From a virus, in IMG/VR virus record IMGVR_UViG_3300042520_001767, positions 1 to 64,000 of that record: DNA of 64,000 nt; one strand, given 5' to 3'. This document shows, piece by piece, positions 1 through 64,000 of this stretch; position 1 is the stretch's first letter; each line of letters starts with the position of its first letter. A model generated the notes under the pieces. That model was given only the letters and a program-made list of their open reading frames with translations, was not told the DNA's origin and ran no database searches. The position numbers and the translations under genes are program-made.

Positions 1-731
1 TTAGGTTTAATACCATAAGCAAATGGTACTGAATTAGGACAAGACGTAATTGAATATTGACTATTTAAAAAATCATTTGTTGTATTGCTAATTTCAAAAG
101 ATATTTGAGAACAATCTATTTTAATTTCTTCAATAGCGTTTTGAAGAAAATTAATTTGTTTCAGTAAATCTAGATTAGTGTTTGTATTTATAGCTGGATT
201 TAAAATATTAGCTAAATTTTGACAATCTAATTTAAAAAGATAATCAAATTCTACTTTTAAACTACATTCTTTATCGTTATCATCTATATTGAATAAAGCA
301 CCATCATTACCAACTGCATTTATTAAGACTTTAAATGAATCTATTTCACAATAATTTATTTCTTCTTTCCATTTACATTTTTGTACGTTTGCGTCCCAAT
401 AAATGTTATTTGTGTCAATATTTGTAAATAATCCTTCTTTGGTTTTGAAATCGTTTATTATATTAGGTAATTTAACGGTGCAACAAAAATCACCTAATTC
501 TATTGGTGTTTTTTTACCAAAAGTCCCTATAAATATATCAATAATACCGTCACTATTAATTATAATAGTTTCTTGTTTTGGTTCATACCCATTATAGGTC
601 CCATTTTTAGCTAAGTATGTTTCTTTAGGTCCACCTATTAAACGTAATTCATTGGTGATTGATTCATTAATCAAATCACCTTTATTATTACAATTACCAA
701 TATGGTCTTCCAAATCGAAAAAATATGACAT
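1..731 (-). CDS. Hypothetical Cys-containing (probably virion) protein, 3' end truncated by window edge
   Basis: Missing from the ORF track because it has no stop in the window. ATG at 731 opens a frame (MSYFFDLEDHIGNCNNKGDLINES...CPNSVPFAYGIKP) that stays open to position 3. Co-oriented with the upstream structural genes. Confidence 0.75.
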   Translation of the reverse strand, partial: MSYFFDLEDHIGNCNNKGDLINESITNELRLIGGPKETYLAKNGTYNGYEPKQETIIINSDGIIDIFIGTFGKKTPIELGDFCCTVKLPNIINDFKTKEGLFTNIDTNNIYWDANVQKCKWKEEINYCEIDSFKVLINAVGNDGALFNIDDNDKECSLKVEFDYLFKLDCQNLANILNPAINTNTNLDLLKQINFLQNAIEEIKIDCSQISFEISNTTNDFLNSQYSITSCPNSVPFAYGIKP

Positions 732-759
732 ATGTTTTTTTATTTATTTTTTTTTATTT

Positions 760-3447
760 TTAATGTCGGCTATAGAAATAATCGAAAGTATTACAAGCTC
801 CAATTGTACCTATTTGTCTTCCAACTATATTTTTGAATATTATACCTTCTTCGCCTCTATTATAATCATTTTTACCTGTATCTGTTAACTTACATCCAAA
901 ACCTATTTTACCAGTATATGGGTCTACAATTCCGCTTACTGGTATTGTAAAATTAGATAAACAATTTGAACCATCTGGTGTTACAACAACAGAACTACCA
1001 ATACCAAAAAGTTGTGCAAATTGAAGGAATAATTCACCAGAACCAATTGGTATTTCAATTGGTTGTAGGAGGTTATATTCATAAGTACCGTTTATAAGTG
1101 TTGCTTTTTTTAAACTCCATTGTTTTGCAACATTACACCCAAGTTTTTGTGTTGTTCCACATACATAACCACTACTTTTCACAAACTCACCAGTATTTAG
1201 ACCATTACTACTCATAGATTCCATGTAAGTAGATACACCACCTAAAACCGAACAACATTCTTGGCTTATGAAGATAGTTTCTTTTTCACCTATAACTTCT
1301 TTATTTGGTCCATATATTTGTTTTGTTACAACCCAGAAACCTGTTTCGTTATCTATATATCTGTTAACACCTAAATCGTTACACGATTGACTAATTTGCT
1401 TACCTTTTTTAACACAAACACTTAAAATATCATCACCTCCCTCACATTCACAACCACAAGGTGTTAATGTGGGTTCTGGCATTGGGTCTTTTATTATTTC
1501 AGACTCATAAACAATACAATTACCAATATCTGAATTATCTTCAGATATAACATCAACATAAGTTGGTCCATTATAATTAGTGATAACACCCTTTGAATAA
1601 TTTGAAAATATATTTTTTTCACTTATTAAAGGTTCGTCAACTGTAATAGTAACAGGTGAAAAATTGGGTATTAGTGTTTTAAATTGATTAATATATTTAA
1701 AACCACCATCGTAAAAACCAACATGTGGGTTATTACCAGCTAAAATATCTATTGTTGCACCAGTACCGCCAGTTTCTCTATACCATAAACCATTATTTTG
1801 GAAATACATATCTGGAGTGTTTGGTAATGGATTAGGATAACCATCTTCATCTATTGGGTATAAAGATAAATCAGTTTCTAACCCATTTTGTTCTAAAACA
1901 TCTAAAAATATATTAATATCGATAGGTCCGTTGGCTTTATAAATATATTCGTTAAAGTTTACTAATCCTTTTGGTATACCCATAAAATTAACCAAAAACT
2001 CAATTGATTTCCTAGCTCCTTTTGATTTCCAAAGCCATGGTGAATTTAATATAAGTCTTCGCCATAATTCATTATCTCTTTCTAATGATGTTAAACCAAT
2101 TGATTGACCATCAAATGTTGAATCAGAAGTTGTTACATAACTATTTACTAAATCATTTCCAATAATTGTTGAGGATAAATCCCAACCTAAAACTCTAGCT
2201 AAATCTTTTAAATATTTATCTGGTAAATTATCTTCTTTATTATATGTTACATTACGTGCAAATGATATACCATCTATAAACTGATTTAAATCGTCAAAAG
2301 ACCTACCATAAATATTAAGCGTTTTATTAACTTTTTGCCCAGTTGTTGTATCTTTATGAACTTCATCTAAATGTACTGGTGTTGTATCAAATGCAGATAT
2401 TGATTCAGATACTAAAAATCTACTCATTAAATTTGTTTCATTTAAATCGTAATTCGTTGCAATATCTAATAAATCAGTTGCATAATTAGTATAATCAGTA
2501 GTGTCGAAATCTATATTATAACCATCAGATACTGGCCAAGTTAATGATTTATTTGTATACATTAAAACACCATTTTCAGACCTTAACGGATAATCAAAAG
2601 TTGATTTATATAAAGGTAATGATTGTCTATTTAATAAGTATTTATTCAATCCAGTTAATGAATTAAAATAAGTATCTACAATTATTTTTTTTGGTTTTAT
2701 ATGGTAATAAATATTTGAAGAAGAATAAATACTAGTAAATGGGTTACCTTTTACTTTAATGTAAATATAATCATTAAAATCATAAGTTGACCCCGTGAAA
2801 TTTAAAATATCATATTCAACATCATTATATAAAATAGAATAAGAACCATAATTCATAGTAATGTTTCTTAAATCGTTTGTTTCATTAAATGTGTCTATTA
2901 TACTACCATTCGTTAGGAAATTTATTTGAAACTGGTTTACTAAAAAAGTAACATTAACTTTAAAGGTAGATTCATTAGTTAATAAATCGTAAGAATAATC
3001 TTCATAAGTATTACCTACATAATCATCACCATTAACACTTACTAATGGTGATGCATATAAAGATGCTGGCCAATTTGTTATAATATCCTCTAACACTATT
3101 CTAATATATTCAGTCATTGAACCAAATAACGAATAATTTTTTAAGTTTCTTGGGTCTAAATTTAAAAATGTGTTTGTATTGTTTTGTAAAAGTATCTGAG
3201 ATTCAATAACATTTAAATCTAAATTTTCTAAAGTTATAAAATCAGAAAATTTACCAGTAATATAGTTTTTATCTATTTTAGGGTCTAAGTTAGTGGTAAT
3301 AGAAAAATTACCCATAGTAAATAACGGAGTACCACCATTACTAGCTAATTGTACACCTACTAAATCTTGAGAAAATGGTCTATACTCAATATTACCGTTA
3401 TATGTTGTTTTTTTTGAATATCCAGCTACTTTTATTTTTTTTGACAT
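760..3447 (-). CDS. Virion/baseplate protein, 895 aa, with a central Tail_P2_I / baseplate-wedge-like segment and a Cys-rich C-terminus
   Basis: The motif PDKYLKDLARVLGWDL...WRRLILNSPWLWKSKGARKSIEFLVNFMG resembles P2 gpI-type wedge proteins. Lies in the baseplate cluster. Confidence 0.6.
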   Translation of the reverse strand: MSKKIKVAGYSKKTTYNGNIEYRPFSQDLVGVQLASNGGTPLFTMGNFSITTNLDPKIDKNYITGKFSDFITLENLDLNVIESQILLQNNTNTFLNLDPRNLKNYSLFGSMTEYIRIVLEDIITNWPASLYASPLVSVNGDDYVGNTYEDYSYDLLTNESTFKVNVTFLVNQFQINFLTNGSIIDTFNETNDLRNITMNYGSYSILYNDVEYDILNFTGSTYDFNDYIYIKVKGNPFTSIYSSSNIYYHIKPKKIIVDTYFNSLTGLNKYLLNRQSLPLYKSTFDYPLRSENGVLMYTNKSLTWPVSDGYNIDFDTTDYTNYATDLLDIATNYDLNETNLMSRFLVSESISAFDTTPVHLDEVHKDTTTGQKVNKTLNIYGRSFDDLNQFIDGISFARNVTYNKEDNLPDKYLKDLARVLGWDLSSTIIGNDLVNSYVTTSDSTFDGQSIGLTSLERDNELWRRLILNSPWLWKSKGARKSIEFLVNFMGIPKGLVNFNEYIYKANGPIDINIFLDVLEQNGLETDLSLYPIDEDGYPNPLPNTPDMYFQNNGLWYRETGGTGATIDILAGNNPHVGFYDGGFKYINQFKTLIPNFSPVTITVDEPLISEKNIFSNYSKGVITNYNGPTYVDVISEDNSDIGNCIVYESEIIKDPMPEPTLTPCGCECEGGDDILSVCVKKGKQISQSCNDLGVNRYIDNETGFWVVTKQIYGPNKEVIGEKETIFISQECCSVLGGVSTYMESMSSNGLNTGEFVKSSGYVCGTTQKLGCNVAKQWSLKKATLINGTYEYNLLQPIEIPIGSGELFLQFAQLFGIGSSVVVTPDGSNCLSNFTIPVSGIVDPYTGKIGFGCKLTDTGKNDYNRGEEGIIFKNIVGRQIGTIGACNTFDYFYSRH

Positions 3448-3455
3448 TTTTAATT

Positions 3456-4379
3456 TTAGATTGTTGTGATATTATTAAATGTTTTACTAAAATCAATTAC
3501 ACTTCTTTGTTCTCTAACCTCAAATAATGGTTTACCTGTAAATTGGTCTTTAATTTCGTATAAATTGAATTGTTTATAAATATCATTATTAAAATTATAA
3601 ATAGTATAAATTCCGTCTTCAAGACTTTTAGTTTGATTACCAAATAATGCAAATGCTAACGTTTCAACATCATGAGCTACCATTTCAACTTCAATCATAA
3701 TAGGATTGAAGAATGTATTTGTTATTATAACTTCTTGATTTGGTTGACCTATAAAAGGTAATGCGTTTGGTTTAACACTAGAGGCTGATGCTGGTGATAC
3801 CGTACAAAAAGTTGTGCTAGAATTATCATTAAATCGATATCTAATAGCTTTTTGGTTTGAATTTGTTAAATTTTGATTTACAGCTTCTGCTCTATTATTT
3901 GATGTGATAATTCTAAAGAAATTACTAATCTTAGCGTCAGTTATTGAGGAAGTTGTATTTAAATATTCTATTCTATAACCAACTAATCCATTATTCTCAA
4001 ACTTACTAGAAAAATTAGTAGGTAATGATGATATATCAAATAATAAACCTTTTATATCTGGGAATGAAGATAACACACCGACATCGGATATTTTTGTTCT
4101 TATTTCTATTGGTTTAATTATTATAGTGTAAAAACCTTTTGTATTAAATTGGTCTACTGGTAATTTAAGGGTATACATTCCACCAAAAACCTCAAAACCA
4201 ACAACATTTGATTGACTTTTATTTGGGTTATCAATTTTCTGTAATACAGCATTCGCATCTAGTTTAATTAAATTAGGATTTCCTACTTTATCTCTAGATG
4301 GTGTGTAATGATAAAAGATTTCAACATCTTCTGGTGATACATCAGATGGTCTTACAACCCCATACGTGCCTGTTGCCAT
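3456..4379 (-). CDS. Hypothetical virion structural protein, 307 aa
   Basis: Long ORF, predicted beta-rich, tightly packed in the structural cluster. Confidence 0.6.
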   Translation of the reverse strand: MATGTYGVVRPSDVSPEDVEIFYHYTPSRDKVGNPNLIKLDANAVLQKIDNPNKSQSNVVGFEVFGGMYTLKLPVDQFNTKGFYTIIIKPIEIRTKISDVGVLSSFPDIKGLLFDISSLPTNFSSKFENNGLVGYRIEYLNTTSSITDAKISNFFRIITSNNRAEAVNQNLTNSNQKAIRYRFNDNSSTTFCTVSPASASSVKPNALPFIGQPNQEVIITNTFFNPIMIEVEMVAHDVETLAFALFGNQTKSLEDGIYTIYNFNNDIYKQFNLYEIKDQFTGKPLFEVREQRSVIDFSKTFNNITTI

Positions 4380-4486
4380 ATTATTTATTATTTAAAATTT
4401 ATCGTTATTTAGTTTATTTATATCCTATAAAGATAATAACAAATATCTCATAAGTAAGTACTTGTTATTACATTATTTTTCTGTTA

Positions 4487-5287
4487 TTATTGTTTAATTA
4501 ATTTATAAAAACCATTACCGTAATTTTCTAATCCTTTAAGGTTTTTTATTTCAGATAATCTTAAATGCATATCCATAACAGTTGTTATTGCTCTATCTAT
4601 AAATACATCGTTTTGAACTTCTGGCGGAGAAATTACACCAAATAAATATTCTTCTTTAATTAATGCTGATAATGATGTGTTTGTTTCATTAAAACCTTCA
4701 CCAATATACCTAATCGTTGTTGTATTTACTGATGTTGGTTCACCATCAATTAAAACAGTTCTTAAAGTTGAATAATCATTAAACAGTAAACCATTTATTT
4801 GATTATTAGTTCCTAAATTATTATCATTAGGTGTATCAAAAACATACTCTTTTGGTTCACCCATAGATTTAATTCTATCAACACCATCTATTAAAACTCC
4901 TTCGTAATTAGTGTAAGTTTCAGTGTTAATGTTAAAATCAGTCCTGTACGGATTTTTTATATCATAAGACCTAACATCCTCTATTCTAGATTCAGTATAT
5001 GCTGTAATTACAGCATCAACAAAATTATAATAATTATTAATTTTCTTATATGGGTATCTTAAAACATTCCATAAATTTTGAGGAGTGTTTACTGTTGTAA
5101 AATAAGGTTTTGGTGATAGACTTTCAATAAAATCGACATCAGTAAACATACCCATATCGTCAATATTTTGTGTTATTAAAATATTGATATAAAAAGTTGA
5201 AGCAGTTAAGGTACCCCATTTTTTTGGGTCTTTACTACTTCTGTCGATACTATCCTCCAGTAAAATTTTTCTTTTAATTATTTCCAT
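4487..5287 (-). CDS. Hypothetical virion structural protein, 266 aa
   Basis: Long ORF whose start overlaps the stop of the upstream gene by 1 nt. Confidence 0.6.
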   Translation of the reverse strand: MEIIKRKILLEDSIDRSSKDPKKWGTLTASTFYINILITQNIDDMGMFTDVDFIESLSPKPYFTTVNTPQNLWNVLRYPYKKINNYYNFVDAVITAYTESRIEDVRSYDIKNPYRTDFNINTETYTNYEGVLIDGVDRIKSMGEPKEYVFDTPNDNNLGTNNQINGLLFNDYSTLRTVLIDGEPTSVNTTTIRYIGEGFNETNTSLSALIKEEYLFGVISPPEVQNDVFIDRAITTVMDMHLRLSEIKNLKGLENYGNGFYKLIKQ

Positions 5288-6162
5288 TACGCTGCTTTTA
5301 TTTCATATAATGTAACAGTACAGCTGTTAGAATTATAAGTTACATTGTTAGATGTTGAAGTATCGTCAATTAAATTTCCTTGATAAAGATTGTCAATTTC
5401 GTAATAAAAACCAGTTGTTGTTCTAGTTAATTTGAATCTTGTGTATAATTCATGGACTAATTTATCAATCGGTTGTGCGGTATTTTTTACCATTAAATTT
5501 ACGTTTTTACCAGTCTTTGAATTTTTAAATGATGCTCTCATATATAAATACTTTGGTATGTTATTATTTAAACTACTTTTATAATAATATAAGTGATAAC
5601 CTTCAGCAAAACCTCTAGGATTAATTAAAGGGTCTTCAACAACAAAGTTAATAGGTATTTGGACTGCTGGTTTTGGTGTCCCAGGAACAGTATTTGCTGG
5701 TAATGGGTTGCTTGGTGTACCTACTAATAAATCGGAACTATTTAATTCAGCGTAAAGTGTCATAAAGTTAACTAACTGTTGAGTAAGAGGGTTATCTGAA
5801 TCGTAAAAACTTAAATTTAAAAAAGTCTTTTTAAATGATTCTTTTCTGTATTTTATATCACTATCAGTAAACCCTATGTCGCCATAAAACCCTTTATATT
5901 CACCATTTGAATCTAATAAGTAAATATCGTAAATTATTTTATCTATTTTATCACCTAATAAATTTAATGGTAAGAATCTAACTTTTTCATAATCTATTAT
6001 TGGGTTAATGGCATTTTCAACTTCTGTGTCAACAAAAACCCTCTCAATTAATTCAGAATTATCAATAGTTTGAAAATCCATAAAAAAAGGAATAGTAATT
6101 GTAGTAGCTGTAGTGCCAGTTTCTACTGTATTTATATTTATTTTAAATTTATTAGCAAACAT
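5287..6162 (-). CDS. Hypothetical virion structural protein, 291 aa
   Basis: Long ORF overlapping both neighbours, consistent with translational coupling. Confidence 0.6.
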   Translation of the reverse strand: MFANKFKININTVETGTTATTITIPFFMDFQTIDNSELIERVFVDTEVENAINPIIDYEKVRFLPLNLLGDKIDKIIYDIYLLDSNGEYKGFYGDIGFTDSDIKYRKESFKKTFLNLSFYDSDNPLTQQLVNFMTLYAELNSSDLLVGTPSNPLPANTVPGTPKPAVQIPINFVVEDPLINPRGFAEGYHLYYYKSSLNNNIPKYLYMRASFKNSKTGKNVNLMVKNTAQPIDKLVHELYTRFKLTRTTTGFYYEIDNLYQGNLIDDTSTSNNVTYNSNSCTVTLYEIKAA

Positions 6163-7933
6163 CGTTTTCTGTATTTATTGTGAATCTATCTGTTATTCTA
6201 TCACCAGTTGGGTCAGCTGGGAATTTTCCGTAATATAAACCCCAAATCCCAAAAGGGTCTTGTCTTTTAAGTGTGAAAGAGTAATTTTGGTACATGTAAT
6301 GTGAATTATTTAAAAAAGGATAATCTAATGGTTTAATATCGCTTTCATTGAAACCTATATCTAATAAATCTCTCCAAACTATCCTTGAATCCCCTAAATC
6401 AACAGCGTAGCTAGGTATTCCTTCGGTATACTTATCACCAACTTCAATATATGTCGAAAAATCTCTTATTTTAATTAAATGATGTGGTTCATAATAATAA
6501 CCCTCATATCTTGGTCCCATCATTATTGTTTTATTTTCTTGTGATAAACCAACTTTTGAAACATAATCTAATGAGTTTGGTGTTTCTCTATTTACCGTAT
6601 TAAAAGAATGAACAACATTGGCTAATACGGTTTCATTTAAAGTGTTAATATCATATTCAACTAAATCACCATAAAATTCGTTATTATTATTAAAATTGTT
6701 TATTTTAATGTCTGTTTCTAAGTGATTATGTGTTGGAAAAATATTTGATTTACCATTGTGTATTCTATGTATTGATGGGATATCTCTTAAATAAGGAATT
6801 GTATCACTATTAACCAATCTAGAATCGTATGGTGTTTCAATACCAGAAGATACTTTAGTAAATAAATTATTACTATCTGTTTTAATTATAGTTAAATAAA
6901 TTTCACTTAATGGTCTACCTAAATTATCAACTAAATCAGTTACATCTATATCTTCATTAAAAACAAATTGAATTATGGAATCATTAAAAAAGTTTTCACT
7001 GAAACCTAATCTATATGCTTCATAATCATCATTTTCAATCATTGGTGATAATTTTGTCTTTATTTTCCTAAATTTTCTAAAATAATATTCACATTCTACA
7101 TTATTTACTAGTTTTTTAAATCTAGAAATTGGTGATAAAACACCAGATGATGGTTTATCTATAACAAAATAATATTCTTTTAAATCACCGTTATCTAACC
7201 CAACCCTAACAACTACATGGTCACCATTATAACCATTGGTACCAGAAATTCTAACTATATCATTAACATTTAAATTATGTTTACATGATAAACCAATTGC
7301 TGTCATGTTTCTAGTTGATACGTTAGCTTCTACTCTATTCGTTATTAAAATACCACCTTTTACCATGTTTTGGTTTTTATCAACACTAGCTGGATAAGTT
7401 ATAGTTAACTCCCAATTTTTAACTGGTGTCATTGAATTACCAAAAGGATTATTATCTAATAGAAAACTAAAACGTTCTCTCTTTGGTTCCATATCAATAT
7501 AATTACATAAACCAAATTTTGTAGTGTCTGGGTCAAAAGCACCAAACCAACCATCCTTTTCTTTTAGATTGTTTTTTATTGATGCGTTATAAGTTAAATC
7601 AGTTTCATCATTTAACCCGTCTTTAGGGTATGATGTATCTAAAAAGTCATTTGAATTTAACCAAGACCAAGTGAACTTGTTTGAATATAATGGTTCAACT
7701 AAATTAAATAAAGGATTAGACATTGTTGTATTCATAGTACCAAGTATTCGATACAATTTACATCTTTGTCTTTCTACATTAAATCTTTCAGCAATATTGA
7801 CAATCTTGTATATCTCATTTGTTGGTAATAATTTTTGAGTATTTTCAAGATTTATTTTTAAATAAGTGTTGTTATTAACATTTTTAACTGATAATTCTTT
7901 ATTTAATATTTGTTTTGTTCTTTCCGTATTCAT
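6152..7933 (-). CDS. Hypothetical virion structural protein, 593 aa
   Basis: Long ORF in the baseplate-associated operon. Confidence 0.6.
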   Translation of the reverse strand: MNTERTKQILNKELSVKNVNNNTYLKINLENTQKLLPTNEIYKIVNIAERFNVERQRCKLYRILGTMNTTMSNPLFNLVEPLYSNKFTWSWLNSNDFLDTSYPKDGLNDETDLTYNASIKNNLKEKDGWFGAFDPDTTKFGLCNYIDMEPKRERFSFLLDNNPFGNSMTPVKNWELTITYPASVDKNQNMVKGGILITNRVEANVSTRNMTAIGLSCKHNLNVNDIVRISGTNGYNGDHVVVRVGLDNGDLKEYYFVIDKPSSGVLSPISRFKKLVNNVECEYYFRKFRKIKTKLSPMIENDDYEAYRLGFSENFFNDSIIQFVFNEDIDVTDLVDNLGRPLSEIYLTIIKTDSNNLFTKVSSGIETPYDSRLVNSDTIPYLRDIPSIHRIHNGKSNIFPTHNHLETDIKINNFNNNNEFYGDLVEYDINTLNETVLANVVHSFNTVNRETPNSLDYVSKVGLSQENKTIMMGPRYEGYYYEPHHLIKIRDFSTYIEVGDKYTEGIPSYAVDLGDSRIVWRDLLDIGFNESDIKPLDYPFLNNSHYMYQNYSFTLKRQDPFGIWGLYYGKFPADPTGDRITDRFTINTENDVC

Positions 7934-7934
7934 T

Positions 7935-10900
7935 TTATGTCGTTTTAATTATTGTACAACCAACACTGTCTGTTATTGTTGTTGTGGCTTTTGGATTAGG
8001 GTAAATACTACAGAATAATGTTGCATCGACCACATCGTAAGCACTTCCGTTAAAATTATCAACATTCAATAATAACGGTGAACTAGAATAAGGACTAATA
8101 CCGCCAGATGCTGTAAAATTAAAATAACATTTAGTTAAATTAGTTAAATCTGTTGAATTCGTTCTATTAACTTGACTACTTAAAGCTTGTGTAGGCATTG
8201 TTATTGTCGGTAATGAACCGTTTGCCGTACAACCTTTATTATCAGTTATTATGTATGTGATAACTACTGGGTATGTTGTATTACCGTTAGGTACATTATT
8301 GATTACACTTGATGGAATCGTTTGATTAATCAATTGTTGATTAGACGTAATTGTTTCAATAAAATACGAATTAAGACCATTTGGACCATAACCATTTATT
8401 TGATATTTAAACTCATATGGTTTACGTTCTGAATATGTTGGTCCAGCAACCTCCCAATGAGTAACATTAAATTTAAATGTTAAAACGTTAGGGTCACATT
8501 GTTTACTATTATTTATACCATTAAAATTAACATTTAAAAATGCTGGTGGTAATCTAATTTCGGTTTCATTTATAACCAACTCATTACTAAAACATAATTC
8601 ATCAATAGATTTAAATGAAAAACTAACTTCTTCATTATTTAATAAAATATTTGGTATTGTTAAATATACATATGTTGAATTATTTATGTAAGCACTACTT
8701 GACATAAAATCTCGATATACCATAATACCATCATCATTTGTTTCATTATTAACATTCGTTGAAATCTTAATACTACTGATTGGTGGAGTTTGACCGACTG
8801 GAATCGGTGCACCTTCTAATACGTAAAAAGGAATCACATATTTATTAGGGTCACATTGTTTAGCTAAATCAATAATACTACCTTTACTTGCAACCATTTT
8901 AGGGTTTTTACTAGGTATTGTAAAATTTAAAACAGATGCTGTACCTAACCTATCAATAACTGAAGCCGTATAATTACCTCTAAATAAAGTATTACCATTA
9001 AATGAAATAGAGTTATAACCTAATGGTCCAACAACATTAATTGTATATGGTGCTACACCTCCAGTTAACCCTATTTCAAACTCACCATCTTGACTTTCCC
9101 AACATGTAGTACCTTTAAAATTATTCAATATTAAAACTACAGGTGTTGGTCCGTCAATAATCAAATCATATATATTGATAAAATCCACACCATCGCTTAG
9201 TTCTAATCTATAACCAAAATGTTTGTCTGGTGGTGTTAATCCATTTGAATCTTTATCAACACCTAATCCACCAATTATAAATGGTACATTTATTACTGAA
9301 TTATTTGAAACTAAGGAACCATTACTTTTATATAATTTATAACTCCAAACACCTGTACCACCACCAATACTATCTATTACAATTTCACCATCATTAATAC
9401 TAGCAGATGTACACATTTTTTTAACTACACCAGAACCATAAAATGGTGGTGGACCATCTATATTTACTGTTTGTGTAACAACATTACCGTTAACATCAAT
9501 AACTTCAATATCATATTGTCCTTGAGGTCCACTAATTGTTATCGGTAAAACATCACCAGTAGTTGGGTTAATCTCTAAAATACCATTAATAACACCATTA
9601 GGTCCACTAATTGTATAAGTAAATGGAGCTGTCCCTGAAACTATTGTAAAAGTTATTGAACCATTTGGATTTGAATTTGATGAAGGAGTTGAAGTAGATG
9701 TGATATTAAACTCTTTTTCAATCACTGGTATACATTTAGTGAAAAACCTTTGATTTAATTTATCTAAACTTCCTTTTCCTGGTAAAATACCAAAATAAAA
9801 ATAAAATGAATTATTTGTTTGTGAATAACTAGAATCGTTATTAGGTTTAAAACCTCTAAAATTTAAATAATCATCACCGTTAGAATTATTAGATGCGAAA
9901 GAATATGTCGGTTCGTTTTTTATGTTAAAATTTGTTGTAAATGGTGAACCGTAATTAAATGATTGTACTCCATTAACCTTGTTTTTATTTAAATAATAAA
10001 AAACATCTCTAAAAAATTTACTACCATTTTCATCTATTTCGTTTTCACCAATTACACCATCTGGGTAAATTAATGTTCCGTTATTATCATAACTAATTTC
10101 ATCTAAATCAACACCCATTTCACATATGTGTCTAATATTTAAAACTTGTCTAGTATCTGAATGAATACCCTTACAATTAATTTCAAAAAATAACCCTTTA
10201 ATACTTCCCTCTAGCCCTACTTGTCCTGTTGTTTCAGTTTTTTTATCATCAGTTGTTTCTTGAGTATCTGGCGGTAATTTATATGATGTAGGTATTAATA
10301 AAGGTTGTATTTTTGGTATACCTTGCCAATCACATTCGAAAACAGACCCCAAACAAACAATATCAGTAGCAAATAATTTATTAGAAACATCATGTTTTGT
10401 TGCAGCATAATAAAGTTCTTCACTTATTTTTTTACCGTCTTTAATTATATTTATTTTTTTAATTAAACCTTCACGTACTGAAACATAATACGATTTGTTT
10501 TGTGCGTCAGCATATTTAGGTGTTTTACCGTATTCATGATTACCGTCTGGAAAACAAGTATCTAATAAATAATTTGAATGACACGTATTATCACCTATTT
10601 TATCATTATTCCCATCAACACCACCTTGTGAAGTAAATTCTGGATTACAATCATATTCGCAGAATAATTCTCTACCTTTACTTCTTTTTTTATATTTTAA
10701 TAAAAAACCAAATAAACTACCATTAATCCAATCATTATAAAAATCAAATTGGAATAAATTAAGACTCTTTGCCATTTCAAATGCAACACAATTATCCAAT
10801 CCAGCTAAATCACCAAATGTTTTTGGGTGACCCCAATCATCACCAGGATAATAAGTTGGAGGGTTATTATCTTTTTTAAGCTCTTTAAAACCATCAGAAC

Positions 10901-12557
10901 TACTAAGACACCCAGGTGCGTAATATTTCTGGTCACCATTAGGACATTCAACATATAAACATTTAACATAATCAATAGGTGTTAATTTATCTGCAATATT
11001 ACAGGCAAATTTAAATAATTTTCTAAATGGTTTTGGTACACGACAAAGTGCTGAAAATAAACTTCTAAGAGCACCTATTATAACATTAACAACTCTTACA
11101 ATAATATTAATTATTGGTAAAAGAATATAATTCATAATAAAAATAATAAAACCAACAATTTTTATTACTAAACAAATAATAAAAAATATAGGTGATATAC
11201 TTGTATTAAGTTTATTATATGGAAATGGGTTTTTATCCCCATCACACGCATCAACGTCTTTTATACCAGTAAATGCTCTAGTACTCTCACCAGAACTTGT
11301 TTGGAATCTTGGGATGAAATTACTAACAGTATAAATTTTATTCCAATATAAATTTCTAAAACTAGTCTTTTTAGTTGTTTCATCAAATTTATAATCTATT
11401 TCTGTTGTGTTTGACGGATTATTTGGTACCAAATATTTAGCTCTTGTTCTAAGTCTACCTTCACCACCAGTGTTATCCATACCAATTTTGAATCTAACAT
11501 TTGCTCTGGTCGGTATACCAATACTTGGGTCGTCTGATGGAATTAAATCCCCATTTTCATCTGTTATTACATAATCTAAGTTCATCGGAATTTGATAAGC
11601 CCAAGTACCATCTTCATCAATCAATCTACCACCTTCAACATCAAATTGTTCAACACCGCCATCTATAGTTTCTCTAATCATTTCTATAGTACCTTCACTA
11701 GCAATTTGAGAACATAATTTACCTAAATCTTTTCTAGGTCTACACCTTTTATTTATACTATTTTTGTCTTGGTCACCAAATATACTACCCATAAACATAG
11801 CAGAAGGAATAACATTATAATTCATGTTAATATCAGCTCTACTAATACCTATTTCACATATTTCTCCTTCACCCCAAAAAGGTTGTACATTTACAGAATA
11901 ATTTGTTGATTTCACTTGGACTAATTTATCTAAATTAGTCCCACCTTTAAATTTAGTAGGGCTATCAAAAAATTTAACTGGTGTACCTTGGCTTATTAAG
12001 TCATAAGGTCTTTGTGATACGATACCAACATCTGAGATATCAGCATCAATATGTATTGTATGTGTACCTAGTGGTACACCAAAAATCATGAAATCACCCG
12101 CATTATTGGTTGTTGTGGTAAATTTATAATATTTATTATAAACATGAAGTAATTCTTCATTATCTAATATCTCTCTCTTATTTGGAAAAGAACCGATAGG
12201 TGTAAAACAATCATTATTTGTTTCACTATTTTTAGGTAATAGATTATATCTTATACTATCACTATCTTTATCAGTAACAATACTATAAGGGTATAAACCT
12301 TTGACTAAGGTATTATTTTTATCTTCATCATCAATAGGTAAAAAAACACTAACTCTAGCATTTGGTAATCCAAAACCTCCATTAATAACTACCCTACCAA
12401 CCACTACTCCATAATCCGAACAAAAAGTTCTATAAGCATCCTCTTGTGTAATTTTCATAGAAAGGACTTCAATGAAATCAAATTCTTGGTCTAACTTAAC
12501 TTTTACATATTTATCTGAACCATTTGGTGTTGTTCTTATTCTTATTGTTTCTGACAT
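7935..12557 (-). CDS. Large virion protein, 1540 aa: N-terminal carboxypeptidase-regulatory-like beta-sandwich, long hydrophobic segment, C-terminal SprB-like repeats
   Basis: VVVGRVVINGGFGLPNARVSVF...FMIFGVPLGTHTI (beta-sandwich). PIFFIICLVIKIVGFIIFIMNYILLPIINIIVRVVNVII (hydrophobic). Repeated G-x-I-x-(I/V)-x-(S/G)G-x-x-P(F/Y)-(T/S)...D-x-x-G-C units. Confidence 0.55.
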   Translation of the reverse strand: MSETIRIRTTPNGSDKYVKVKLDQEFDFIEVLSMKITQEDAYRTFCSDYGVVVGRVVINGGFGLPNARVSVFLPIDDEDKNNTLVKGLYPYSIVTDKDSDSIRYNLLPKNSETNNDCFTPIGSFPNKREILDNEELLHVYNKYYKFTTTTNNAGDFMIFGVPLGTHTIHIDADISDVGIVSQRPYDLISQGTPVKFFDSPTKFKGGTNLDKLVQVKSTNYSVNVQPFWGEGEICEIGISRADINMNYNVIPSAMFMGSIFGDQDKNSINKRCRPRKDLGKLCSQIASEGTIEMIRETIDGGVEQFDVEGGRLIDEDGTWAYQIPMNLDYVITDENGDLIPSDDPSIGIPTRANVRFKIGMDNTGGEGRLRTRAKYLVPNNPSNTTEIDYKFDETTKKTSFRNLYWNKIYTVSNFIPRFQTSSGESTRAFTGIKDVDACDGDKNPFPYNKLNTSISPIFFIICLVIKIVGFIIFIMNYILLPIINIIVRVVNVIIGALRSLFSALCRVPKPFRKLFKFACNIADKLTPIDYVKCLYVECPNGDQKYYAPGCLSSSDGFKELKKDNNPPTYYPGDDWGHPKTFGDLAGLDNCVAFEMAKSLNLFQFDFYNDWINGSLFGFLLKYKKRSKGRELFCEYDCNPEFTSQGGVDGNNDKIGDNTCHSNYLLDTCFPDGNHEYGKTPKYADAQNKSYYVSVREGLIKKINIIKDGKKISEELYYAATKHDVSNKLFATDIVCLGSVFECDWQGIPKIQPLLIPTSYKLPPDTQETTDDKKTETTGQVGLEGSIKGLFFEINCKGIHSDTRQVLNIRHICEMGVDLDEISYDNNGTLIYPDGVIGENEIDENGSKFFRDVFYYLNKNKVNGVQSFNYGSPFTTNFNIKNEPTYSFASNNSNGDDYLNFRGFKPNNDSSYSQTNNSFYFYFGILPGKGSLDKLNQRFFTKCIPVIEKEFNITSTSTPSSNSNPNGSITFTIVSGTAPFTYTISGPNGVINGILEINPTTGDVLPITISGPQGQYDIEVIDVNGNVVTQTVNIDGPPPFYGSGVVKKMCTSASINDGEIVIDSIGGGTGVWSYKLYKSNGSLVSNNSVINVPFIIGGLGVDKDSNGLTPPDKHFGYRLELSDGVDFINIYDLIIDGPTPVVLILNNFKGTTCWESQDGEFEIGLTGGVAPYTINVVGPLGYNSISFNGNTLFRGNYTASVIDRLGTASVLNFTIPSKNPKMVASKGSIIDLAKQCDPNKYVIPFYVLEGAPIPVGQTPPISSIKISTNVNNETNDDGIMVYRDFMSSSAYINNSTYVYLTIPNILLNNEEVSFSFKSIDELCFSNELVINETEIRLPPAFLNVNFNGINNSKQCDPNVLTFKFNVTHWEVAGPTYSERKPYEFKYQINGYGPNGLNSYFIETITSNQQLINQTIPSSVINNVPNGNTTYPVVITYIITDNKGCTANGSLPTITMPTQALSSQVNRTNSTDLTNLTKCYFNFTASGGISPYSSSPLLLNVDNFNGSAYDVVDATLFCSIYPNPKATTTITDSVGCTIIKTT

Positions 12558-12565
12558 ATTTACGT

Positions 12566-12913
12566 CTAATATTTTTTTGTTATATCTTCAACATCTAACA
12601 TAACGACATCATCTTCTGTTAAATTATCAAAGTCATCTTCATCGTCTTCATCATAATTATTATTAAATTTATGATTGGTAAACCTTTTAATTATCTTCAC
12701 CATATTTACTTCTTTTGTTAAAACAATAGTGTTAAACATAAAGATTACGATAGCTACATTTATTAACGGTAATAATAAAATACCTATAATAAATCCTACC
12801 ATTTTTAATATATAATGACCAATTAATTTTATTTTTTCTTTATTATTGGTTTTTAAAAATCTTACATTTTCAGATGTTTCAAGATTATTTACAGACTTGC
12901 AATTACAACTCAT
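12566..12913 (-). CDS. Small membrane protein with N-terminal CxC and acidic tail, 115 aa
   Basis: Hydrophobic stretch MVGFIIGILLLPLINVAIVIFMFNTIV and a DEDDEDDFD tail. Confidence 0.6.
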   Translation of the reverse strand: MSCNCKSVNNLETSENVRFLKTNNKEKIKLIGHYILKMVGFIIGILLLPLINVAIVIFMFNTIVLTKEVNMVKIIKRFTNHKFNNNYDEDDEDDFDNLTEDDVVMLDVEDITKKY

Positions 12914-12944
12914 TTTATTTATTTTTTTTTATTTATTATTTTAA

Positions 12945-12952
12945 CAAATATA
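12945..12952 (-). promoter_or_regulatory. Bacteroidota-type -7 promoter element TATATTTG
   Basis: Exact TAnnTTTG match 31 nt upstream of the ATG at 12913. Confidence 0.45.
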
Positions 12953-12977
12953 GTATTTAATTTATAATAAATAAACG

Positions 12978-14792
12978 TTATTGTCTTGCTCGAATCATAA
13001 TATCTTTAGTTGGGTATTTAATTTCGAACATTGTTGTTGATTCACCAAATAATGTCATATCTGAAATATCTATTTGTCTAGTATCTTCATCGATATATTG
13101 TTGTGAAATTTCATTTACACTATATTTACCACCACCAACTTTATTATAAATTCTAATTTCTAAAATATTTAAAACACCACCAACATTATTTATTGTTTCT
13201 ATAAGAGGTGAAAGATAAATATTTTCACCCATTTCGTATTTGTTTACATCAAAATATTTTTTAATTTCACTAATAACTTGCGTCATAACTTGTGATTGAG
13301 TTACTTTTTTATCTATAAATAAATCAACTTCAATTGATAAATTAACAATTCTACCATCAGCTATTTGAATATAATCATTTAGCATTCTATAGTCAGATAA
13401 ATAATTACTAATATTTTCTTTTAAAGTTGTTGTTGATTGATTAGTTAGTGAACCATTTGAATCTAAACTTAAAACATAAATTTTAATTTTATTTTGTTCT
13501 TCAAAAACACCATTTCTAAAAGGTGACCCAAATTTACCAGGAATCTGAGCAATCTTTGTTTGATAGTCTTTTATCGTTACAGCTCTATTTTGCGATGCAA
13601 AATTATATTTAACCATATTTCTAATTTCTTCTATACTAGGTGCATTTTTACCACCAATAGCTGGAAATAGATTATTTACCTTTAAAGATTTTTTAACATT
13701 TTGATTAATAGTTGAATCACTACCATTAACAGTCATATCAATAATACCTAACCCTTTGATTACATTAGGACCTAAATTAGAATCACTACCGCCACCAACT
13801 TTATATTTTATGAACATTGTAGTATTAGGTGTAGGAACAACACCTAGAGACATATTATTTATAAAATTACCTATTTGTTTAACTAATAATGGATTTGTGT
13901 CAAAATCACAAAGACTATTTATGTCTTGTGTTCCAGCACCAAAAGTTATTTTAGTGAAACCTAAATCAGTATATTCTCTTATAAATCTTTTAGAAACACT
14001 TATCCATTTACCTGGTTTTACACCTGAACTATCACTAGAACGTGTATTATCTTCAATAAAAACTTTATCTTCAGCTAATGCATCAACTTCATACCATTTG
14101 TTTTCTTTATTTAAAAATTCAGTGAATGTTGGTGTTGTTAAATAGTTTGTACCTGGTAGTGTTATTATTGAGTCAATGTCTAAAACGTCATTATCTGGTA
14201 AAATAACCTCTAAAAATGGTCTAGAATCACTAGTATTAATAACTCTTTTTAAAATCTTACTATAACCGTTTGTAACTATCTCTCTTTTAGTTATTGAGTA
14301 ATTAATCAACGTACCATTACCATTAAAGTTAGGGATAATTAAACGATTTGGAATACCACTAACGGAAAAAGGGTTAGAAAAATCAACATCATTATTCAAT
14401 TCAAAAATTTTACCAGCACCAGATACTTGTGAGCCAGCTCTAATTATTGGTGCATATGAAATATCAAAAGTATCACCAAAAACTGGTAGTGTTACGGTTA
14501 AATCAACAATTGTTGCGCTAGCTCTTTTTCCTGGTATTTTTAAACCAAGAGTTCTAGCTATAGAGAGGATTGATTTTCTTTCTTGTGCGTAGTCTATTTG
14601 TGTTTCAGCAAACATTCTATCAGTATTAAAAGATAACATATCTCCTACAGCAGCATTTAATTCTAAAAGCATCATACCTACAGATGCATCATTAAAATCA
14701 CCGAAAATATCTGGGTAATATTGTTTAACATAATTAACTAAATCAGTTCTTATATTTGCGAAATCCCTTGATGTATAATTTACATTTGCCAT
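12978..14792 (-). CDS. Baseplate wedge protein (T4 gp6 / baseplate J-like), 604 aa
   Basis: N-terminal NYTSRDFANIRTDLVNYVK...DFNDASVGMMLLELNA and the motif EEIRNMVKYNFASQNRAVTIKDY. Adjacent to a gp25-like gene. Confidence 0.85.
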   Translation of the reverse strand: MANVNYTSRDFANIRTDLVNYVKQYYPDIFGDFNDASVGMMLLELNAAVGDMLSFNTDRMFAETQIDYAQERKSILSIARTLGLKIPGKRASATIVDLTVTLPVFGDTFDISYAPIIRAGSQVSGAGKIFELNNDVDFSNPFSVSGIPNRLIIPNFNGNGTLINYSITKREIVTNGYSKILKRVINTSDSRPFLEVILPDNDVLDIDSIITLPGTNYLTTPTFTEFLNKENKWYEVDALAEDKVFIEDNTRSSDSSGVKPGKWISVSKRFIREYTDLGFTKITFGAGTQDINSLCDFDTNPLLVKQIGNFINNMSLGVVPTPNTTMFIKYKVGGGSDSNLGPNVIKGLGIIDMTVNGSDSTINQNVKKSLKVNNLFPAIGGKNAPSIEEIRNMVKYNFASQNRAVTIKDYQTKIAQIPGKFGSPFRNGVFEEQNKIKIYVLSLDSNGSLTNQSTTTLKENISNYLSDYRMLNDYIQIADGRIVNLSIEVDLFIDKKVTQSQVMTQVISEIKKYFDVNKYEMGENIYLSPLIETINNVGGVLNILEIRIYNKVGGGKYSVNEISQQYIDEDTRQIDISDMTLFGESTTMFEIKYPTKDIMIRARQ

Positions 14793-14795
14793 ATT

Positions 14796-15176
14796 TTAAA
14801 TTTTTACTACTACTATATCTGATGAAGAAAAAACATCATCACTTATTGTGTAACTTATAGTTACAACGGCTGCATATTCACTCTCTGGTGACGCAGAAAT
14901 TATTATATCGTCTAACTTTAAGTTAGGTAAGAATTTTTTAACCACAGTTCTAATTTCATCTTTAATACCTTCTTCAGTCAATATATCGTTAGGTTCAAAT
15001 ATAAATCTTAGTAAATCAGTACCAAAATCTGGATTGTATAATCTTTGACCTCTTCTAGTAAGTATTAAATGTAATAAATCAGCTTTTATAGCTTGTTTAT
15101 CGTTTTCCGTTAAATCTAAAAAAAACCCTTTTGCACTGTCTTTGAAGGGATAGTTTATATTGATATATTTTGACAT
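14796..15176 (-). CDS. Baseplate wedge subunit (T4 gp25 / gpW-like), 126 aa
   Basis: IKADLLHLILTRRGQRLYNPDFGTDLLRFIFEP matches the GPW_gp25 signature. Confidence 0.9.
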   Translation of the reverse strand: MSKYININYPFKDSAKGFFLDLTENDKQAIKADLLHLILTRRGQRLYNPDFGTDLLRFIFEPNDILTEEGIKDEIRTVVKKFLPNLKLDDIIISASPESEYAAVVTISYTISDDVFSSSDIVVVKI

Positions 15177-15194
15177 ATTCTTTTTATTTATTAG

Positions 15195-15202
15195 ATAAAT
15201 AT
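15195..15202 (-). promoter_or_regulatory. Putative late-promoter motif ATATTTAT
   Basis: One of about 15 co-oriented copies upstream of structural genes. Lies 18 nt from the gp25-like start, just downstream of the nrdA terminator. Confidence 0.45.
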
Positions 15203-15238
15203 AATACTAAAAGTTTTTTATAAGTAAATATGAGAAAT

Positions 15239-15268
15239 AAAAAAGGGGACTACATAGTCCCCTTTTTT
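15239..15268 (-). terminator. Rho-independent terminator after nrdA
   Basis: GGGGACT-ACAT-AGTCCCC stem flanked by A and T tracts, so possibly bidirectional. Confidence 0.8.
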
Positions 15269-15283
15269 AAATTTTATTTTGAA

Positions 15284-17440
15284 TTAAGCTGAGCATCCAA
15301 AACATTCAAATTGAGTGTCTTTTGGTTTTTCGACATTTTGTATAATCTGGTTAGACGCTAATTTAGAATTTGCTTCTAATTTTGATTTAGTTCTAGTGTA
15401 ATAAACACCAGTTTTTAAACCACCTTTCCAAGCATACATAAGAGCACTGGCAATCTTACCGTATTTAGCATCAGAGTGATACAAGTTCAAAGACTGTGAT
15501 TGGTCAACAAATTTATTTCTAATAATCGCTAAATCCAATAACACTCTTTGAGGAATTTCCCAAACATCTTTATATCTATATCTAATATCTTCTGGTATTT
15601 CAACTATATTTTGAACACTTCCTTTATTTTTAATAATTTTATCAACCATATTTGAATCCCATAATTTTTCATCAATTAATTCGTTTACCAAATATTTATT
15701 GATAACTAAAAACTCACCTTGACCAACTCGTCTTGTAAATAGATTTGATGTTACTGGTTCAAATGATTCAAATACACTCAATAAGATAGCAGAAGAAGCT
15801 GTTGGCATCATTCCCAATAAAAGGCTATTTAACATTGGGATAGGTTCACCTTCTGGTAGTGGTGACCATCCTTCAATATATGTTTTACCTTCTGAATATG
15901 GGCTTCCTTCCCATGATGGGTAGTTTTCACCTTTCTCAATAGCTAATCTCATTGATTCAACAACAGCAGATTTATACATTGTTTCTGCAATGTCTTTATT
16001 CCATTGTTTAGCTTCTTCACTTTCGTAAGATATTTTTCTTTTAGCGAAGAAATCAGCCATACCAGCAACACCGATAGCCAAAGCTCTTTGGTCTTCACCA
16101 GCAGCTTTACTCCAATCATCAGACCATTTATTTTTATCAACAACTTTGTTCAACGCTTTAACCAAAATTCTAGTTGTTTTAGCAATTGATTCTAATGAAT
16201 CTTGTTCAGCTAAATTTATAGATGCTAATGTACATTGTGGTGTATAGTTTGGTCTTGAAGCTTGAAAAATCTCAATACATAAATTAGATTGTTTGATAAT
16301 CCCAATGTTTCTTTGCATATTGCGTTTGTTCGCATTATCTTTAAACATTACATATGGTTTACCACTTTCTACTTGTGATTTGATAAGTGAATCAAATATG
16401 TCTTTAGGGTTAACTTTTTTACCCAATCCTAATTCAACAGCTTTGTAATATTCAGCTTCAAATGCTTCCCCATGTAATTCATAAAGTGGTGTTAACCCAG
16501 CTTTTTTGATATCATTAGGGCAGAACAAATACCAATCTTCATTGTTTTGTAGTTTTTCCATGAACAAGTCATTGATAACCACAGCAGTAAATAAATCTCT
16601 AGTTCTTAATTGCTCATCACCAATTGGCAAAGTTAAATCTAAGAAATCAAAAATATCTCTGTGCCATACTGATAAGTATAACGCACAACTTCCAGAACGA
16701 GAACCTTGTTTGTAGAATCTCATTTTAGCTTGTACCATATCAGCTAATCTTACAACACCACCAGCGTTCCCTTTGAACGATTCTACAATACTATCCTTAC
16801 TTCTAAGAGGGTCAATTAGTAATCCGATACCAGAACCTTCTTTAGATGCAGAAGCTATCTTAGTAAGCGTATTTTCTATTCCGTCAAATGAATCATCTTC
16901 TAAGTGTGTAAGATTACAACTAATCATACCATTTCTTTCTGGTACTCCAGCATTTGTATATGTCGGTGTTGCAAAATTTCCTTTTTTAGTAGTAATTTCA
17001 TTCATTAATTCTTCATAATCTTCTTCATTATCGTCATGTAAATAACCAGCAACACGTTTATACATACAAGATGGTAATTCAGTTGGAGATTTCTTTTCAT
17101 CTTTCAATGAATATTTTGAAAGGAAAGTTGTTGCGGCAAAGAAATCGTAAGTTAAATCAACTGGTTGTAATTCTTTACTAATTAATTTAGATTGTCTAGA
17201 CAATAAAATTCGACCACCCAATAAAGAGTAGTCAGAATGTAATATTATTTTATCAGCAGCTTTAAACGCTATAATTTCATCAATTTCGGTTGTTGTAATA
17301 TTATCATTTACCAAAGGTATTACCTCTTGGAATAAAATATCGGAATCAACCTTTAACCCTTTGGCTTGTGTTTTGATTCTGGTTAGTATTTTATTTGGTG
17401 TAAACGCTTGTGATGTTTTGTCTCTTTTTATTATTCTCAT
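15284..17440 (-). CDS. nrdA: Ribonucleotide reductase class Ia alpha subunit, 718 aa
   Basis: N-terminal ATP-cone-like region, SCNL, SNLCIEI (catalytic N-x-C-x-E), QCTLASINL, KTGVYY and C-terminal CxxC (CFGCSA). Confidence 0.95.
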   Translation of the reverse strand: MRIIKRDKTSQAFTPNKILTRIKTQAKGLKVDSDILFQEVIPLVNDNITTTEIDEIIAFKAADKIILHSDYSLLGGRILLSRQSKLISKELQPVDLTYDFFAATTFLSKYSLKDEKKSPTELPSCMYKRVAGYLHDDNEEDYEELMNEITTKKGNFATPTYTNAGVPERNGMISCNLTHLEDDSFDGIENTLTKIASASKEGSGIGLLIDPLRSKDSIVESFKGNAGGVVRLADMVQAKMRFYKQGSRSGSCALYLSVWHRDIFDFLDLTLPIGDEQLRTRDLFTAVVINDLFMEKLQNNEDWYLFCPNDIKKAGLTPLYELHGEAFEAEYYKAVELGLGKKVNPKDIFDSLIKSQVESGKPYVMFKDNANKRNMQRNIGIIKQSNLCIEIFQASRPNYTPQCTLASINLAEQDSLESIAKTTRILVKALNKVVDKNKWSDDWSKAAGEDQRALAIGVAGMADFFAKRKISYESEEAKQWNKDIAETMYKSAVVESMRLAIEKGENYPSWEGSPYSEGKTYIEGWSPLPEGEPIPMLNSLLLGMMPTASSAILLSVFESFEPVTSNLFTRRVGQGEFLVINKYLVNELIDEKLWDSNMVDKIIKNKGSVQNIVEIPEDIRYRYKDVWEIPQRVLLDLAIIRNKFVDQSQSLNLYHSDAKYGKIASALMYAWKGGLKTGVYYTRTKSKLEANSKLASNQIIQNVEKPKDTQFECFGCSA

Positions 17441-17452
17441 ATTGTTTTTATT

Positions 17453-18406
17453 TTAAAATTCTTCATTAAACATTCCTTCTATTGTTGTTGGTATCTCAAC
17501 TCTAGTATATTCACCTTCTCTTTTTTCAAAGAAGTTATTTTTAGATGATAACCCGATTCTAGACATGTATTCTAATGGGTTTCTAGTATTAAATTCGGTT
17601 TTACAACCAAAATCATTTAAAACAATATCGGTAACATACTGTACGTATTTAATCATATCTTGTTTTGTAAGACCTTGTAATCCTTCTGGCATACTTTCTT
17701 CTACGAATACTTTTTCAGCTTCATAACAACTAATAATAATGTTTCTAAGTTCATCTTTTGATAACTTGTATTCATCCTTTAAGTAGTTTTTATATAAATT
17801 CAAAGCAAATTCATAATGGAAAGTTTCATCACGTAAAATCAATTCATTCATTGCACCTAACCCTGGCATTTTGTTACGGCTTCTATACCAGAATACACCA
17901 GAAAAAACACTAGCAAAAGATATACCTTCAACACAAGCAAAAGCAACAAGTCTATGACCAAATGATGGGTGGTTAATCCAATTTTCAGCCCATTCTGCTT
18001 TTTTAGCAACTGCTGGGTTTGTTTCCATTGAATTAAATAACGCATCTCTCTCCGCTAAATTTTTAATATAAGTTTCAATTAATAAAGAATAACCATTTGC
18101 GTGAACTTGTTCTATAAATGTTTGGTGACCATAGAAGTATTGTGCTTCTAAGATTTCAACTTCATTTAAGAAATTAGTAGCTAAATTATCAATTACTAAA
18201 CCATCTGAAATTGCGAAAAATGCTAATATATTTTTTAAATACACTTTTTCTTCTTCTTTCAACTCATCAAATCTATCTTTTGATAAATCTGGTTCTTCAG
18301 CCACCCATGTTTGTGCTTCAGCTTTTTTGTACATCGACCACAAATCATTGTGGATGATTGGGAAAATAGAATACCTTTTTTTTAATGTCTTGTCTTTTAA
18401 ATACAT
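17453..18406 (-). CDS. nrdB: Ribonucleotide reductase class Ia beta subunit, 317 aa
   Basis: Di-iron motifs FFAISD, EQVHANGYS (radical Tyr), VEGISF and RDETFH. Confidence 0.95.
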   Translation of the reverse strand: MYLKDKTLKKRYSIFPIIHNDLWSMYKKAEAQTWVAEEPDLSKDRFDELKEEEKVYLKNILAFFAISDGLVIDNLATNFLNEVEILEAQYFYGHQTFIEQVHANGYSLLIETYIKNLAERDALFNSMETNPAVAKKAEWAENWINHPSFGHRLVAFACVEGISFASVFSGVFWYRSRNKMPGLGAMNELILRDETFHYEFALNLYKNYLKDEYKLSKDELRNIIISCYEAEKVFVEESMPEGLQGLTKQDMIKYVQYVTDIVLNDFGCKTEFNTRNPLEYMSRIGLSSKNNFFEKREGEYTRVEIPTTIEGMFNEEF

Positions 18407-18428
18407 TTTTTTTGTTTTTTTTTAATTA

Positions 18429-20942
18429 TTATTCTTCTATTTTTGGAACTGACAAGGCATTTAATACAGCATTTCTTTGTTTAGCCGCCTCTAACACAGA
18501 ATTAACTCTTTGTTGTTCATTAACACCTTTAGATTGTTTATGTTCGCTATGTGTTCTTGCACCAGTACTCTGTCCCATATCAATTTGAATTGATGCATTA
18601 TCAAATTTTATATCTTCGAAAATAAGTCCAGACTTACCAAAACGAGATTTAAGAATTGCCATTGTTGCTGTTCCAGCTTCTTTTTGGTCAAGTGTTTTTG
18701 CTATTGATACAACGAAGTGCGCAATTTGTGCTTTCTTGATAGAACCACCCATTTGGTCGGCCTCTACAACATCAGCTTTAATCGAACTTCTATTACCTTG
18801 AATCGCTGTCCAACCAGCTAAATCTAACTCTGATAACATTGTTTCAAATTGTCGCATAACACTACCTTCACCTATATTAACATCATCAAACTTTTTTGAT
18901 GGTTCAACACAATCAATATAATCTAAAATTAAAATATCTGGTCTCCATCCTTGTGCAATTAACTTTCTAATATATTGTCTAATAACTGGAATAGTTGTAC
19001 CATCACTCGAAAACTTTTTAAGTTTTAATTGACCTTTACCTTTTATCATTTCATTTGACATATTAATAAGTTCGTCTTTATGTAACGATAAACTATTCAA
19101 ATCATAACCAGACCAACATGATAAATGTTTTCTTTGTATTACTTTTGGGTTATCTTCAAAAAATATTTGTAAAACTTTATAACCGTCAAGCATAGCAGTA
19201 TTGGCTATCTTTGTCATCATTGTAGTATTATGTGTAACAATAAAATCATCGGTAACAAATAAATGTTCATCATTATCAACCATTATACACGTAGCTTCTT
19301 CATCATGTGAATATTCTATTGATTTTATAAATTTATTGTTATTATATTTAACTCTATTAATTACTCTATCATTTTTTCTACTTAATTTGAATGGAATTAT
19401 ATTATTATTTTCTGGAAAAGATATTGTTAATTTATAAGCTTTTTTCCCAGTTTTTTTAACACCTTTATAAATATAGGTTGGTGATTTACTAGATAATTTA
19501 CAAAAACCACCCAATGATAAAACTAACCATCTAACATTTTCAATTAATTCTTTTGAGGTACTAACATATTCAACACCACCATTTTTTCTAACATTACCAT
19601 CGGTATCTAACAATCCTCTAAGTAATTCAATTCTGTTTTCTATTGAGTTAAATAAATAATCTGTAGGTATAAATTTAGTATCAGATTTTTTATCATATAA
19701 ACCCAAAGATTTTAGTTTATCAGTAATCCCATAAATACAAACATCAAATAAACACTCTTGAATTAAAACATCACCTTTATCAATATCTCTACATCTTTCT
19801 TTAATTGAGACATTTACTGAATTAGTTCGACTAATTTCATCAACTATTTCAATATCTTTAGTTGTAAATCTAGATGATTTCATATAGCCATCACCTAACA
19901 TAACACCTAAAACATATGGATTTATTGGTAATTCTTTTTCATTAAACTCAACTGGTTCTACCATTGGTATCTTATAATTTAAAGATTTTTTAGAACCAAA
20001 AGTTAAATTATCTATTAAATCTAAAGTTTTAACCACTTTAAATGAATTATCTGATTCTAATTTAATTCTTTTCCCATCTTTCCATGATGAACGATTTCGT
20101 TGGTTTATGCTATTAACTGACCATAAATGTTCTTCATCACAAAAAGTAAAAGTATCATCATTAAAACTAATTTTAAAAATTGGTCTATTACCTTGTGGGT
20201 AAACACCAATAACGTTAGTTTCTTTACCATTTCTACCAAATACTTTATCATTAACTTTAATATCACCCATTAATTTGTAACCTTCAGGTGTATAAATTTT
20301 ATTTGAATTTGGCAACGCTTTACCCACTCCAAATGGAGCCAATATAGTAGCTAACTCTGTTTTGGATAGACCACCATCCATTACGTCATCTAAACCTTTT
20401 ATTCCAGTTCTAATAGGTTTTCTGAAGTCTTCATCTAATACAGTATCTAGATTATCAAAAACATCCATCCCATCATCTTTATTATCACCATGTTCTAAAG
20501 CTTTTCTTAAAATAGCTTCACATTGGTCATAATCATCAATATTACCTTTATTTATTATTTTTGTAATCTCACTTACCGATTTCTTTAATTCTTGTTGTTT
20601 ACAAAATTTCATAGCGATATCTTGAACTTTCAGTGTGTCATTCAAGTCGGCTTCTTGAATTTTACGAAGTTGGCTGATGACATACTTTCGTTGCATATCA
20701 TCAGTTACATCCTCTAATAATCTAAATTCAAGACTTCCGACATCTGGTATTATATCGTCTTTTATTTTAGCATCTTTTATTGTAGCGGCAACAACTCTTA
20801 AATAAGGGTCTTCAAAATAATTTGGATTAACAATATCTATTATTGAGTTAGCAAATTTTCTATCAGTTAGAATTTGAGCTATTAATCTTAATTGGTAATC
20901 GTAACCAAGGTAACCTAAACTATTTTTATCTATTTTTGACAT
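18429..20942 (-). CDS. dnaB: Replicative DNA helicase (DnaB / T4 gp41-like) containing an intein, 837 aa precursor
   Basis: TGIKGLDDVMDGG, Walker A APFGVGK^TT split by the intein, Walker B ILDYID, QGNR and KSRFG. Confidence 0.92.
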   Translation of the reverse strand: MSKIDKNSLGYLGYDYQLRLIAQILTDRKFANSIIDIVNPNYFEDPYLRVVAATIKDAKIKDDIIPDVGSLEFRLLEDVTDDMQRKYVISQLRKIQEADLNDTLKVQDIAMKFCKQQELKKSVSEITKIINKGNIDDYDQCEAILRKALEHGDNKDDGMDVFDNLDTVLDEDFRKPIRTGIKGLDDVMDGGLSKTELATILAPFGVGKALPNSNKIYTPEGYKLMGDIKVNDKVFGRNGKETNVIGVYPQGNRPIFKISFNDDTFTFCDEEHLWSVNSINQRNRSSWKDGKRIKLESDNSFKVVKTLDLIDNLTFGSKKSLNYKIPMVEPVEFNEKELPINPYVLGVMLGDGYMKSSRFTTKDIEIVDEISRTNSVNVSIKERCRDIDKGDVLIQECLFDVCIYGITDKLKSLGLYDKKSDTKFIPTDYLFNSIENRIELLRGLLDTDGNVRKNGGVEYVSTSKELIENVRWLVLSLGGFCKLSSKSPTYIYKGVKKTGKKAYKLTISFPENNNIIPFKLSRKNDRVINRVKYNNNKFIKSIEYSHDEEATCIMVDNDEHLFVTDDFIVTHNTTMMTKIANTAMLDGYKVLQIFFEDNPKVIQRKHLSCWSGYDLNSLSLHKDELINMSNEMIKGKGQLKLKKFSSDGTTIPVIRQYIRKLIAQGWRPDILILDYIDCVEPSKKFDDVNIGEGSVMRQFETMLSELDLAGWTAIQGNRSSIKADVVEADQMGGSIKKAQIAHFVVSIAKTLDQKEAGTATMAILKSRFGKSGLIFEDIKFDNASIQIDMGQSTGARTHSEHKQSKGVNEQQRVNSVLEAAKQRNAVLNALSVPKIEE
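19227..20318 (-). mobile_element. Intein, 364 aa, with LAGLIDADG endonuclease, Ala1 and class 3 (WCT) signature
   Basis: Begins ALPNSNKIYTPEG. Block B CDEEHLW, LAGLIDADG motifs LGVMLGDG and LRGLLDTDG, block F ATCIMV, and ends VTHN followed by +1 Thr. Confidence 0.9.
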
Positions 20943-20966
20943 CCTAATTTTTTTTTATTTTTGTTA

Positions 20967-20990
20967 TTATAAATATTAATATATTTATAA
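20967..20990. promoter_or_regulatory. Perfect inverted repeat TTATAAATAT-TAAT-ATATTTATAA carrying the late motif on both strands
   Basis: 10-bp arms read directly from the sequence, between the dnaB start and the upstream gene stop. Confidence 0.4.
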
Positions 20991-20991
20991 T

Positions 20992-21510
20992 TTAAACATT
21001 AACAATTGTATATTTTTTTTGACTCAAATAGTGTCTAATCTCAGCAATAATAGATGGAATTACTTTTCTAACGTCTACATCATACCTTACTTTTGGTGGG
21101 AAATAATTACCACAAAATTGGGTTTTAACAACAGTAACTTTATCAACTTTAATTTCAAATTGAAAATTATCTATTTTATCAAAAATTGATTTATTAGTTT
21201 CGTCATCTTCTTTTTTAATGAAATATGGATTATAACTATCCCATAAATAATCTTTTGTTTTGTCTTGTAAATATCTAGGTATAATACCTAATTCACCATA
21301 TTGTCCGTTATTTACACCAGCAATATTGTCAACTAATTCTTTAAGTTCTAAAGATTTTAATGAATCTTCATTATAGTCTCTAATATTAAAATATCTTTGA
21401 CAAATAAAATTATCATTAATGTAAAAAATAAATTCAAATCTTTGTTCCTCAAATCTTTGTTCTTCATTTCGCTTAAAACCGTTAAAGTTTTTTGTAGTTT
21501 CCATACTCAT
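20992..21510 (-). CDS. Hypothetical protein, 172 aa
   Basis: ORF in the replication operon between the exonuclease and the helicase. Confidence 0.65.
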   Translation of the reverse strand: MSMETTKNFNGFKRNEEQRFEEQRFEFIFYINDNFICQRYFNIRDYNEDSLKSLELKELVDNIAGVNNGQYGELGIIPRYLQDKTKDYLWDSYNPYFIKKEDDETNKSIFDKIDNFQFEIKVDKVTVVKTQFCGNYFPPKVRYDVDVRKVIPSIIAEIRHYLSQKKYTIVNV

Positions 21511-21529
21511 TTTTTTCTGTTTTTAAATG

Positions 21530-22588
21530 TTAAAAAATTAATTTTTCTCTTTCTATAAGTTTTTTAAAAGGTATAAGGTATTCTGGGTATCTTATATCAC
21601 CTATTGTTTTATCTAATCCATCCCTTTCCATATACATAAGAACATTTTTTAGGTCTCTACCTGATGCATCAAGTGTACCGTTAATTAATTGTTCTAAATC
21701 ACTAATACCATCTTCTGTTAACATTGGTTTTTTAAGGTTTACTAATAATTCATTTATTTCGTAAATTCTAGTTCCTTGAACACCATCTGTTATTGAATTG
21801 ATAATGTTGTCTAATACTTTTAGAGGTTTTTGTTTACTGCTTAATCTTGTTTCTTGTTGCTTTTTAGCTTCATCTATGATATCGTTTAAAGTTAATTTTC
21901 TTTCTTTTAAAACTGGGAAAAGATTTGTTAGCGTTTTCTCTTTTAACCCTTTGATTCCTTTTATAGAATCACTATCATCACCAATTATTGTTTTAACCAA
22001 CGCAGCATTTTGGTAACTGTAGCAAAAGTACGAAGAAAAATTTGTTTTGTCAACATAATTCTTAATTGATTTATCACAAAAATAAATTCTTACATCATCA
22101 TCAATTAATTGAGACATATCTCTATCGTTTGTACATATAGTTATCTTCTCGTTTTTCTTTCTAGTAAGACAATAGTAAGCTATAAAATCATCACCTTCGA
22201 TTATTTCATGTTTTAATTGTCTTATATACATTTCGTTTAAGTATTCCCAAACTATTTCACGTTGGGTTAATTCAGATTCATCTATTGGTTGAGTACCGTT
22301 TATAAAATCTTTACCCCTACCACTTTTATATGGTTCATATATATTATATCTAAGTAGTCCACTATAATTACCATCCCAAAAAACATATACCCTATGATAT
22401 AGTTCTTGGGATAGTAACATTCTTAGTGTTGTTATGAACTGATATATACCACCGATATGGTGACCATTCTGATTATATTGGTTTTTAGCACCGAAAAAAC
22501 CAGTCTTAAATAAAGCATTTCCGTCTACCAATAATGTATTTTGTATTTTTTCTACAATTTCACCGTTTCTAGGTGGTCTTTTGTTCAT
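21530..22588 (-). CDS. 5'-3' exonuclease / flap endonuclease (T4 RNase H-like), 352 aa
   Basis: LLVDGNAL, VFWDG, EGDDFIA, NDRDM and the H3TH motif GDDSDSIKGIKGLKEKT. Confidence 0.88.
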   Translation of the reverse strand: MNKRPPRNGEIVEKIQNTLLVDGNALFKTGFFGAKNQYNQNGHHIGGIYQFITTLRMLLSQELYHRVYVFWDGNYSGLLRYNIYEPYKSGRGKDFINGTQPIDESELTQREIVWEYLNEMYIRQLKHEIIEGDDFIAYYCLTRKKNEKITICTNDRDMSQLIDDDVRIYFCDKSIKNYVDKTNFSSYFCYSYQNAALVKTIIGDDSDSIKGIKGLKEKTLTNLFPVLKERKLTLNDIIDEAKKQQETRLSSKQKPLKVLDNIINSITDGVQGTRIYEINELLVNLKKPMLTEDGISDLEQLINGTLDASGRDLKNVLMYMERDGLDKTIGDIRYPEYLIPFKKLIEREKLIF

Positions 22589-22609
22589 AATAGAACTTTT
22601 AAAGGGTTA

Positions 22610-23722
22610 TTAATCTTTTTCGTATGCGTCAGAATCGAAATCATGTTCTTTAACCGCAAAGTCTTCGAAGTTTGTACCTAATTTTTTGTTAATGAAATCT
22701 TTTTGTTCTTTAACGTAGTCATTTTTTTCAGTTGGGTTAACAAAACCATGCGGTGTTGAACAAATAGAACCCATTCTTTCAATACCGTTTACGTGATTTT
22801 TAACACACTTGATATCTGTCATTACACCGAATTGGTATGATTTACCACCCATTACTGCATCTAATTTCTTAGCTGAAGAGGTTGACATACCACCCATGTG
22901 GAAAATAAGTCTAACACCGTATTTAAAACCCTCACCACCATTATGCATTACTGTTGGTTGTCCTACAGCATTTGGTCTTAACCAAATTTTTTGAACTGCA
23001 ACAAATGTATTAATAAATGGAGCTTTTTCTCTTCTTGATGCTGGAATTCTAAAATTTAAAATAGATTCGAAAGCTCTTTTAAGTGCCCCAGCTGTCCATT
23101 GGTTATTATTTGTATTAGATACCGCACCTTCGTAACAACCAATTGAACCTATTGAATCCCATACAAAAGTAATATTTCTATCAAATTCACCTTTATCTTG
23201 TTTATCCATAATTTCATTCATTGCACGTGCAATATCTTCAACAACTGGGATAAATCTTTGTGGTGATTGGGTCATTTTACCAGATTTATAATCGAAATTT
23301 TGGTACAATTCAACTAAATCACTACCACCAAAATACATGAAATCATCACCATCATAATCAACAATTTCACCAGTTTCTTCATCTGCAACTTCATTAAAAT
23401 TAAAACCAACTAATTTAGCATGTTCCCAATTAAAACTACCTTCAGTATCGAAAATAACAACATAATCACCTAATTTTTGTGCACCAGCAATTGTTTCATA
23501 AATACCTGTTGATTTACCGACATCGGAGAAACCCCTAAATTGTGTTGTATAACCACGTGGTACGCCTGGTAATCCTACTGCATCATGGAAAGCTTTTTTA
23601 AATGGAATCCATGCTAATTCTTTTTCTTTAACTGTTTGTTCACCTAAACCTAAACTAGTTTTAAAACTTTTGTTATCAAATGGTTTTTTTTCAATTGTCT
23701 TTTTCTGTGGTTTTGTAGCCAT
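22610..23722 (-). CDS. uvsX: RecA/UvsX-like recombinase, 370 aa
   Basis: GVPRG, Walker A GFSDVGKST, FDTEG, Walker B VWDSIG and GGEGFKY. Confidence 0.85.
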   Translation of the reverse strand: MATKPQKKTIEKKPFDNKSFKTSLGLGEQTVKEKELAWIPFKKAFHDAVGLPGVPRGYTTQFRGFSDVGKSTGIYETIAGAQKLGDYVVIFDTEGSFNWEHAKLVGFNFNEVADEETGEIVDYDGDDFMYFGGSDLVELYQNFDYKSGKMTQSPQRFIPVVEDIARAMNEIMDKQDKGEFDRNITFVWDSIGSIGCYEGAVSNTNNNQWTAGALKRAFESILNFRIPASRREKAPFINTFVAVQKIWLRPNAVGQPTVMHNGGEGFKYGVRLIFHMGGMSTSSAKKLDAVMGGKSYQFGVMTDIKCVKNHVNGIERMGSICSTPHGFVNPTEKNDYVKEQKDFINKKLGTNFEDFAVKEHDFDSDAYEKD

Positions 23723-23764
23723 TTTATTTATTTTTATTTATTTATTAATCGTTATTATTTTAGG

Positions 23765-23798
23765 AAAAAAAAAGAGTAATCACTTACTCTTTTTTTTT
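23765..23798 (-). terminator. Rho-independent terminator between ssb and recombinase genes
   Basis: A-tract/GAGTAA-TCAC-TTACTC/T-tract inverted repeat. Confidence 0.75.
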
Positions 23799-23808
23799 AT
23801 TTACCATT

Positions 23809-24714
23809 TTAAAATGGCAAGTCGTCTTCTTCATCTTCTTCCATTTTTACTGAAGTTTCTGTTTCTTTAGGTGAAGTTACTGTTGTAGCTTGTAGATTGG
23901 CTTTAACATTATCAATACCTAATGTAATTTCTTCTTCATTAGTAGATGTGTTTTTTAAGGCTTCTTTATCAACGAATTTTTTCTCGTCTTTATCCCATAC
24001 TGGGATTCCACCTTTAACGATTATTTCTAAATAATCATAACTTCTAACTGAATAAACATCCTCCCATGTTCTAGTGTCATTTAACCATTTTTCAGCTTTT
24101 TCAGCATCATCGGTTAATGGTGTTGCATCTTGTGCAGCGATAGAAGTTACAACTGGGATTTTGTTTCGGTTTCTTTGAATAGAAATAGCTAAATCACGTC
24201 CAGATTCTACGTTTGTGATATCTTTGTTTGTTTTTAAAGTAGTTAATAAACCATGAATTTTATCAAAAATACCTTCTTTTCTGTAATCATGATTGAATCT
24301 CCAAAATTTAACACCCCAATCTTCGTTTTCTCTGTCGATAACTTTAACAACATACATTTTACGAGCGTTATATTTTTTAGCTAATTCTTTATCAGAATCT
24401 TTACCAGTGGCTAATAATTCTTCACGAGCTTCGCAGAATGGACATGCTTCGCCTTTTTGGTGTTTTAAACATGCAAAAGTTTTCCATTCACCTTCAACTT
24501 GAACTTTATGTCCATGAACTTCAACAAATGGTGAACCATCTTTGGATGGTAAAATTCTAATTTCTTTAGTTGCTGATTCAATACCGTCTTTAATAAAAGT
24601 ATTAAAATAGTTTTTTAAATCATACACTTTTTCATTTTTCTTTTCGTACTTAGGAGCGTTATTCTTTGCGTACTGTTCTAGCATTGAATCCAATGCACTT
24701 TTTTCGTTACTCAT
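23809..24714 (-). CDS. Single-stranded DNA-binding protein (T4 gp32-like), 301 aa
   Basis: EIRILP...EVHGH...FACLK...ACPFCE Zn-ligand pattern and an acidic tail ending EDDLPF. Confidence 0.85.
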   Translation of the reverse strand: MSNEKSALDSMLEQYAKNNAPKYEKKNEKVYDLKNYFNTFIKDGIESATKEIRILPSKDGSPFVEVHGHKVQVEGEWKTFACLKHQKGEACPFCEAREELLATGKDSDKELAKKYNARKMYVVKVIDRENEDWGVKFWRFNHDYRKEGIFDKIHGLLTTLKTNKDITNVESGRDLAISIQRNRNKIPVVTSIAAQDATPLTDDAEKAEKWLNDTRTWEDVYSVRSYDYLEIIVKGGIPVWDKDEKKFVDKEALKNTSTNEEEITLGIDNVKANLQATTVTSPKETETSVKMEEDEEDDLPF

Positions 24715-24760
24715 CTTTTTTTAATTTATATTTATGTTATTACTTACACATTTATTATTA

Positions 24761-24791
24761 CAAATATACTATACAATATTATAAAAGTCAA
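24761..24791 (-). promoter_or_regulatory. Host-type (early/middle) promoter upstream of ssb
   Basis: TTGACT-N17-TATATTTG on the minus strand, containing the Bacteroidota TAnnTTTG element. Confidence 0.6.
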
Positions 24792-24875
24792 TTTATTTAT
24801 AATGTATTTAGTAAAAAATATTTATTCAAATCTACACTAACTTTTTTATTAACACAATAAAAAAATTTATTTTAT

Positions 24876-25622
24876 TTAAATATCTTCTTCTTCGTAATCA
24901 TTTTCATCTTCTGGTCTCACACCGAAGCTTTTTTTAATTTCTGGTTCGCTATAAGTCGTGTCTATTTCATCTTGAGTCAAGGTGAATTCGTCTTTTTCTT
25001 TATTCATCACATCATAAGAACCTTCTTTATCAGCCCAATAGTCAGTTAATTTTTGTGAGTAAGGGAAAGAACTTAAAGAACGCATCTCTAATTTTTCAAC
25101 TGGTGTTGGGTTTCTTTTAACTATTTCTTTCTCTAAATTTTCTATCTTAGAACTAACAGCATCCATACTAGCGATACGTGATTCTAAATCAGATAATTTT
25201 TGTAAAAGGATTTCTGTATTTTGTGTTGCTTTATCAGCGGACATTTTTGCTTCTTCTGAACCTTGTACTAAAGACGTTACGTCAATTTCAACATCATCTG
25301 ATGTATCTTCAACTGGTTCTTCAATTTCTGGTTCTTCAACTGGTACTTCGGTTTCTGGTTCTTCGACTGGTGCTTGAGATTCTGGTGCTTCATCTTGTGC
25401 TGTGTCAACACCTAAATCACTAGCTACATCAGCTGCTGCTGCTTCGACATCTTCATCTTCTTCTAATTCCATTTCATCACCTAATATAATTGGTTTATCA
25501 ATTTCATCACCATATACTGGTTGTTCTTGTTTTTCAGAATAGAATTGATAGTTTTCTAATAACTTAAATCTATTAAGTTCTTCTTTAAGTAATTCTGGGT
25601 TGAATTTTGTTTTATTTCTCAT
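24876..25622 (-). CDS. Highly acidic coiled-coil protein, possible prohead core/scaffold or internal head protein, 248 aa
   Basis: E/D/P-rich repeats (EEPETEVPVEEPEIEEPVED), a heptad-like segment and N-terminal LKE/LLE sites. Confidence 0.45.
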   Translation of the reverse strand: MRNKTKFNPELLKEELNRFKLLENYQFYSEKQEQPVYGDEIDKPIILGDEMELEEDEDVEAAAADVASDLGVDTAQDEAPESQAPVEEPETEVPVEEPEIEEPVEDTSDDVEIDVTSLVQGSEEAKMSADKATQNTEILLQKLSDLESRIASMDAVSSKIENLEKEIVKRNPTPVEKLEMRSLSSFPYSQKLTDYWADKEGSYDVMNKEKDEFTLTQDEIDTTYSEPEIKKSFGVRPEDENDYEEEDI

Positions 25623-25628
25623 TTAATA

Positions 25629-25835
25629 TTAGAATAATAATTGTCTACCATCTTCGGTGATTATTTTTTTGTTAATTCGTTCAATTAGGCTTTTATCACC
25701 CTTGATAACACAAACACCAGAACTACAATCTAAATCTGGGTTTTGAGATTCAGTGTTTAAATAACCATCTAAAGCTTTATCTAAACCATTTTGATTTGGT
25801 TGAGGTTGTTTTGGAGTATTTTTAATATCTTTCAT
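25629..25835 (-). CDS. Hypothetical protein, 68 aa
   Basis: Small ORF with its own upstream ATATTTAT motif (25870-25877) and an A-rich leader. Confidence 0.55.
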   Translation of the reverse strand: MKDIKNTPKQPQPNQNGLDKALDGYLNTESQNPDLDCSSGVCVIKGDKSLIERINKKIITEDGRQLLF

Positions 25836-25893
25836 AATAATATTTTTTTTTTATTTTTTATTCTTATATATAAATATCTGTAAAAAATAAAAA

Positions 25894-25923
25894 AAACCTT
25901 CTTATAATTAATTAAGAAGGTTT
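25894..25923 (-). terminator. Rho-independent terminator
   Basis: AAACCTTCTTA-N8-TAAGAAGGTTT inverted repeat with adjacent tracts. Confidence 0.65.
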
Positions 25924-25954
25924 AATTTTTTAATCTATATATAGATTATTTTTT

Positions 25955-26548
25955 TTAATTTCTAATTGAATATGAAAAAGGTAAATATTTAATTTCATAT
26001 CCTAAGTTGTTAAGATGATTTTTATATTCCGTTATTATGTTTTTTTCATGCAAAAATACTGAACTAATTTTTTTAATTTTGTTTATTAATTTAATTTTAT
26101 CGTAACCAATATAACTCATTAATTTTAAATCAACACCAAAAATAAAATTTTCACCATATATGTATACCATATCACCGTTTAAAAATGTAATTAATTTTTC
26201 AATAGAATATAATTTCCTAACTATCTTATATAAACTTTTTGAATTATATTGTAAAGGGTCTATAAAAACATATTTAATATTTTTTGTTAAATCATTATAT
26301 ACTTTATTTATAAACCAATTTAAATCTTCAGCGTGTTTATCTCTTCTTTCTGTCTTTTTAACCGTCCAATATAAATTTGGTTCAAGTTCAATATCTAATA
26401 TATTAAAATCTGGGTAGTGTTTATTAACGTAATCAAAACCAATAATTAATGTAGGAAGTCCATTGATTATTTCATCAATAGACTTCACAACATTAAATTC
26501 TTCTGAAACACTTATGTTATTATTCGAAACTATATTTGCAATTTTCAT
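25955..26548 (-). CDS. Hypothetical protein, 197 aa
   Basis: ORF preceded immediately by TACGTTTG(CA). Confidence 0.65.
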   Translation of the reverse strand: MKIANIVSNNNISVSEEFNVVKSIDEIINGLPTLIIGFDYVNKHYPDFNILDIELEPNLYWTVKKTERRDKHAEDLNWFINKVYNDLTKNIKYVFIDPLQYNSKSLYKIVRKLYSIEKLITFLNGDMVYIYGENFIFGVDLKLMSYIGYDKIKLINKIKKISSVFLHEKNIITEYKNHLNNLGYEIKYLPFSYSIRN

Positions 26549-26552
26549 ATTG

Positions 26553-26560
26553 CAAACGTA
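26553..26560 (-). promoter_or_regulatory. Bacteroidota-type -7 element TACGTTTG
   Basis: TAnnTTTG followed by CA, 4 nt before the ATG at 26548. Confidence 0.5.
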
Positions 26561-26575
26561 CTAATTAAAAATTAA

Positions 26576-29500
26576 TTATACAAAATTTTTAGTTACTATC
26601 TGATTGTAATACTTTTTAGCGTATTCAACTCTTTTAGTATCATATGTTCCATTTAAAACATCATTTAAGTTAAAACCCACTTGACCTAAATTACCACCTT
26701 CATAAGTTTTTGAGAAAATTTTAGCTGCATCTTCAGCACTGGTAACTTTTTTTAATTCCGCTAAAGTATATTTCCAAGTATTTTTTAATTCAGAATTTAA
26801 GAAATTAAGTTGGACTTTATAATCATCAATCGTTGATTTTGATGAATTAGCTAATTCATTTAATTTTTTCAATCTATCACCTCTCCATTGAATCAAACCA
26901 TACGCACCACAACCTCCACCAAGAGAGTTGTAAGCTTGTGGTTTAAAATTAGATTCTCTAAATAAATTACCCATAATACCAGCAACAGCGAAATCATTTA
27001 ATTTAGTTATATTTTTAATTTCAATATATAACTCTTTACTAGGTATTGTATTAGTACCATTTGTTAATAAAGGTGGACAACCAGTTTTTTGGATAGTTTG
27101 ACCATCGAAACCATCACCAGCTCTTTTAATATATTTTTTTTCACAACCAGTATAAACAGCTTCTTTACCATCTAATGTTTTAGGGTTTTTAACTACACTG
27201 TCATAAGATTTGTTATTAGTATCAATCTTCTTACCATAAAAGTTTGGGTTTTTATTTATTAAACACATTGCTGATTTACCATGATATTCCCAATGCCATG
27301 CTTCATCATAACCACTGCTATCTCTAGCCCAACTTGGGTTCATAAATCCAAATCTAAACGAATTATTATATAACCATTCAATCGCTGGGTTTTTACTATA
27401 ATCAAAATTATCTGGTGAACTACCTTCTTTATAATTAAATTTAATTATTTTACCGTTTCTATTTACCCATGACATATCAACAGCTAAACCCCAACCATGA
27501 TATGATGTTCCAGCTGCCGCTGCTGTTTTTTGACCTTTAGCTAAGCTAGATTGTTTTGAATAGTCTCTATATAATGAACTAACATAACCATAATTACCAT
27601 TTGAATCCGTTTTGAATCCTTGGTCTTTCATCCATTTAACCCATTCTTTTAACATAACTGTCAAGGCATCAGCTGCTTCTGATATCATATAACTATCTTT
27701 AACATTATTACCAAAAGGTATTCCAGTAAGGTTAATCTTTTTAGTTGTGATTTGACCATATTTTTTACCAAAATAAATATACGCATTGCTAACACTATTT
27801 TCAATTAAAGTGGTTACAATTGGTTCAAATTCCCCATTAACACCACCACCTACTGTACCAGTTCCAGCTGAACTTAAATCCATTGTTTCTAAAATATCCA
27901 TATAAATATCATATGCTGAAATCAATGGTGTTTCTGGATATCTAATTCTAGTACCAGTAAAATTTGTAAACATACTGTTAGGTTTGATAGAATGTGATAC
28001 TTTTGTTATTAAATAAGCACCATGGAACATTGGTATATTATCTAATTGAAAATACATCATTGGTTGAATCATAGCATTACCCATCATTTCAACTTTTGCT
28101 GTATAACTTCTAACAGCATATACATTATATATGTTTTGTCCTACAATTGCTCTATTATTTTGACTACCTTTTTGTGATATTTCATCTTGGATTTGAATCG
28201 ATTCATCCGTTTCACTAAATTCACTTTGGTCTAAATCAATATCTTTAAATATATTTTGATTTTGTTGACTATATCTAACCATAAAAGTACTAATAGGGTC
28301 TTCATACTCAGCATATTTTTCACTAGTAAAATCTGTTGGTACCGAAACATCAACACCACCGTTCATACATCTTAAATCAAATCCATCATTAGGATAATTA
28401 CCATCTTTTAAATCTAAATGTTTTGAAGCTTGACCATCATAAACACAAACAAAAGCTGGTCCACAAGAGCCATCTTTAATTAAACCATCACTGTAATTGT
28501 ATGGTTTGAAAATTGCTTCTAAATTTTTATCATCGTTAAAATTTATAAAATTAGGTAACGCTTGAAAGTTGAAATTATTTGAAGCTAAAATAGATGAAAT
28601 ACTCTCATAAGCTGAACTATTAGGGTTCCCTATTAAGGTATTATTTATCGGTATTGGATTTATATATAGTTCATTACCAATATCTCTAAAATTCCTAGTT
28701 ACAAATCTAAAACTATCAATCATTCTAGTTTTACTGTTTTCATATTTTTTAGCTAATGCGTTATCAACACTACTCCTAGTACCACCACATTGAAACACTA
28801 AATTATCAACATTTTTAGCACCACCCAACCATTTATCATAAATATTTTTACAATTTCTATATAATTGAAGTCTGATAATATCTTTATTAGATGTACCGAA
28901 TGCAGCTATATCTAAATTTTCATTTTGTTTAGAAATATTATATTCATCAGTCTTACCACTTAAAACATTCATTACAGATTTAAAATAAATATCAAATTTA
29001 CTCTCATCAACAATAATTGGTTCTCTTTGTGAAGTTGTTGATACTTCTTTCCAAATTTTATAATTATTATTTATTATAAAAACTTCGTCAATCATTATAT
29101 CAATTAAAGTTGTGACAACATCATTCGTACCATAACCATCTTTTAATTCTAAATGAAGATAAAAATCACGAATAAATGCGTATTTTGGTAATTCAATCAT
29201 AGAATAATATTTTAAAATATTATCTTTTCTAGTTTTATAATCTTTACCATTTAAGTTACCACTTATCATTGCACTATTTTTTGGTGGGTTAAAACTAGTT
29301 AATCCTACTCTAATCTCTTTAATATAATCGTTAAAATCTTTACCAGATGTCTTATAACTAGTATCGAAAATTTCTAATTTATCAGATAGATTTAACCAAC
29401 TTTTAGTGTTATCCTTATCACCATTAACAAAATCAAAAAATATTTTTTTAAACTCATTTTTTACTTGTTCTGGTAAAGTTAACATTATATCACTATCCTT

Positions 29501-32500
29501 CATATCTGGATAATCGAAATATGATAAATCACGAGTGTAATTTAAAAATGTTGGAAAATGTTTTTCAAATCTATCAGGAATATCAAATAAAAAATATTTT
29601 GATTTATTTATATCACCATTGCTATAATCAACACTCCAAACTATTGGGTCATTAACCCCACTACCACCATCAATTAGTTTACCATCCTCTATTATTGGGT
29701 CACTTTTATCTAATCTCCATAACATACTTCCAATATACGCACACCAAATTCTAGGTGCATGTATTATACCAGCTTTTTTATCAAATAAGTGTTTTATCTG
29801 ATAATTACCAAATGGGTCAGATGTTAGTTGATTTGTATTAAAAGGTAAAGATTGTAAAAATAAAAAAGCTCTTGAATAATCAGCACATGAAATTTTATAT
29901 TTACCTTGTTTATATATTATTTCAGCATAACTTTGTTGGTAATAAAATTCACTACCAAAAAGACTAAAACTGTTGTCATCATAAGTTTCTCTAGTACCAT
30001 CACTATTTTTTGAAGCGAATTTTAAGTCAATATAAGGGTAAGAGATATTAGAACTACCACCATTTAATAATCTTTTTGATAAAATTCTATTTAAACCTAG
30101 ATTTTTATGTAATTTATTACCGTTTGGATTATCAGTATAATTAAATAATTTATCACCTGTAGTTAAGTAGCCATTTTCATTGATTTTACTTATTAAGTTT
30201 GTTGCTATTCCACTAACTTTACTAGTATTAGCTAAACCAGTATCGCAATTTCTGTAGAAAACATACATAAGTGGTAAACCATCTAAAGTTTCATCACCCC
30301 AATCCATATCTTTAAATTCTTGAATACCATAATTAGGATTGAAAGAATTATAACCAGCTGTACTATCTACATTTAGTTGTGATAATAATTTTAAATTCAT
30401 TTTAGTTTCAGTTGGAACACCTTCTGGTATTGTTGATAATGTGATTGGTGTTGGTAACGAATCTAAAATTTTAATATTAATACCACCATCATCTAATTTA
30501 GTAAAACCTTTTGCACTACTATAATTTGTTAAGAAAAAATTCTCTTGATTATCTCTTTCGTTAACTAAATCATCTTTAATTTTTGGGATAGTTGGGTCAC
30601 CCCAAGTACCTTTATTAAATTTTTGATTTAATGGTAGAACTTTAAAATCGTCTTCATTGTTAGTGTTATAAATGTAATTATAAAATAAACCTTTACCTTT
30701 TTTTGATTTTTCAACTACTTTAATATTATCTTTACCGTTAACACTACCAGTTATGTTTTTAATGAATTCTAAATTAATTTGTGTTAAAGATTGTCTAATA
30801 ACAGGGTCTTTAACAGCTCTTAACATATTATTAACTTCAGACGCACCCATACCTATGATTTCTTCATCTGTTAAAATAGATGGGTCGTTTGAGTAACCTA
30901 GAAATATCATTGCTCTAATAACCATAAGTCTTAAAACATCTGGTAGGGTTGTTAAGTCACCAGCTCTTTCGTATGGTTCTATTTGAGAAAAAATAGCTGT
31001 ATCATATGGGCTAACTGGATTCCAAGTAGTCTCATTTTTTTCTTGTGCTTCTACAGCTTCTTGTTCTAATTTTGTAGCCTTTCTAAAAGCTTGTACTAAA
31101 TCGTCAATAAAAACTAATTCATCAACTTTTTCTGGAAATTCCAAAACATCTGAAGCACCTAAATATTTATCAACATATGAATTTTTTACAGTATCTTTTT
31201 CTCTATAATCTGGCCATGGAAAAAATTCTTGGTTTTTTATTAACTCTGTTAACATATCTGAGTTTTTACCACCCTCTTCATCATCTTTGAATTTCTTACT
31301 TAATTCTTCTTTTCTACTGTCGCTTTTTGATGCTGATTCTGAGACAATAAATATTGTTTCAATAAATGTTTCAATAGCGGCAGTATAACATTCTATAATT
31401 GTTCTAGTTGTTGGTTCGAAACCGATTATATCTCTAACTTCTTCTTGGAAAGCTTTAGCTAATTTAACTTTAGAATCTTTTTCACTAACTTCTAACGATT
31501 TTCTAAATTTACCTATAATATCAAATAATGGAGTCATATCAAAGATGTTAAGACTAGCTTTTAATCCTATATCTGTTGTTGCATTATTACTAGCAATGTG
31601 TTTAACTAATCTTTGTTTTAATTCGTCTATATTACTTGGGTTACCTAATTTTAAATTTAAATTAGAATCATTTGTTGTTGATTTTAATTCTTCTAATGTA
31701 ACATTTTTATATAATTTTCCACCATTTAAATTGGTAGATATTTCTATGTTTAAAAAGTCACTTTCATTTAATTTATTTACTTCATTTAGTTTATTAAATT
31801 TAATAATAGATTCTTTAACACTAGATTTATATTGATTTTCTAATGCGTTTTTTTGTGTTTCAGTATATTGTTCATTATTATTGTTATTATAAATTATAAA
31901 TTTATATTCATCTTTTTCTTTATTTAAATCAAAGTTTTGACCTAATTGGTTTATTTGACTTAAAATTTTATCTAATTCATCTGTTGATTCCTTAACAGCA
32001 GAAATTACTTTTGAAGCTGGATTTTCATTTACTTCTTTCTTTAAACCTTCGTTTAATTTACTAATAGCTAAAGATAATTCTGAAAGTTTTAATACTTTAT
32101 TCCCATTCGTAAACGTCTCGTTATATTTATTAAATTGTTCACCACCTATTCTAGTGAAAGGTATAGCTTTCAAATAACCTAGTAACATATCTGACATCAA
32201 AGCATATGTATAACCAATGAAGTTAGCTGTTAATTCAAAATTACCAGTCTTAGAATTAAACTTAGAATTGAACTTTAACATATGTAAACAATATTTTACT
32301 GGCATACCATAATAACCCTTTATTTCTAATTCAAACATAGGGTATGGTAACTGGAAAAATGTTGTATATTTATTTCCTTTGTTGTTTATTATATTTTCTT
32401 CATTTTGGAAAATAGCACTACCTCTAACATCAACAAAATTTATAGTAATCATTGGTGCCATTGAAGCATTGAACTCAATATCGATATTTGTTATACCTAG

Positions 32501-32815
32501 AGTTTCATCATTGGTAATATCACTTTCGAATCTAGTTGTTAAATCAGTATAACTTGTTGTTAAAACTTTTTTACCACCTAATTCAGAACCTTCTAAGAAA
32601 TTAACACTTATTTGTGAAACATTATCTTTATTTCCACCTTCTACTTCACCAGTTAATAACGTTCTACCTTTTCTAAATGCGGTTAATTTTACAGATATAT
32701 TTAAGTCTTCTAATTGAACTGGAACGTTGTCAGATGATTTAAAACCATCAAAATCGTTTGGGTCAACTATTTTTGCTCTACCAGCACTGCAACCTATTGT
32801 ATTTTTATTCTCCAT
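26576..32815 (-). CDS. Giant baseplate hub / tail-associated lysin, 2079 aa, with C-terminal M15 (VanY-like) Zn peptidase and phage-tail-lysozyme-type domain
   Basis: SLYRDY...SYHGWGLAVD...DEAWHWEY (M15 SxHxxGxAxD and ExWH motifs). AGIMGNLFRESNFKP...GAYGLIQWRGDR (Phage_lysozyme2-like). A late-control/hub-like segment YTAKVEMMGNAMIQPMMYF...GAYLITKVSHSI. Confidence 0.75.
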   Translation of the reverse strand: MENKNTIGCSAGRAKIVDPNDFDGFKSSDNVPVQLEDLNISVKLTAFRKGRTLLTGEVEGGNKDNVSQISVNFLEGSELGGKKVLTTSYTDLTTRFESDITNDETLGITNIDIEFNASMAPMITINFVDVRGSAIFQNEENIINNKGNKYTTFFQLPYPMFELEIKGYYGMPVKYCLHMLKFNSKFNSKTGNFELTANFIGYTYALMSDMLLGYLKAIPFTRIGGEQFNKYNETFTNGNKVLKLSELSLAISKLNEGLKKEVNENPASKVISAVKESTDELDKILSQINQLGQNFDLNKEKDEYKFIIYNNNNNEQYTETQKNALENQYKSSVKESIIKFNKLNEVNKLNESDFLNIEISTNLNGGKLYKNVTLEELKSTTNDSNLNLKLGNPSNIDELKQRLVKHIASNNATTDIGLKASLNIFDMTPLFDIIGKFRKSLEVSEKDSKVKLAKAFQEEVRDIIGFEPTTRTIIECYTAAIETFIETIFIVSESASKSDSRKEELSKKFKDDEEGGKNSDMLTELIKNQEFFPWPDYREKDTVKNSYVDKYLGASDVLEFPEKVDELVFIDDLVQAFRKATKLEQEAVEAQEKNETTWNPVSPYDTAIFSQIEPYERAGDLTTLPDVLRLMVIRAMIFLGYSNDPSILTDEEIIGMGASEVNNMLRAVKDPVIRQSLTQINLEFIKNITGSVNGKDNIKVVEKSKKGKGLFYNYIYNTNNEDDFKVLPLNQKFNKGTWGDPTIPKIKDDLVNERDNQENFFLTNYSSAKGFTKLDDGGINIKILDSLPTPITLSTIPEGVPTETKMNLKLLSQLNVDSTAGYNSFNPNYGIQEFKDMDWGDETLDGLPLMYVFYRNCDTGLANTSKVSGIATNLISKINENGYLTTGDKLFNYTDNPNGNKLHKNLGLNRILSKRLLNGGSSNISYPYIDLKFASKNSDGTRETYDDNSFSLFGSEFYYQQSYAEIIYKQGKYKISCADYSRAFLFLQSLPFNTNQLTSDPFGNYQIKHLFDKKAGIIHAPRIWCAYIGSMLWRLDKSDPIIEDGKLIDGGSGVNDPIVWSVDYSNGDINKSKYFLFDIPDRFEKHFPTFLNYTRDLSYFDYPDMKDSDIMLTLPEQVKNEFKKIFFDFVNGDKDNTKSWLNLSDKLEIFDTSYKTSGKDFNDYIKEIRVGLTSFNPPKNSAMISGNLNGKDYKTRKDNILKYYSMIELPKYAFIRDFYLHLELKDGYGTNDVVTTLIDIMIDEVFIINNNYKIWKEVSTTSQREPIIVDESKFDIYFKSVMNVLSGKTDEYNISKQNENLDIAAFGTSNKDIIRLQLYRNCKNIYDKWLGGAKNVDNLVFQCGGTRSSVDNALAKKYENSKTRMIDSFRFVTRNFRDIGNELYINPIPINNTLIGNPNSSAYESISSILASNNFNFQALPNFINFNDDKNLEAIFKPYNYSDGLIKDGSCGPAFVCVYDGQASKHLDLKDGNYPNDGFDLRCMNGGVDVSVPTDFTSEKYAEYEDPISTFMVRYSQQNQNIFKDIDLDQSEFSETDESIQIQDEISQKGSQNNRAIVGQNIYNVYAVRSYTAKVEMMGNAMIQPMMYFQLDNIPMFHGAYLITKVSHSIKPNSMFTNFTGTRIRYPETPLISAYDIYMDILETMDLSSAGTGTVGGGVNGEFEPIVTTLIENSVSNAYIYFGKKYGQITTKKINLTGIPFGNNVKDSYMISEAADALTVMLKEWVKWMKDQGFKTDSNGNYGYVSSLYRDYSKQSSLAKGQKTAAAAGTSYHGWGLAVDMSWVNRNGKIIKFNYKEGSSPDNFDYSKNPAIEWLYNNSFRFGFMNPSWARDSSGYDEAWHWEYHGKSAMCLINKNPNFYGKKIDTNNKSYDSVVKNPKTLDGKEAVYTGCEKKYIKRAGDGFDGQTIQKTGCPPLLTNGTNTIPSKELYIEIKNITKLNDFAVAGIMGNLFRESNFKPQAYNSLGGGCGAYGLIQWRGDRLKKLNELANSSKSTIDDYKVQLNFLNSELKNTWKYTLAELKKVTSAEDAAKIFSKTYEGGNLGQVGFNLNDVLNGTYDTKRVEYAKKYYNQIVTKNFV

Positions 32816-33125
32816 ATAATGCTTTATGATTTCTTATTTGTATCATATATCGTTCAACCGCATTTTCAAATGGATACGGAATTCTGATTAATGTCATATC
32901 TGGTATGTTAAATTCTAAACCACCAAATTGTGGATTTGCGGCCATAATTAACCACCCACTCCATGCGTTATTATAATACATGTTACTTATTTTGTCAAGT
33001 CTACCAACACCTTGTTTGTAAACATAACTCAAATCTGATGAAGATTCTGGTATTGTTATTCCTGGTAATGGTTTCATTTCAGCATTAATTCTAAATTGTG
33101 AGTATCTATCTACATATCCCGCCAT
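32805..33125 (-). CDS. Small LysM-like / tail X-like baseplate protein, 106 aa
   Basis: YVYKQGVGRLDKISNMYYNNAWSGWLIMAANP...IRIP pattern. Confidence 0.7.
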   Translation of the reverse strand: MAGYVDRYSQFRINAEMKPLPGITIPESSSDLSYVYKQGVGRLDKISNMYYNNAWSGWLIMAANPQFGGLEFNIPDMTLIRIPYPFENAVERYMIQIRNHKALYGE

Positions 33126-33137
33126 ATTCTTTTATTT

Positions 33138-36100
33138 TTAATAGTTTTTTTCATAATTACCATCAGCACTAATAATAACTGGTACTGATTGTATCTTTTC
33201 ATTATTATAGAAAACACTTAAAGTATAATTACCGTATTCAGGTAATTCAATAACAAATGTTCCCATCTCTGGTATTTCACCTAAAGCATATGCATAAGTA
33301 AATAAACGCCATGGGTCTTTTCTTTCAATACCATCTAATTTTACAATCTCTTCATATCTAGAACTATTTGATGGTGTTGGTGAACGTTCTATAGATAATT
33401 TTACCCCTTTTGTTAATAGTTTTTTTAATTCTTCATCAGTAATTAATTTAACATCATCTTTGTTAATTATATTTTCACTTTTAAGAGTTATATTAACAAT
33501 TTTTTTTGTTTTTGATTCAGAAATACTAAGAATATCTACATTTTTAAACCCAATTATTTTAGGTTCAGATGAAGAACTAATTGGAGTTTCTTGTACACTA
33601 GCTGGTTGTTCATTAGCTTTTACTTGGTCTATTTCACGCTCATTATTTTTAGCTTGGTCTGTTTCAAATGTTTCGATTATAGGGTCTTCTTTTGTTGATA
33701 TAACACCGTTATTTAAATACATACCAGTACTTGAGTCTGGAGTATTAGAAGTTGGTTTTTTATCTGAAATAAAATCAGCTCTAGCTTCATAAACACCTGT
33801 ATTAGCGTAATAATTAAATGATAACGCATTTTGTAATTTATTAATAGGTCCATATAATGATTCACCACCAATAAACTTGAAAGATAAGCTTACATTTGCA
33901 ATCATAGGTTGTACCCCGATACCTTCTGGGTTTAAATCCCAAACCAACGGTTCATAATCTATATTTAAACTATCAATAATAATTTTAGTATTAAAAAAAT
34001 CACCAACTCTTAATATACAAATTGGTGCCCTACCAAACGCTAAATTATTTGTTGTTTGTGTATCTGTAGGTCCTTGTCTAGTACATTGTTGTAAAAATGT
34101 TAATCTAGAATTTAAACCTTCTGGCGTTGTTGAATGGAAACTTGGATGGAAATATTTTATTTTATCTCTAAATCTATCAAAAATGAATTTATCTGTTTTT
34201 TTAAGTTTATCAAAAAACATAGTTTCATTATAAAATTTTTGAGTTATTTTTGTTGTTATATCCTTTTTATCCATTTCATATGTTGGTGGTGGTTCAGAAA
34301 ATTCTTCCAAAGCAGCACTTGCATCATATCTGAAGTGAATCTTAACTTTTCTATCTAATTTACAACCTAAAGTATCAGTTGGACAAAGAGTATTTCTATC
34401 TTTTTCTTTTACGTTTTTAGGACAAACTTTACATTTAGAATCCTTTTCTTTAACTGGTTCACTTTTCATTTTTTTGATTCTACTTTTTGCTTGCTCTGGT
34501 GTCCAACCAATAAAATTAGCCCATTCTGTTCTTAAATTTTCTACTACTCTATCAGCTCTTTCATTGGCTAATTGTATATTACATTCTTCTCTACCTTGTG
34601 GACTAGCATAACCTGTAACCTCAATAACACAATGTGGACATTTCTGGTTAATATATTCACTAATTAATATAATAGCTTGAGGTGAATAAAAACCTTTAAA
34701 GAATGAATCACCTACTGTTGTTATAGGTGCAGCACCAGTACCACCACTATAACTAAAATTTAAACCATAATTATGATTATCTGGCCACTCTCTATGTATA
34801 CCATTATTATTAACACATTCCGTTTTATATGTAAAGTTACTTGGGTATGACTTCAAACCATAACTATCACCACTATAACTTGGTGAATTATATACTTCAT
34901 AATCAATATATTCATCAAAATTAGGGTTTCCAGATGTCGAACCGCTAACACCGCATTCATATAATGCTGGTGTTTCAGCTTGGTCATTAGGGAAAAAAAC
35001 AAACATATCACCAGGAGGTATTTCCTCTGGAGGTGCCACTTTTTCTTGTGGTTTTTCAGTAATTGTTGTTATAGTTTTTGTTATTTGTGATGTTGTGAAT
35101 TTATCAGTCCAAATACTATCTGGTTCAATACATCCAGCCATAAATGAAGCAACATAATGGTCGTCTGGTCCAGTTTCACCTCTAAATGTATTTGTGTAAG
35201 TTGAATGGTCTACAATAATTTTAAACGATAATTGACCAGCTCTTTCAGTATTATTATAAGTATACATATTTTCACCTCTACCAATGAATTTATGTGATTC
35301 CCAATCAACACTAGTTGATTCACTGAATTGAATATCATATGGAGGAAACCACATAATTCTACCTTGTTTACCAGTTATTGGGTCGCCTGGACCTAATTCA
35401 CCTTTAGGTAGCATTTCTTTTCTATCAAACCAAGCTAAGTTTTCAATAGAAAGCATGTAATTTTTAACATTTCTTGGTACATCTTTATTTAAGAAATCAT
35501 TTGTATATGGTGCTATATGTACAAAACCAGTATCTTCTAATACTGAATTTTCAGTATTGAATCTAAATGGTAATTTTCCACTATCTTTTGTGTATAAACT
35601 ATCATTTCTAACTAATTTAGAGATAGAATCGTATCTACCGATTGTTGTCCAACTTCTACAATATGTTTCGTCAGCTGTTTTTGCTATTTTATTCCATTCC
35701 CCAGGTGAACTTTTTTCACCAGTTTGTGGGTTTGTATAACCAAACATATCTGCGGACATAACAGCATTACCTTTAGAAAACCCTTTACCATTTGCTTGTG
35801 TAATTTGTGATGAATTTTTATTCATATCACCTTTTGCTGTTACAATATTTAACATACCGACACTATTAAAAAGTTTTTGTGTTTTTACTAATAAACTCTT
35901 TCTATTACCAGTTATATCAGAATAGTCATTATTAGAATTAACTTTACCACCACTACCACCATCATAACTACCCCAAGAAAATGCAACATCACTTATTAAT
36001 CTATCATCATAACCCTTATTACTAAAATGACCAACAAATTCTAATTGTGTTGGGTCTTTAAAACCATAACCATCTCTTCCAGTTACTTGTTCTTCTCTTA

Positions 36101-37436
36101 AATAACTTAAATCAGAAATTACACCATCACTTTTACTAAATAGGTTAATTATTGAATCACCAGTAGTTGAAAAAGCATATAATTTAGTATTACTAATTAT
36201 ATCATTACCTTTATTATTTTTAAATGCTGGTGCATAACCACTTCTAAAGTGATTTAAGCTATTATTAGGGTTATCAGTACCACTTGGGTCAGTTCCATTG
36301 ATATTTGCGTTTATATTAGCTAATAACGCTTGTATTTGACCATTACCTGTTGTTTTTAATAAAGCATTAGCTCTTTCTATGTTACCTACTTCACCACTTT
36401 CAGATTGGAATATTGAACCAGCTTGAGTCATATAGCTTCTAGGTACAGTAAAACCTAAAACCTTACTAGTATAATCAGCTATCCGACCAAGACCGCTTTC
36501 TGGAATTGTAATATTATAATTAGGTCTCGGAAACCCAGCAAATCCTTGACCCTTAACAAGACTTAATATATTATCTTGAATATTTAATGAACCTAATATA
36601 TCTTGTTGTAGATTAAATGCTGCATTATTAGCTAATGCTAACGCTAATTGTTGTCCACCAATTTGACCTAATTTAGTATCTTTTAATAAACCAGTAGCAC
36701 CTAATACTCTACCAGCTAACGAGGCTTTTAAATCAAAGTTAGGTACAACACCACCTTTAGATAAACCTAAACCTTGACCATTAGTTATACTACCAATTAT
36801 ATTAGCGGTTTGAGAAATATTATTATCACCTAAATTTAAACTACCATAAGTATCTAAATAACCTTTAATTTGTTGAGTAGAATCAACTGGTTGTAAATTA
36901 ATAAAATCAGCTATATCTATTTGTTTATCAACGTCTAAATATAAATTTTTAGCTGTATTATTATTTTTAAATTTAGCATTAACTGTTTTACCAAAAATAC
37001 CATATTTTTTAACTTCATCGTTAGCACCAGTAGGGTATCTTTGAATACCATTAGGCCATTCAGCATTACCAAATGAAAATAATCCATTTTGTGATACATA
37101 AGGGATATTTTGTATATAATTGATAGAAACTAAATCATTAGCTGTTGTTTCAACGTTTTTAAAGGTATTAGGTAGTATATTTTGTTCTTTCCATAAAACA
37201 CCTTCAGTTTCTAAAGGTAATCCAATAGGGAGTAAATTAGACCCATTACCAACCATAGTATCTAATACTGGTTGACCAATTTTAGGACTAGGTAACATAC
37301 CTAACTTTTGAGGGTATTGAGGTGATAAATTTTTCAATAATAAAAAGTCACGTATATTTGGTAACGTAGACATAATACTGTTGATAGAATTCTTAGAATT
37401 TTTATTTGGTGACCCTTGATTATAGTATAATGACAT
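33138..37436 (-). CDS. Baseplate / tail-tube-initiator-like protein, 1432 aa, with an internal OmpA-like domain
   Basis: FPPYDIQFSESTSVDW...IGRGENMYTYNNTERAGQLSF and FGRAPICILRVGDFF...SLNIDY...VSLSF segments flank FFPND...IEVTGYASPQG...NIQLANERADRV...LDRKV. Confidence 0.6.
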   Translation of the reverse strand: MSLYYNQGSPNKNSKNSINSIMSTLPNIRDFLLLKNLSPQYPQKLGMLPSPKIGQPVLDTMVGNGSNLLPIGLPLETEGVLWKEQNILPNTFKNVETTANDLVSINYIQNIPYVSQNGLFSFGNAEWPNGIQRYPTGANDEVKKYGIFGKTVNAKFKNNNTAKNLYLDVDKQIDIADFINLQPVDSTQQIKGYLDTYGSLNLGDNNISQTANIIGSITNGQGLGLSKGGVVPNFDLKASLAGRVLGATGLLKDTKLGQIGGQQLALALANNAAFNLQQDILGSLNIQDNILSLVKGQGFAGFPRPNYNITIPESGLGRIADYTSKVLGFTVPRSYMTQAGSIFQSESGEVGNIERANALLKTTGNGQIQALLANINANINGTDPSGTDNPNNSLNHFRSGYAPAFKNNKGNDIISNTKLYAFSTTGDSIINLFSKSDGVISDLSYLREEQVTGRDGYGFKDPTQLEFVGHFSNKGYDDRLISDVAFSWGSYDGGSGGKVNSNNDYSDITGNRKSLLVKTQKLFNSVGMLNIVTAKGDMNKNSSQITQANGKGFSKGNAVMSADMFGYTNPQTGEKSSPGEWNKIAKTADETYCRSWTTIGRYDSISKLVRNDSLYTKDSGKLPFRFNTENSVLEDTGFVHIAPYTNDFLNKDVPRNVKNYMLSIENLAWFDRKEMLPKGELGPGDPITGKQGRIMWFPPYDIQFSESTSVDWESHKFIGRGENMYTYNNTERAGQLSFKIIVDHSTYTNTFRGETGPDDHYVASFMAGCIEPDSIWTDKFTTSQITKTITTITEKPQEKVAPPEEIPPGDMFVFFPNDQAETPALYECGVSGSTSGNPNFDEYIDYEVYNSPSYSGDSYGLKSYPSNFTYKTECVNNNGIHREWPDNHNYGLNFSYSGGTGAAPITTVGDSFFKGFYSPQAIILISEYINQKCPHCVIEVTGYASPQGREECNIQLANERADRVVENLRTEWANFIGWTPEQAKSRIKKMKSEPVKEKDSKCKVCPKNVKEKDRNTLCPTDTLGCKLDRKVKIHFRYDASAALEEFSEPPPTYEMDKKDITTKITQKFYNETMFFDKLKKTDKFIFDRFRDKIKYFHPSFHSTTPEGLNSRLTFLQQCTRQGPTDTQTTNNLAFGRAPICILRVGDFFNTKIIIDSLNIDYEPLVWDLNPEGIGVQPMIANVSLSFKFIGGESLYGPINKLQNALSFNYYANTGVYEARADFISDKKPTSNTPDSSTGMYLNNGVISTKEDPIIETFETDQAKNNEREIDQVKANEQPASVQETPISSSSEPKIIGFKNVDILSISESKTKKIVNITLKSENIINKDDVKLITDEELKKLLTKGVKLSIERSPTPSNSSRYEEIVKLDGIERKDPWRLFTYAYALGEIPEMGTFVIELPEYGNYTLSVFYNNEKIQSVPVIISADGNYEKNY

Positions 37437-37454
37437 AATTATAATAATTTATAT

Positions 37455-37462
37455 ATAAATAC
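37455..37462 (-). promoter_or_regulatory. Putative late-promoter motif (GTATTTAT)
   Basis: One-mismatch variant of the recurrent motif, 18 nt upstream of the 1432-aa gene. Confidence 0.4.
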
Positions 37463-37590
37463 TATAGTAGTAAACTTTTTATCAAAATAAATGATTTGTT
37501 TGAACTATATAAATAAAAAAAAGGTCCCTATATATGGAACCTAAATTTATTTTTTGTATATTTACATTTATTAAAAATAATAAATTATTA

Positions 37591-37662
37591 TTATTATATT
37601 ATTATATTATTATATTATTATATTATTATATTATTATATTATTATATTATTATATTATTATA
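37591..37662. repeat. Perfect tandem repeat (TTATTATA)x9
   Basis: Nine exact 8-nt units counted from the sequence, with partial units on each side, in a 320-nt intergenic region. Confidence 0.95.
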
Positions 37663-37756
37663 TTATATACAATATTACGGATTTAAAAATTAAAAAACAA
37701 CATTTTATATAATTATTTTTAATTTATTTTATAAACCATTAAATATCAAATACTTA

Positions 37757-40351
37757 CTAACCTTTAGGTTTACCAGCATTAAATTGTTTTACCGTTTCTT
37801 CTTGTACCATTCTGGTTATTTGTCGTCTAAAACTTTGATTATTTGCAATATCAACGTTTATTGAACCACCTGGACTATCTAAGATTATTGTTCCAGATAT
37901 ATTAAGTGTTCCAAATTCATGTTTTATTGAACTATTATTACCTTTTTTCATTCCACCACCAACATGCGGACCAACTTCTAACCCATCTTTTGCGTGTGTT
38001 TTAGCCATTTGACCAAATTTATCTGTAATTGTAAAAGGTCCACGTCCAGGTTCTGCAATACCATCTTGCACTTCTTGTCGTTCACCAAATATTTTATCAC
38101 CTAACCAATCACCAGCCATACTTCCACCAACACCACCAGCTATACCTAAAGGAACTGAAGCAGCACCTAATCCACCAATAGCACCTAATCCACCACCGAT
38201 AGCTCCACCAATACCAGATAAAGCACCTCTACCTAAAGTTTCCATTGAAAATCCATTTTCAGCAACATCAAAACCCATACTAGCTAAAGCACCTATCAAA
38301 GGTATTCTTTTAAGTAAAGTTTTACTTAAAGCTTTTCCACCACCTTTAAAGGCTGAACCAGCCATTTGTGTAGCACCTCTTCCTTGCCTAATTAAAGATG
38401 TACCACCAGCTTTCATAGCACCTTTTATACCACCTTGTTTATAACCACCTTTTAATGATTTCATTGTTCTACCTAAATCAAAATTACCTCCAGGTGAAGA
38501 TGCACCACCTCCAGGTGAAGCAGCTGAATTAAAACCATTAGCTAAAGAAACACCATTTTTATACCATTTAATTGTATCCCACACACCACCTAATAATTTC
38601 ATACCACCTATTAAAATAGGCATTGCTTTAACAAAACCTAAAATACTAGCTGTCATTTTTGGGTGTTCAATAATAAAACTACCAATAGCACCTATTAAAT
38701 CACCAACCATTTTAGCTGATGTTTGTATTATTTCACCCCAACCACCTTTAGCGTTAAATTTCTCAACTAAACCATCCAATTTAGGCATCATCTTATTAAT
38801 TCCTTCAAGCATTGGTAATAGTGAGACCTTTAAGTTATCAATAAAGAAAGTTAGTTGTTCATCAAAAGTCCTGGATTGTTTAGCTCTTTCATCCATTGTC
38901 TCTTGTTGTGCTATTTGAGAATTAATTAAAGTTTTATCAGCTTGAGTTAATGATTTAACTAATCTCTCTTTCCCATCAAGCATAATTTTAGCTTCACCTT
39001 TTTTATTTAAAAAAGATTTATTAGTAATAAATTCTTTTATGGCTTCACCTTCTTTTCCACCACCAATAGTAAAAGTCATTTGAGATTTTATATCTTCAAA
39101 TTTTTTAGCATTTTTACCCATAGTAACCAAGTCTTCATAAGCAATACCAGTTTGTTCTGCAATTATTTTTAATTTATGCATACCCTCAGCTGCCATGTCG
39201 TACTCACCAGTTGATTTATTAAATGTAACACTTTGTTTTGCTGCGTTTGATATTTCCTCAGTTAACCCTTTCATATCATTACGAGCCATATACATTAAAT
39301 GAAAAGGGTCAGACATTTGAGCCCATGCACCACCCATAACATTTAACTGAGCAGACATCTCAACAGCTCCTTCAATATTCCATAATTTATCAGCAAACCC
39401 AGCCGCTGTTTCCATATCAACACCCAACTTAGTTACTAATTGAGCCATTTTAGCCAAACCCTTAGTACCTTCTTTGAAATTATATTTATTCATCAATTTC
39501 ATACCACCAGATACATTTTTCATTACCTTTGATGCATTAAGACCCATCTTGTGTGCATTTTTTAATGTACCATTAACAAAATCACCAGTACGTTCAGCCG
39601 AAACACCCATGATATCCATATCCGCTGCCATTTGTGCTGTTCCTTCGGCTCCTAAACCAGTAACCACTGACATTTCAGCCATTGCTGTTAAACCCTTTTC
39701 ATTTAATAGGACATTTCTACCTAAATTCGCACTATAATCCTCTTGTAATTTAGCTAATTTAGCAATACCAACACCAATCATTGTTGTTTGTTCAGCAACA
39801 TTTTTTATGGTAGTTCTCATTCCACCACTTTCTTTAGATAAAACACCCATGGATAAAGCCGCTTGTTTCATAGCTTTATCCATTTCAAATATACCTAAAC
39901 CTTTAATTTCACTACCAATACTTCTAAATAACCCAGGTAATTTTAAAGACATATCTTTTAAACTAACTAAAGATTTACCTAACGCCATCGAACTAACATT
40001 AACTTCTTTAGCTACATTTTTATATAAACCAACCTGTTTATCGATTAATTTATTTTGTTTTTCTAAATATTTTAATTTAGCTTTTTCAGCTTCTAATTCT
40101 TCTTTAGACATTGAAAGGACATTATTCTCAACATCTTTTAATCTTTTCCTTATATCTTCCTCTAATTTCTTAGTTTTATTATAAGTCTCTTGAAGTTGTT
40201 GTGCTTCTTTAGCAGCTTTGATATATTCATCATAACTACTATTCATTCGTTCCCTTAATTTAGCTTCCTCTTCAAGTAATCTCATAGACTCTCTTGCCGC
40301 TCTATTTAAATCTTGTTCCGATTCAATTTGTGATTTATTCTTTTTTGCCAT
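37757..40351 (-). CDS. Tape measure protein, 864 aa
   Basis: N-terminal coiled coil, helical A/G/M-rich body and Gly-rich hydrophobic C-terminal segments. Positioned between the tail chaperones and the baseplate genes. Confidence 0.75.
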   Translation of the reverse strand: MAKKNKSQIESEQDLNRAARESMRLLEEEAKLRERMNSSYDEYIKAAKEAQQLQETYNKTKKLEEDIRKRLKDVENNVLSMSKEELEAEKAKLKYLEKQNKLIDKQVGLYKNVAKEVNVSSMALGKSLVSLKDMSLKLPGLFRSIGSEIKGLGIFEMDKAMKQAALSMGVLSKESGGMRTTIKNVAEQTTMIGVGIAKLAKLQEDYSANLGRNVLLNEKGLTAMAEMSVVTGLGAEGTAQMAADMDIMGVSAERTGDFVNGTLKNAHKMGLNASKVMKNVSGGMKLMNKYNFKEGTKGLAKMAQLVTKLGVDMETAAGFADKLWNIEGAVEMSAQLNVMGGAWAQMSDPFHLMYMARNDMKGLTEEISNAAKQSVTFNKSTGEYDMAAEGMHKLKIIAEQTGIAYEDLVTMGKNAKKFEDIKSQMTFTIGGGKEGEAIKEFITNKSFLNKKGEAKIMLDGKERLVKSLTQADKTLINSQIAQQETMDERAKQSRTFDEQLTFFIDNLKVSLLPMLEGINKMMPKLDGLVEKFNAKGGWGEIIQTSAKMVGDLIGAIGSFIIEHPKMTASILGFVKAMPILIGGMKLLGGVWDTIKWYKNGVSLANGFNSAASPGGGASSPGGNFDLGRTMKSLKGGYKQGGIKGAMKAGGTSLIRQGRGATQMAGSAFKGGGKALSKTLLKRIPLIGALASMGFDVAENGFSMETLGRGALSGIGGAIGGGLGAIGGLGAASVPLGIAGGVGGSMAGDWLGDKIFGERQEVQDGIAEPGRGPFTITDKFGQMAKTHAKDGLEVGPHVGGGMKKGNNSSIKHEFGTLNISGTIILDSPGGSINVDIANNQSFRRQITRMVQEETVKQFNAGKPKG

Positions 40352-40354
40352 GTT

Positions 40355-41788
40355 TTATTGATTTTTATTAGCGTATAGATTAGCATCTGAAGTATATCCA
40401 GTTGAGTTTTTAAGTTTGATTTCTATATCCTTAGCTGGTGGTGTCCTCTTTATAACAGTTTTATTATCACCTTTTTCATCTTTAATTGTTTCTGTGTATA
40501 ATTTAACTATATCACAAATATATGTGTCTGGTTTTTCTGTTTTTTCTTTTAAAATAATCTCTATATTATTATTTATTAATTTAATATTAGATTCGTATTT
40601 AGATTCTTTAGTATCATCAATACCCATATACTTAACAGAATCTTTTCCATCATATAAAATACCAGGTGATAAAATAAAATTAACAATACCTTTTTCTGTG
40701 TTATATGGAATTCTTACTTTTTCTAAAACATAATATTCAATTTTACCAGATTTTTTAAATTTATCACCAAATCTAGTAAGTCTTTTTCTTTCATAATTAT
40801 CCATTGTTCTATTTAATATCTCTTTAGCTTTTATAACACCAGACGATTTAGGTCCTTTATTATCAGAGGATTTTGAATCTTTACTAAATTCATTAAAAAT
40901 TGATGCGAATATACTAGGTGATACTTTACCTTTAAAATTTAACATAGCTTTCTTAAATTCAGTATCTTTCTCAATATATTGTTTCATCTTTTCAATATCT
41001 AAAGAAGGTTCTTCTTCATTTTCCTTTCTTTCTGTATCTATAGGTGTATATTCTTTAATATTTTTAATCTTATCATTCCTTTTAATAATTTCACCATTTT
41101 TTGATTCGTAAGTTATCACTGAAATAGTAATAAGATTATTATTATCTATTTCAATTGTATTTATATCAGTTAAAATATCTATAGAATTAATGTTTACATT
41201 ACCTAATATACTCTCTGTGTTTTCTGATAATTCAAAACGTACTAAATCACTAGATTTATTAATAAAATCTAAAATAATAACTTCAGAATTATCATTCAAT
41301 TCTAATTTAAGTGACTCACCTTCTTCTAAAGTTGTTAATAAGTCCAAAAAATCAAGTTTACGTCTATCAACATTTTCAGAATTAGAATCGTAATTAGTAC
41401 CATCTATTATCTTACCATTTCTAGATATTGATATATCATCAATATTTCTTAGTGTCATTTTTTGCCATGTATCACCTTTAGGTGGTTCTTCATTTTTTTG
41501 TTTATCATCTTTCGCTACTTGAATAATTAATTTATCACCTTCGAATGATAATCGATTTAAAAACACTCTTTTATTATAATACTGACTGGTTTTATCTATA
41601 TTATCCATATATATTTGACCATTAAAGTTTTTAACTATTATAAAATTAAGCTTTTTACCACCTGTAGTAATTGTAATTATATCACTATCTTTTATGGTTT
41701 TATCTACCATATCAAAAAATGTTGACTCTAATAAAAATAATTTTAAATTTTTATACTGTTCTTCAGTAATTATTAATTTTTTATTCAT
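40355..41788 (-). CDS. Hypothetical protein with a K-L-I-I-T-E-E-Q...LLES N-terminal motif, possible internal virion protein, 477 aa
   Basis: ORF with an upstream ATATTTAT (41805-41812). The N-terminal motif is shared with 48174-48581. Confidence 0.55.
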   Translation of the reverse strand: MNKKLIITEEQYKNLKLFLLESTFFDMVDKTIKDSDIITITTGGKKLNFIIVKNFNGQIYMDNIDKTSQYYNKRVFLNRLSFEGDKLIIQVAKDDKQKNEEPPKGDTWQKMTLRNIDDISISRNGKIIDGTNYDSNSENVDRRKLDFLDLLTTLEEGESLKLELNDNSEVIILDFINKSSDLVRFELSENTESILGNVNINSIDILTDINTIEIDNNNLITISVITYESKNGEIIKRNDKIKNIKEYTPIDTERKENEEEPSLDIEKMKQYIEKDTEFKKAMLNFKGKVSPSIFASIFNEFSKDSKSSDNKGPKSSGVIKAKEILNRTMDNYERKRLTRFGDKFKKSGKIEYYVLEKVRIPYNTEKGIVNFILSPGILYDGKDSVKYMGIDDTKESKYESNIKLINNNIEIILKEKTEKPDTYICDIVKLYTETIKDEKGDNKTVIKRTPPAKDIEIKLKNSTGYTSDANLYANKNQ

Positions 41789-41823
41789 ATAAGTTTTGTT
41801 TGTAATAAATATCTAATAAAACA

Positions 41824-41853
41824 AAAATACCTAGACGAATATCTAGGTATTTT
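41824..41853 (-). terminator. Rho-independent terminator
   Basis: AAAATACCTAGA-CGAATA-TCTAGGTATTTT. Confidence 0.8.
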
Positions 41854-41854
41854 A

Positions 41855-42139
41855 TTATGTTGTTGGTATTTCACCAGATTTCATTTTATTTTTCAACGCC
41901 TCACCAGATACTCTAGTTGACCGTTGACCTTTAGAACCTTTAGGGTTATTCTTAGCTTCTTCTCTAATTTTATCTAATTCTTCTTGTTTCTCACTTGCTT
42001 CTTTTGTTAACATACCTAAAAAGTATCTTCTTTCATATGTAGGCATACTTAATATATCGTTATAAGACATACCTTTTAACTTCTGAGTACAAATGTAAAT
42101 TTCTTCTAATAATGGTAACTTATACTCTGAAGTTAGGCC
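41855..42139 (-). CDS. gp51-like / gpT-like tail chaperone extension, probably translated by frameshift from the upstream gene
   Basis: Frame reads GLTSEYKLPLLEEIYICTQKLKGMSYNDILSMPTYERRYFLGMLTKE. The track start at 42205 is a TTG inside the upstream gene, and the first ATG (42070) falls within the conserved-looking part. Confidence 0.6.
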   Translation of the reverse strand, partial: GLTSEYKLPLLEEIYICTQKLKGMSYNDILSMPTYERRYFLGMLTKEASEKQEELDKIREEAKNNPKGSKGQRSTRVSGEALKNKMKSGEIPTT

Positions 42140-43481
42140 AAAAAAAGCTGACGTTAAGCGGAAGAAAGGTGGCAATAGACCCACCTCCAGGAGTCGTAAC
42201 CTCAATATTTAAATCAATACCGCTTTCTATTTTTTCAATATAATCATTCAAAGCCTTTGCATCACCAATTCTCATTGAGTTTGCGAATTCTCTAATATAT
42301 GTTTTATCTCTCCTCCCGTTAACCTCAACAAGTTGTTTTTCCATTTTATATGTTGCTGTATTATTAACTGGGACACCATTAGTTTTATCCTTATTTATCA
42401 TTTCTTCTAAAATCTCGATATCATTTATAGTTAACACTCTAAATTTAATATCTAATTTAGTTATAGGTAATTTATAATCAAAATAACCATCTTCATCTGG
42501 TTCAGCACCTAAGTCAATGTTTTTTAATTCATTTAAATTAATTTCAGTGTCAAATGGTTGATTAGCTTCATCTAATAAAGTAACAGGATACATTTCACCA
42601 TAGGCGGTAGCCCTTAACCAAATCATAATAGCATTTCTATCTCCAACTGTTAAATCTCTATATCTTAAATCTGGTTCTAGTATTTTTCTATTAATAATGA
42701 TTTCTAAAAATTCACCACTTTCTAATAAATTAGGACTAGTAAGAATATTCTCATCAGCAGTTGTCATATAAGCTAATTTAATATTAGCTTTTTTGTTTTT
42801 ATATAATTTTCCTTTAGAAGGTAACGGAATAACATCAAATGGTGCGTTATAATTAGGTTGACTTAATTCCAATATATAAGGATTTATATTTGAAGGGTTT
42901 TGACCATAATCAGTTGTATTAATTACTGGTGCTTGTAACGGTGGTGTTGGTGGTATATAATTATTATCATTATTAATTGACATACCTTGCGAGTTTTCAT
43001 TCATATTATATATTGGATTTGGTGTATATAACCCATTTTTAGTTTCTGGGTTTTGATTATTTCTACTTGAAGCTTGATTCGCTTGCTGTTGATATCTTTG
43101 AATATTCTCGTTATTAATTCTAATTTGTTCATCACGAAGTTTCATTTGTTCTTCATTTGTTTTTTGTGTCGAATTTTGAGTAACTACTCTAGATGTTTGT
43201 TTTTCAGCTAATCTGATATCTTGAACAACACCAACTTGTTCTATTTGATTTAATTGTTGTTGTGTTCTATTACGCATCATTTCAACAGCACTTGCATGAC
43301 CATTAACACTATAATTATCTGGCGCTTCATTTTGAGATGGTGGTGGGGTTTTAGATTGTTCGTAAATATAATTAGTAACTTGTTTTTTCTCAGCTTCAAA
43401 TTGTTCTTTTCTTTGCTCTTCAGTTAAACTAACTGGTGAAGTTGTTTCCTTTTTAGGGAAAACTTGTGGCTTTTTATCCAT
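42120..43481 (-). CDS. Baseplate hub / tail assembly chaperone (T4 gp26-like C-terminal half) with a long Q/N-rich N-terminal extension, 453 aa
   Basis: PFDVIPLPSKGKLY...MTTADENILTS...DLTVGDRNAIMIWLRATAYG...FFWP. Confidence 0.7.
   Translation of the reverse strand: MDKKPQVFPKKETTSPVSLTEEQRKEQFEAEKKQVTNYIYEQSKTPPPSQNEAPDNYSVNGHASAVEMMRNRTQQQLNQIEQVGVVQDIRLAEKQTSRVVTQNSTQKTNEEQMKLRDEQIRINNENIQRYQQQANQASSRNNQNPETKNGLYTPNPIYNMNENSQGMSINNDNNYIPPTPPLQAPVINTTDYGQNPSNINPYILELSQPNYNAPFDVIPLPSKGKLYKNKKANIKLAYMTTADENILTSPNLLESGEFLEIIINRKILEPDLRYRDLTVGDRNAIMIWLRATAYGEMYPVTLLDEANQPFDTEINLNELKNIDLGAEPDEDGYFDYKLPITKLDIKFRVLTINDIEILEEMINKDKTNGVPVNNTATYKMEKQLVEVNGRRDKTYIREFANSMRIGDAKALNDYIEKIESGIDLNIEVTTPGGGSIATFLPLNVSFFWPNFRV
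42140..42146 (-). other. Candidate programmed ribosomal frameshift site (AGC TTT TTT TGG, T7 run)
   Basis: Seven consecutive T on the coding strand, six codons before the stop of the gp26-like gene. The +1 (= -2) frame is open for 94 more codons. Confidence 0.6.
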
Positions 43482-43560
43482 ATTAAAACTTATTTTTATT
43501 TGTTATAACTTTAAAAATAAATATAGATAAATATTTTTTTTTGTAAATGATATTATTATA

Positions 43561-43598
43561 AAATAAAAAACCATCTATTTCTAGATGGTTTTTTATTT
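43561..43598 (-). terminator. Rho-independent terminator
   Basis: AAATAAAAAACCATCTA-TTTC-TAGATGGTTTTTTATTT perfect inverted repeat. Confidence 0.8.
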
Positions 43599-43993
43599 TA
43601 ATATGGTCCGTAACCATAAGCGGTATCAATATCAGAACCTTCTTGTAATCCTCCTTGACTTTTAACGTGGTTAATCATATTAGAAACATTATTCATACCT
43701 TGATTATTTCTAATATTATTAGCTTTTTCAAATTGAAAATCGTTTGCATAAAATCTTCGTGAACCAAATTCTACAACATATTCCCCACTAGTTTCTCTAC
43801 CAATGTATTCACCTTTAGCACCTGTCATAACTCTTAAAAGTCTATCGATTTCTTTTGGTGGTGCAATCCATACAATTTCATCACCTCTATTAAATTCAAC
43901 ATCTTCTTTAATAATACCTTTAGTTTGTAAGTATCTCTGTTCAGTTAATATATTGGCTTTTTGTAGATTTAATTTTTTATCTATTTTTCTCAT
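43598..43993 (-). CDS. Hypothetical protein, 131 aa, possible internal virion protein
   Basis: ORF with an upstream ATATTTAT (44010-44017) and N-terminal ILTE / IIKE sites. Confidence 0.55.
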   Translation of the reverse strand: MRKIDKKLNLQKANILTEQRYLQTKGIIKEDVEFNRGDEIVWIAPPKEIDRLLRVMTGAKGEYIGRETSGEYVVEFGSRRFYANDFQFEKANNIRNNQGMNNVSNMINHVKSQGGLQEGSDIDTAYGYGPY

Positions 43994-44037
43994 TTTTTTT
44001 ATGTTTATTATAAATATCTATAAAACAAAAAAACCAC

Positions 44038-45609
44038 CTATAACGATGATTTTTTATCATTTTTTGTATAAACCCATTTTTTATTACCACAGTCGTATAT
44101 CCTATTAACACCTCTTTCTTCCATTATTTTCGATTCAGATTTGTTTTTATCATACCCTTCTTTAACTAAAACATCTTTACGATACTTAAATCTATGTTCT
44201 CTTTTATGTTTTACAATATATGAATAATTTGGTTTTGTTTCATATAAAAAAACAAAACCAATATTTTTATAAATATCACCATTAAAATAACGATTATCTG
44301 AATATGTTATTATTTCTTTAAATTTTATTGTTTTAATAAAATGGTTGAATAATTTTGAAAATCCTCCAATAACACTTGTATTTATTTTATTAGAAAATCG
44401 AATTAATTCGTAAAAACCTTCATCTTTAACGCCACTTAAAACTTTTCTTAAATTACCAAATGTTATAATACTAACCAACTCATCATCATAATATAAACCT
44501 AATCTAATATTTGAATTAGTATATCCTTGAAGATGATTTTCATCAAGAAATTTACGACTATCTTTAACTGATACTTCTTTTATTATACATTTTCTACCAT
44601 ACACTACATTATCTGATAACCCTAATTTTGATTTAATAACACTTTTAACAACATCTTTTTTATAAATCCATTCATCTTCAAAAACATGTAATAAATCAAT
44701 TTTTAAATCTCTACATTTATTAGTTTTATTTAAATGATACTTATTATCTAAAAATTTATTCGAATGCCAATATAACCCATCAAATTCAATCGCTAATCTC
44801 TTATTTTCAATGTATATATCTAATTCAAGTGGAGATATTATTTTTTTAGTTTCTTGTACAATATTTTCATTTGGTAATAAATTAATTATGAAATCAGCTA
44901 ATTCTTTTTGATGAAAACTATCGCTTGAGTTTATTGGATTACAAATAGTACATGGTTTTATATTAATATCTGTTCTGTAATTAAATAAAGTATTATATAT
45001 TTCATAATCATTACCACATGAAGAGCAATTTAAAGTTATATTTGAATCTTCTATATCATATTTAATTAATTTATCAGATGTTTTTAAATCTAACCTTTTT
45101 AATAGATTATCTCTAGTTGTTACTTTATTTTTATTTGAATTATTATAATTTTTAAAACCATAAATTTCTTCTTTTGTTTTTAATGTTTTATTTATATTAT
45201 TATAATTTTCATCACCATATCTTTGTAGTTTAGTTTCTTTTACTTTTAAAATATGTGATTCATGTTGCGGATAATAATCAACACCAAACTTTTCTTTAAC
45301 TTTTTCTACAGCACGTTTTTGTGTGATTTCACTTTCATTAGCACACTTCATAGAACAAAAACTTCTATAACCCTTTGTTATTGAATCTTTGAATTTAACA
45401 TCATTATCACAATTTAAACATTTTTTAATCTCTTTATCATTATATATGAAATGCCAAACTTGTTGTTTAAACGGTAATAAGTTTAAATTATTACTATCAA
45501 TGAATTTTTTTAAATCATTATAAATTCTAGGCTCTTTATTTTTAAGAACGTCTTCTCTAGTTTTCCAACCAGATTTGTTATTTGTAGTAAAAAATTCTAT
45601 ATAGTTCAT
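44038..45609 (-). CDS. Free-standing homing-endonuclease-like protein copy 1 (Zn ribbons, PD-(D/E)xK nuclease, GNAT/Mom-like C-terminal domain), 523 aa
   Basis: CLNC...FCSMKC and CSSC...CTIC Zn motifs, ELDIYI...AIEFDGLYWH...FEDEW nuclease, and YELIRF...IGGFSKLF...ITYSDNRY...YKNIGF. Confidence 0.7.
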   Translation of the reverse strand: MNYIEFFTTNNKSGWKTREDVLKNKEPRIYNDLKKFIDSNNLNLLPFKQQVWHFIYNDKEIKKCLNCDNDVKFKDSITKGYRSFCSMKCANESEITQKRAVEKVKEKFGVDYYPQHESHILKVKETKLQRYGDENYNNINKTLKTKEEIYGFKNYNNSNKNKVTTRDNLLKRLDLKTSDKLIKYDIEDSNITLNCSSCGNDYEIYNTLFNYRTDINIKPCTICNPINSSDSFHQKELADFIINLLPNENIVQETKKIISPLELDIYIENKRLAIEFDGLYWHSNKFLDNKYHLNKTNKCRDLKIDLLHVFEDEWIYKKDVVKSVIKSKLGLSDNVVYGRKCIIKEVSVKDSRKFLDENHLQGYTNSNIRLGLYYDDELVSIITFGNLRKVLSGVKDEGFYELIRFSNKINTSVIGGFSKLFNHFIKTIKFKEIITYSDNRYFNGDIYKNIGFVFLYETKPNYSYIVKHKREHRFKYRKDVLVKEGYDKNKSESKIMEERGVNRIYDCGNKKWVYTKNDKKSSL

Positions 45610-45683
45610 ATCTTTTTAATTTATTTATGTAAAATTATTAATAAATATTTAGGTAGACAAGGATATGTGTGATTATTTTAAAT

Positions 45684-45722
45684 AAAAAAATCATTATATA
45701 AAATTTATATAATGATTTTTTT
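45684..45722 (-). terminator. Rho-independent terminator after the tail tube gene
   Basis: AAAAAAATCATTATATAAA / TTTATATAATGATTTTTTT inverted repeat. Confidence 0.65.
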
Positions 45723-45748
45723 ATAATTAGTTGATAATCAGATAAATA

Positions 45749-46237
45749 TTAAAAAAGTAATATCGCTCTATCAAACCTCAAAGTAGCTGTAATCTCAGCA
45801 ATTCCATCATCATCCATTGATAAGTCACCAAATCCAACATTTGTTAACATTGTTCCATCCAACAACCATTTCTCAATAACAACACCAGTTGGGTCTAGTA
45901 ACTCTAACTCTACAGGTCTTTTATATCCAGCCGCATAACCTTGACGACCTGTAATAGATTCTGAGTGTAAACGTACCCATTCCATAATTGCTTGTGCAGC
46001 AGATGGACCAATTGGGTCACGAAATGTTACATCAATTGATTCCCAAGTAAATCTACCAATTACCCATGTAGATGTATTTAAAAATGGTATTTCAACTTCA
46101 TTCTGTGTGATTGAAGGTCTTGATGCAGATGATAACCACCATTGTTGGATTCCTAAATCTGCTGGGAAGGTAATTAACCAACGATTCTTCTTTTTCGGCT
46201 CATAAGGGAGCGGCATTTTCATTAAAAGGTCTGCCAT
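45749..46237 (-). CDS. Tail tube protein (T4 gp19-like), 162 aa
   Basis: YEPKKKNRW...SASRPS...GRFTWESIDVTFRD...LLDPTGVVIEKW...EITATLRFD. Confidence 0.9.
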   Translation of the reverse strand: MADLLMKMPLPYEPKKKNRWLITFPADLGIQQWWLSSASRPSITQNEVEIPFLNTSTWVIGRFTWESIDVTFRDPIGPSAAQAIMEWVRLHSESITGRQGYAAGYKRPVELELLDPTGVVIEKWLLDGTMLTNVGFGDLSMDDDGIAEITATLRFDRAILLF

Positions 46238-46312
46238 GTGAATTTTTTATTAATTTTTCTTGTTATTTATTTGTTTTTAAAGATAATTATATATACCTTT
46301 GATTATAAATAT

Positions 46313-47860
46313 ATGGAAATGGAAAATAATTTAAAATATAAAGATTTTTTTTTAAATAATAATAAATCTGGTTGGAAAACGTCTGAAAATAAATTAATAA
46401 AAAATGAAATTGATTTATATAATAAAATAATTATTCATTGTGAAAAAAATAATTTAACTGATATCACATTCAAAGAAAAAATTTGGTTTTTCATTAATTC
46501 AGTAAACACTAAACCAAAATGTTTAGAGTGTGAAAAGTTGTTAAAATTTGGTAAGTCTTTAAATATTGGTTATGGTAAATATTGTTCTTTAACTTGTACT
46601 AATAAAAATTCAGAACATAAAGAAAAAATAAAAATAACTAATAACATTGTATATGGTGGTAACACACCATTTTCGTCTAAAGATGTTATTTCTAAAACAA
46701 AAAAAACAAATATTGAAAGATATGGTGTTGATAATGTGATGAAGTTAGATAGGGTTAAAGAAATTTTTAAACAAGGTTCTTTAAATAAATACGGAACTGA
46801 ATTTCCAGCACAATCTAAAAATACTAAAATTAGAATTGAAAATAAATTAAAGTATGAAAAAATAGAAATAATTAATAGTTGCAATGGTTTATATTCTATT
46901 AAATGTCAAAAATGTAATGAAATTACTATATTTAATAATAATGAAATAAATTATAGATTTAGAATAGATATACCTATTTGTAAAAATTGTTTTAATTTAA
47001 AAAATAACATTAGTTATCCAGAAACTGAAATTTCAGATTATATTAAATCATTTAATATTAATGTAATCGAAAACGATAGAAAAAAATTAAATGGATTAGA
47101 ACTTGATTTGTTAATACCAGAATATAATCTTGCTATTGAATTTAATGGGTTATATTGGCATTCTGAAATATATAAAGATAAAAATTATCATTTAAATAAA
47201 ACACAACAATGCGAAGCAAAAAAAATTAAACTAATCCATATATTTGAAGATGAGTGGTTATTTAAAAAAGATATAGTAAAATCTAGATTAATTAATATAC
47301 TTGGTTTAACCCCAAATAAAATATATGCTAGAAAAACTATAATTAAAGAAATTTCACCTAAAGAATCTAAAGAATTTCTTGATTTTAATCATATACAAGG
47401 TAATGTTAATGCTAAAATAAAATTAGGGTTATATTATGATAATGAGTTGGTTAGTATAATGACTTTCGGTAAAGGTAGAATTATAATGGGTGGTAATTCA
47501 AACCAATATGAACTTCTTAGATTTTGTAATAAATTAAATACAACAGTTATTGGTGGAGCTGATAAATTACTTAAATATTTTATCAAAACATATCAACCAA
47601 AAGAAATAATAAGTTATGCTGATAGAAGGTGGTCACAAGGTGATTTATATGAAAAGTTAGGTTTTAATTTTATTCATAATTCAAAACCTAACTATTTTTA
47701 TATTAATCAGAATATTAGAGAATATAGATTTAAATATAGAAAAAATATTTTAGTTAAAGAAGGGTATGATATAAATAAAACTGAAAGAGACATTATGTTA
47801 GAAAGAAAAATATATAGAATTTATGATTGTGGTGCTAAATTATATAAATTAAATTTATAA
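46313..47860 (+). CDS. Free-standing homing-endonuclease-like protein copy 2, 515 aa from ATG 46313
   Basis: Same architecture as copy 1 (FFLNNNKSGWKT, CLEC...YCSLTC, ELDLLI...AIEFNGLYWH...FEDEW, YELLRF...SYADRRW...YDCG). The track start at 46238 is a GTG in AT-rich leader sequence. Confidence 0.75.
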   Translation: MEMENNLKYKDFFLNNNKSGWKTSENKLIKNEIDLYNKIIIHCEKNNLTDITFKEKIWFFINSVNTKPKCLECEKLLKFGKSLNIGYGKYCSLTCTNKNSEHKEKIKITNNIVYGGNTPFSSKDVISKTKKTNIERYGVDNVMKLDRVKEIFKQGSLNKYGTEFPAQSKNTKIRIENKLKYEKIEIINSCNGLYSIKCQKCNEITIFNNNEINYRFRIDIPICKNCFNLKNNISYPETEISDYIKSFNINVIENDRKKLNGLELDLLIPEYNLAIEFNGLYWHSEIYKDKNYHLNKTQQCEAKKIKLIHIFEDEWLFKKDIVKSRLINILGLTPNKIYARKTIIKEISPKESKEFLDFNHIQGNVNAKIKLGLYYDNELVSIMTFGKGRIIMGGNSNQYELLRFCNKLNTTVIGGADKLLKYFIKTYQPKEIISYADRRWSQGDLYEKLGFNFIHNSKPNYFYINQNIREYRFKYRKNILVKEGYDINKTERDIMLERKIYRIYDCGAKLYKLNL

Positions 47861-47881
47861 AATAAATTAATAAAAAAAAAT

Positions 47882-48172
47882 ATGAAAATTACTGAACAAC
47901 AATTATTATCGCAATACAAACTAACAATAGATAAAATTCTAGATGAATGTGAATGGAAAACACATTTCATAAGTCAAGAAATCTGTAGTATTGTTTGTAA
48001 TATCTTAACCAATAACGGGGAAACATTATTAATAACTCCACAATTACTTCATATAATTTACGATAAAAAAGTTAAAGAATTAAATGTAAGTGATGAGATA
48101 TGGCGTAATAATTACGGTGTTCCAGAAATTATTGGAATAATTTATTCTATTTTAGAAAATATTCCTGAATAA
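47882..48172 (+). CDS. Hypothetical protein, 96 aa
   Basis: ATG with an A-rich leader directly after endonuclease copy 2. Confidence 0.55.
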   Translation: MKITEQQLLSQYKLTIDKILDECEWKTHFISQEICSIVCNILTNNGETLLITPQLLHIIYDKKVKELNVSDEIWRNNYGVPEIIGIIYSILENIPE

Positions 48173-48173
48173 A

Positions 48174-48581
48174 TTAATTATCTTTTAAAATATTATTCAT
48201 TAAACTAAAATTATCCATAGTATAACTTAAATTATTTTCTTTTGAATATTTATTGAAGTTACTTGCAATAGAATCAGCTTTATATAACATATCAGGTTTA
48301 ACTAATCCTTTAGCGACTAAATCATCAATTAATTCTTGTCTTTTATTTGTATCTTCTAATGAATTTTTTATTAATTTCATTATATCATCTTTTTTAACAG
48401 CAGCGTCAGCAATAGTTGAATTAAATCCTTTTACATTTAAACCCATTAATTTAGCAACACCTAACAACACCTCGTTAGAATAATTTAAACTTTTTTCTTT
48501 AGATTCCGTTAATATTCTAGATTTTTGCTCATGCAAAATAATTCTATTATATTGTTCGTTTGTTATTTTTAATCGTTTCAT
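48174..48581 (-). CDS. Hypothetical protein, 135 aa from ATG 48581, with a K-I-T-N-E-Q-Y...ILTES N-terminal motif
   Basis: Start moved from the track TTG at 48605 to the ATG at 48581, because the ATATTTAT motif lies at 48586-48593. Confidence 0.6.
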   Translation of the reverse strand: MKRLKITNEQYNRIILHEQKSRILTESKEKSLNYSNEVLLGVAKLMGLNVKGFNSTIADAAVKKDDIMKLIKNSLEDTNKRQELIDDLVAKGLVKPDMLYKADSIASNFNKYSKENNLSYTMDNFSLMNNILKDN

Positions 48582-48608
48582 ATCTATAAATATATACAAA
48601 AACAAAAA

Positions 48609-48881
48609 AAACCAAAAGAGATAATAAGTTATGCTGATAGAAGATGGTCACAAGGTAATTTATATGAAAAATTAAATTTTATAAATACACATAATTCACA
48701 ACCAAATTATCATTATATTATAAATAATAAAAGAAAATATAGATTTGGTTTTAGAAAAAATATATTAATTAAACAAGGTTATAACTCAGATAAAACAGAA
48801 CATCAAATAATGTTAGATAGAAAAATATACAGGATATATGATTGTGGGACTATGGTATATAAAAAAACCCTAAACTATTAA
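48609..48881 (+). pseudogene. 3'-terminal remnant of a third endonuclease/GNAT-like copy
   Basis: Start-less frame KPKEIISYADRRWSQGNLYEKL...RKIYRIYDCGTMVYKKTLNY*, closely matching the last ~90 aa of copy 2. Confidence 0.85.
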
Positions 48882-48894
48882 TTTAGGGTTTTTT
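48862..48894. terminator. Bidirectional terminator downstream of the sheath gene and of the remnant
   Basis: AAAAAACCCTAAA-CTATTAA-TTTAGGGTTTTTT. Confidence 0.75.
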
Positions 48895-48913
48895 ATTTAT
48901 TTAAAATTAGATT

Positions 48914-51754
48914 TTAAATGTTATCAAATGAAGCACCAGTGTTCATTATCACAAATTCCAGTTGAATAAACTCTAAAGCTCGTGTTGGTTTCAAGAAAAT
49001 TTGTCCAGTCAATTGATTTTTATCTATATCTTCTGGGTCATTCGAAAGAACAACACGGAAATCTGTCAAACCTCTCTGAGCTCTAATATTATCTAAGATT
49101 GGGTTAACCAGTGCTAAGAATTGATTTCTAACCACGTTATCATTTTGTTCAAATAACAATCTGATAGAAACAGCAGAAATAAGTTTTCTAGCTTGAATTA
49201 ACAATCTTCTAACATTTATTCTATTAAGAGCTGATTCTTTAACTTGAAGAGTTTTATTACCCCAAATTTTTATACCATCAGTTGTAAATGAAGCAATTGG
49301 GTTAATTCTGTTTTCATATAAAACATCTCTTTCAGAAAGAGTAAGTTTTTTACGAGCCTGTATCGCATCAATATCACCTCTTTGAATACCAGCAACTGCA
49401 AACCAAGGGAAAGCAATATTATCTGTCAATGCTATATTTCTTACAACATCACGAGTAGGTGGTATGTAAATATAAACATTATTTTCAGTATCATTTATTT
49501 GAACCCATGGCCAATATGTACAAGAATAATTACTATCATACATTCCATCTAAACGGTCAACAACATCCTCAGCAGTTAAAGGCGCACCTGATAAATCAGT
49601 ATCTGGTGTTGTCATAATATATAACGAATCAGCTCTATCTTGCTCAACCATATCGATTGTGGCTTCAATTAAGTTTGTGTTATTTTCATTATCAATTCCA
49701 GGAGTTGCGAACACATTAACATTAACTGCTTCTGGGTTTTTAAACGTCCAAATAGCCTCTAAATAAGCGTAATAATCAGAATTTATACCTCTATCTCCGT
49801 TAGAAAGAGTTCTGTCAGTAAAAGCCCCACTAGTTAAACCTTTAGAACCTAAATTCCCATTTATTAAATAGTTATCTAAATTACTTCTTCTAGTTCTATA
49901 AATATCCCACCCATCAAAACCACCATAAGGTGCAAATGTAAATTTACGAGAATATACTTTTTCGTAATCAGTATTCATAACACCATTTTCAGTTCTAAAT
50001 TCAGCATTACCAGTATTAAATAAATATACTGGAGAATAAGTACCACCACTAACATTTGTAGGTACCGTAGCGTTATCAATAGTAGCACCAGTAGCGTCAA
50101 TATCCATATGGAAACCTTCAGTTAATCCAGTCCACATATTTGGTGTTGTTGTTTGTGGCACACCTTTATAATCGAAAAAGTCAGAATCAATACCCATAGT
50201 CTCAGATAAACCTAAATAGAATTTACGTTTATTTTCAAATGCGTTATAATCTGTTTTAAATGTTAATTTAGGTGTTTTAACACTACTATTACCACTACCT
50301 TTTTGATAATCTCTAACAGGGAAACCAATAAACCCAGCTGGGAATGCTTCAGAAGTATCAGAAGTATCATCCATCTCAATCAAAACATATTTAGATTTAG
50401 AAGGATAAACACCATCTAGCGTACCAATTCTTCTAGCTATATAATTATTAGAATTTGGGTCCATAGAACATCTAGAATATGATTCTAAAACATTTGGTTG
50501 AGCATCAGTATCGTAATAAGACCTGATTACCACATCAAATTCTTTAGTATCTAATTTAATATTTCTAATAGACATTTTAAATTGCTCATTAGCAGCATTA
50601 CCATCTGAAATAGTCCAGAATCTAAATAATCTTAATACTTTAGTACCACGTAATTCTGATACAACATAAGGTGTAACAGCTGGTTGGTATTCATTAAGAT
50701 AATCAGAAAATTCATTTGCATAATTAACAACTGTCTGTTTTATACCTCTAACTTTACCAGTAGAAATAAAATCTTCAAACATGTTATTAAAAAATTCTTC
50801 AGCGAATAATACTGTATTACCATCAGCAACTGTTCTACCTAAAACTCTTGGTAAATAATTTTTCTTAGTTTTATCTAAAGACATTTGATAATTAAAATTA
50901 CCTTGTGTTGCAGACGCACCTGTTAACCCGAAAACACCTAATGCATCTACTTCAGAACCTATAAGACTTGAATCAAAACCAACACCATTAGTACTAGAAA
51001 CTTCAAAAGCTGGAAATTGTGTCTCTAAGTCAATACCACCTCTAGAACGTAACAAAGCAACAAGTGTATTCTCAACATCAGAGAAACCATTACCTGAATA
51101 ATTTGTAGTTACACCGCTAGTTGTACCAGTAATATAAGCACCGCTAGTACCTTTTGAGGTAACATATAATGTAGTAGATACACCATTAAATACTGTACCA
51201 TTTTTAACATATGTAACAGGTATTTCTACAGTTCCACTCACAGCAATATTTGAAATTGTTGATAAATTACCATCTAACGAACCATTATCAATAAGTTCTT
51301 GAATAAGTGGGTCAGCACTTACTAATGTAACAACAGTGTTTGCTGATGTAGCTGTATAACTAACCAAAACTGGATAACTAGTTCCAGATGTAGTTACAAC
51401 TGTTGTTTCATCTAAAGCCGAATCTAAAGTTATACCCCATGCTTTACCAGCATCATAACCAGATAAACCTAAAACTCTTGTAACGAATAATTGATTAGAT
51501 TGTGATAAATATGATTTTGCGATATAAGGTAGTTCATATTTTGGTGCTCCAGTGTCTTTAATTTTAGTAGCATTTTGACCACCAAAAAAAGATTGGAATT
51601 CTCCATAGTTACTAACAAATATAGGTTGAAATGCTGGACCAATTGTTGTTTCCCCAACTAAACCTAATGTTGTCACACCTACTTGACGAGTTATAAATGA
51701 TAAGTCTTTTTCGGATGTATACACACCAGGACTTACGAATACTTTTGTTGCCAT
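48914..51754 (-). CDS. Tail sheath protein (T4 gp18-like), 946 aa
   Basis: N-terminal FVSPGVYTSEKDLS...GLVGETTIGPAF and C-terminal PWFAVAGIQRG...LYENRINPI...WGNKTLQ...RINVRRL...IFLKPTRALEFI. Confidence 0.95.
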   Translation of the reverse strand: MATKVFVSPGVYTSEKDLSFITRQVGVTTLGLVGETTIGPAFQPIFVSNYGEFQSFFGGQNATKIKDTGAPKYELPYIAKSYLSQSNQLFVTRVLGLSGYDAGKAWGITLDSALDETTVVTTSGTSYPVLVSYTATSANTVVTLVSADPLIQELIDNGSLDGNLSTISNIAVSGTVEIPVTYVKNGTVFNGVSTTLYVTSKGTSGAYITGTTSGVTTNYSGNGFSDVENTLVALLRSRGGIDLETQFPAFEVSSTNGVGFDSSLIGSEVDALGVFGLTGASATQGNFNYQMSLDKTKKNYLPRVLGRTVADGNTVLFAEEFFNNMFEDFISTGKVRGIKQTVVNYANEFSDYLNEYQPAVTPYVVSELRGTKVLRLFRFWTISDGNAANEQFKMSIRNIKLDTKEFDVVIRSYYDTDAQPNVLESYSRCSMDPNSNNYIARRIGTLDGVYPSKSKYVLIEMDDTSDTSEAFPAGFIGFPVRDYQKGSGNSSVKTPKLTFKTDYNAFENKRKFYLGLSETMGIDSDFFDYKGVPQTTTPNMWTGLTEGFHMDIDATGATIDNATVPTNVSGGTYSPVYLFNTGNAEFRTENGVMNTDYEKVYSRKFTFAPYGGFDGWDIYRTRRSNLDNYLINGNLGSKGLTSGAFTDRTLSNGDRGINSDYYAYLEAIWTFKNPEAVNVNVFATPGIDNENNTNLIEATIDMVEQDRADSLYIMTTPDTDLSGAPLTAEDVVDRLDGMYDSNYSCTYWPWVQINDTENNVYIYIPPTRDVVRNIALTDNIAFPWFAVAGIQRGDIDAIQARKKLTLSERDVLYENRINPIASFTTDGIKIWGNKTLQVKESALNRINVRRLLIQARKLISAVSIRLLFEQNDNVVRNQFLALVNPILDNIRAQRGLTDFRVVLSNDPEDIDKNQLTGQIFLKPTRALEFIQLEFVIMNTGASFDNI

Positions 51755-51803
51755 GTTTTGTTTGTTTTTTATTTTTGTTATTTACTTTATAGTTTTCTTT
51801 ATT

Positions 51804-51811
51804 ATAAATAT
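51804..51811 (-). promoter_or_regulatory. Putative late-promoter motif ATATTTAT upstream of sheath
   Basis: Recurrent motif 49 nt upstream of the sheath ATG. Confidence 0.45.
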
Positions 51812-51858
51812 TAAGTTTTTCTCAAAAGTAATGGTAAAAAAAAAGTTAAATTTCTTTT

Positions 51859-51889
51859 AGTATGAATTTTATCATACTTTTTTCATACT
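51859..51889. promoter_or_regulatory. Candidate operator: AGTATGA-N6-TCATACT inverted repeat plus a third TCATACT direct repeat
   Basis: Heptamers at 51859-65 (inverted), 51872-78 and 51883-89, between the divergent sheath and RHH genes. Confidence 0.55.
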
Positions 51890-51918
51890 TATTAACTATT
51901 TATTAAAATAAGTACGAA

Positions 51919-52080
51919 ATGACTATGGTAAAAAGGGATAAAAATTTAAAGATTACATCAACAACACATGAAATGTTGAAAAAATATTGTGAGGATAATG
52001 GTTTGAAAATGTTTCAATACGTTGAGAAGTTAATAAAAGAAAAATGCACACCTAAGAAAGATTTGTACGGTGATGAATAA
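51919..52080 (+). CDS. Ribbon-helix-helix (Arc/CopG-like) DNA-binding protein, 53 aa
   Basis: Below the track size cut-off. MTMVKRDKNLKITSTTHEMLKKYCEDNGLKMFQYVEKLIKEKCTPKKDLYGDE shows an alternating beta strand (KNLKIT), helix A, a G turn and helix B. Confidence 0.7.
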   Translation: MTMVKRDKNLKITSTTHEMLKKYCEDNGLKMFQYVEKLIKEKCTPKKDLYGDE

Positions 52081-52086
52081 TAAAGA

Positions 52087-52578
52087 TTAAAATTTAATTT
52101 GTACTATAATCTGACCACTATATCTCCATTTTGGTTCACCTCCCCAATATTTAAAATCCGTTCTTCGGTCTAGATTACTTCTAAAACCTATCGCAACATT
52201 ATTAAATTGTTTAACAGTTTCAATTTCAAAACCATAATAAGGATATAAATATTTACTTCTTTTAATATAACCTAAATTTAAACCACCAGAAAAAGTTGTA
52301 GTCGTAAATATATTATCAGGTTCAATTATAAAAGCAAAAGTACCGTTTAAACGAGTCCAACCACCATTTAGAACTGGAAAGTTATGTAAACCAGCTTTAA
52401 TTAATTTTCCATAACTAACTAGACCTATTTCAAAACCGCTATATAACCCTTTTTCTTTATAAGATGAATACGGGTCATTAACAATGTTTATAATAAAATA
52501 TTCTTCATCAACCAAATGTATTTGACCAATGATATTATTTGAAAATAAAAAGATTAATATTAGTATTAACTTTTTCAT
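52087..52578 (-). CDS. Secreted protein, possible outer-membrane beta-barrel, 163 aa
   Basis: Signal peptide MKKLILILIFLFSNNIIGQ, alternating amphipathic strands and a terminal aromatic residue (QIIVQIKF). Confidence 0.5.
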   Translation of the reverse strand: MKKLILILIFLFSNNIIGQIHLVDEEYFIINIVNDPYSSYKEKGLYSGFEIGLVSYGKLIKAGLHNFPVLNGGWTRLNGTFAFIIEPDNIFTTTTFSGGLNLGYIKRSKYLYPYYGFEIETVKQFNNVAIGFRSNLDRRTDFKYWGGEPKWRYSGQIIVQIKF

Positions 52579-52880
52579 TTATCATTAGAACTATTTTTAC
52601 CAATATAATATCCAAGTAAAATACTAAAAACAAAACATATTAAACTAACTAAACGGCTCATTATCGCATTATCAACATTGCTATCGTTAAATATTAATAA
52701 ATTACATACAACCCCAGAAATTATTAATATAAAACATAAAGATAGTAATTTACCTAAAAGTTCATTTTCGGTATTATTTTTTCTCAAAACATAACTATCC
52801 AAAAAGTAAAGTACCGAAGTTATGAATGAAAAACCAACTATTAACTCAATTATTTTTTCCATATTTACTAAATTTTCCAT
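52575..52880 (-). CDS. Three-TM membrane protein, holin-like, ~95-101 aa
   Basis: Three hydrophobic segments with short loops. Overlaps both neighbours. Confidence 0.45.
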   Translation of the reverse strand: MENLVNMEKIIELIVGFSFITSVLYFLDSYVLRKNNTENELLGKLLSLCFILIISGVVCNLLIFNDSNVDNAIMSRLVSLICFVFSILLGYYIGKNSSNDK

Positions 52881-53511
52881 TTATTAAGTCAAACGCATTC
52901 TTAGCGTCTTTAGGTATTAAATATAATGAAATAGCCACAACTTCAAGTATACTACTCATTTTATCGTAATTTGTATTATAATCATCATTAGTACTAATAC
53001 TCTCTAATCTTTCAAGAAAAGCATCTACAATATCTTTTCTGAAATCTTCATAAGCGTCAATAGCAAATTTTGCATCAGATTCACTTATACCCCATGATAC
53101 AAAATCTTTAAAAGCTTGGTCGTTATATTCTTTTACTATGTTAGTCAAACAAGTAATAACCTTAAATTTAAGACTTTGACCACTACAACTATCAATATTT
53201 GAATCATTTAATAATTCATTAAATTTTTTATTAACAGTGTCTATTTTTAAATCAATTAAATGATGTAACACTTTTGTTTTCATTACATCAGGTTTACCTT
53301 TTGTTGTGAATTCAATCCTCTTAATAATAGTTCTTACATTTTCAGTTGTAAGAAATACATCGTGAGAGGTTAAATCAATTATTTTTTTAACTCGTCTCCA
53401 ATCTTTAATTTTATCATTTATTGTGTCTTTAAATATATACAATATTATCACAGCAAATGTTAAAAAAGGTGTTAATTTTTGTGTTAATGTTGTTATATCT
53501 ATTACTTCCAT
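52846..53511 (-). CDS. Single-TM-anchored protein (holin/antiholin-like or unknown), 221 aa
   Basis: N-terminal TM PFLTFAVIILYIF followed by a helical soluble domain. Upstream ATATTTAT at 53546-53553. Confidence 0.45.
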   Translation of the reverse strand: MEVIDITTLTQKLTPFLTFAVIILYIFKDTINDKIKDWRRVKKIIDLTSHDVFLTTENVRTIIKRIEFTTKGKPDVMKTKVLHHLIDLKIDTVNKKFNELLNDSNIDSCSGQSLKFKVITCLTNIVKEYNDQAFKDFVSWGISESDAKFAIDAYEDFRKDIVDAFLERLESISTNDDYNTNYDKMSSILEVVAISLYLIPKDAKNAFDLINGKFSKYGKNN

Positions 53512-53584
53512 TTATATTAAATTATTTCTTTTATTATTTACTTATATAAATATCTTATTATATTAATAAGTTATATAAAAAAAC

Positions 53585-53621
53585 AAAAAAAAAACCATAA
53601 TAAGTTATTATGGTTTTTTTT
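53585..53621 (-). terminator. Rho-independent terminator
   Basis: A-tract/CCATAATAA-G-TTATTATGG/T-tract. Confidence 0.7.
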
Positions 53622-53637
53622 CTTGTTAATATTTAAT

Positions 53638-56505
53638 TTAAAATAATAGAGTTCTCCACATCTCTTGGCCAGAATGTCTCATTATATACAGATAATCTAA
53701 ACCATCAGCTGTAGTAACTATTTCCATTCTATTACCAATTAAAGGTGTACCATGAGCATACGGTGGCATCCCAACTACATCAACTTGAAATGAATTTATA
53801 TTCAAAGCAAGTGTTCTCATGGTAGCAACCGCATCTCCACGATGAATAATAATATTATCACCACCATCATAAACATACATAGAACCTGTTGTAAATATTT
53901 CAGTGTGTGGTTGAGTATTTATTGCCAAATCCCATATATTTGTTGTGATATTATATCTATCAAATAAGTTAGAACCACCACCGCGAGGTGAAAACATATA
54001 TCTACCTTTATTTACTATATCAGTACCGTCATAAACCCACAAAAGACTAGTACCTAAACCTCTAGGTGGAATTTCATAAATAACATATGTTGATGTTGTA
54101 TCTGGTGCTACTGTGAAAACACCAACCATAGTTAACGCATTAACAGTATTACTTAATACAGATAATTCTTGACCAACACCAGCACCTGATGTTATTCTAA
54201 CACGTTTACCAGCAAATTTATTAATATCCCAAGTTTTTGTTGAATCAGTTAAAACAGCATTTGTTGTATTAGTCACTGTAGTTAATAAACCATAAGTACC
54301 CATGATTTTATAATTTGTTGATGTATCTGGCGTAAATGTCTGTGTTAAGTAGGTAAGCGTATTATTTGTATTACTAACAATTGCAACTTCTTGACCAACT
54401 CCTGTCCCAGAATTTATCCTAAACCTACCACCAGCAAACTGGTTATTTCTCCAGTTTTTAGTTGTATCAACTAGAGTAGTTAACGAACCACTAGTTGCAT
54501 ACCCATTTGTTTTTTGATTATTAATTAAATTTAATTGAGCTGAACCAAAGGCTTCTGGTTGTGTTATTGAATATCTAGATGTACCATTTACTGCGGCAGT
54601 ACCTAAAGTAGCTACAGTAAGTGTGTTTAGTGTATTTGAAATAATTCTTCTAGATTGAGTTGTAGGGGCCGTACCAGCAGTATTTAATACAACAATTTTA
54701 CCAACATGCTCATTAACATTCCAAGCTTGAGTTGTATCAACAATAAGTGTAGTTGATTGTGCAAATGCACCTACAGCACTAGCTGTTGCTGTTAACACAA
54801 CATCAAAAGTTGTTAATGAATCAATAGCTAAAATAGGGTACGAAGTATTCCATGCCGCTTCTGTACAACCACTTATGGTTATCACATCACCAACAACTAA
54901 ATTAGTATTTTGTACTGTTGTAATTCTTCCTACAGTACCTACAGATAAAATATTAACAGTCAAACCATTATTACCACCACCAGAAATAATAGTAGTTGCT
55001 TTACCAGCACCAGTTGTATAAGTTAACCCAGCCGCATATAATGAAACAGATGTCACAACACCAGAACCACTAACAGCGGTTACCCTTCCTTTACCAATAG
55101 AACCACCAGTTGTAATATTAAATAAGTCACCCACAGCATAACCTGTCCCACCAGCTGTTGGTGTTGCTGCCAATGATGTTATCCCACCAGTATTTCTTAC
55201 ACCTGTAACCAATGCATATGCGTCTTGACCAAAATAACTAACACTAACGTTAATTGTTTGCCCAAAGTCAACGTTAGGTCCTTGGTACCAGTAATCATAA
55301 GGAACAGAATATCTATACATTGCAGCCGATGCATTTCCTACTAAATAAATTTCAGCGGTATTTGGCCAAATTTCGAATCTCGATGTTGAATCTGGTTGAA
55401 TATCAAAATTTCTAGCTATTTCTAGTGTATTAGTTGTATTACCAACAATACGATATCTACCACCAGCACCTGGACCAGATGTAATTCTTACCATTTCATT
55501 CTCTAAATCACCTACAGGGTAAGTAGCACCAGAAAAATAAATTGTTCTAGTTGATGCCGAAGTTACTGTTTGAGCTGAATAATAAATCCCACCATGTTGA
55601 CCAGTTCTCTCAATAGTAAAATCTGTACCAAAAGCACTTGGAACTAAACCACCTAATGCTGTTTTTGTATTCCATGTATCTGAAAGAATATCATAAAATT
55701 GCATTGACGACCATGGTGCTGTAGCTAGTGATGAAAATAAGAAAATTCCTCCAGATTCAATTGTAAATGAAGAAGAATCATTTGGAATAATTGCAAGTGT
55801 TCTATCTAAAGAAACAATTGTTGATTCAATATAATACGTTGTTTGTGAACCAGCCACTACACTTGGTGCGGCATATGGTGCTACAATTGAGAATGGTGTA
55901 TTATTCCAAACTTCTAATTGATTATAATTAATATCGTAAAAATACAATGTATTAGCGTCATTATAAAGTACTTTTCTAATTTGAGATTGACCAGTGTTAT
56001 AAACCAAACGAACACTATAACCAATCCATTGATTAATTTCCCATTTTTTAAGTGAATCTGTAATTAAGTTAACTGTTGCTGTTGTAGCAACACCATTATC
56101 ACCTATGCTATTAGCTGTTGACCCAGTAATATATGCTTCTTGACCAGCCCCTAAACCTGATGTGATTCTAATCTTATAACCATTAAAAATATTACCTTGT
56201 AAACTAGGTATTTCTAAGGTTGTATTTGTCCCTCCCAAAATATTACCAGAATACCCATTGAAATTAGCAAATCTCATTGAGGATGTTACTGATGGAGTGA
56301 CATTAGGTGTTTGTAGTTGTTGCCATGAATCCATTTTTGTATCATATCTCCAAAAAGTTGTTGATAAATAATACATATATCTAGAATTTTCTGATTCTTC
56401 ACTAACACATAAAGTACTTAATGCTTGTGTTGCTACTGGGGCGAACCTTAACCATTCCCATACTGGAAGGTCTACTTGTGGGACTAAGTTATTTGTAACT
56501 GCCAT
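53638..56505 (-). CDS. Tail appendage / receptor-binding-like protein, 955 aa, with Kelch-like blades and six ~55-aa repeated beta modules
   Basis: Repeats of D-x-T-K-x-W-x-x-N-x-F-x-G-x-x-V-R-I-x-S-G-x-G-x-G-Q...I-x-S-N-T-x-N-T-L-T, plus Kelch-like RYD/FYD...x-W motifs. Confidence 0.55.
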   Translation of the reverse strand: MAVTNNLVPQVDLPVWEWLRFAPVATQALSTLCVSEESENSRYMYYLSTTFWRYDTKMDSWQQLQTPNVTPSVTSSMRFANFNGYSGNILGGTNTTLEIPSLQGNIFNGYKIRITSGLGAGQEAYITGSTANSIGDNGVATTATVNLITDSLKKWEINQWIGYSVRLVYNTGQSQIRKVLYNDANTLYFYDINYNQLEVWNNTPFSIVAPYAAPSVVAGSQTTYYIESTIVSLDRTLAIIPNDSSSFTIESGGIFLFSSLATAPWSSMQFYDILSDTWNTKTALGGLVPSAFGTDFTIERTGQHGGIYYSAQTVTSASTRTIYFSGATYPVGDLENEMVRITSGPGAGGRYRIVGNTTNTLEIARNFDIQPDSTSRFEIWPNTAEIYLVGNASAAMYRYSVPYDYWYQGPNVDFGQTINVSVSYFGQDAYALVTGVRNTGGITSLAATPTAGGTGYAVGDLFNITTGGSIGKGRVTAVSGSGVVTSVSLYAAGLTYTTGAGKATTIISGGGNNGLTVNILSVGTVGRITTVQNTNLVVGDVITISGCTEAAWNTSYPILAIDSLTTFDVVLTATASAVGAFAQSTTLIVDTTQAWNVNEHVGKIVVLNTAGTAPTTQSRRIISNTLNTLTVATLGTAAVNGTSRYSITQPEAFGSAQLNLINNQKTNGYATSGSLTTLVDTTKNWRNNQFAGGRFRINSGTGVGQEVAIVSNTNNTLTYLTQTFTPDTSTNYKIMGTYGLLTTVTNTTNAVLTDSTKTWDINKFAGKRVRITSGAGVGQELSVLSNTVNALTMVGVFTVAPDTTSTYVIYEIPPRGLGTSLLWVYDGTDIVNKGRYMFSPRGGGSNLFDRYNITTNIWDLAINTQPHTEIFTTGSMYVYDGGDNIIIHRGDAVATMRTLALNINSFQVDVVGMPPYAHGTPLIGNRMEIVTTADGLDYLYIMRHSGQEMWRTLLF

Positions 56506-56534
56506 ATTTTTTATTTTTTATTTTTTATTTTTTA

Positions 56535-56909
56535 TTATGTGAATTTTAAATTTGCTCTAATACCATTTGCATACGCTAGTCTAGCGGCATCTATAAATTG
56601 ATATCTTGGGTCAACACCACCATAACCAGCGATATTGGTTACTGTATTAACATTCGCATTTAATAATGTAGCTGTTGGTTGTACTGCCGTAACGTTTAAC
56701 GCAGTTGCTGTTGGTTGCGAAACAGCAATAGTAACGGGTACCGCATCAATCGTTACTCTTTGTCTATTCTGGGAATCTACAGTTGCAATAGAATCAAGTA
56801 ATTTTACCATTCTTCTAAGCAATAGTATAGATTCATCTGTTGCTGGGTTTACTGTTACTCCACTAGTATTTAAAATATTTAGTGAATCCGATGGTGGTAT
56901 ATACGACAT
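56535..56909 (-). CDS. Hypothetical virion protein, 124 aa from ATG 56909
   Basis: Start moved from 56972 to MSYIPPSD because ATATTTAT (56926-56933) and an A-rich leader precede 56909. Confidence 0.6.
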   Translation of the reverse strand: MSYIPPSDSLNILNTSGVTVNPATDESILLLRRMVKLLDSIATVDSQNRQRVTIDAVPVTIAVSQPTATALNVTAVQPTATLLNANVNTVTNIAGYGGVDPRYQFIDAARLAYANGIRANLKFT

Positions 56910-56956
56910 AATTTTTTGTTTAATTATAAATATAAGGTAACTATGAAATTTGTAAA

Positions 56957-58432
56957 CTAAATCACGTACCAATTGTTATTATATGATTGTAAATCTAACG
57001 ATACATTTTTCCTAGCAACTATAACTGATGTATCTCCATCAATTAATTGACCAGAGAAAGGTGATAGTGTTTCAACACCAATATTTATATTTTTTATTGT
57101 TATAAATCTTCCATTGCTAATAATTTGAGGAAGTGTAATTGTAATAGGTGAATTTGAATCAACAATTACAATTTGGTCTATATTAGATAATGTTGTGCTA
57201 CTAATAACTGTAGAAATTGGTCTAGGACTATTTGAACCACTTGAACCAGTCACAACATTACCTAATGAATCAACACCTAAATTAGCAATAGAAGTACCAC
57301 CACCTAATGCAATTATATTAAGTGTATTAGCTGTAACACCAGAAGTAAAATTAGTTCCTCCAGATACTGTACCTCCAGTAAACGAAGTAATACCAGTAAG
57401 ATTACTACCATTACCAAAAAATGTTGTTGCAGATAAAACACCATTAACATTATAATTACCATTTAATGTTTTACTATTCTCCCAAAGTGTTGTCCCACTA
57501 TTATATATTAAAATATCACCATTGGTTCTTCCAGTTACATTAACATCGTGTATCTCATGTAATTCATACCCATTTTGAATTTGATACTCTATATATCCAT
57601 TAGTTGGAGAAGTTCTAACTACCTTACCAATATAAACTAAATGATTTGGTGCGTATGGTTTAATATTTGTAATATAACCAGCATTAGTTGGGGATAAATA
57701 AATTGTTTGTCCATCAGATAAAGTATCTATTGTGAATGGATGTGTTGCAGAAGTCCTTGTATCTAAATTAGTTACTGAACCAATTGTTACTACATCACCA
57801 TGTGCGTTGTTAGCAATATCATTTTTTAATACACCAAATGTTCTAGCTGATGTCATCTCAGAGTTCGCTTGTGCTAATAGTATTGTAGGTTTATTTCCCG
57901 TTGACCCATTCATATATACTACTTGACCTCTATACATATCTGAACCACTTTGGTTACGACAATTAACCACGAATTCAGTCGCTACTGCCGATATACCAGT
58001 TAGATTAGAACCATCACCATAATAAGTTGTAGCACTTATTGTATTAGCGGTTAATCCATTTGTAAATGTTGTTGGGCCAGTCACCGTTCCACCAGTAAAA
58101 ATACCACCACCACCTATAGTTCCAGTTACAACATTACCTAATGAATCAATACCTAAATTAGCGATAGAAGTACCGACACCTAATGTACTTATATTAAGTG
58201 TACTAGCTGTTAAATTACCATTTATTGTTAAATTACCATTAATAGTGTCACCAGTTCTAGCTACTCTATCCCACCCTATAGGAAGTATAGAACCAGCTGT
58301 TGTTCCAGATGCATAAAGTATAACATCACTAGTATTTATTGCTAATTCACCTAATTGTAAATCACCAGCTGATGGTGTCTTACCAGCAATATTTGAACGT
58401 TTAAGTAAAAACGTATTCTTTCTATTTGCCAT
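56957..58432 (-). CDS. Tail fibre-like protein, 491 aa, with an Mtd_N-like N-terminus and internal duplications
   Basis: LKRSNIAGKTPSAGDLQLGELAINT N-terminus, G/T/N-rich fibre repeats and C-terminal IIVDSNSPITITLP...TIKNI. Confidence 0.65.
   Translation of the reverse strand: MANRKNTFLLKRSNIAGKTPSAGDLQLGELAINTSDVILYASGTTAGSILPIGWDRVARTGDTINGNLTINGNLTASTLNISTLGVGTSIANLGIDSLGNVVTGTIGGGGIFTGGTVTGPTTFTNGLTANTISATTYYGDGSNLTGISAVATEFVVNCRNQSGSDMYRGQVVYMNGSTGNKPTILLAQANSEMTSARTFGVLKNDIANNAHGDVVTIGSVTNLDTRTSATHPFTIDTLSDGQTIYLSPTNAGYITNIKPYAPNHLVYIGKVVRTSPTNGYIEYQIQNGYELHEIHDVNVTGRTNGDILIYNSGTTLWENSKTLNGNYNVNGVLSATTFFGNGSNLTGITSFTGGTVSGGTNFTSGVTANTLNIIALGGGTSIANLGVDSLGNVVTGSSGSNSPRPISTVISSTTLSNIDQIVIVDSNSPITITLPQIISNGRFITIKNINIGVETLSPFSGQLIDGDTSVIVARKNVSLDLQSYNNNWYVI
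57246..57334. repeat. 89-bp direct repeat, copy A (pairs with 58122-58210)
   Basis: Manual alignment gives 81/89 identity. Spacing is 876 nt, i.e. in frame. Confidence 0.9.
58122..58210. repeat. 89-bp direct repeat, copy B
   Basis: Encodes TASTLNISTLGVGTSIANLGIDSLGNVVTG, versus TANTLNIIALGGGTSIANLGVDSLGNVVTG in copy A. Confidence 0.9.
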
Positions 58433-58502
58433 GTATATAATGGGATATGTTAAAATCTCTATAAAGAGTTATAATTTTGGGTTATGTAACCTCTATAAAA
58501 TA

Positions 58503-58532
58503 AATATGCACAATCCGTAAATTGTGCATATT
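58503..58532. terminator. 12-bp perfect hairpin (terminator-like) overlapping a late motif
   Basis: AATATGCACAAT-CCGTAA-ATTGTGCATATT. The ATATTTAT at 58500-58507 (minus strand) overlaps one arm. Confidence 0.6.
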
Positions 58533-58553
58533 ATAATTATTAAATTTTTAATG

Positions 58554-58697
58554 TTAACCTCTTAGTAAGTGTTCATTATTATGTTCTCCACGACCAAGAC
58601 GATAAAAGTGTTCTCACTCCCTTTCAATTAATCGTTCTGATTGACCAATATAAACTTTTTTATTTATTAGATTTGTAATTTTGTAAATACCTTTCAT
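58554..58697 (-). pseudogene. GIY-YIG homing endonuclease remnant
   Basis: MKGIYKITNLINKKVYIGQSERLIERE*EHFYRLGRGEHNNEHLLRG*: intact GIY and YIG motifs, an internal TGA and an early TAA. Confidence 0.85.
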
Positions 58698-58753
58698 TTT
58701 TTTTTAATTTTAAAAATTAGTAAATACTTCGGTTAAATTAAATCATCGGTCTA

Positions 58754-60094
58754 TCAGTATTGACCCCCATCTAACGTATCAAATTCCGTAAGCACTCTAA
58801 CACCATTTGGTCTATTAATATCAGTACTTCTAAGTATTATATCATTTAATTGAGTCACCAAACCTCTATTAGAATACCCAGTAGATGCGGTATATTCTAA
58901 AATATTTGGAATTTGAGTAGAAGTTAAACCAGTAAATGTATTCAACGCTCTAATATCCAAATTAACATTACCACCATTCAACCCATTACCATCTTGAAAT
59001 GTAAAACCAGCACCTATAGATGTAGCTGTTGTGTTCCCAGTCGGATTATAGTTAACGGTAATATTTGGGTCTTCTACATACAATTGAGATGTGAATGCAG
59101 AAATTGCGTTTCCTAATACAACTAAATCACCTTGTATTATAGCATCCCCAGAAACATTTAAACCACCCGTACCAACACTAACAGAACCATCAGAAGGAAC
59201 TGAAAAAGTATTTGTTGTTGTGTTATATGTAAACCCAGCTTCATCAGTTAAAAATCCACCAACACCAACATAAGGAATTCTACCAGCAGTTAAATTAGAG
59301 AAGGTTAAACCAGATACAGAATTAAACGATTGATTTAATGTGTCACCACTATTATTTCTAAGTGTAAATGTGTTATTTGCTGGGTTATAGGTAAATCCAG
59401 TTGTAAATACATCAGTAAAAGGTAAATTATAAGTACCATTTGGTATTACTGAATTATACATCAATCCAATAATACCATTTATATTATTATTTGAAGGAGG
59501 TGTTGTAATTGTACCACCAGTAACATAAGAATCACTTACACTAATTCCACTTAAATCAATAATGTAGTCACCACTAGGACCACTATTCTTTTTAAATGTT
59601 ATTTGTTTTGTTGTATTATTGTAAGTACCACCAGTAGTAAAAGTATCTAGAGTTGTTATAAAAAACGGACCATTAGGTGGTGTTATGTTATATAATAACT
59701 GAGCATTTTGTGTATTCGTGTTATTATTAGATGATGTTATTGTATTACCAGTAACATAAGTATCAACACCAGTAATACTAGAAATATTAGCTAACACAAA
59801 ACCGTTTGTTGTACCAGATAGGAATTTACCAGCTAAGTTAGAAACACCACTATATGATGTAATTTGGTTTCTAATTTTTAAGTTATAAAGGTTAGAACCA
59901 ACCTCAAAGAAATTTGCGTTTCCGTTTGGTCCAGCTGGTACCCAATCGTTTGTTCCACTAGTAACCCCAGAGAACATCATTATCCCAGATGCCGTATTAA
60001 CTATCGGTTCACCAACCAACAAAGTAGCACCCGAAAAAGGTGCGGCTGAATTTTGATTATTTTTTAAAATAAACCTAGTACTTCTATTTGCCAT
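58754..60094 (-). CDS. Tail fibre / virion appendage-like protein, 446 aa
   Basis: The N-terminus MANRSTRFILKNN...LLVGEPIVNT parallels the 491-aa fibre. T/G/N-rich repeats (DTYVTG, DTFTTGGTY, DSYVTGG, DVFTTG) and a C-terminal LDGGQY. Confidence 0.55.
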   Translation of the reverse strand: MANRSTRFILKNNQNSAAPFSGATLLVGEPIVNTASGIMMFSGVTSGTNDWVPAGPNGNANFFEVGSNLYNLKIRNQITSYSGVSNLAGKFLSGTTNGFVLANISSITGVDTYVTGNTITSSNNNTNTQNAQLLYNITPPNGPFFITTLDTFTTGGTYNNTTKQITFKKNSGPSGDYIIDLSGISVSDSYVTGGTITTPPSNNNINGIIGLMYNSVIPNGTYNLPFTDVFTTGFTYNPANNTFTLRNNSGDTLNQSFNSVSGLTFSNLTAGRIPYVGVGGFLTDEAGFTYNTTTNTFSVPSDGSVSVGTGGLNVSGDAIIQGDLVVLGNAISAFTSQLYVEDPNITVNYNPTGNTTATSIGAGFTFQDGNGLNGGNVNLDIRALNTFTGLTSTQIPNILEYTASTGYSNRGLVTQLNDIILRSTDINRPNGVRVLTEFDTLDGGQY

Positions 60095-60121
60095 TTTTTT
60101 TTATTTTTTTTGTATTATTTT

Positions 60122-60523
60122 TTAAAAACTACCCCCATGTAATATATCGTTAGTAACAATAGAATTGTTTGCTGTTATTTCCCTATATTCTCCTAGTGAA
60201 TCTAAACCTAAATTTAAATTAGGTGTATTTATTTTTATCGAAGATGTCCAAATAGTTGAAGAACCGCTAACAGTATTTATATCTCTAAATCTCTTTAAAT
60301 TAGTACCAATATCTATTTCTTCATCGTTTTCTGGTGTAATACTAGTATTAAAAATAGTTTCACCATTAGATAAATGAATCTGTGAATCACCACTACAACT
60401 AATTAGGTTATTACTAATTACAGCAGTACACGCACTTATAACTTCGTTACTAATTAATAACGGCTCAATTATAAATGTTTCGTTTATATCCGAATGATAT
60501 AGTGGTTTAAAATTATTATCCAT
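60122..60523 (-). CDS. Hypothetical virion protein, 133 aa
   Basis: ORF in the neck/fibre operon. Ends LHGGSF, similar to its neighbour's LDGGQY. Confidence 0.55.
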   Translation of the reverse strand: MDNNFKPLYHSDINETFIIEPLLISNEVISACTAVISNNLISCSGDSQIHLSNGETIFNTSITPENDEEIDIGTNLKRFRDINTVSGSSTIWTSSIKINTPNLNLGLDSLGEYREITANNSIVTNDILHGGSF

Positions 60524-60528
60524 ATTAT

Positions 60529-61587
60529 TTAAGTTGTGCTACCCATAATTTTAAATCCACCTAATGTTAGTGAATTTTTATATACTCTTATTGAAACGTT
60601 ATCATTAGAATTTACTATTATTGGTGAACCCATCACCAAACCATCAAATTGACCAACACCATTAACTAATATTACAATTCTGGTAATATTATCTATATCA
60701 GATATTTGAGTGAAATTAACACTATACGGACAAATAAAAGAAAAATTAGTATTAGATTGTGGTTTAAATATAAAACTATATGTAACTGTATTCCCTACTT
60801 TTAACGGTTCTACCATAATATTCTTATAATTTCTATTTTCTTGTACTTCAATTGTTGTTATACCTCTATTTGTTGTTGGTATTACCTCAAAATCATCTTC
60901 ATCCAAAATATAACCCAATAATTTCATTTCAAATAATTGAACATAAAATCTTCTATTTTCAAAATCATCAATATTACTCTCATCACCAATAGATTCTAAA
61001 TGAAGTGGCATTGGATGACCATTTACACTGATATAACATTGTCTAGATTGAAAAGCTCTTTGTATTAATCTATTAAATTTATTCAAATCTTTCATCCTAT
61101 TTGTAAACATTCTAACCTCATACGACATATCAACTGAAGTTGGTTGTGGTATTTTATATAAATCAATTCCACGTCTAACACCATCCCAAGTCGGTACTTT
61201 CATATAAGTATAAGTTCTATTTACTGGTATATTCCATAACCCAGCTTGGTTCTGACCTTGTTGAATATCTGGTTTTCTAACAACAGTAATAAAAGGTAAT
61301 TCTATATTCTTAAATTTATCTGAAAATTGCCAAGTCTTACTAAATTCTGTCCATCTTTGTATTGTTAAAAATATAATAGGGACTTTCTCCCCATCAACAG
61401 ATAAAGACATTCTTTCGTCAGATTTTAAAAATTCTAAAAAATTTTGGTCCATATCCTCCTCCAATACACCTTTTGGTAAAAATGTACCTCTATCAGAAAT
61501 GTCATCTAATATTTCTTGTCTTCTCTCAAAACCAACTTTCTGTTGATTTATATTAATATTGGTTATATACCCTTTAGGTATTGCCAT
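60529..61587 (-). CDS. Tail completion / sheath terminator (T4 gp15-like), 352 aa
   Basis: VPIIFLTIQRWTEF...NIELPFITVVR...IPQPTSVDMSYEVRMFTNRMKDLNKFN, adjacent to a gp14-like gene. Confidence 0.65.
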   Translation of the reverse strand: MAIPKGYITNININQQKVGFERRQEILDDISDRGTFLPKGVLEEDMDQNFLEFLKSDERMSLSVDGEKVPIIFLTIQRWTEFSKTWQFSDKFKNIELPFITVVRKPDIQQGQNQAGLWNIPVNRTYTYMKVPTWDGVRRGIDLYKIPQPTSVDMSYEVRMFTNRMKDLNKFNRLIQRAFQSRQCYISVNGHPMPLHLESIGDESNIDDFENRRFYVQLFEMKLLGYILDEDDFEVIPTTNRGITTIEVQENRNYKNIMVEPLKVGNTVTYSFIFKPQSNTNFSFICPYSVNFTQISDIDNITRIVILVNGVGQFDGLVMGSPIIVNSNDNVSIRVYKNSLTLGGFKIMGSTT

Positions 61588-61607
61588 AATTTATAATTTT
61601 TTAATTT

Positions 61608-62132
61608 TTATACACCCCTAAATTCATTAGCATCAATAGCTGCACATTTTATTGTTCTAAATGCACCTTTATACCCCATTATTGTGTGTTTATTATCATA
61701 ATTCTTAACTCCATCATTAACAACACTAAAATACCTAATTTCCGTTTCAGTAACTGGATAACCTACGTAGTCACCATAACTAATTTGAACATCTAACTCA
61801 CTTAATTGTGAATCATAAATACCAAATGTAAAATTACCATCCTGTAAATATCTTAAAGAACCATTTCCATTATATGTTTTGTTTTCAGCCTCTTCTAAAA
61901 TAGGTACTACTTTTAATTCAACTGGTGAAAAATAACGTATACCATCTTTTGGTGCCTCACCATACAAATTATCCGATGAAGAATTTTCCCTATCAACACG
62001 GTATAAAATAACCGTAAAATTTTGACCCTCAATAGCTTCACGGCCCATACTTATTTCTAGATTAAAATCTTCTTCAGAGAAAAAGCGATTTATACGTGTT
62101 ATAGGATTAATCTTATTATTTTTACTATCCAT
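61608..62132 (-). CDS. Neck / head-closure protein (T4 gp14-like), 174 aa
   Basis: VILYRVD...NLYGEA...FSPVELK...FTFGIYDSQL...GDYV pattern. Confidence 0.6.
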   Translation of the reverse strand: MDSKNNKINPITRINRFFSEEDFNLEISMGREAIEGQNFTVILYRVDRENSSSDNLYGEAPKDGIRYFSPVELKVVPILEEAENKTYNGNGSLRYLQDGNFTFGIYDSQLSELDVQISYGDYVGYPVTETEIRYFSVVNDGVKNYDNKHTIMGYKGAFRTIKCAAIDANEFRGV

Positions 62133-62346
62133 ATTTATTTATTTATTTTATTTTTTATTGTTTTATTAATATATTGATAACTACAACCATAAATATCAGC
62201 AATATCAACTTGTGATAAACCATTTTTTAAATATTCTTTAATATCTTCTAAATTAATATTATATTTATTTGATGGTTCTTTTTAATATAAATATTTACAT
62301 TTTTATTATTAACACAATAACTATTGATTTTTATTAATTTTTTTAA

Positions 62347-62354
62347 TATATTTG
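62347..62354 (+). promoter_or_regulatory. Bacteroidota-type -7 element TATATTTG upstream of the SNF2 helicase
   Basis: TAnnTTTG 36 nt before the TTG start at 62391. Confidence 0.5.
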
Positions 62355-62390
62355 ATAAAATAATTAAGTTATAAAAAATAAATAAATAAA

Positions 62391-64000
62391 TTGATTTCAC
62401 TTGATGACATACGAGGCCGCTCAGCTTTATCCTTTCTAGAAAAATATGAAGGTATAAACCCATATCTTAGAAAATTAAAGGGTGAATATTTAAAAAATAA
62501 AAAATTAGCTCTTACTGAAAACCAATCAAAATATATTATAGATAATCACGAAAGAGAACCACAATATATAAATAGAGTAATTAGTATAACACCTTATTTA
62601 GGTGAAGAACTAAAAAAAATTGATAATCTACCATTCACACCAGAAAAAATACTAATTGAATTTATTTTGGCTGAAACAGATAAGAGTTACCACGTTTATG
62701 GCAAACTTAAACAAAATCAAAAAGAATCCAAAATGTATTGGATTCCTAAAACACAAGTTAATGACGACCCTTATTTTGAAAAAATAGATGTAGATGTCGA
62801 TTTTACAAAATATAATGAAATACTTAGTAAATACGGTAAAACACTCTACAAACACCAAGAAGATGGTATCAAGTTTTTATTATCTAGAAATGGGTGTATC
62901 TTAGCTGACGACATGGGACTTGGGAAATCCTTGATTATCAGCACTTTAGCTATAACACCTACTGGAACTAAGAGATTTGGTGATTTAAAAGTTGGTGATA
63001 GAATAATTGGTTCTAATGGTAAACCGTGTAATATTATAGGTGTTTATCCGCAAGGTGAAAAAGACTTATATAAAGTAACATTTAATGATGGGTATAGTAT
63101 TTTATGTTGTAAGGAACATTTATGGACAGTATCTTCATGTAATTCTGGTGAAAATTCTAAAAATAGAGAAAATAGATATATAACACTTAGTACTGAACAA
63201 ATGTTAGATGAAAACCTAATATTAGAACAAATTGGTACTGGTTGGAATGAAAAACGACCATATAAGTTTAAAACATATTATAAACAAAAAAATGGTGATT
63301 CTAAATGGCAAATTCCAATTGTTAAACCAATTGAATTTGAAAATAACGATGTTTTACCGATTGAACCTTACTTATTAGGTGTTGCGTTGGGTGATGGTCA
63401 TTTTGATAGTAAAAACAATATTAAAATAGGTATACATAAAGAAGATTTTAATGAGATATTTGAAACCTATGATTTTATTGAACGAAAGCCTACTGGAAAT
63501 ATCAGGATAGCTTATTTCAAAATACTAAACCATATAAATAATTTAGGTTTATCTGATACACATTCAGATACTAAATTCATTCCAGAAATTTATAAATATT
63601 CTAGTATCGAAAATAGACTTGCGATATTACAAGGTCTTATGGATACTGATGGTCATTGTATGAAATCAAAAAACGGTGAATTCAATGGTACTGAGTATTG
63701 TACCGTATCTGAAAGATTAGCTGATGATGTTGCGGATATTGTACATTCTTTGGGTGGTATTGTCAGAAAGAAAAGTAAAATTGGTTCATATAAAAAAGAA
63801 GATGGAACAAAAGTTATATGTAAACGTGCCTATAGATTAAATATTAAAATGCCAGAACAATTCAATCCATTCAGATTAAAAAGAAAGGCTAACGATTATA
63901 ATCCTCCTACAAAATATAAAATTGGTAGATATATTAAAAATATCGAACCTTGTGGTAAAGGTGAATCGGTTTGTATTGCTGTAGATGCACCAGATAAATT
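62391..64000 (+). CDS. SNF2/SF2-family helicase with an intein, truncated by window edge
   Basis: Missing from the track because it has no stop. The frame is open from the TTG at 62391 (A-rich leader) to the end: ...LYKHQEDGIKFLLSRNGCILADDMGLGK^SLIIST... Confidence 0.88.
   Translation, partial: MISLDDIRGRSALSFLEKYEGINPYLRKLKGEYLKNKKLALTENQSKYIIDNHEREPQYINRVISITPYLGEELKKIDNLPFTPEKILIEFILAETDKSYHVYGKLKQNQKESKMYWIPKTQVNDDPYFEKIDVDVDFTKYNEILSKYGKTLYKHQEDGIKFLLSRNGCILADDMGLGKSLIISTLAITPTGTKRFGDLKVGDRIIGSNGKPCNIIGVYPQGEKDLYKVTFNDGYSILCCKEHLWTVSSCNSGENSKNRENRYITLSTEQMLDENLILEQIGTGWNEKRPYKFKTYYKQKNGDSKWQIPIVKPIEFENNDVLPIEPYLLGVALGDGHFDSKNNIKIGIHKEDFNEIFETYDFIERKPTGNIRIAYFKILNHINNLGLSDTHSDTKFIPEIYKYSSIENRLAILQGLMDTDGHCMKSKNGEFNGTEYCTVSERLADDVADIVHSLGGIVRKKSKIGSYKKEDGTKVICKRAYRLNIKMPEQFNPFRLKRKANDYNPPTKYKIGRYIKNIEPCGKGESVCIAVDAPDK
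62928..64000 (+). mobile_element. Intein (Ser1, LAGLIDADG endonuclease, class 3-type Trp and Cys), C-terminal block G beyond the window
   Basis: SLIISTLAITPTG start, CCKEHLW (block B), LGVALGDG, LQGLMDTDG and SVCIAV (block F). Confidence 0.85.

Follow-up and report, generated by a model that had tools for sequence, protein, structure and literature searches.

Results

A single gene in this viral genome probably gives rise to two tail assembly chaperones, by way of a one-base forward slip of peptidyl-tRNA-Phe at UUU_U. Comparison of related sequences places a conserved recoding site close to the 3' end of the gene, where the reading frame passes from 0 to +1, and excludes chance or sequencing error as its origin.

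Organization of the chaperone gene

The analysis was based on a window of 64,000 nucleotides (positions 1 to 64,000 of IMG/VR record IMGVR_UViG_3300042520_001767), the relevant features of which are collected in Table 1. As in the original prediction, the upstream reading frame (ORF1, 453 aa) was found to end in AGC TTT TTT TGG CCT AAC TTC AGA GTA TAA. Skipping one base in the T7 run (42140-42146) gives ...NVSFF-GLTSEYKLPLLEEIY..., which adds 94 residues and yields a fusion of 541 aa, both values matching those calculated before. The +1 frame is open across 41855-42205; upstream, its sole 'start' is a TTG that lies within ORF1 (42205), and no ATG occurs before 42070, again as described earlier.

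In a window of approximately 25% GC, 133 T7 matches were observed versus 156 expected by chance, so a T7 run is uninformative by itself, and it is conservation that lifts the site above chance. The motif TTTTTTTGGCC was found once in the window. No second copy of the PF12322 domain and no tRNA genes were found there.

The gene pair had been predicted to sit between the tube and tape measure genes, which is correct as to the interval, but it does not directly adjoin either one: three other ORFs (a homing endonuclease gene, a 131-aa ORF, and a 477-aa ORF) share the interval with the chaperone gene. In Flavobacterium phage immuto and in phage LIS04, the chaperone gene is directly adjacent within the tube/tape measure interval.

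Table 1. Positions of the chaperone gene, its shift site, and neighbouring landmarks in the window
Feature	Position	Strand	Details
Tail tube gene, upstream landmark	45749..46237	-	phrog_4542, E 4.7e-26
ORF1, short chaperone form (TAC-N)	42120..43481	-	453 aa
ORF1, N-terminal extension			residues 1-211, Q/N/P-rich
ORF1, gp26/gp51-type domain			residues 212-447
ORF1, C-terminal end			final 6 residues WPNFRV, frame 0 product only
PF12322 T4_baseplate match	42180..42812	-	ORF1 residues 224-434, profile positions 13-204 of 219
Shift site T TTT TTT GGC C	42136..42146	-	in-frame Phe codons TTT TTT 42141-42146, skipped T 42140, GGC first +1-frame codon
Local hairpin	42077..42135	-	by fold energy, starts 5 nt past the T run, unconserved
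ORF2, post-shift translation	41855..42139	-	+1 frame relative to ORF1, 94 codons + stop
ORF2 conserved core	41990..42139	-	~50 aa, pattern GLTxEYK..L.EEI....H..GF...DVY.MP...RRF
Tape measure gene, downstream landmark	37757..40351	-	phrog_167, E 1.4e-16

Conservation of the shift site

For comparison across relatives, 95 related loci were assembled, comprising 90 distinct junctions at 28-100% identity. The arrangement predicted for a shift into the +1 frame was the same in all 95, and alignment of the locus showed the T run and the +1 frame to be conserved and the start of ORF2 not. The ORF1 stop lies 2-6 codons past the site, the +1 frame stays open for 55-108 codons further (two loci cut by a contig end excepted), and in most loci the -1 frame is closed after 0-37 codons. 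An exact match to TTTTTTTGGCC[T/A] was found in 80 of the 90 junctions. A blastn search of the locus against isolated phages gave no match.

Codon-level constraint across the 90 junctions follows the change of frame. Upstream of the site, the low-information position is the frame-0 wobble (0.18 bits); downstream, the +1 wobble carries 0.39 bits versus 0.94 bits for the frame-0 wobble. This switch coincides with the T run, in a nearly invariant 12-nt block, and stops in some relatives, in the +1 frame just upstream and in frame 0 just downstream, limit the shift to approximately 8 codons. Codon choice at the site is similarly skewed, with Phe encoded by TTT in 173 of 176 cases (78% elsewhere in the same genes) and Gly at the first +1 position by GGC in 84 of 84 (6.8% of Gly codons elsewhere), although binomial figures for these biases overstate independence, the sequences being kin.

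Homopolymers are error-prone and the fusion reads through cleanly, as would be expected if the true gene were one 541-aa ORF broken by a sequencing error or decaying. The same break, however, recurs in all of the best 120 protein clusters and across the 95 loci, which derive from independent metagenomes and isolates, and each frame is under purifying selection on its own side of the site, which leaves this reading with next to no chance of being correct. Among the best 120 of 1063 protein homologues, all stop at the junction and none is fused in frame, each covering 71% of the fused query.

A second possibility is that ORF2 is an independent small gene, expressed from an internal start or by re-initiation. 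Public records do annotate it in this way (a free 57-aa 'gp51' in S-PM2, two overlapping hypothetical proteins in Microcystis phage Mel-JY01), and the window offers the TTG and ATG noted above. Over the 90 junctions, however, candidate start positions vary, in keeping with the predicted lack of a conserved start: ATG, GTG, and TTG are all missing upstream of the GGC in 39 loci, and ATG is missing there in 79; in nine, ORF2 contains no ATG at all, and in one it lacks every kind of start codon downstream. In seven loci, a +1-frame stop lies three codons before the GGC, and the GLTxEYK segment precedes any downstream ATG yet has the codon periodicity of the +1 frame. Separate initiation is thus highly improbable.

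Direction and nature of the proposed slip

A -2 ribosomal shift on the T run, which had been offered as an alternative, would lead to the same frame and add one extra Phe (...SFFF-GLTSEY...). In T7 itself, tRNA-Phe can re-pair two bases back. At the variant sites TTT CTT TGG, TTC TTT TGG, and TTC TTT CGT, however, the codon two bases back mismatches the P-site tRNA, whereas re-pairing in the +1 direction matches. The -2 alternative therefore fits these variants poorly, +1 fits 89 of 90 junctions, and we regard a -2 shift as improbable.

Transcriptional slippage was also considered, whereby RNA polymerase would drop one U on U7 to give a minority of U6 mRNAs encoding the fusion, with the same protein as a +1 shift. 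In its favour, 83 of 90 junctions have T7, and position 6, the base left untranslated by the +1 shift, is T in 98%; a few per cent of the long form may suffice, as for lambda GT. Against it, the remaining seven junctions (TTT CTT T, TTC TTT T, TTC TTT C, TTT TTT A, and one outlier), where the run is interrupted or shorter, keep an intact ORF2. In a quick tree, these junctions are scattered, and three of them belong to cultured phages (immuto, LIS04, and GXN1). Efficient slippage in bacteria usually wants runs of 8-9 or more, and the window has further in-frame T7 runs within coding sequence, e.g. at 33993 and 34993. Slippage by the polymerase is accordingly judged unlikely.

A ribosomal +1 slip is preferred over homopolymer slippage because 7 of 90 junctions lack T7 while 89 of 90 have an in-frame UUU with U or C as the next base, the outlier, L086, having CUU_U and UUU_A. 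The slip would proceed as follows. Most ribosomes would terminate at the ORF1 stop and release the 453-aa short form. A minority would slip one base forward with peptidyl-tRNA-Phe on the in-frame UUU that precedes U (UUU_UUU_U GG); the tRNA would re-pair with the overlapping UUU, GGC would become the next codon, and a further 94 codons would be read to give the 541-aa long form with the junction ...VSFF-GLTSEY....

Known +1 sites include E. coli prfB (CUU_UGA), the +1-prone UUU-pyrimidine sites of E. coli, and UUU_CGN, which as UUU_CGU is the +1 motif of influenza PA-X and amalgavirus. The window site resembles these in having a P-site codon able to re-pair one base forward, and variants among its relatives read exactly CUU_U (immuto type) and UUU_CGU (GXN1). 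It appears to differ in lacking an A-site stop or clearly rare codon: the frame-0 A-site codon is UGG in 84 of 90 junctions and UAC, AGU, or CGU in the remainder, and UGG is neither a stop nor an obviously starved codon. Nor does it have a Shine-Dalgarno sequence at 3 nt upstream or a conserved structure downstream.

A conserved stimulator, either a Shine-Dalgarno sequence close upstream or a downstream structure, was not found among the related loci. The closest conserved G-rich block, at -39 to -35, also encodes conserved glycines and is too distant for the known Shine-Dalgarno effect. The window does have a local hairpin just past the T run (-26.5 kcal/mol, z -3.2), which was left out of the signal because it is not conserved in relatives; over 89 loci, the downstream fold has a mean z of -0.58, with 17% below -2. 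GGCC may be invariant because it encodes W-P in frame 0 and G-L in +1, and not because it is a signal. More tentatively, and with the balance of our own judgement against it, U_UUU_UUU_GGC_C might be a self-sufficient +1 cassette of viruses that infect bacteria, one that works without stop codon, Shine-Dalgarno sequence, or RNA structure and in which GGCC is part of the signal, the same Phe-Phe pair having been re-set in evolution among -1 (UUUUUUC, cyanophages), +1 (the window clade), and gene duplication (T4).

Family assignment and predicted fold

ORF1 had been described as gp26-like, and this assignment was borne out by a match to Pfam PF12322, the T4 gp26/gp51 family (E 1.6e-7, 31.7 bits, cut-off 24.5). 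A match was likewise obtained to phrog_150 'baseplate hub' (E 1.4e-8, positions 19-219, 35.5 bits), which in the fused C-half extended to positions 22-280 of 282 with 44.8 bits, approximately 9 bits above ORF1 alone. By hhalign, the ORF1 domain matches the gp51 family weakly (E 0.026), and HMMs built from the relatives score T4 gp26 and gp51 weakly, though in the right places. The full 541-aa fusion gave no match to phrog_150 or PF12322, unlike ORF1 alone or the fused C-half, which we attribute to filtering or to the composition of the Q/N-rich N terminus and the K/E-rich C terminus rather than to a lack of homology.

The description of ORF2 as gp51-like holds for the C-terminal extension of gp51, to which the match is limited; the rest of gp51 was not matched. 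Comparison of the ORF2 profile with the gp51 family by hhalign aligned ORF2 2-50 with gp51 204-249 at E 0.0012, with a probability of only 19%, giving moderate support to a correspondence, at the sequence level, between the first ~48 residues of ORF2 and the extension found only in gp51. Nothing was returned by BLASTP of ORF2 against T4 gp51, nor did ORF2 alone match Pfam or PHROG; DUF6760 (E 0.04, below its cut-off) was dropped as a candidate. PF28602 is listed by the database on gp51 homologues.

An AlphaFold2 model of ORF1 residues 212-453 (pLDDT 91) matches BFVD models named 'baseplate hub (assembly) protein' from SP-15, CP220, ACP17, VH7D, and others, with E values to 1e-25 and TM to 0.9. 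For the ORF2 core, three helices are predicted; in BFVD, the ORF2 model found weak matches only, with small uncharacterised ORFs of myoviruses at E 0.18 or worse. A Foldseek search of the PDB with the ORF1 model gave no match, and a sequence-profile search of the PDB returned myosin light chains only, taken as chance matches. When residues 1-92 of the model were compared by VIA-align, the top three rows, all with Z under the tool's background of 7-8, were 3fgx (Z 6.1, rmsd 3.8, 82 aligned), YqbN 3klu (Z 5.2, rmsd 3.7, 82 aligned), and the HK97 tail assembly chaperone 2ob9 (Z 5.0, rmsd 3.7, 78 aligned). These three rows are mutually consistent in pointing to a tail assembly chaperone fold, though each falls below the background.

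Comparison with T4, cyanophage, and lambda chaperones

T4 gp26 (208 aa) and gp51 (249 aa) are baseplate hub assembly proteins, both of which match PF12322 over the full length, and ORF1 shares this domain with them. T4 gp26 ends EFFELL*, three residues past the same Phe-Phe, and gp51 runs on in frame into an extension of ~48 aa that aligns with ORF2. The statement that T4 encodes gp26 and gp51 as separate genes is thus accurate, but gp51 is not a separate 'T' protein, consisting as it does of a gp26-like domain plus that extension. The differences are that T4 has two paralogous genes on opposite strands with no recoding, that in T4 the +1 frame stays open for just 7 codons past gene 26, that genes 26 and 51 lie outside the tube-tape measure interval, and that ORF1 has an extra 211-aa N-terminal region. 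Cys pairs kept in T4 and in Firmicute phages have been lost in the window clade.

A single PF12322 gene was found in each of LIS04, GXN1, S-PM2, and P-SSM2, where T4 has two. Since the window has no second copy either, the long form would be needed from this gene. In the cyanophages S-PM2 and P-SSM2, the gene ends, much as in the window, in ...SFF, 1 more codon, and a stop, and is followed by an ORF2 of ~57 codons that belongs to the same family (..YSL.E.ENMMPWER..) and has no usable start. Their ORF2, however, is in the -1 frame, and the same Phe-Phe codons there belong to a canonical -1 heptamer, T TTT TTC, whereas the ORF2 of the window is in the +1 frame after TTT TTT TGG.

For lambda G/GT, Levin in 1993 and Xu, Hendrix and Duda in 2004, cited in PMC10274946, are reported to have described a frameshift that is conserved in tail assembly chaperone genes. 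As in lambda, the window gene lies in the tube-tape measure interval; a short product, the major one, and a long minor one have a common N terminus (both predicted in the present case); the shift falls only a few codons ahead of the ORF1 stop; ORF2 lacks a start; and the arrangement is conserved among relatives. The N-terminal subdomain of the window protein may resemble the HK97 chaperone fold (2ob9, at a Z below background). The window gene differs in that the shift is +1, not -1, in 95 of 95 loci, with no X XXY YYZ heptamer, in the size of the chaperones (453 and 541 aa versus ~140 and ~280), and in having no detectable sequence similarity.

In the preferred reading, the short form would be the counterpart of T4 gp26 and the long form that of T4 gp51. 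If lambda G/GT is taken as a guide, the domain common to both forms would hold the tape measure or hub, the three-helix tail would recruit a tube or hub partner, and both forms would be absent from the virion.

Discussion

The proposed chaperone shift is a variant, slipping forward, of a device already known in phages. The connection of gp26/gp51 with the G/GT strategy, drawn in the original prediction, had been made before: in the passages of PMC10274946 and PMC12846349 that cite it, the work of Vladimirov, Gautam and Davidson (Virology 2022, 566:9) is credited with identifying gp26 and gp51 as T4-like tail assembly chaperones and with this link. As the principle was already published, no new field is opened here.

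In the public records examined (Mel-JY01, immuto, LIS04, and S-PM2), the long chaperone form is absent or misannotated, the region in immuto and LIS04 being largely or wholly unannotated. In metagenomic data, at least a thousand protein clusters carry the same break. Conserved +1 frameshifts are rare in bacteria and bacterial viruses, and the family provides a large natural series of sites (T7GG, TTTCTTTGG, TTCTTTCGT, and TTTTTTAGT) with which the signal needs of +1 shifting could be tested. Within one family, three routes lead to a short and a long chaperone, namely shifting by -1, shifting by +1, and the use of two genes, and this supports the view that T4 genes 26 and 51 are a G/GT pair that has been split.

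The frame break in the chaperone region

From the tube gene to the tape measure gene, every gene in the chaperone region of the window lies on the minus strand. Re-reading of the window sequence agreed in every detail with the frames, T run and start codons set out in the original prediction. ORF1 ends in AGC TTT TTT TGG CCT AAC TTC AGA GTA TAA, and the +1 frame over the same junction reads GCT TTT TTT GGC CTA ACT TCA GAG TAT AAG and stays open as far as 41855. The first ATG of this frame is at 42070, with a TTG at 42205 as the sole start-like codon upstream; a 541-aa protein results if one base is skipped just past the Phe-Phe pair. The T7 run itself is unremarkable in DNA of 25% GC (133 observed in the window vs 156 expected), and the case therefore depends on comparison with relatives.

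Features of the chaperone region, in 5' to 3' order of the minus strand
Feature	Position	Strand	Remarks
Second homing endonuclease gene	46238-47860	plus	
Tail tube gene	45749-46237	minus	phrog_4542, E 4.7e-26
Homing endonuclease gene	44038-45609	minus	between tube gene and 131-aa ORF
131-aa ORF		minus	between homing endonuclease gene and ORF1
ORF1, 453 aa	42120-43481	minus	
ORF1 N-terminal 211 residues	42849-43481	minus	Q/N/P-rich, disordered-looking
ORF2 frame	41855-42205	minus	overlaps ORF1
Hairpin	42077-42135	minus	starts 5 nt past T run
477-aa ORF	40355-41788	minus	between chaperone and tape measure genes
Tape measure gene	37757-40351	minus	phrog_167, E 1.4e-16

The two homing endonuclease genes either side of the tube gene are paralogous (phrog_3339, E 1e-113; C-half Mom-like, PF25680). 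In the window one of them lies between the tube and chaperone genes, which are adjacent in Flavobacterium phage immuto and Listeria phage LIS04. The 477-aa ORF had no Pfam or PHROG match and is missing from the corresponding place in both phages. The N-terminal region of ORF1 is common to the closer relatives (loci L006-L016), where tblastn matches span the whole 453 aa, whereas the proteins of T4 (gp26), Microcystis phage Mel-JY01, immuto and LIS04 (208-290 aa) are without it.

Conservation of the break in relatives

Relatives were gathered by tblastn of isolated phages, which gave four groups, and by two IMG/VR scans (91 more loci, 28-94% identity), for a total of 95 loci and 90 distinct junctions. 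Among the isolates, the two-frame arrangement was found by tblastn in Mel-JY01 (AAC TTT TTT TGG CCT AAG TAA), immuto (AGC TTT CTT TGG CCT ...), LIS04 (GAG TTT TTT AGT ACC ...) and Streptococcus phage GXN1 (GAA TTC TTT CGT CCC ...). The +1 frame is kept at all 95 loci, with ORF1 stopping 2-6 codons past the site in each and the +1 frame open for 55-108 codons past it in all but two, both cut by a contig end; a T7 run is present at 83 of the 90 junctions.

A near-invariant block, TTTTTTTGGCCT at 71 and TTTTTTTGGCCA at 9 of the 90 distinct junctions, lies at the break. Upstream of it the least-conserved codon position is the frame-0 third position (0.18 bits), and downstream it is the +1-frame third position (0.39 bits vs 0.94 at the frame-0 third position); from this switch in codon periodicity, selection changes frame exactly there. 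Phe codons of the site are TTT in 173 of 176 cases (78% elsewhere in the same genes) and the Gly codons after it are GGC in 84 of 84 (6.8% elsewhere), although, because the sequences are related, probabilities drawn from codon choice are indicative only. The expectation that ORF2 would have no conserved start was borne out, in that the +1 frame ahead of the GGC is without any ATG, GTG or TTG at 39 of the 90 loci and without an ATG at 79. At seven of the 90, a +1-frame stop stands three codons ahead of the GGC; these upstream stops and the early frame-0 stops confine the shift to approximately 8 codons around the T run. No in-frame continuation into ORF2 was seen among the 120 best of 1063 protein homologues, each of which covers 71% of the fused query. 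Together, the arrangement, periodicity, codon choice, missing starts and lack of in-frame fusions exclude, for practical purposes, a sequencing error, a pseudogene or an independently started ORF2, and programmed recoding at the junction is close to certain.

One outlying locus, L086 (3200-3310), has an ORF1 that stops early (GAC TTT AAA AAA TAA), 13 codons short of what remains of the usual junction (ATT CTT TGG GAT). Its +1 frame already carries ..LPLNYQFFGITPEYK, and a +1 shift is still required; it seems that the site of the shift migrated upstream with the +1 relation kept.

Mechanism of the shift

The frame of the product requires a shift of +1 or -2, both of which had been proposed. In a +1 shift, peptidyl-tRNA-Phe would re-pair one base forward, as is possible at every T7 site and also at the variants TTT_C TT (UUU to UUC), TTC TTT_T, TTC TTT_C GT and TTT_T TT AGT; 89 of the 90 junctions keep a UUU in frame with a pyrimidine after it, the exception being L086. 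Re-pairing by -2 fails at the interrupted T runs, so that of the two proposals the +1 shift is favoured and a -2 shift is very improbable. Transcriptional slippage that drops one U would yield the same product as +1 and suits the 83 T7 sites, but not the seven other junctions, which are scattered over a quick tree and include three from cultured, viable phages; we consider it unlikely. A ribosomal +1 shift is probably the mechanism.

The hairpin beyond the T run (-26.5 kcal/mol, z -3.2) is shared with the nearest relative, L006, and missing from more distant ones (mean z among relatives -0.58). No conserved stimulator was found near the T run among downstream folds or upstream G-rich blocks in relatives; the closest such block that is conserved, 35-39 nt upstream of the site, encodes conserved glycines too.

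Identity of the short and long forms

Residues 224-434 of ORF1 score above the cut-off of Pfam PF12322 (T4_baseplate), a family whose full length is covered by the matches of both T4 gp26 (208 aa) and gp51 (249 aa). ORF1 also matches phrog_150 ('baseplate hub'), to which ORF1 alone aligns at positions 19-219 (35.5 bits) and the fused C-half at positions 22-280 of 282 (44.8 bits). T4 gp51 has approximately 48 residues more than a PF12322-type domain. An ORF2 profile (39 sequences) aligned by hhalign with the C-terminal 47 residues of a gp51 alignment of 27 members (ORF2 2-50 to gp51 204-249; E 0.0012, low probability), and a pattern common to both, ..Y/F S..D/S I..M.P.ER.., is visible by eye. 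Based on these profile matches and the alignment of the gp51-only extension to ORF2, ORF1 corresponds to gp26 and the fusion to gp51. ORF2, originally described as gp51-like, appears by sequence to match the C-terminal extension and not the rest of gp51.

Searched whole, the 541-aa fusion gives neither the PF12322 nor the phrog_150 match that its own parts give, probably through a composition-filter effect, and automated screens of fused products should be read with this in mind. The domain of T4 gp26, gp51, LIS04 and GXN1 retains two Cys pairs (CxxC-type, zinc-ribbon-like; alignments A1 and A3; L002, L005, L003), which are lost in the window's clade, Mel-JY01 and immuto.

For the ORF1 domain, AlphaFold2 gave a confident model (pLDDT 91), with matches to many viral models that carry baseplate hub or hub assembly annotations; Foldseek gave no match to solved structures. 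An exhaustive VIA-align search with the first 92 model residues returned, as its three best rows, 3fgx (Z 6.1), 3klu YqbN (Z 5.2) and 2ob9 (Z 5.0); the Z values are modest, but all three hits are in agreement. 2ob9 is the HK97 tail assembly chaperone, and YqbN is an XkdN-type prophage tail chaperone. In the ORF2 model (pLDDT 85), three predicted helices lead into a variable, charged tail.

Routes to the chaperone pair

T4 carries two PF12322 genes and LIS04, GXN1, S-PM2 and P-SSM2 one each; no second copy was found in the 64-kb window. T4 gene 26 ends in GAG TTC TTT GAG TTA CTA TAA, three codons past the same Phe-Phe as the window site, but its +1 frame shuts after seven codons, unlike that of the window, and gp51 reads in frame through the equivalent point. 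The single genes of the cyanophages S-PM2 and P-SSM2 end in ...AGT TTT TTC GTA TAA or ...TCT TTT TTC GCA TAA, and there it is the -1 frame, rather than the +1 frame of the window, that continues for 57 codons, encoding the same ORF2 family. In the quick tree, a branch with SH-aLRT 90 has all 90 '+1' sequences on one side; the '-1' sequences of the two cyanophages group together, as do T4 gp26 and gp51. Its branches are long, and no order of events is drawn from it.

The long form is annotated in none of PP395634.1, MW353176.1, OQ999172.1 and NC_006820.1, whose entries have instead a pair of overlapping hypothetical proteins, a gap with a 36-aa ORF in it, a 230-nt gap with nothing annotated and a free 57-aa 'gp51', the last being how GenBank enters the ORF2 stretch of S-PM2. 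As described in PMC10274946, Vladimirov, Gautam and Davidson (Virology 2022, 566:9) reported that some T4-like phages dispense with the frameshift and encode the short chaperone and the long, fused one in separate genes; PMC12846349 cites the same paper for poly-T slippery sequences in T4-like short-form genes, and PMC9024508 mentions chaperone roles that have been proposed for T4 gp26 and gp51. Going by these papers, it was therefore already published that the family are chaperones and that two genes can take the place of a frameshift. The original interpretation is supported with that amendment, with ORF2 narrowed to the gp51 extension, with +1 favoured over -2, and with other genes standing between the chaperone locus and the tube and tape measure genes.

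By analogy with lambda G/GT and from T4 genetics, we infer that the domain common to both forms would hold the tape measure or hub and that the ORF2 extension would recruit a partner, with neither form in the virion. One family has three routes to a short and long pair (two genes, -1 and +1), and the window junction is the forward-shifting form of a known phage recoding device.
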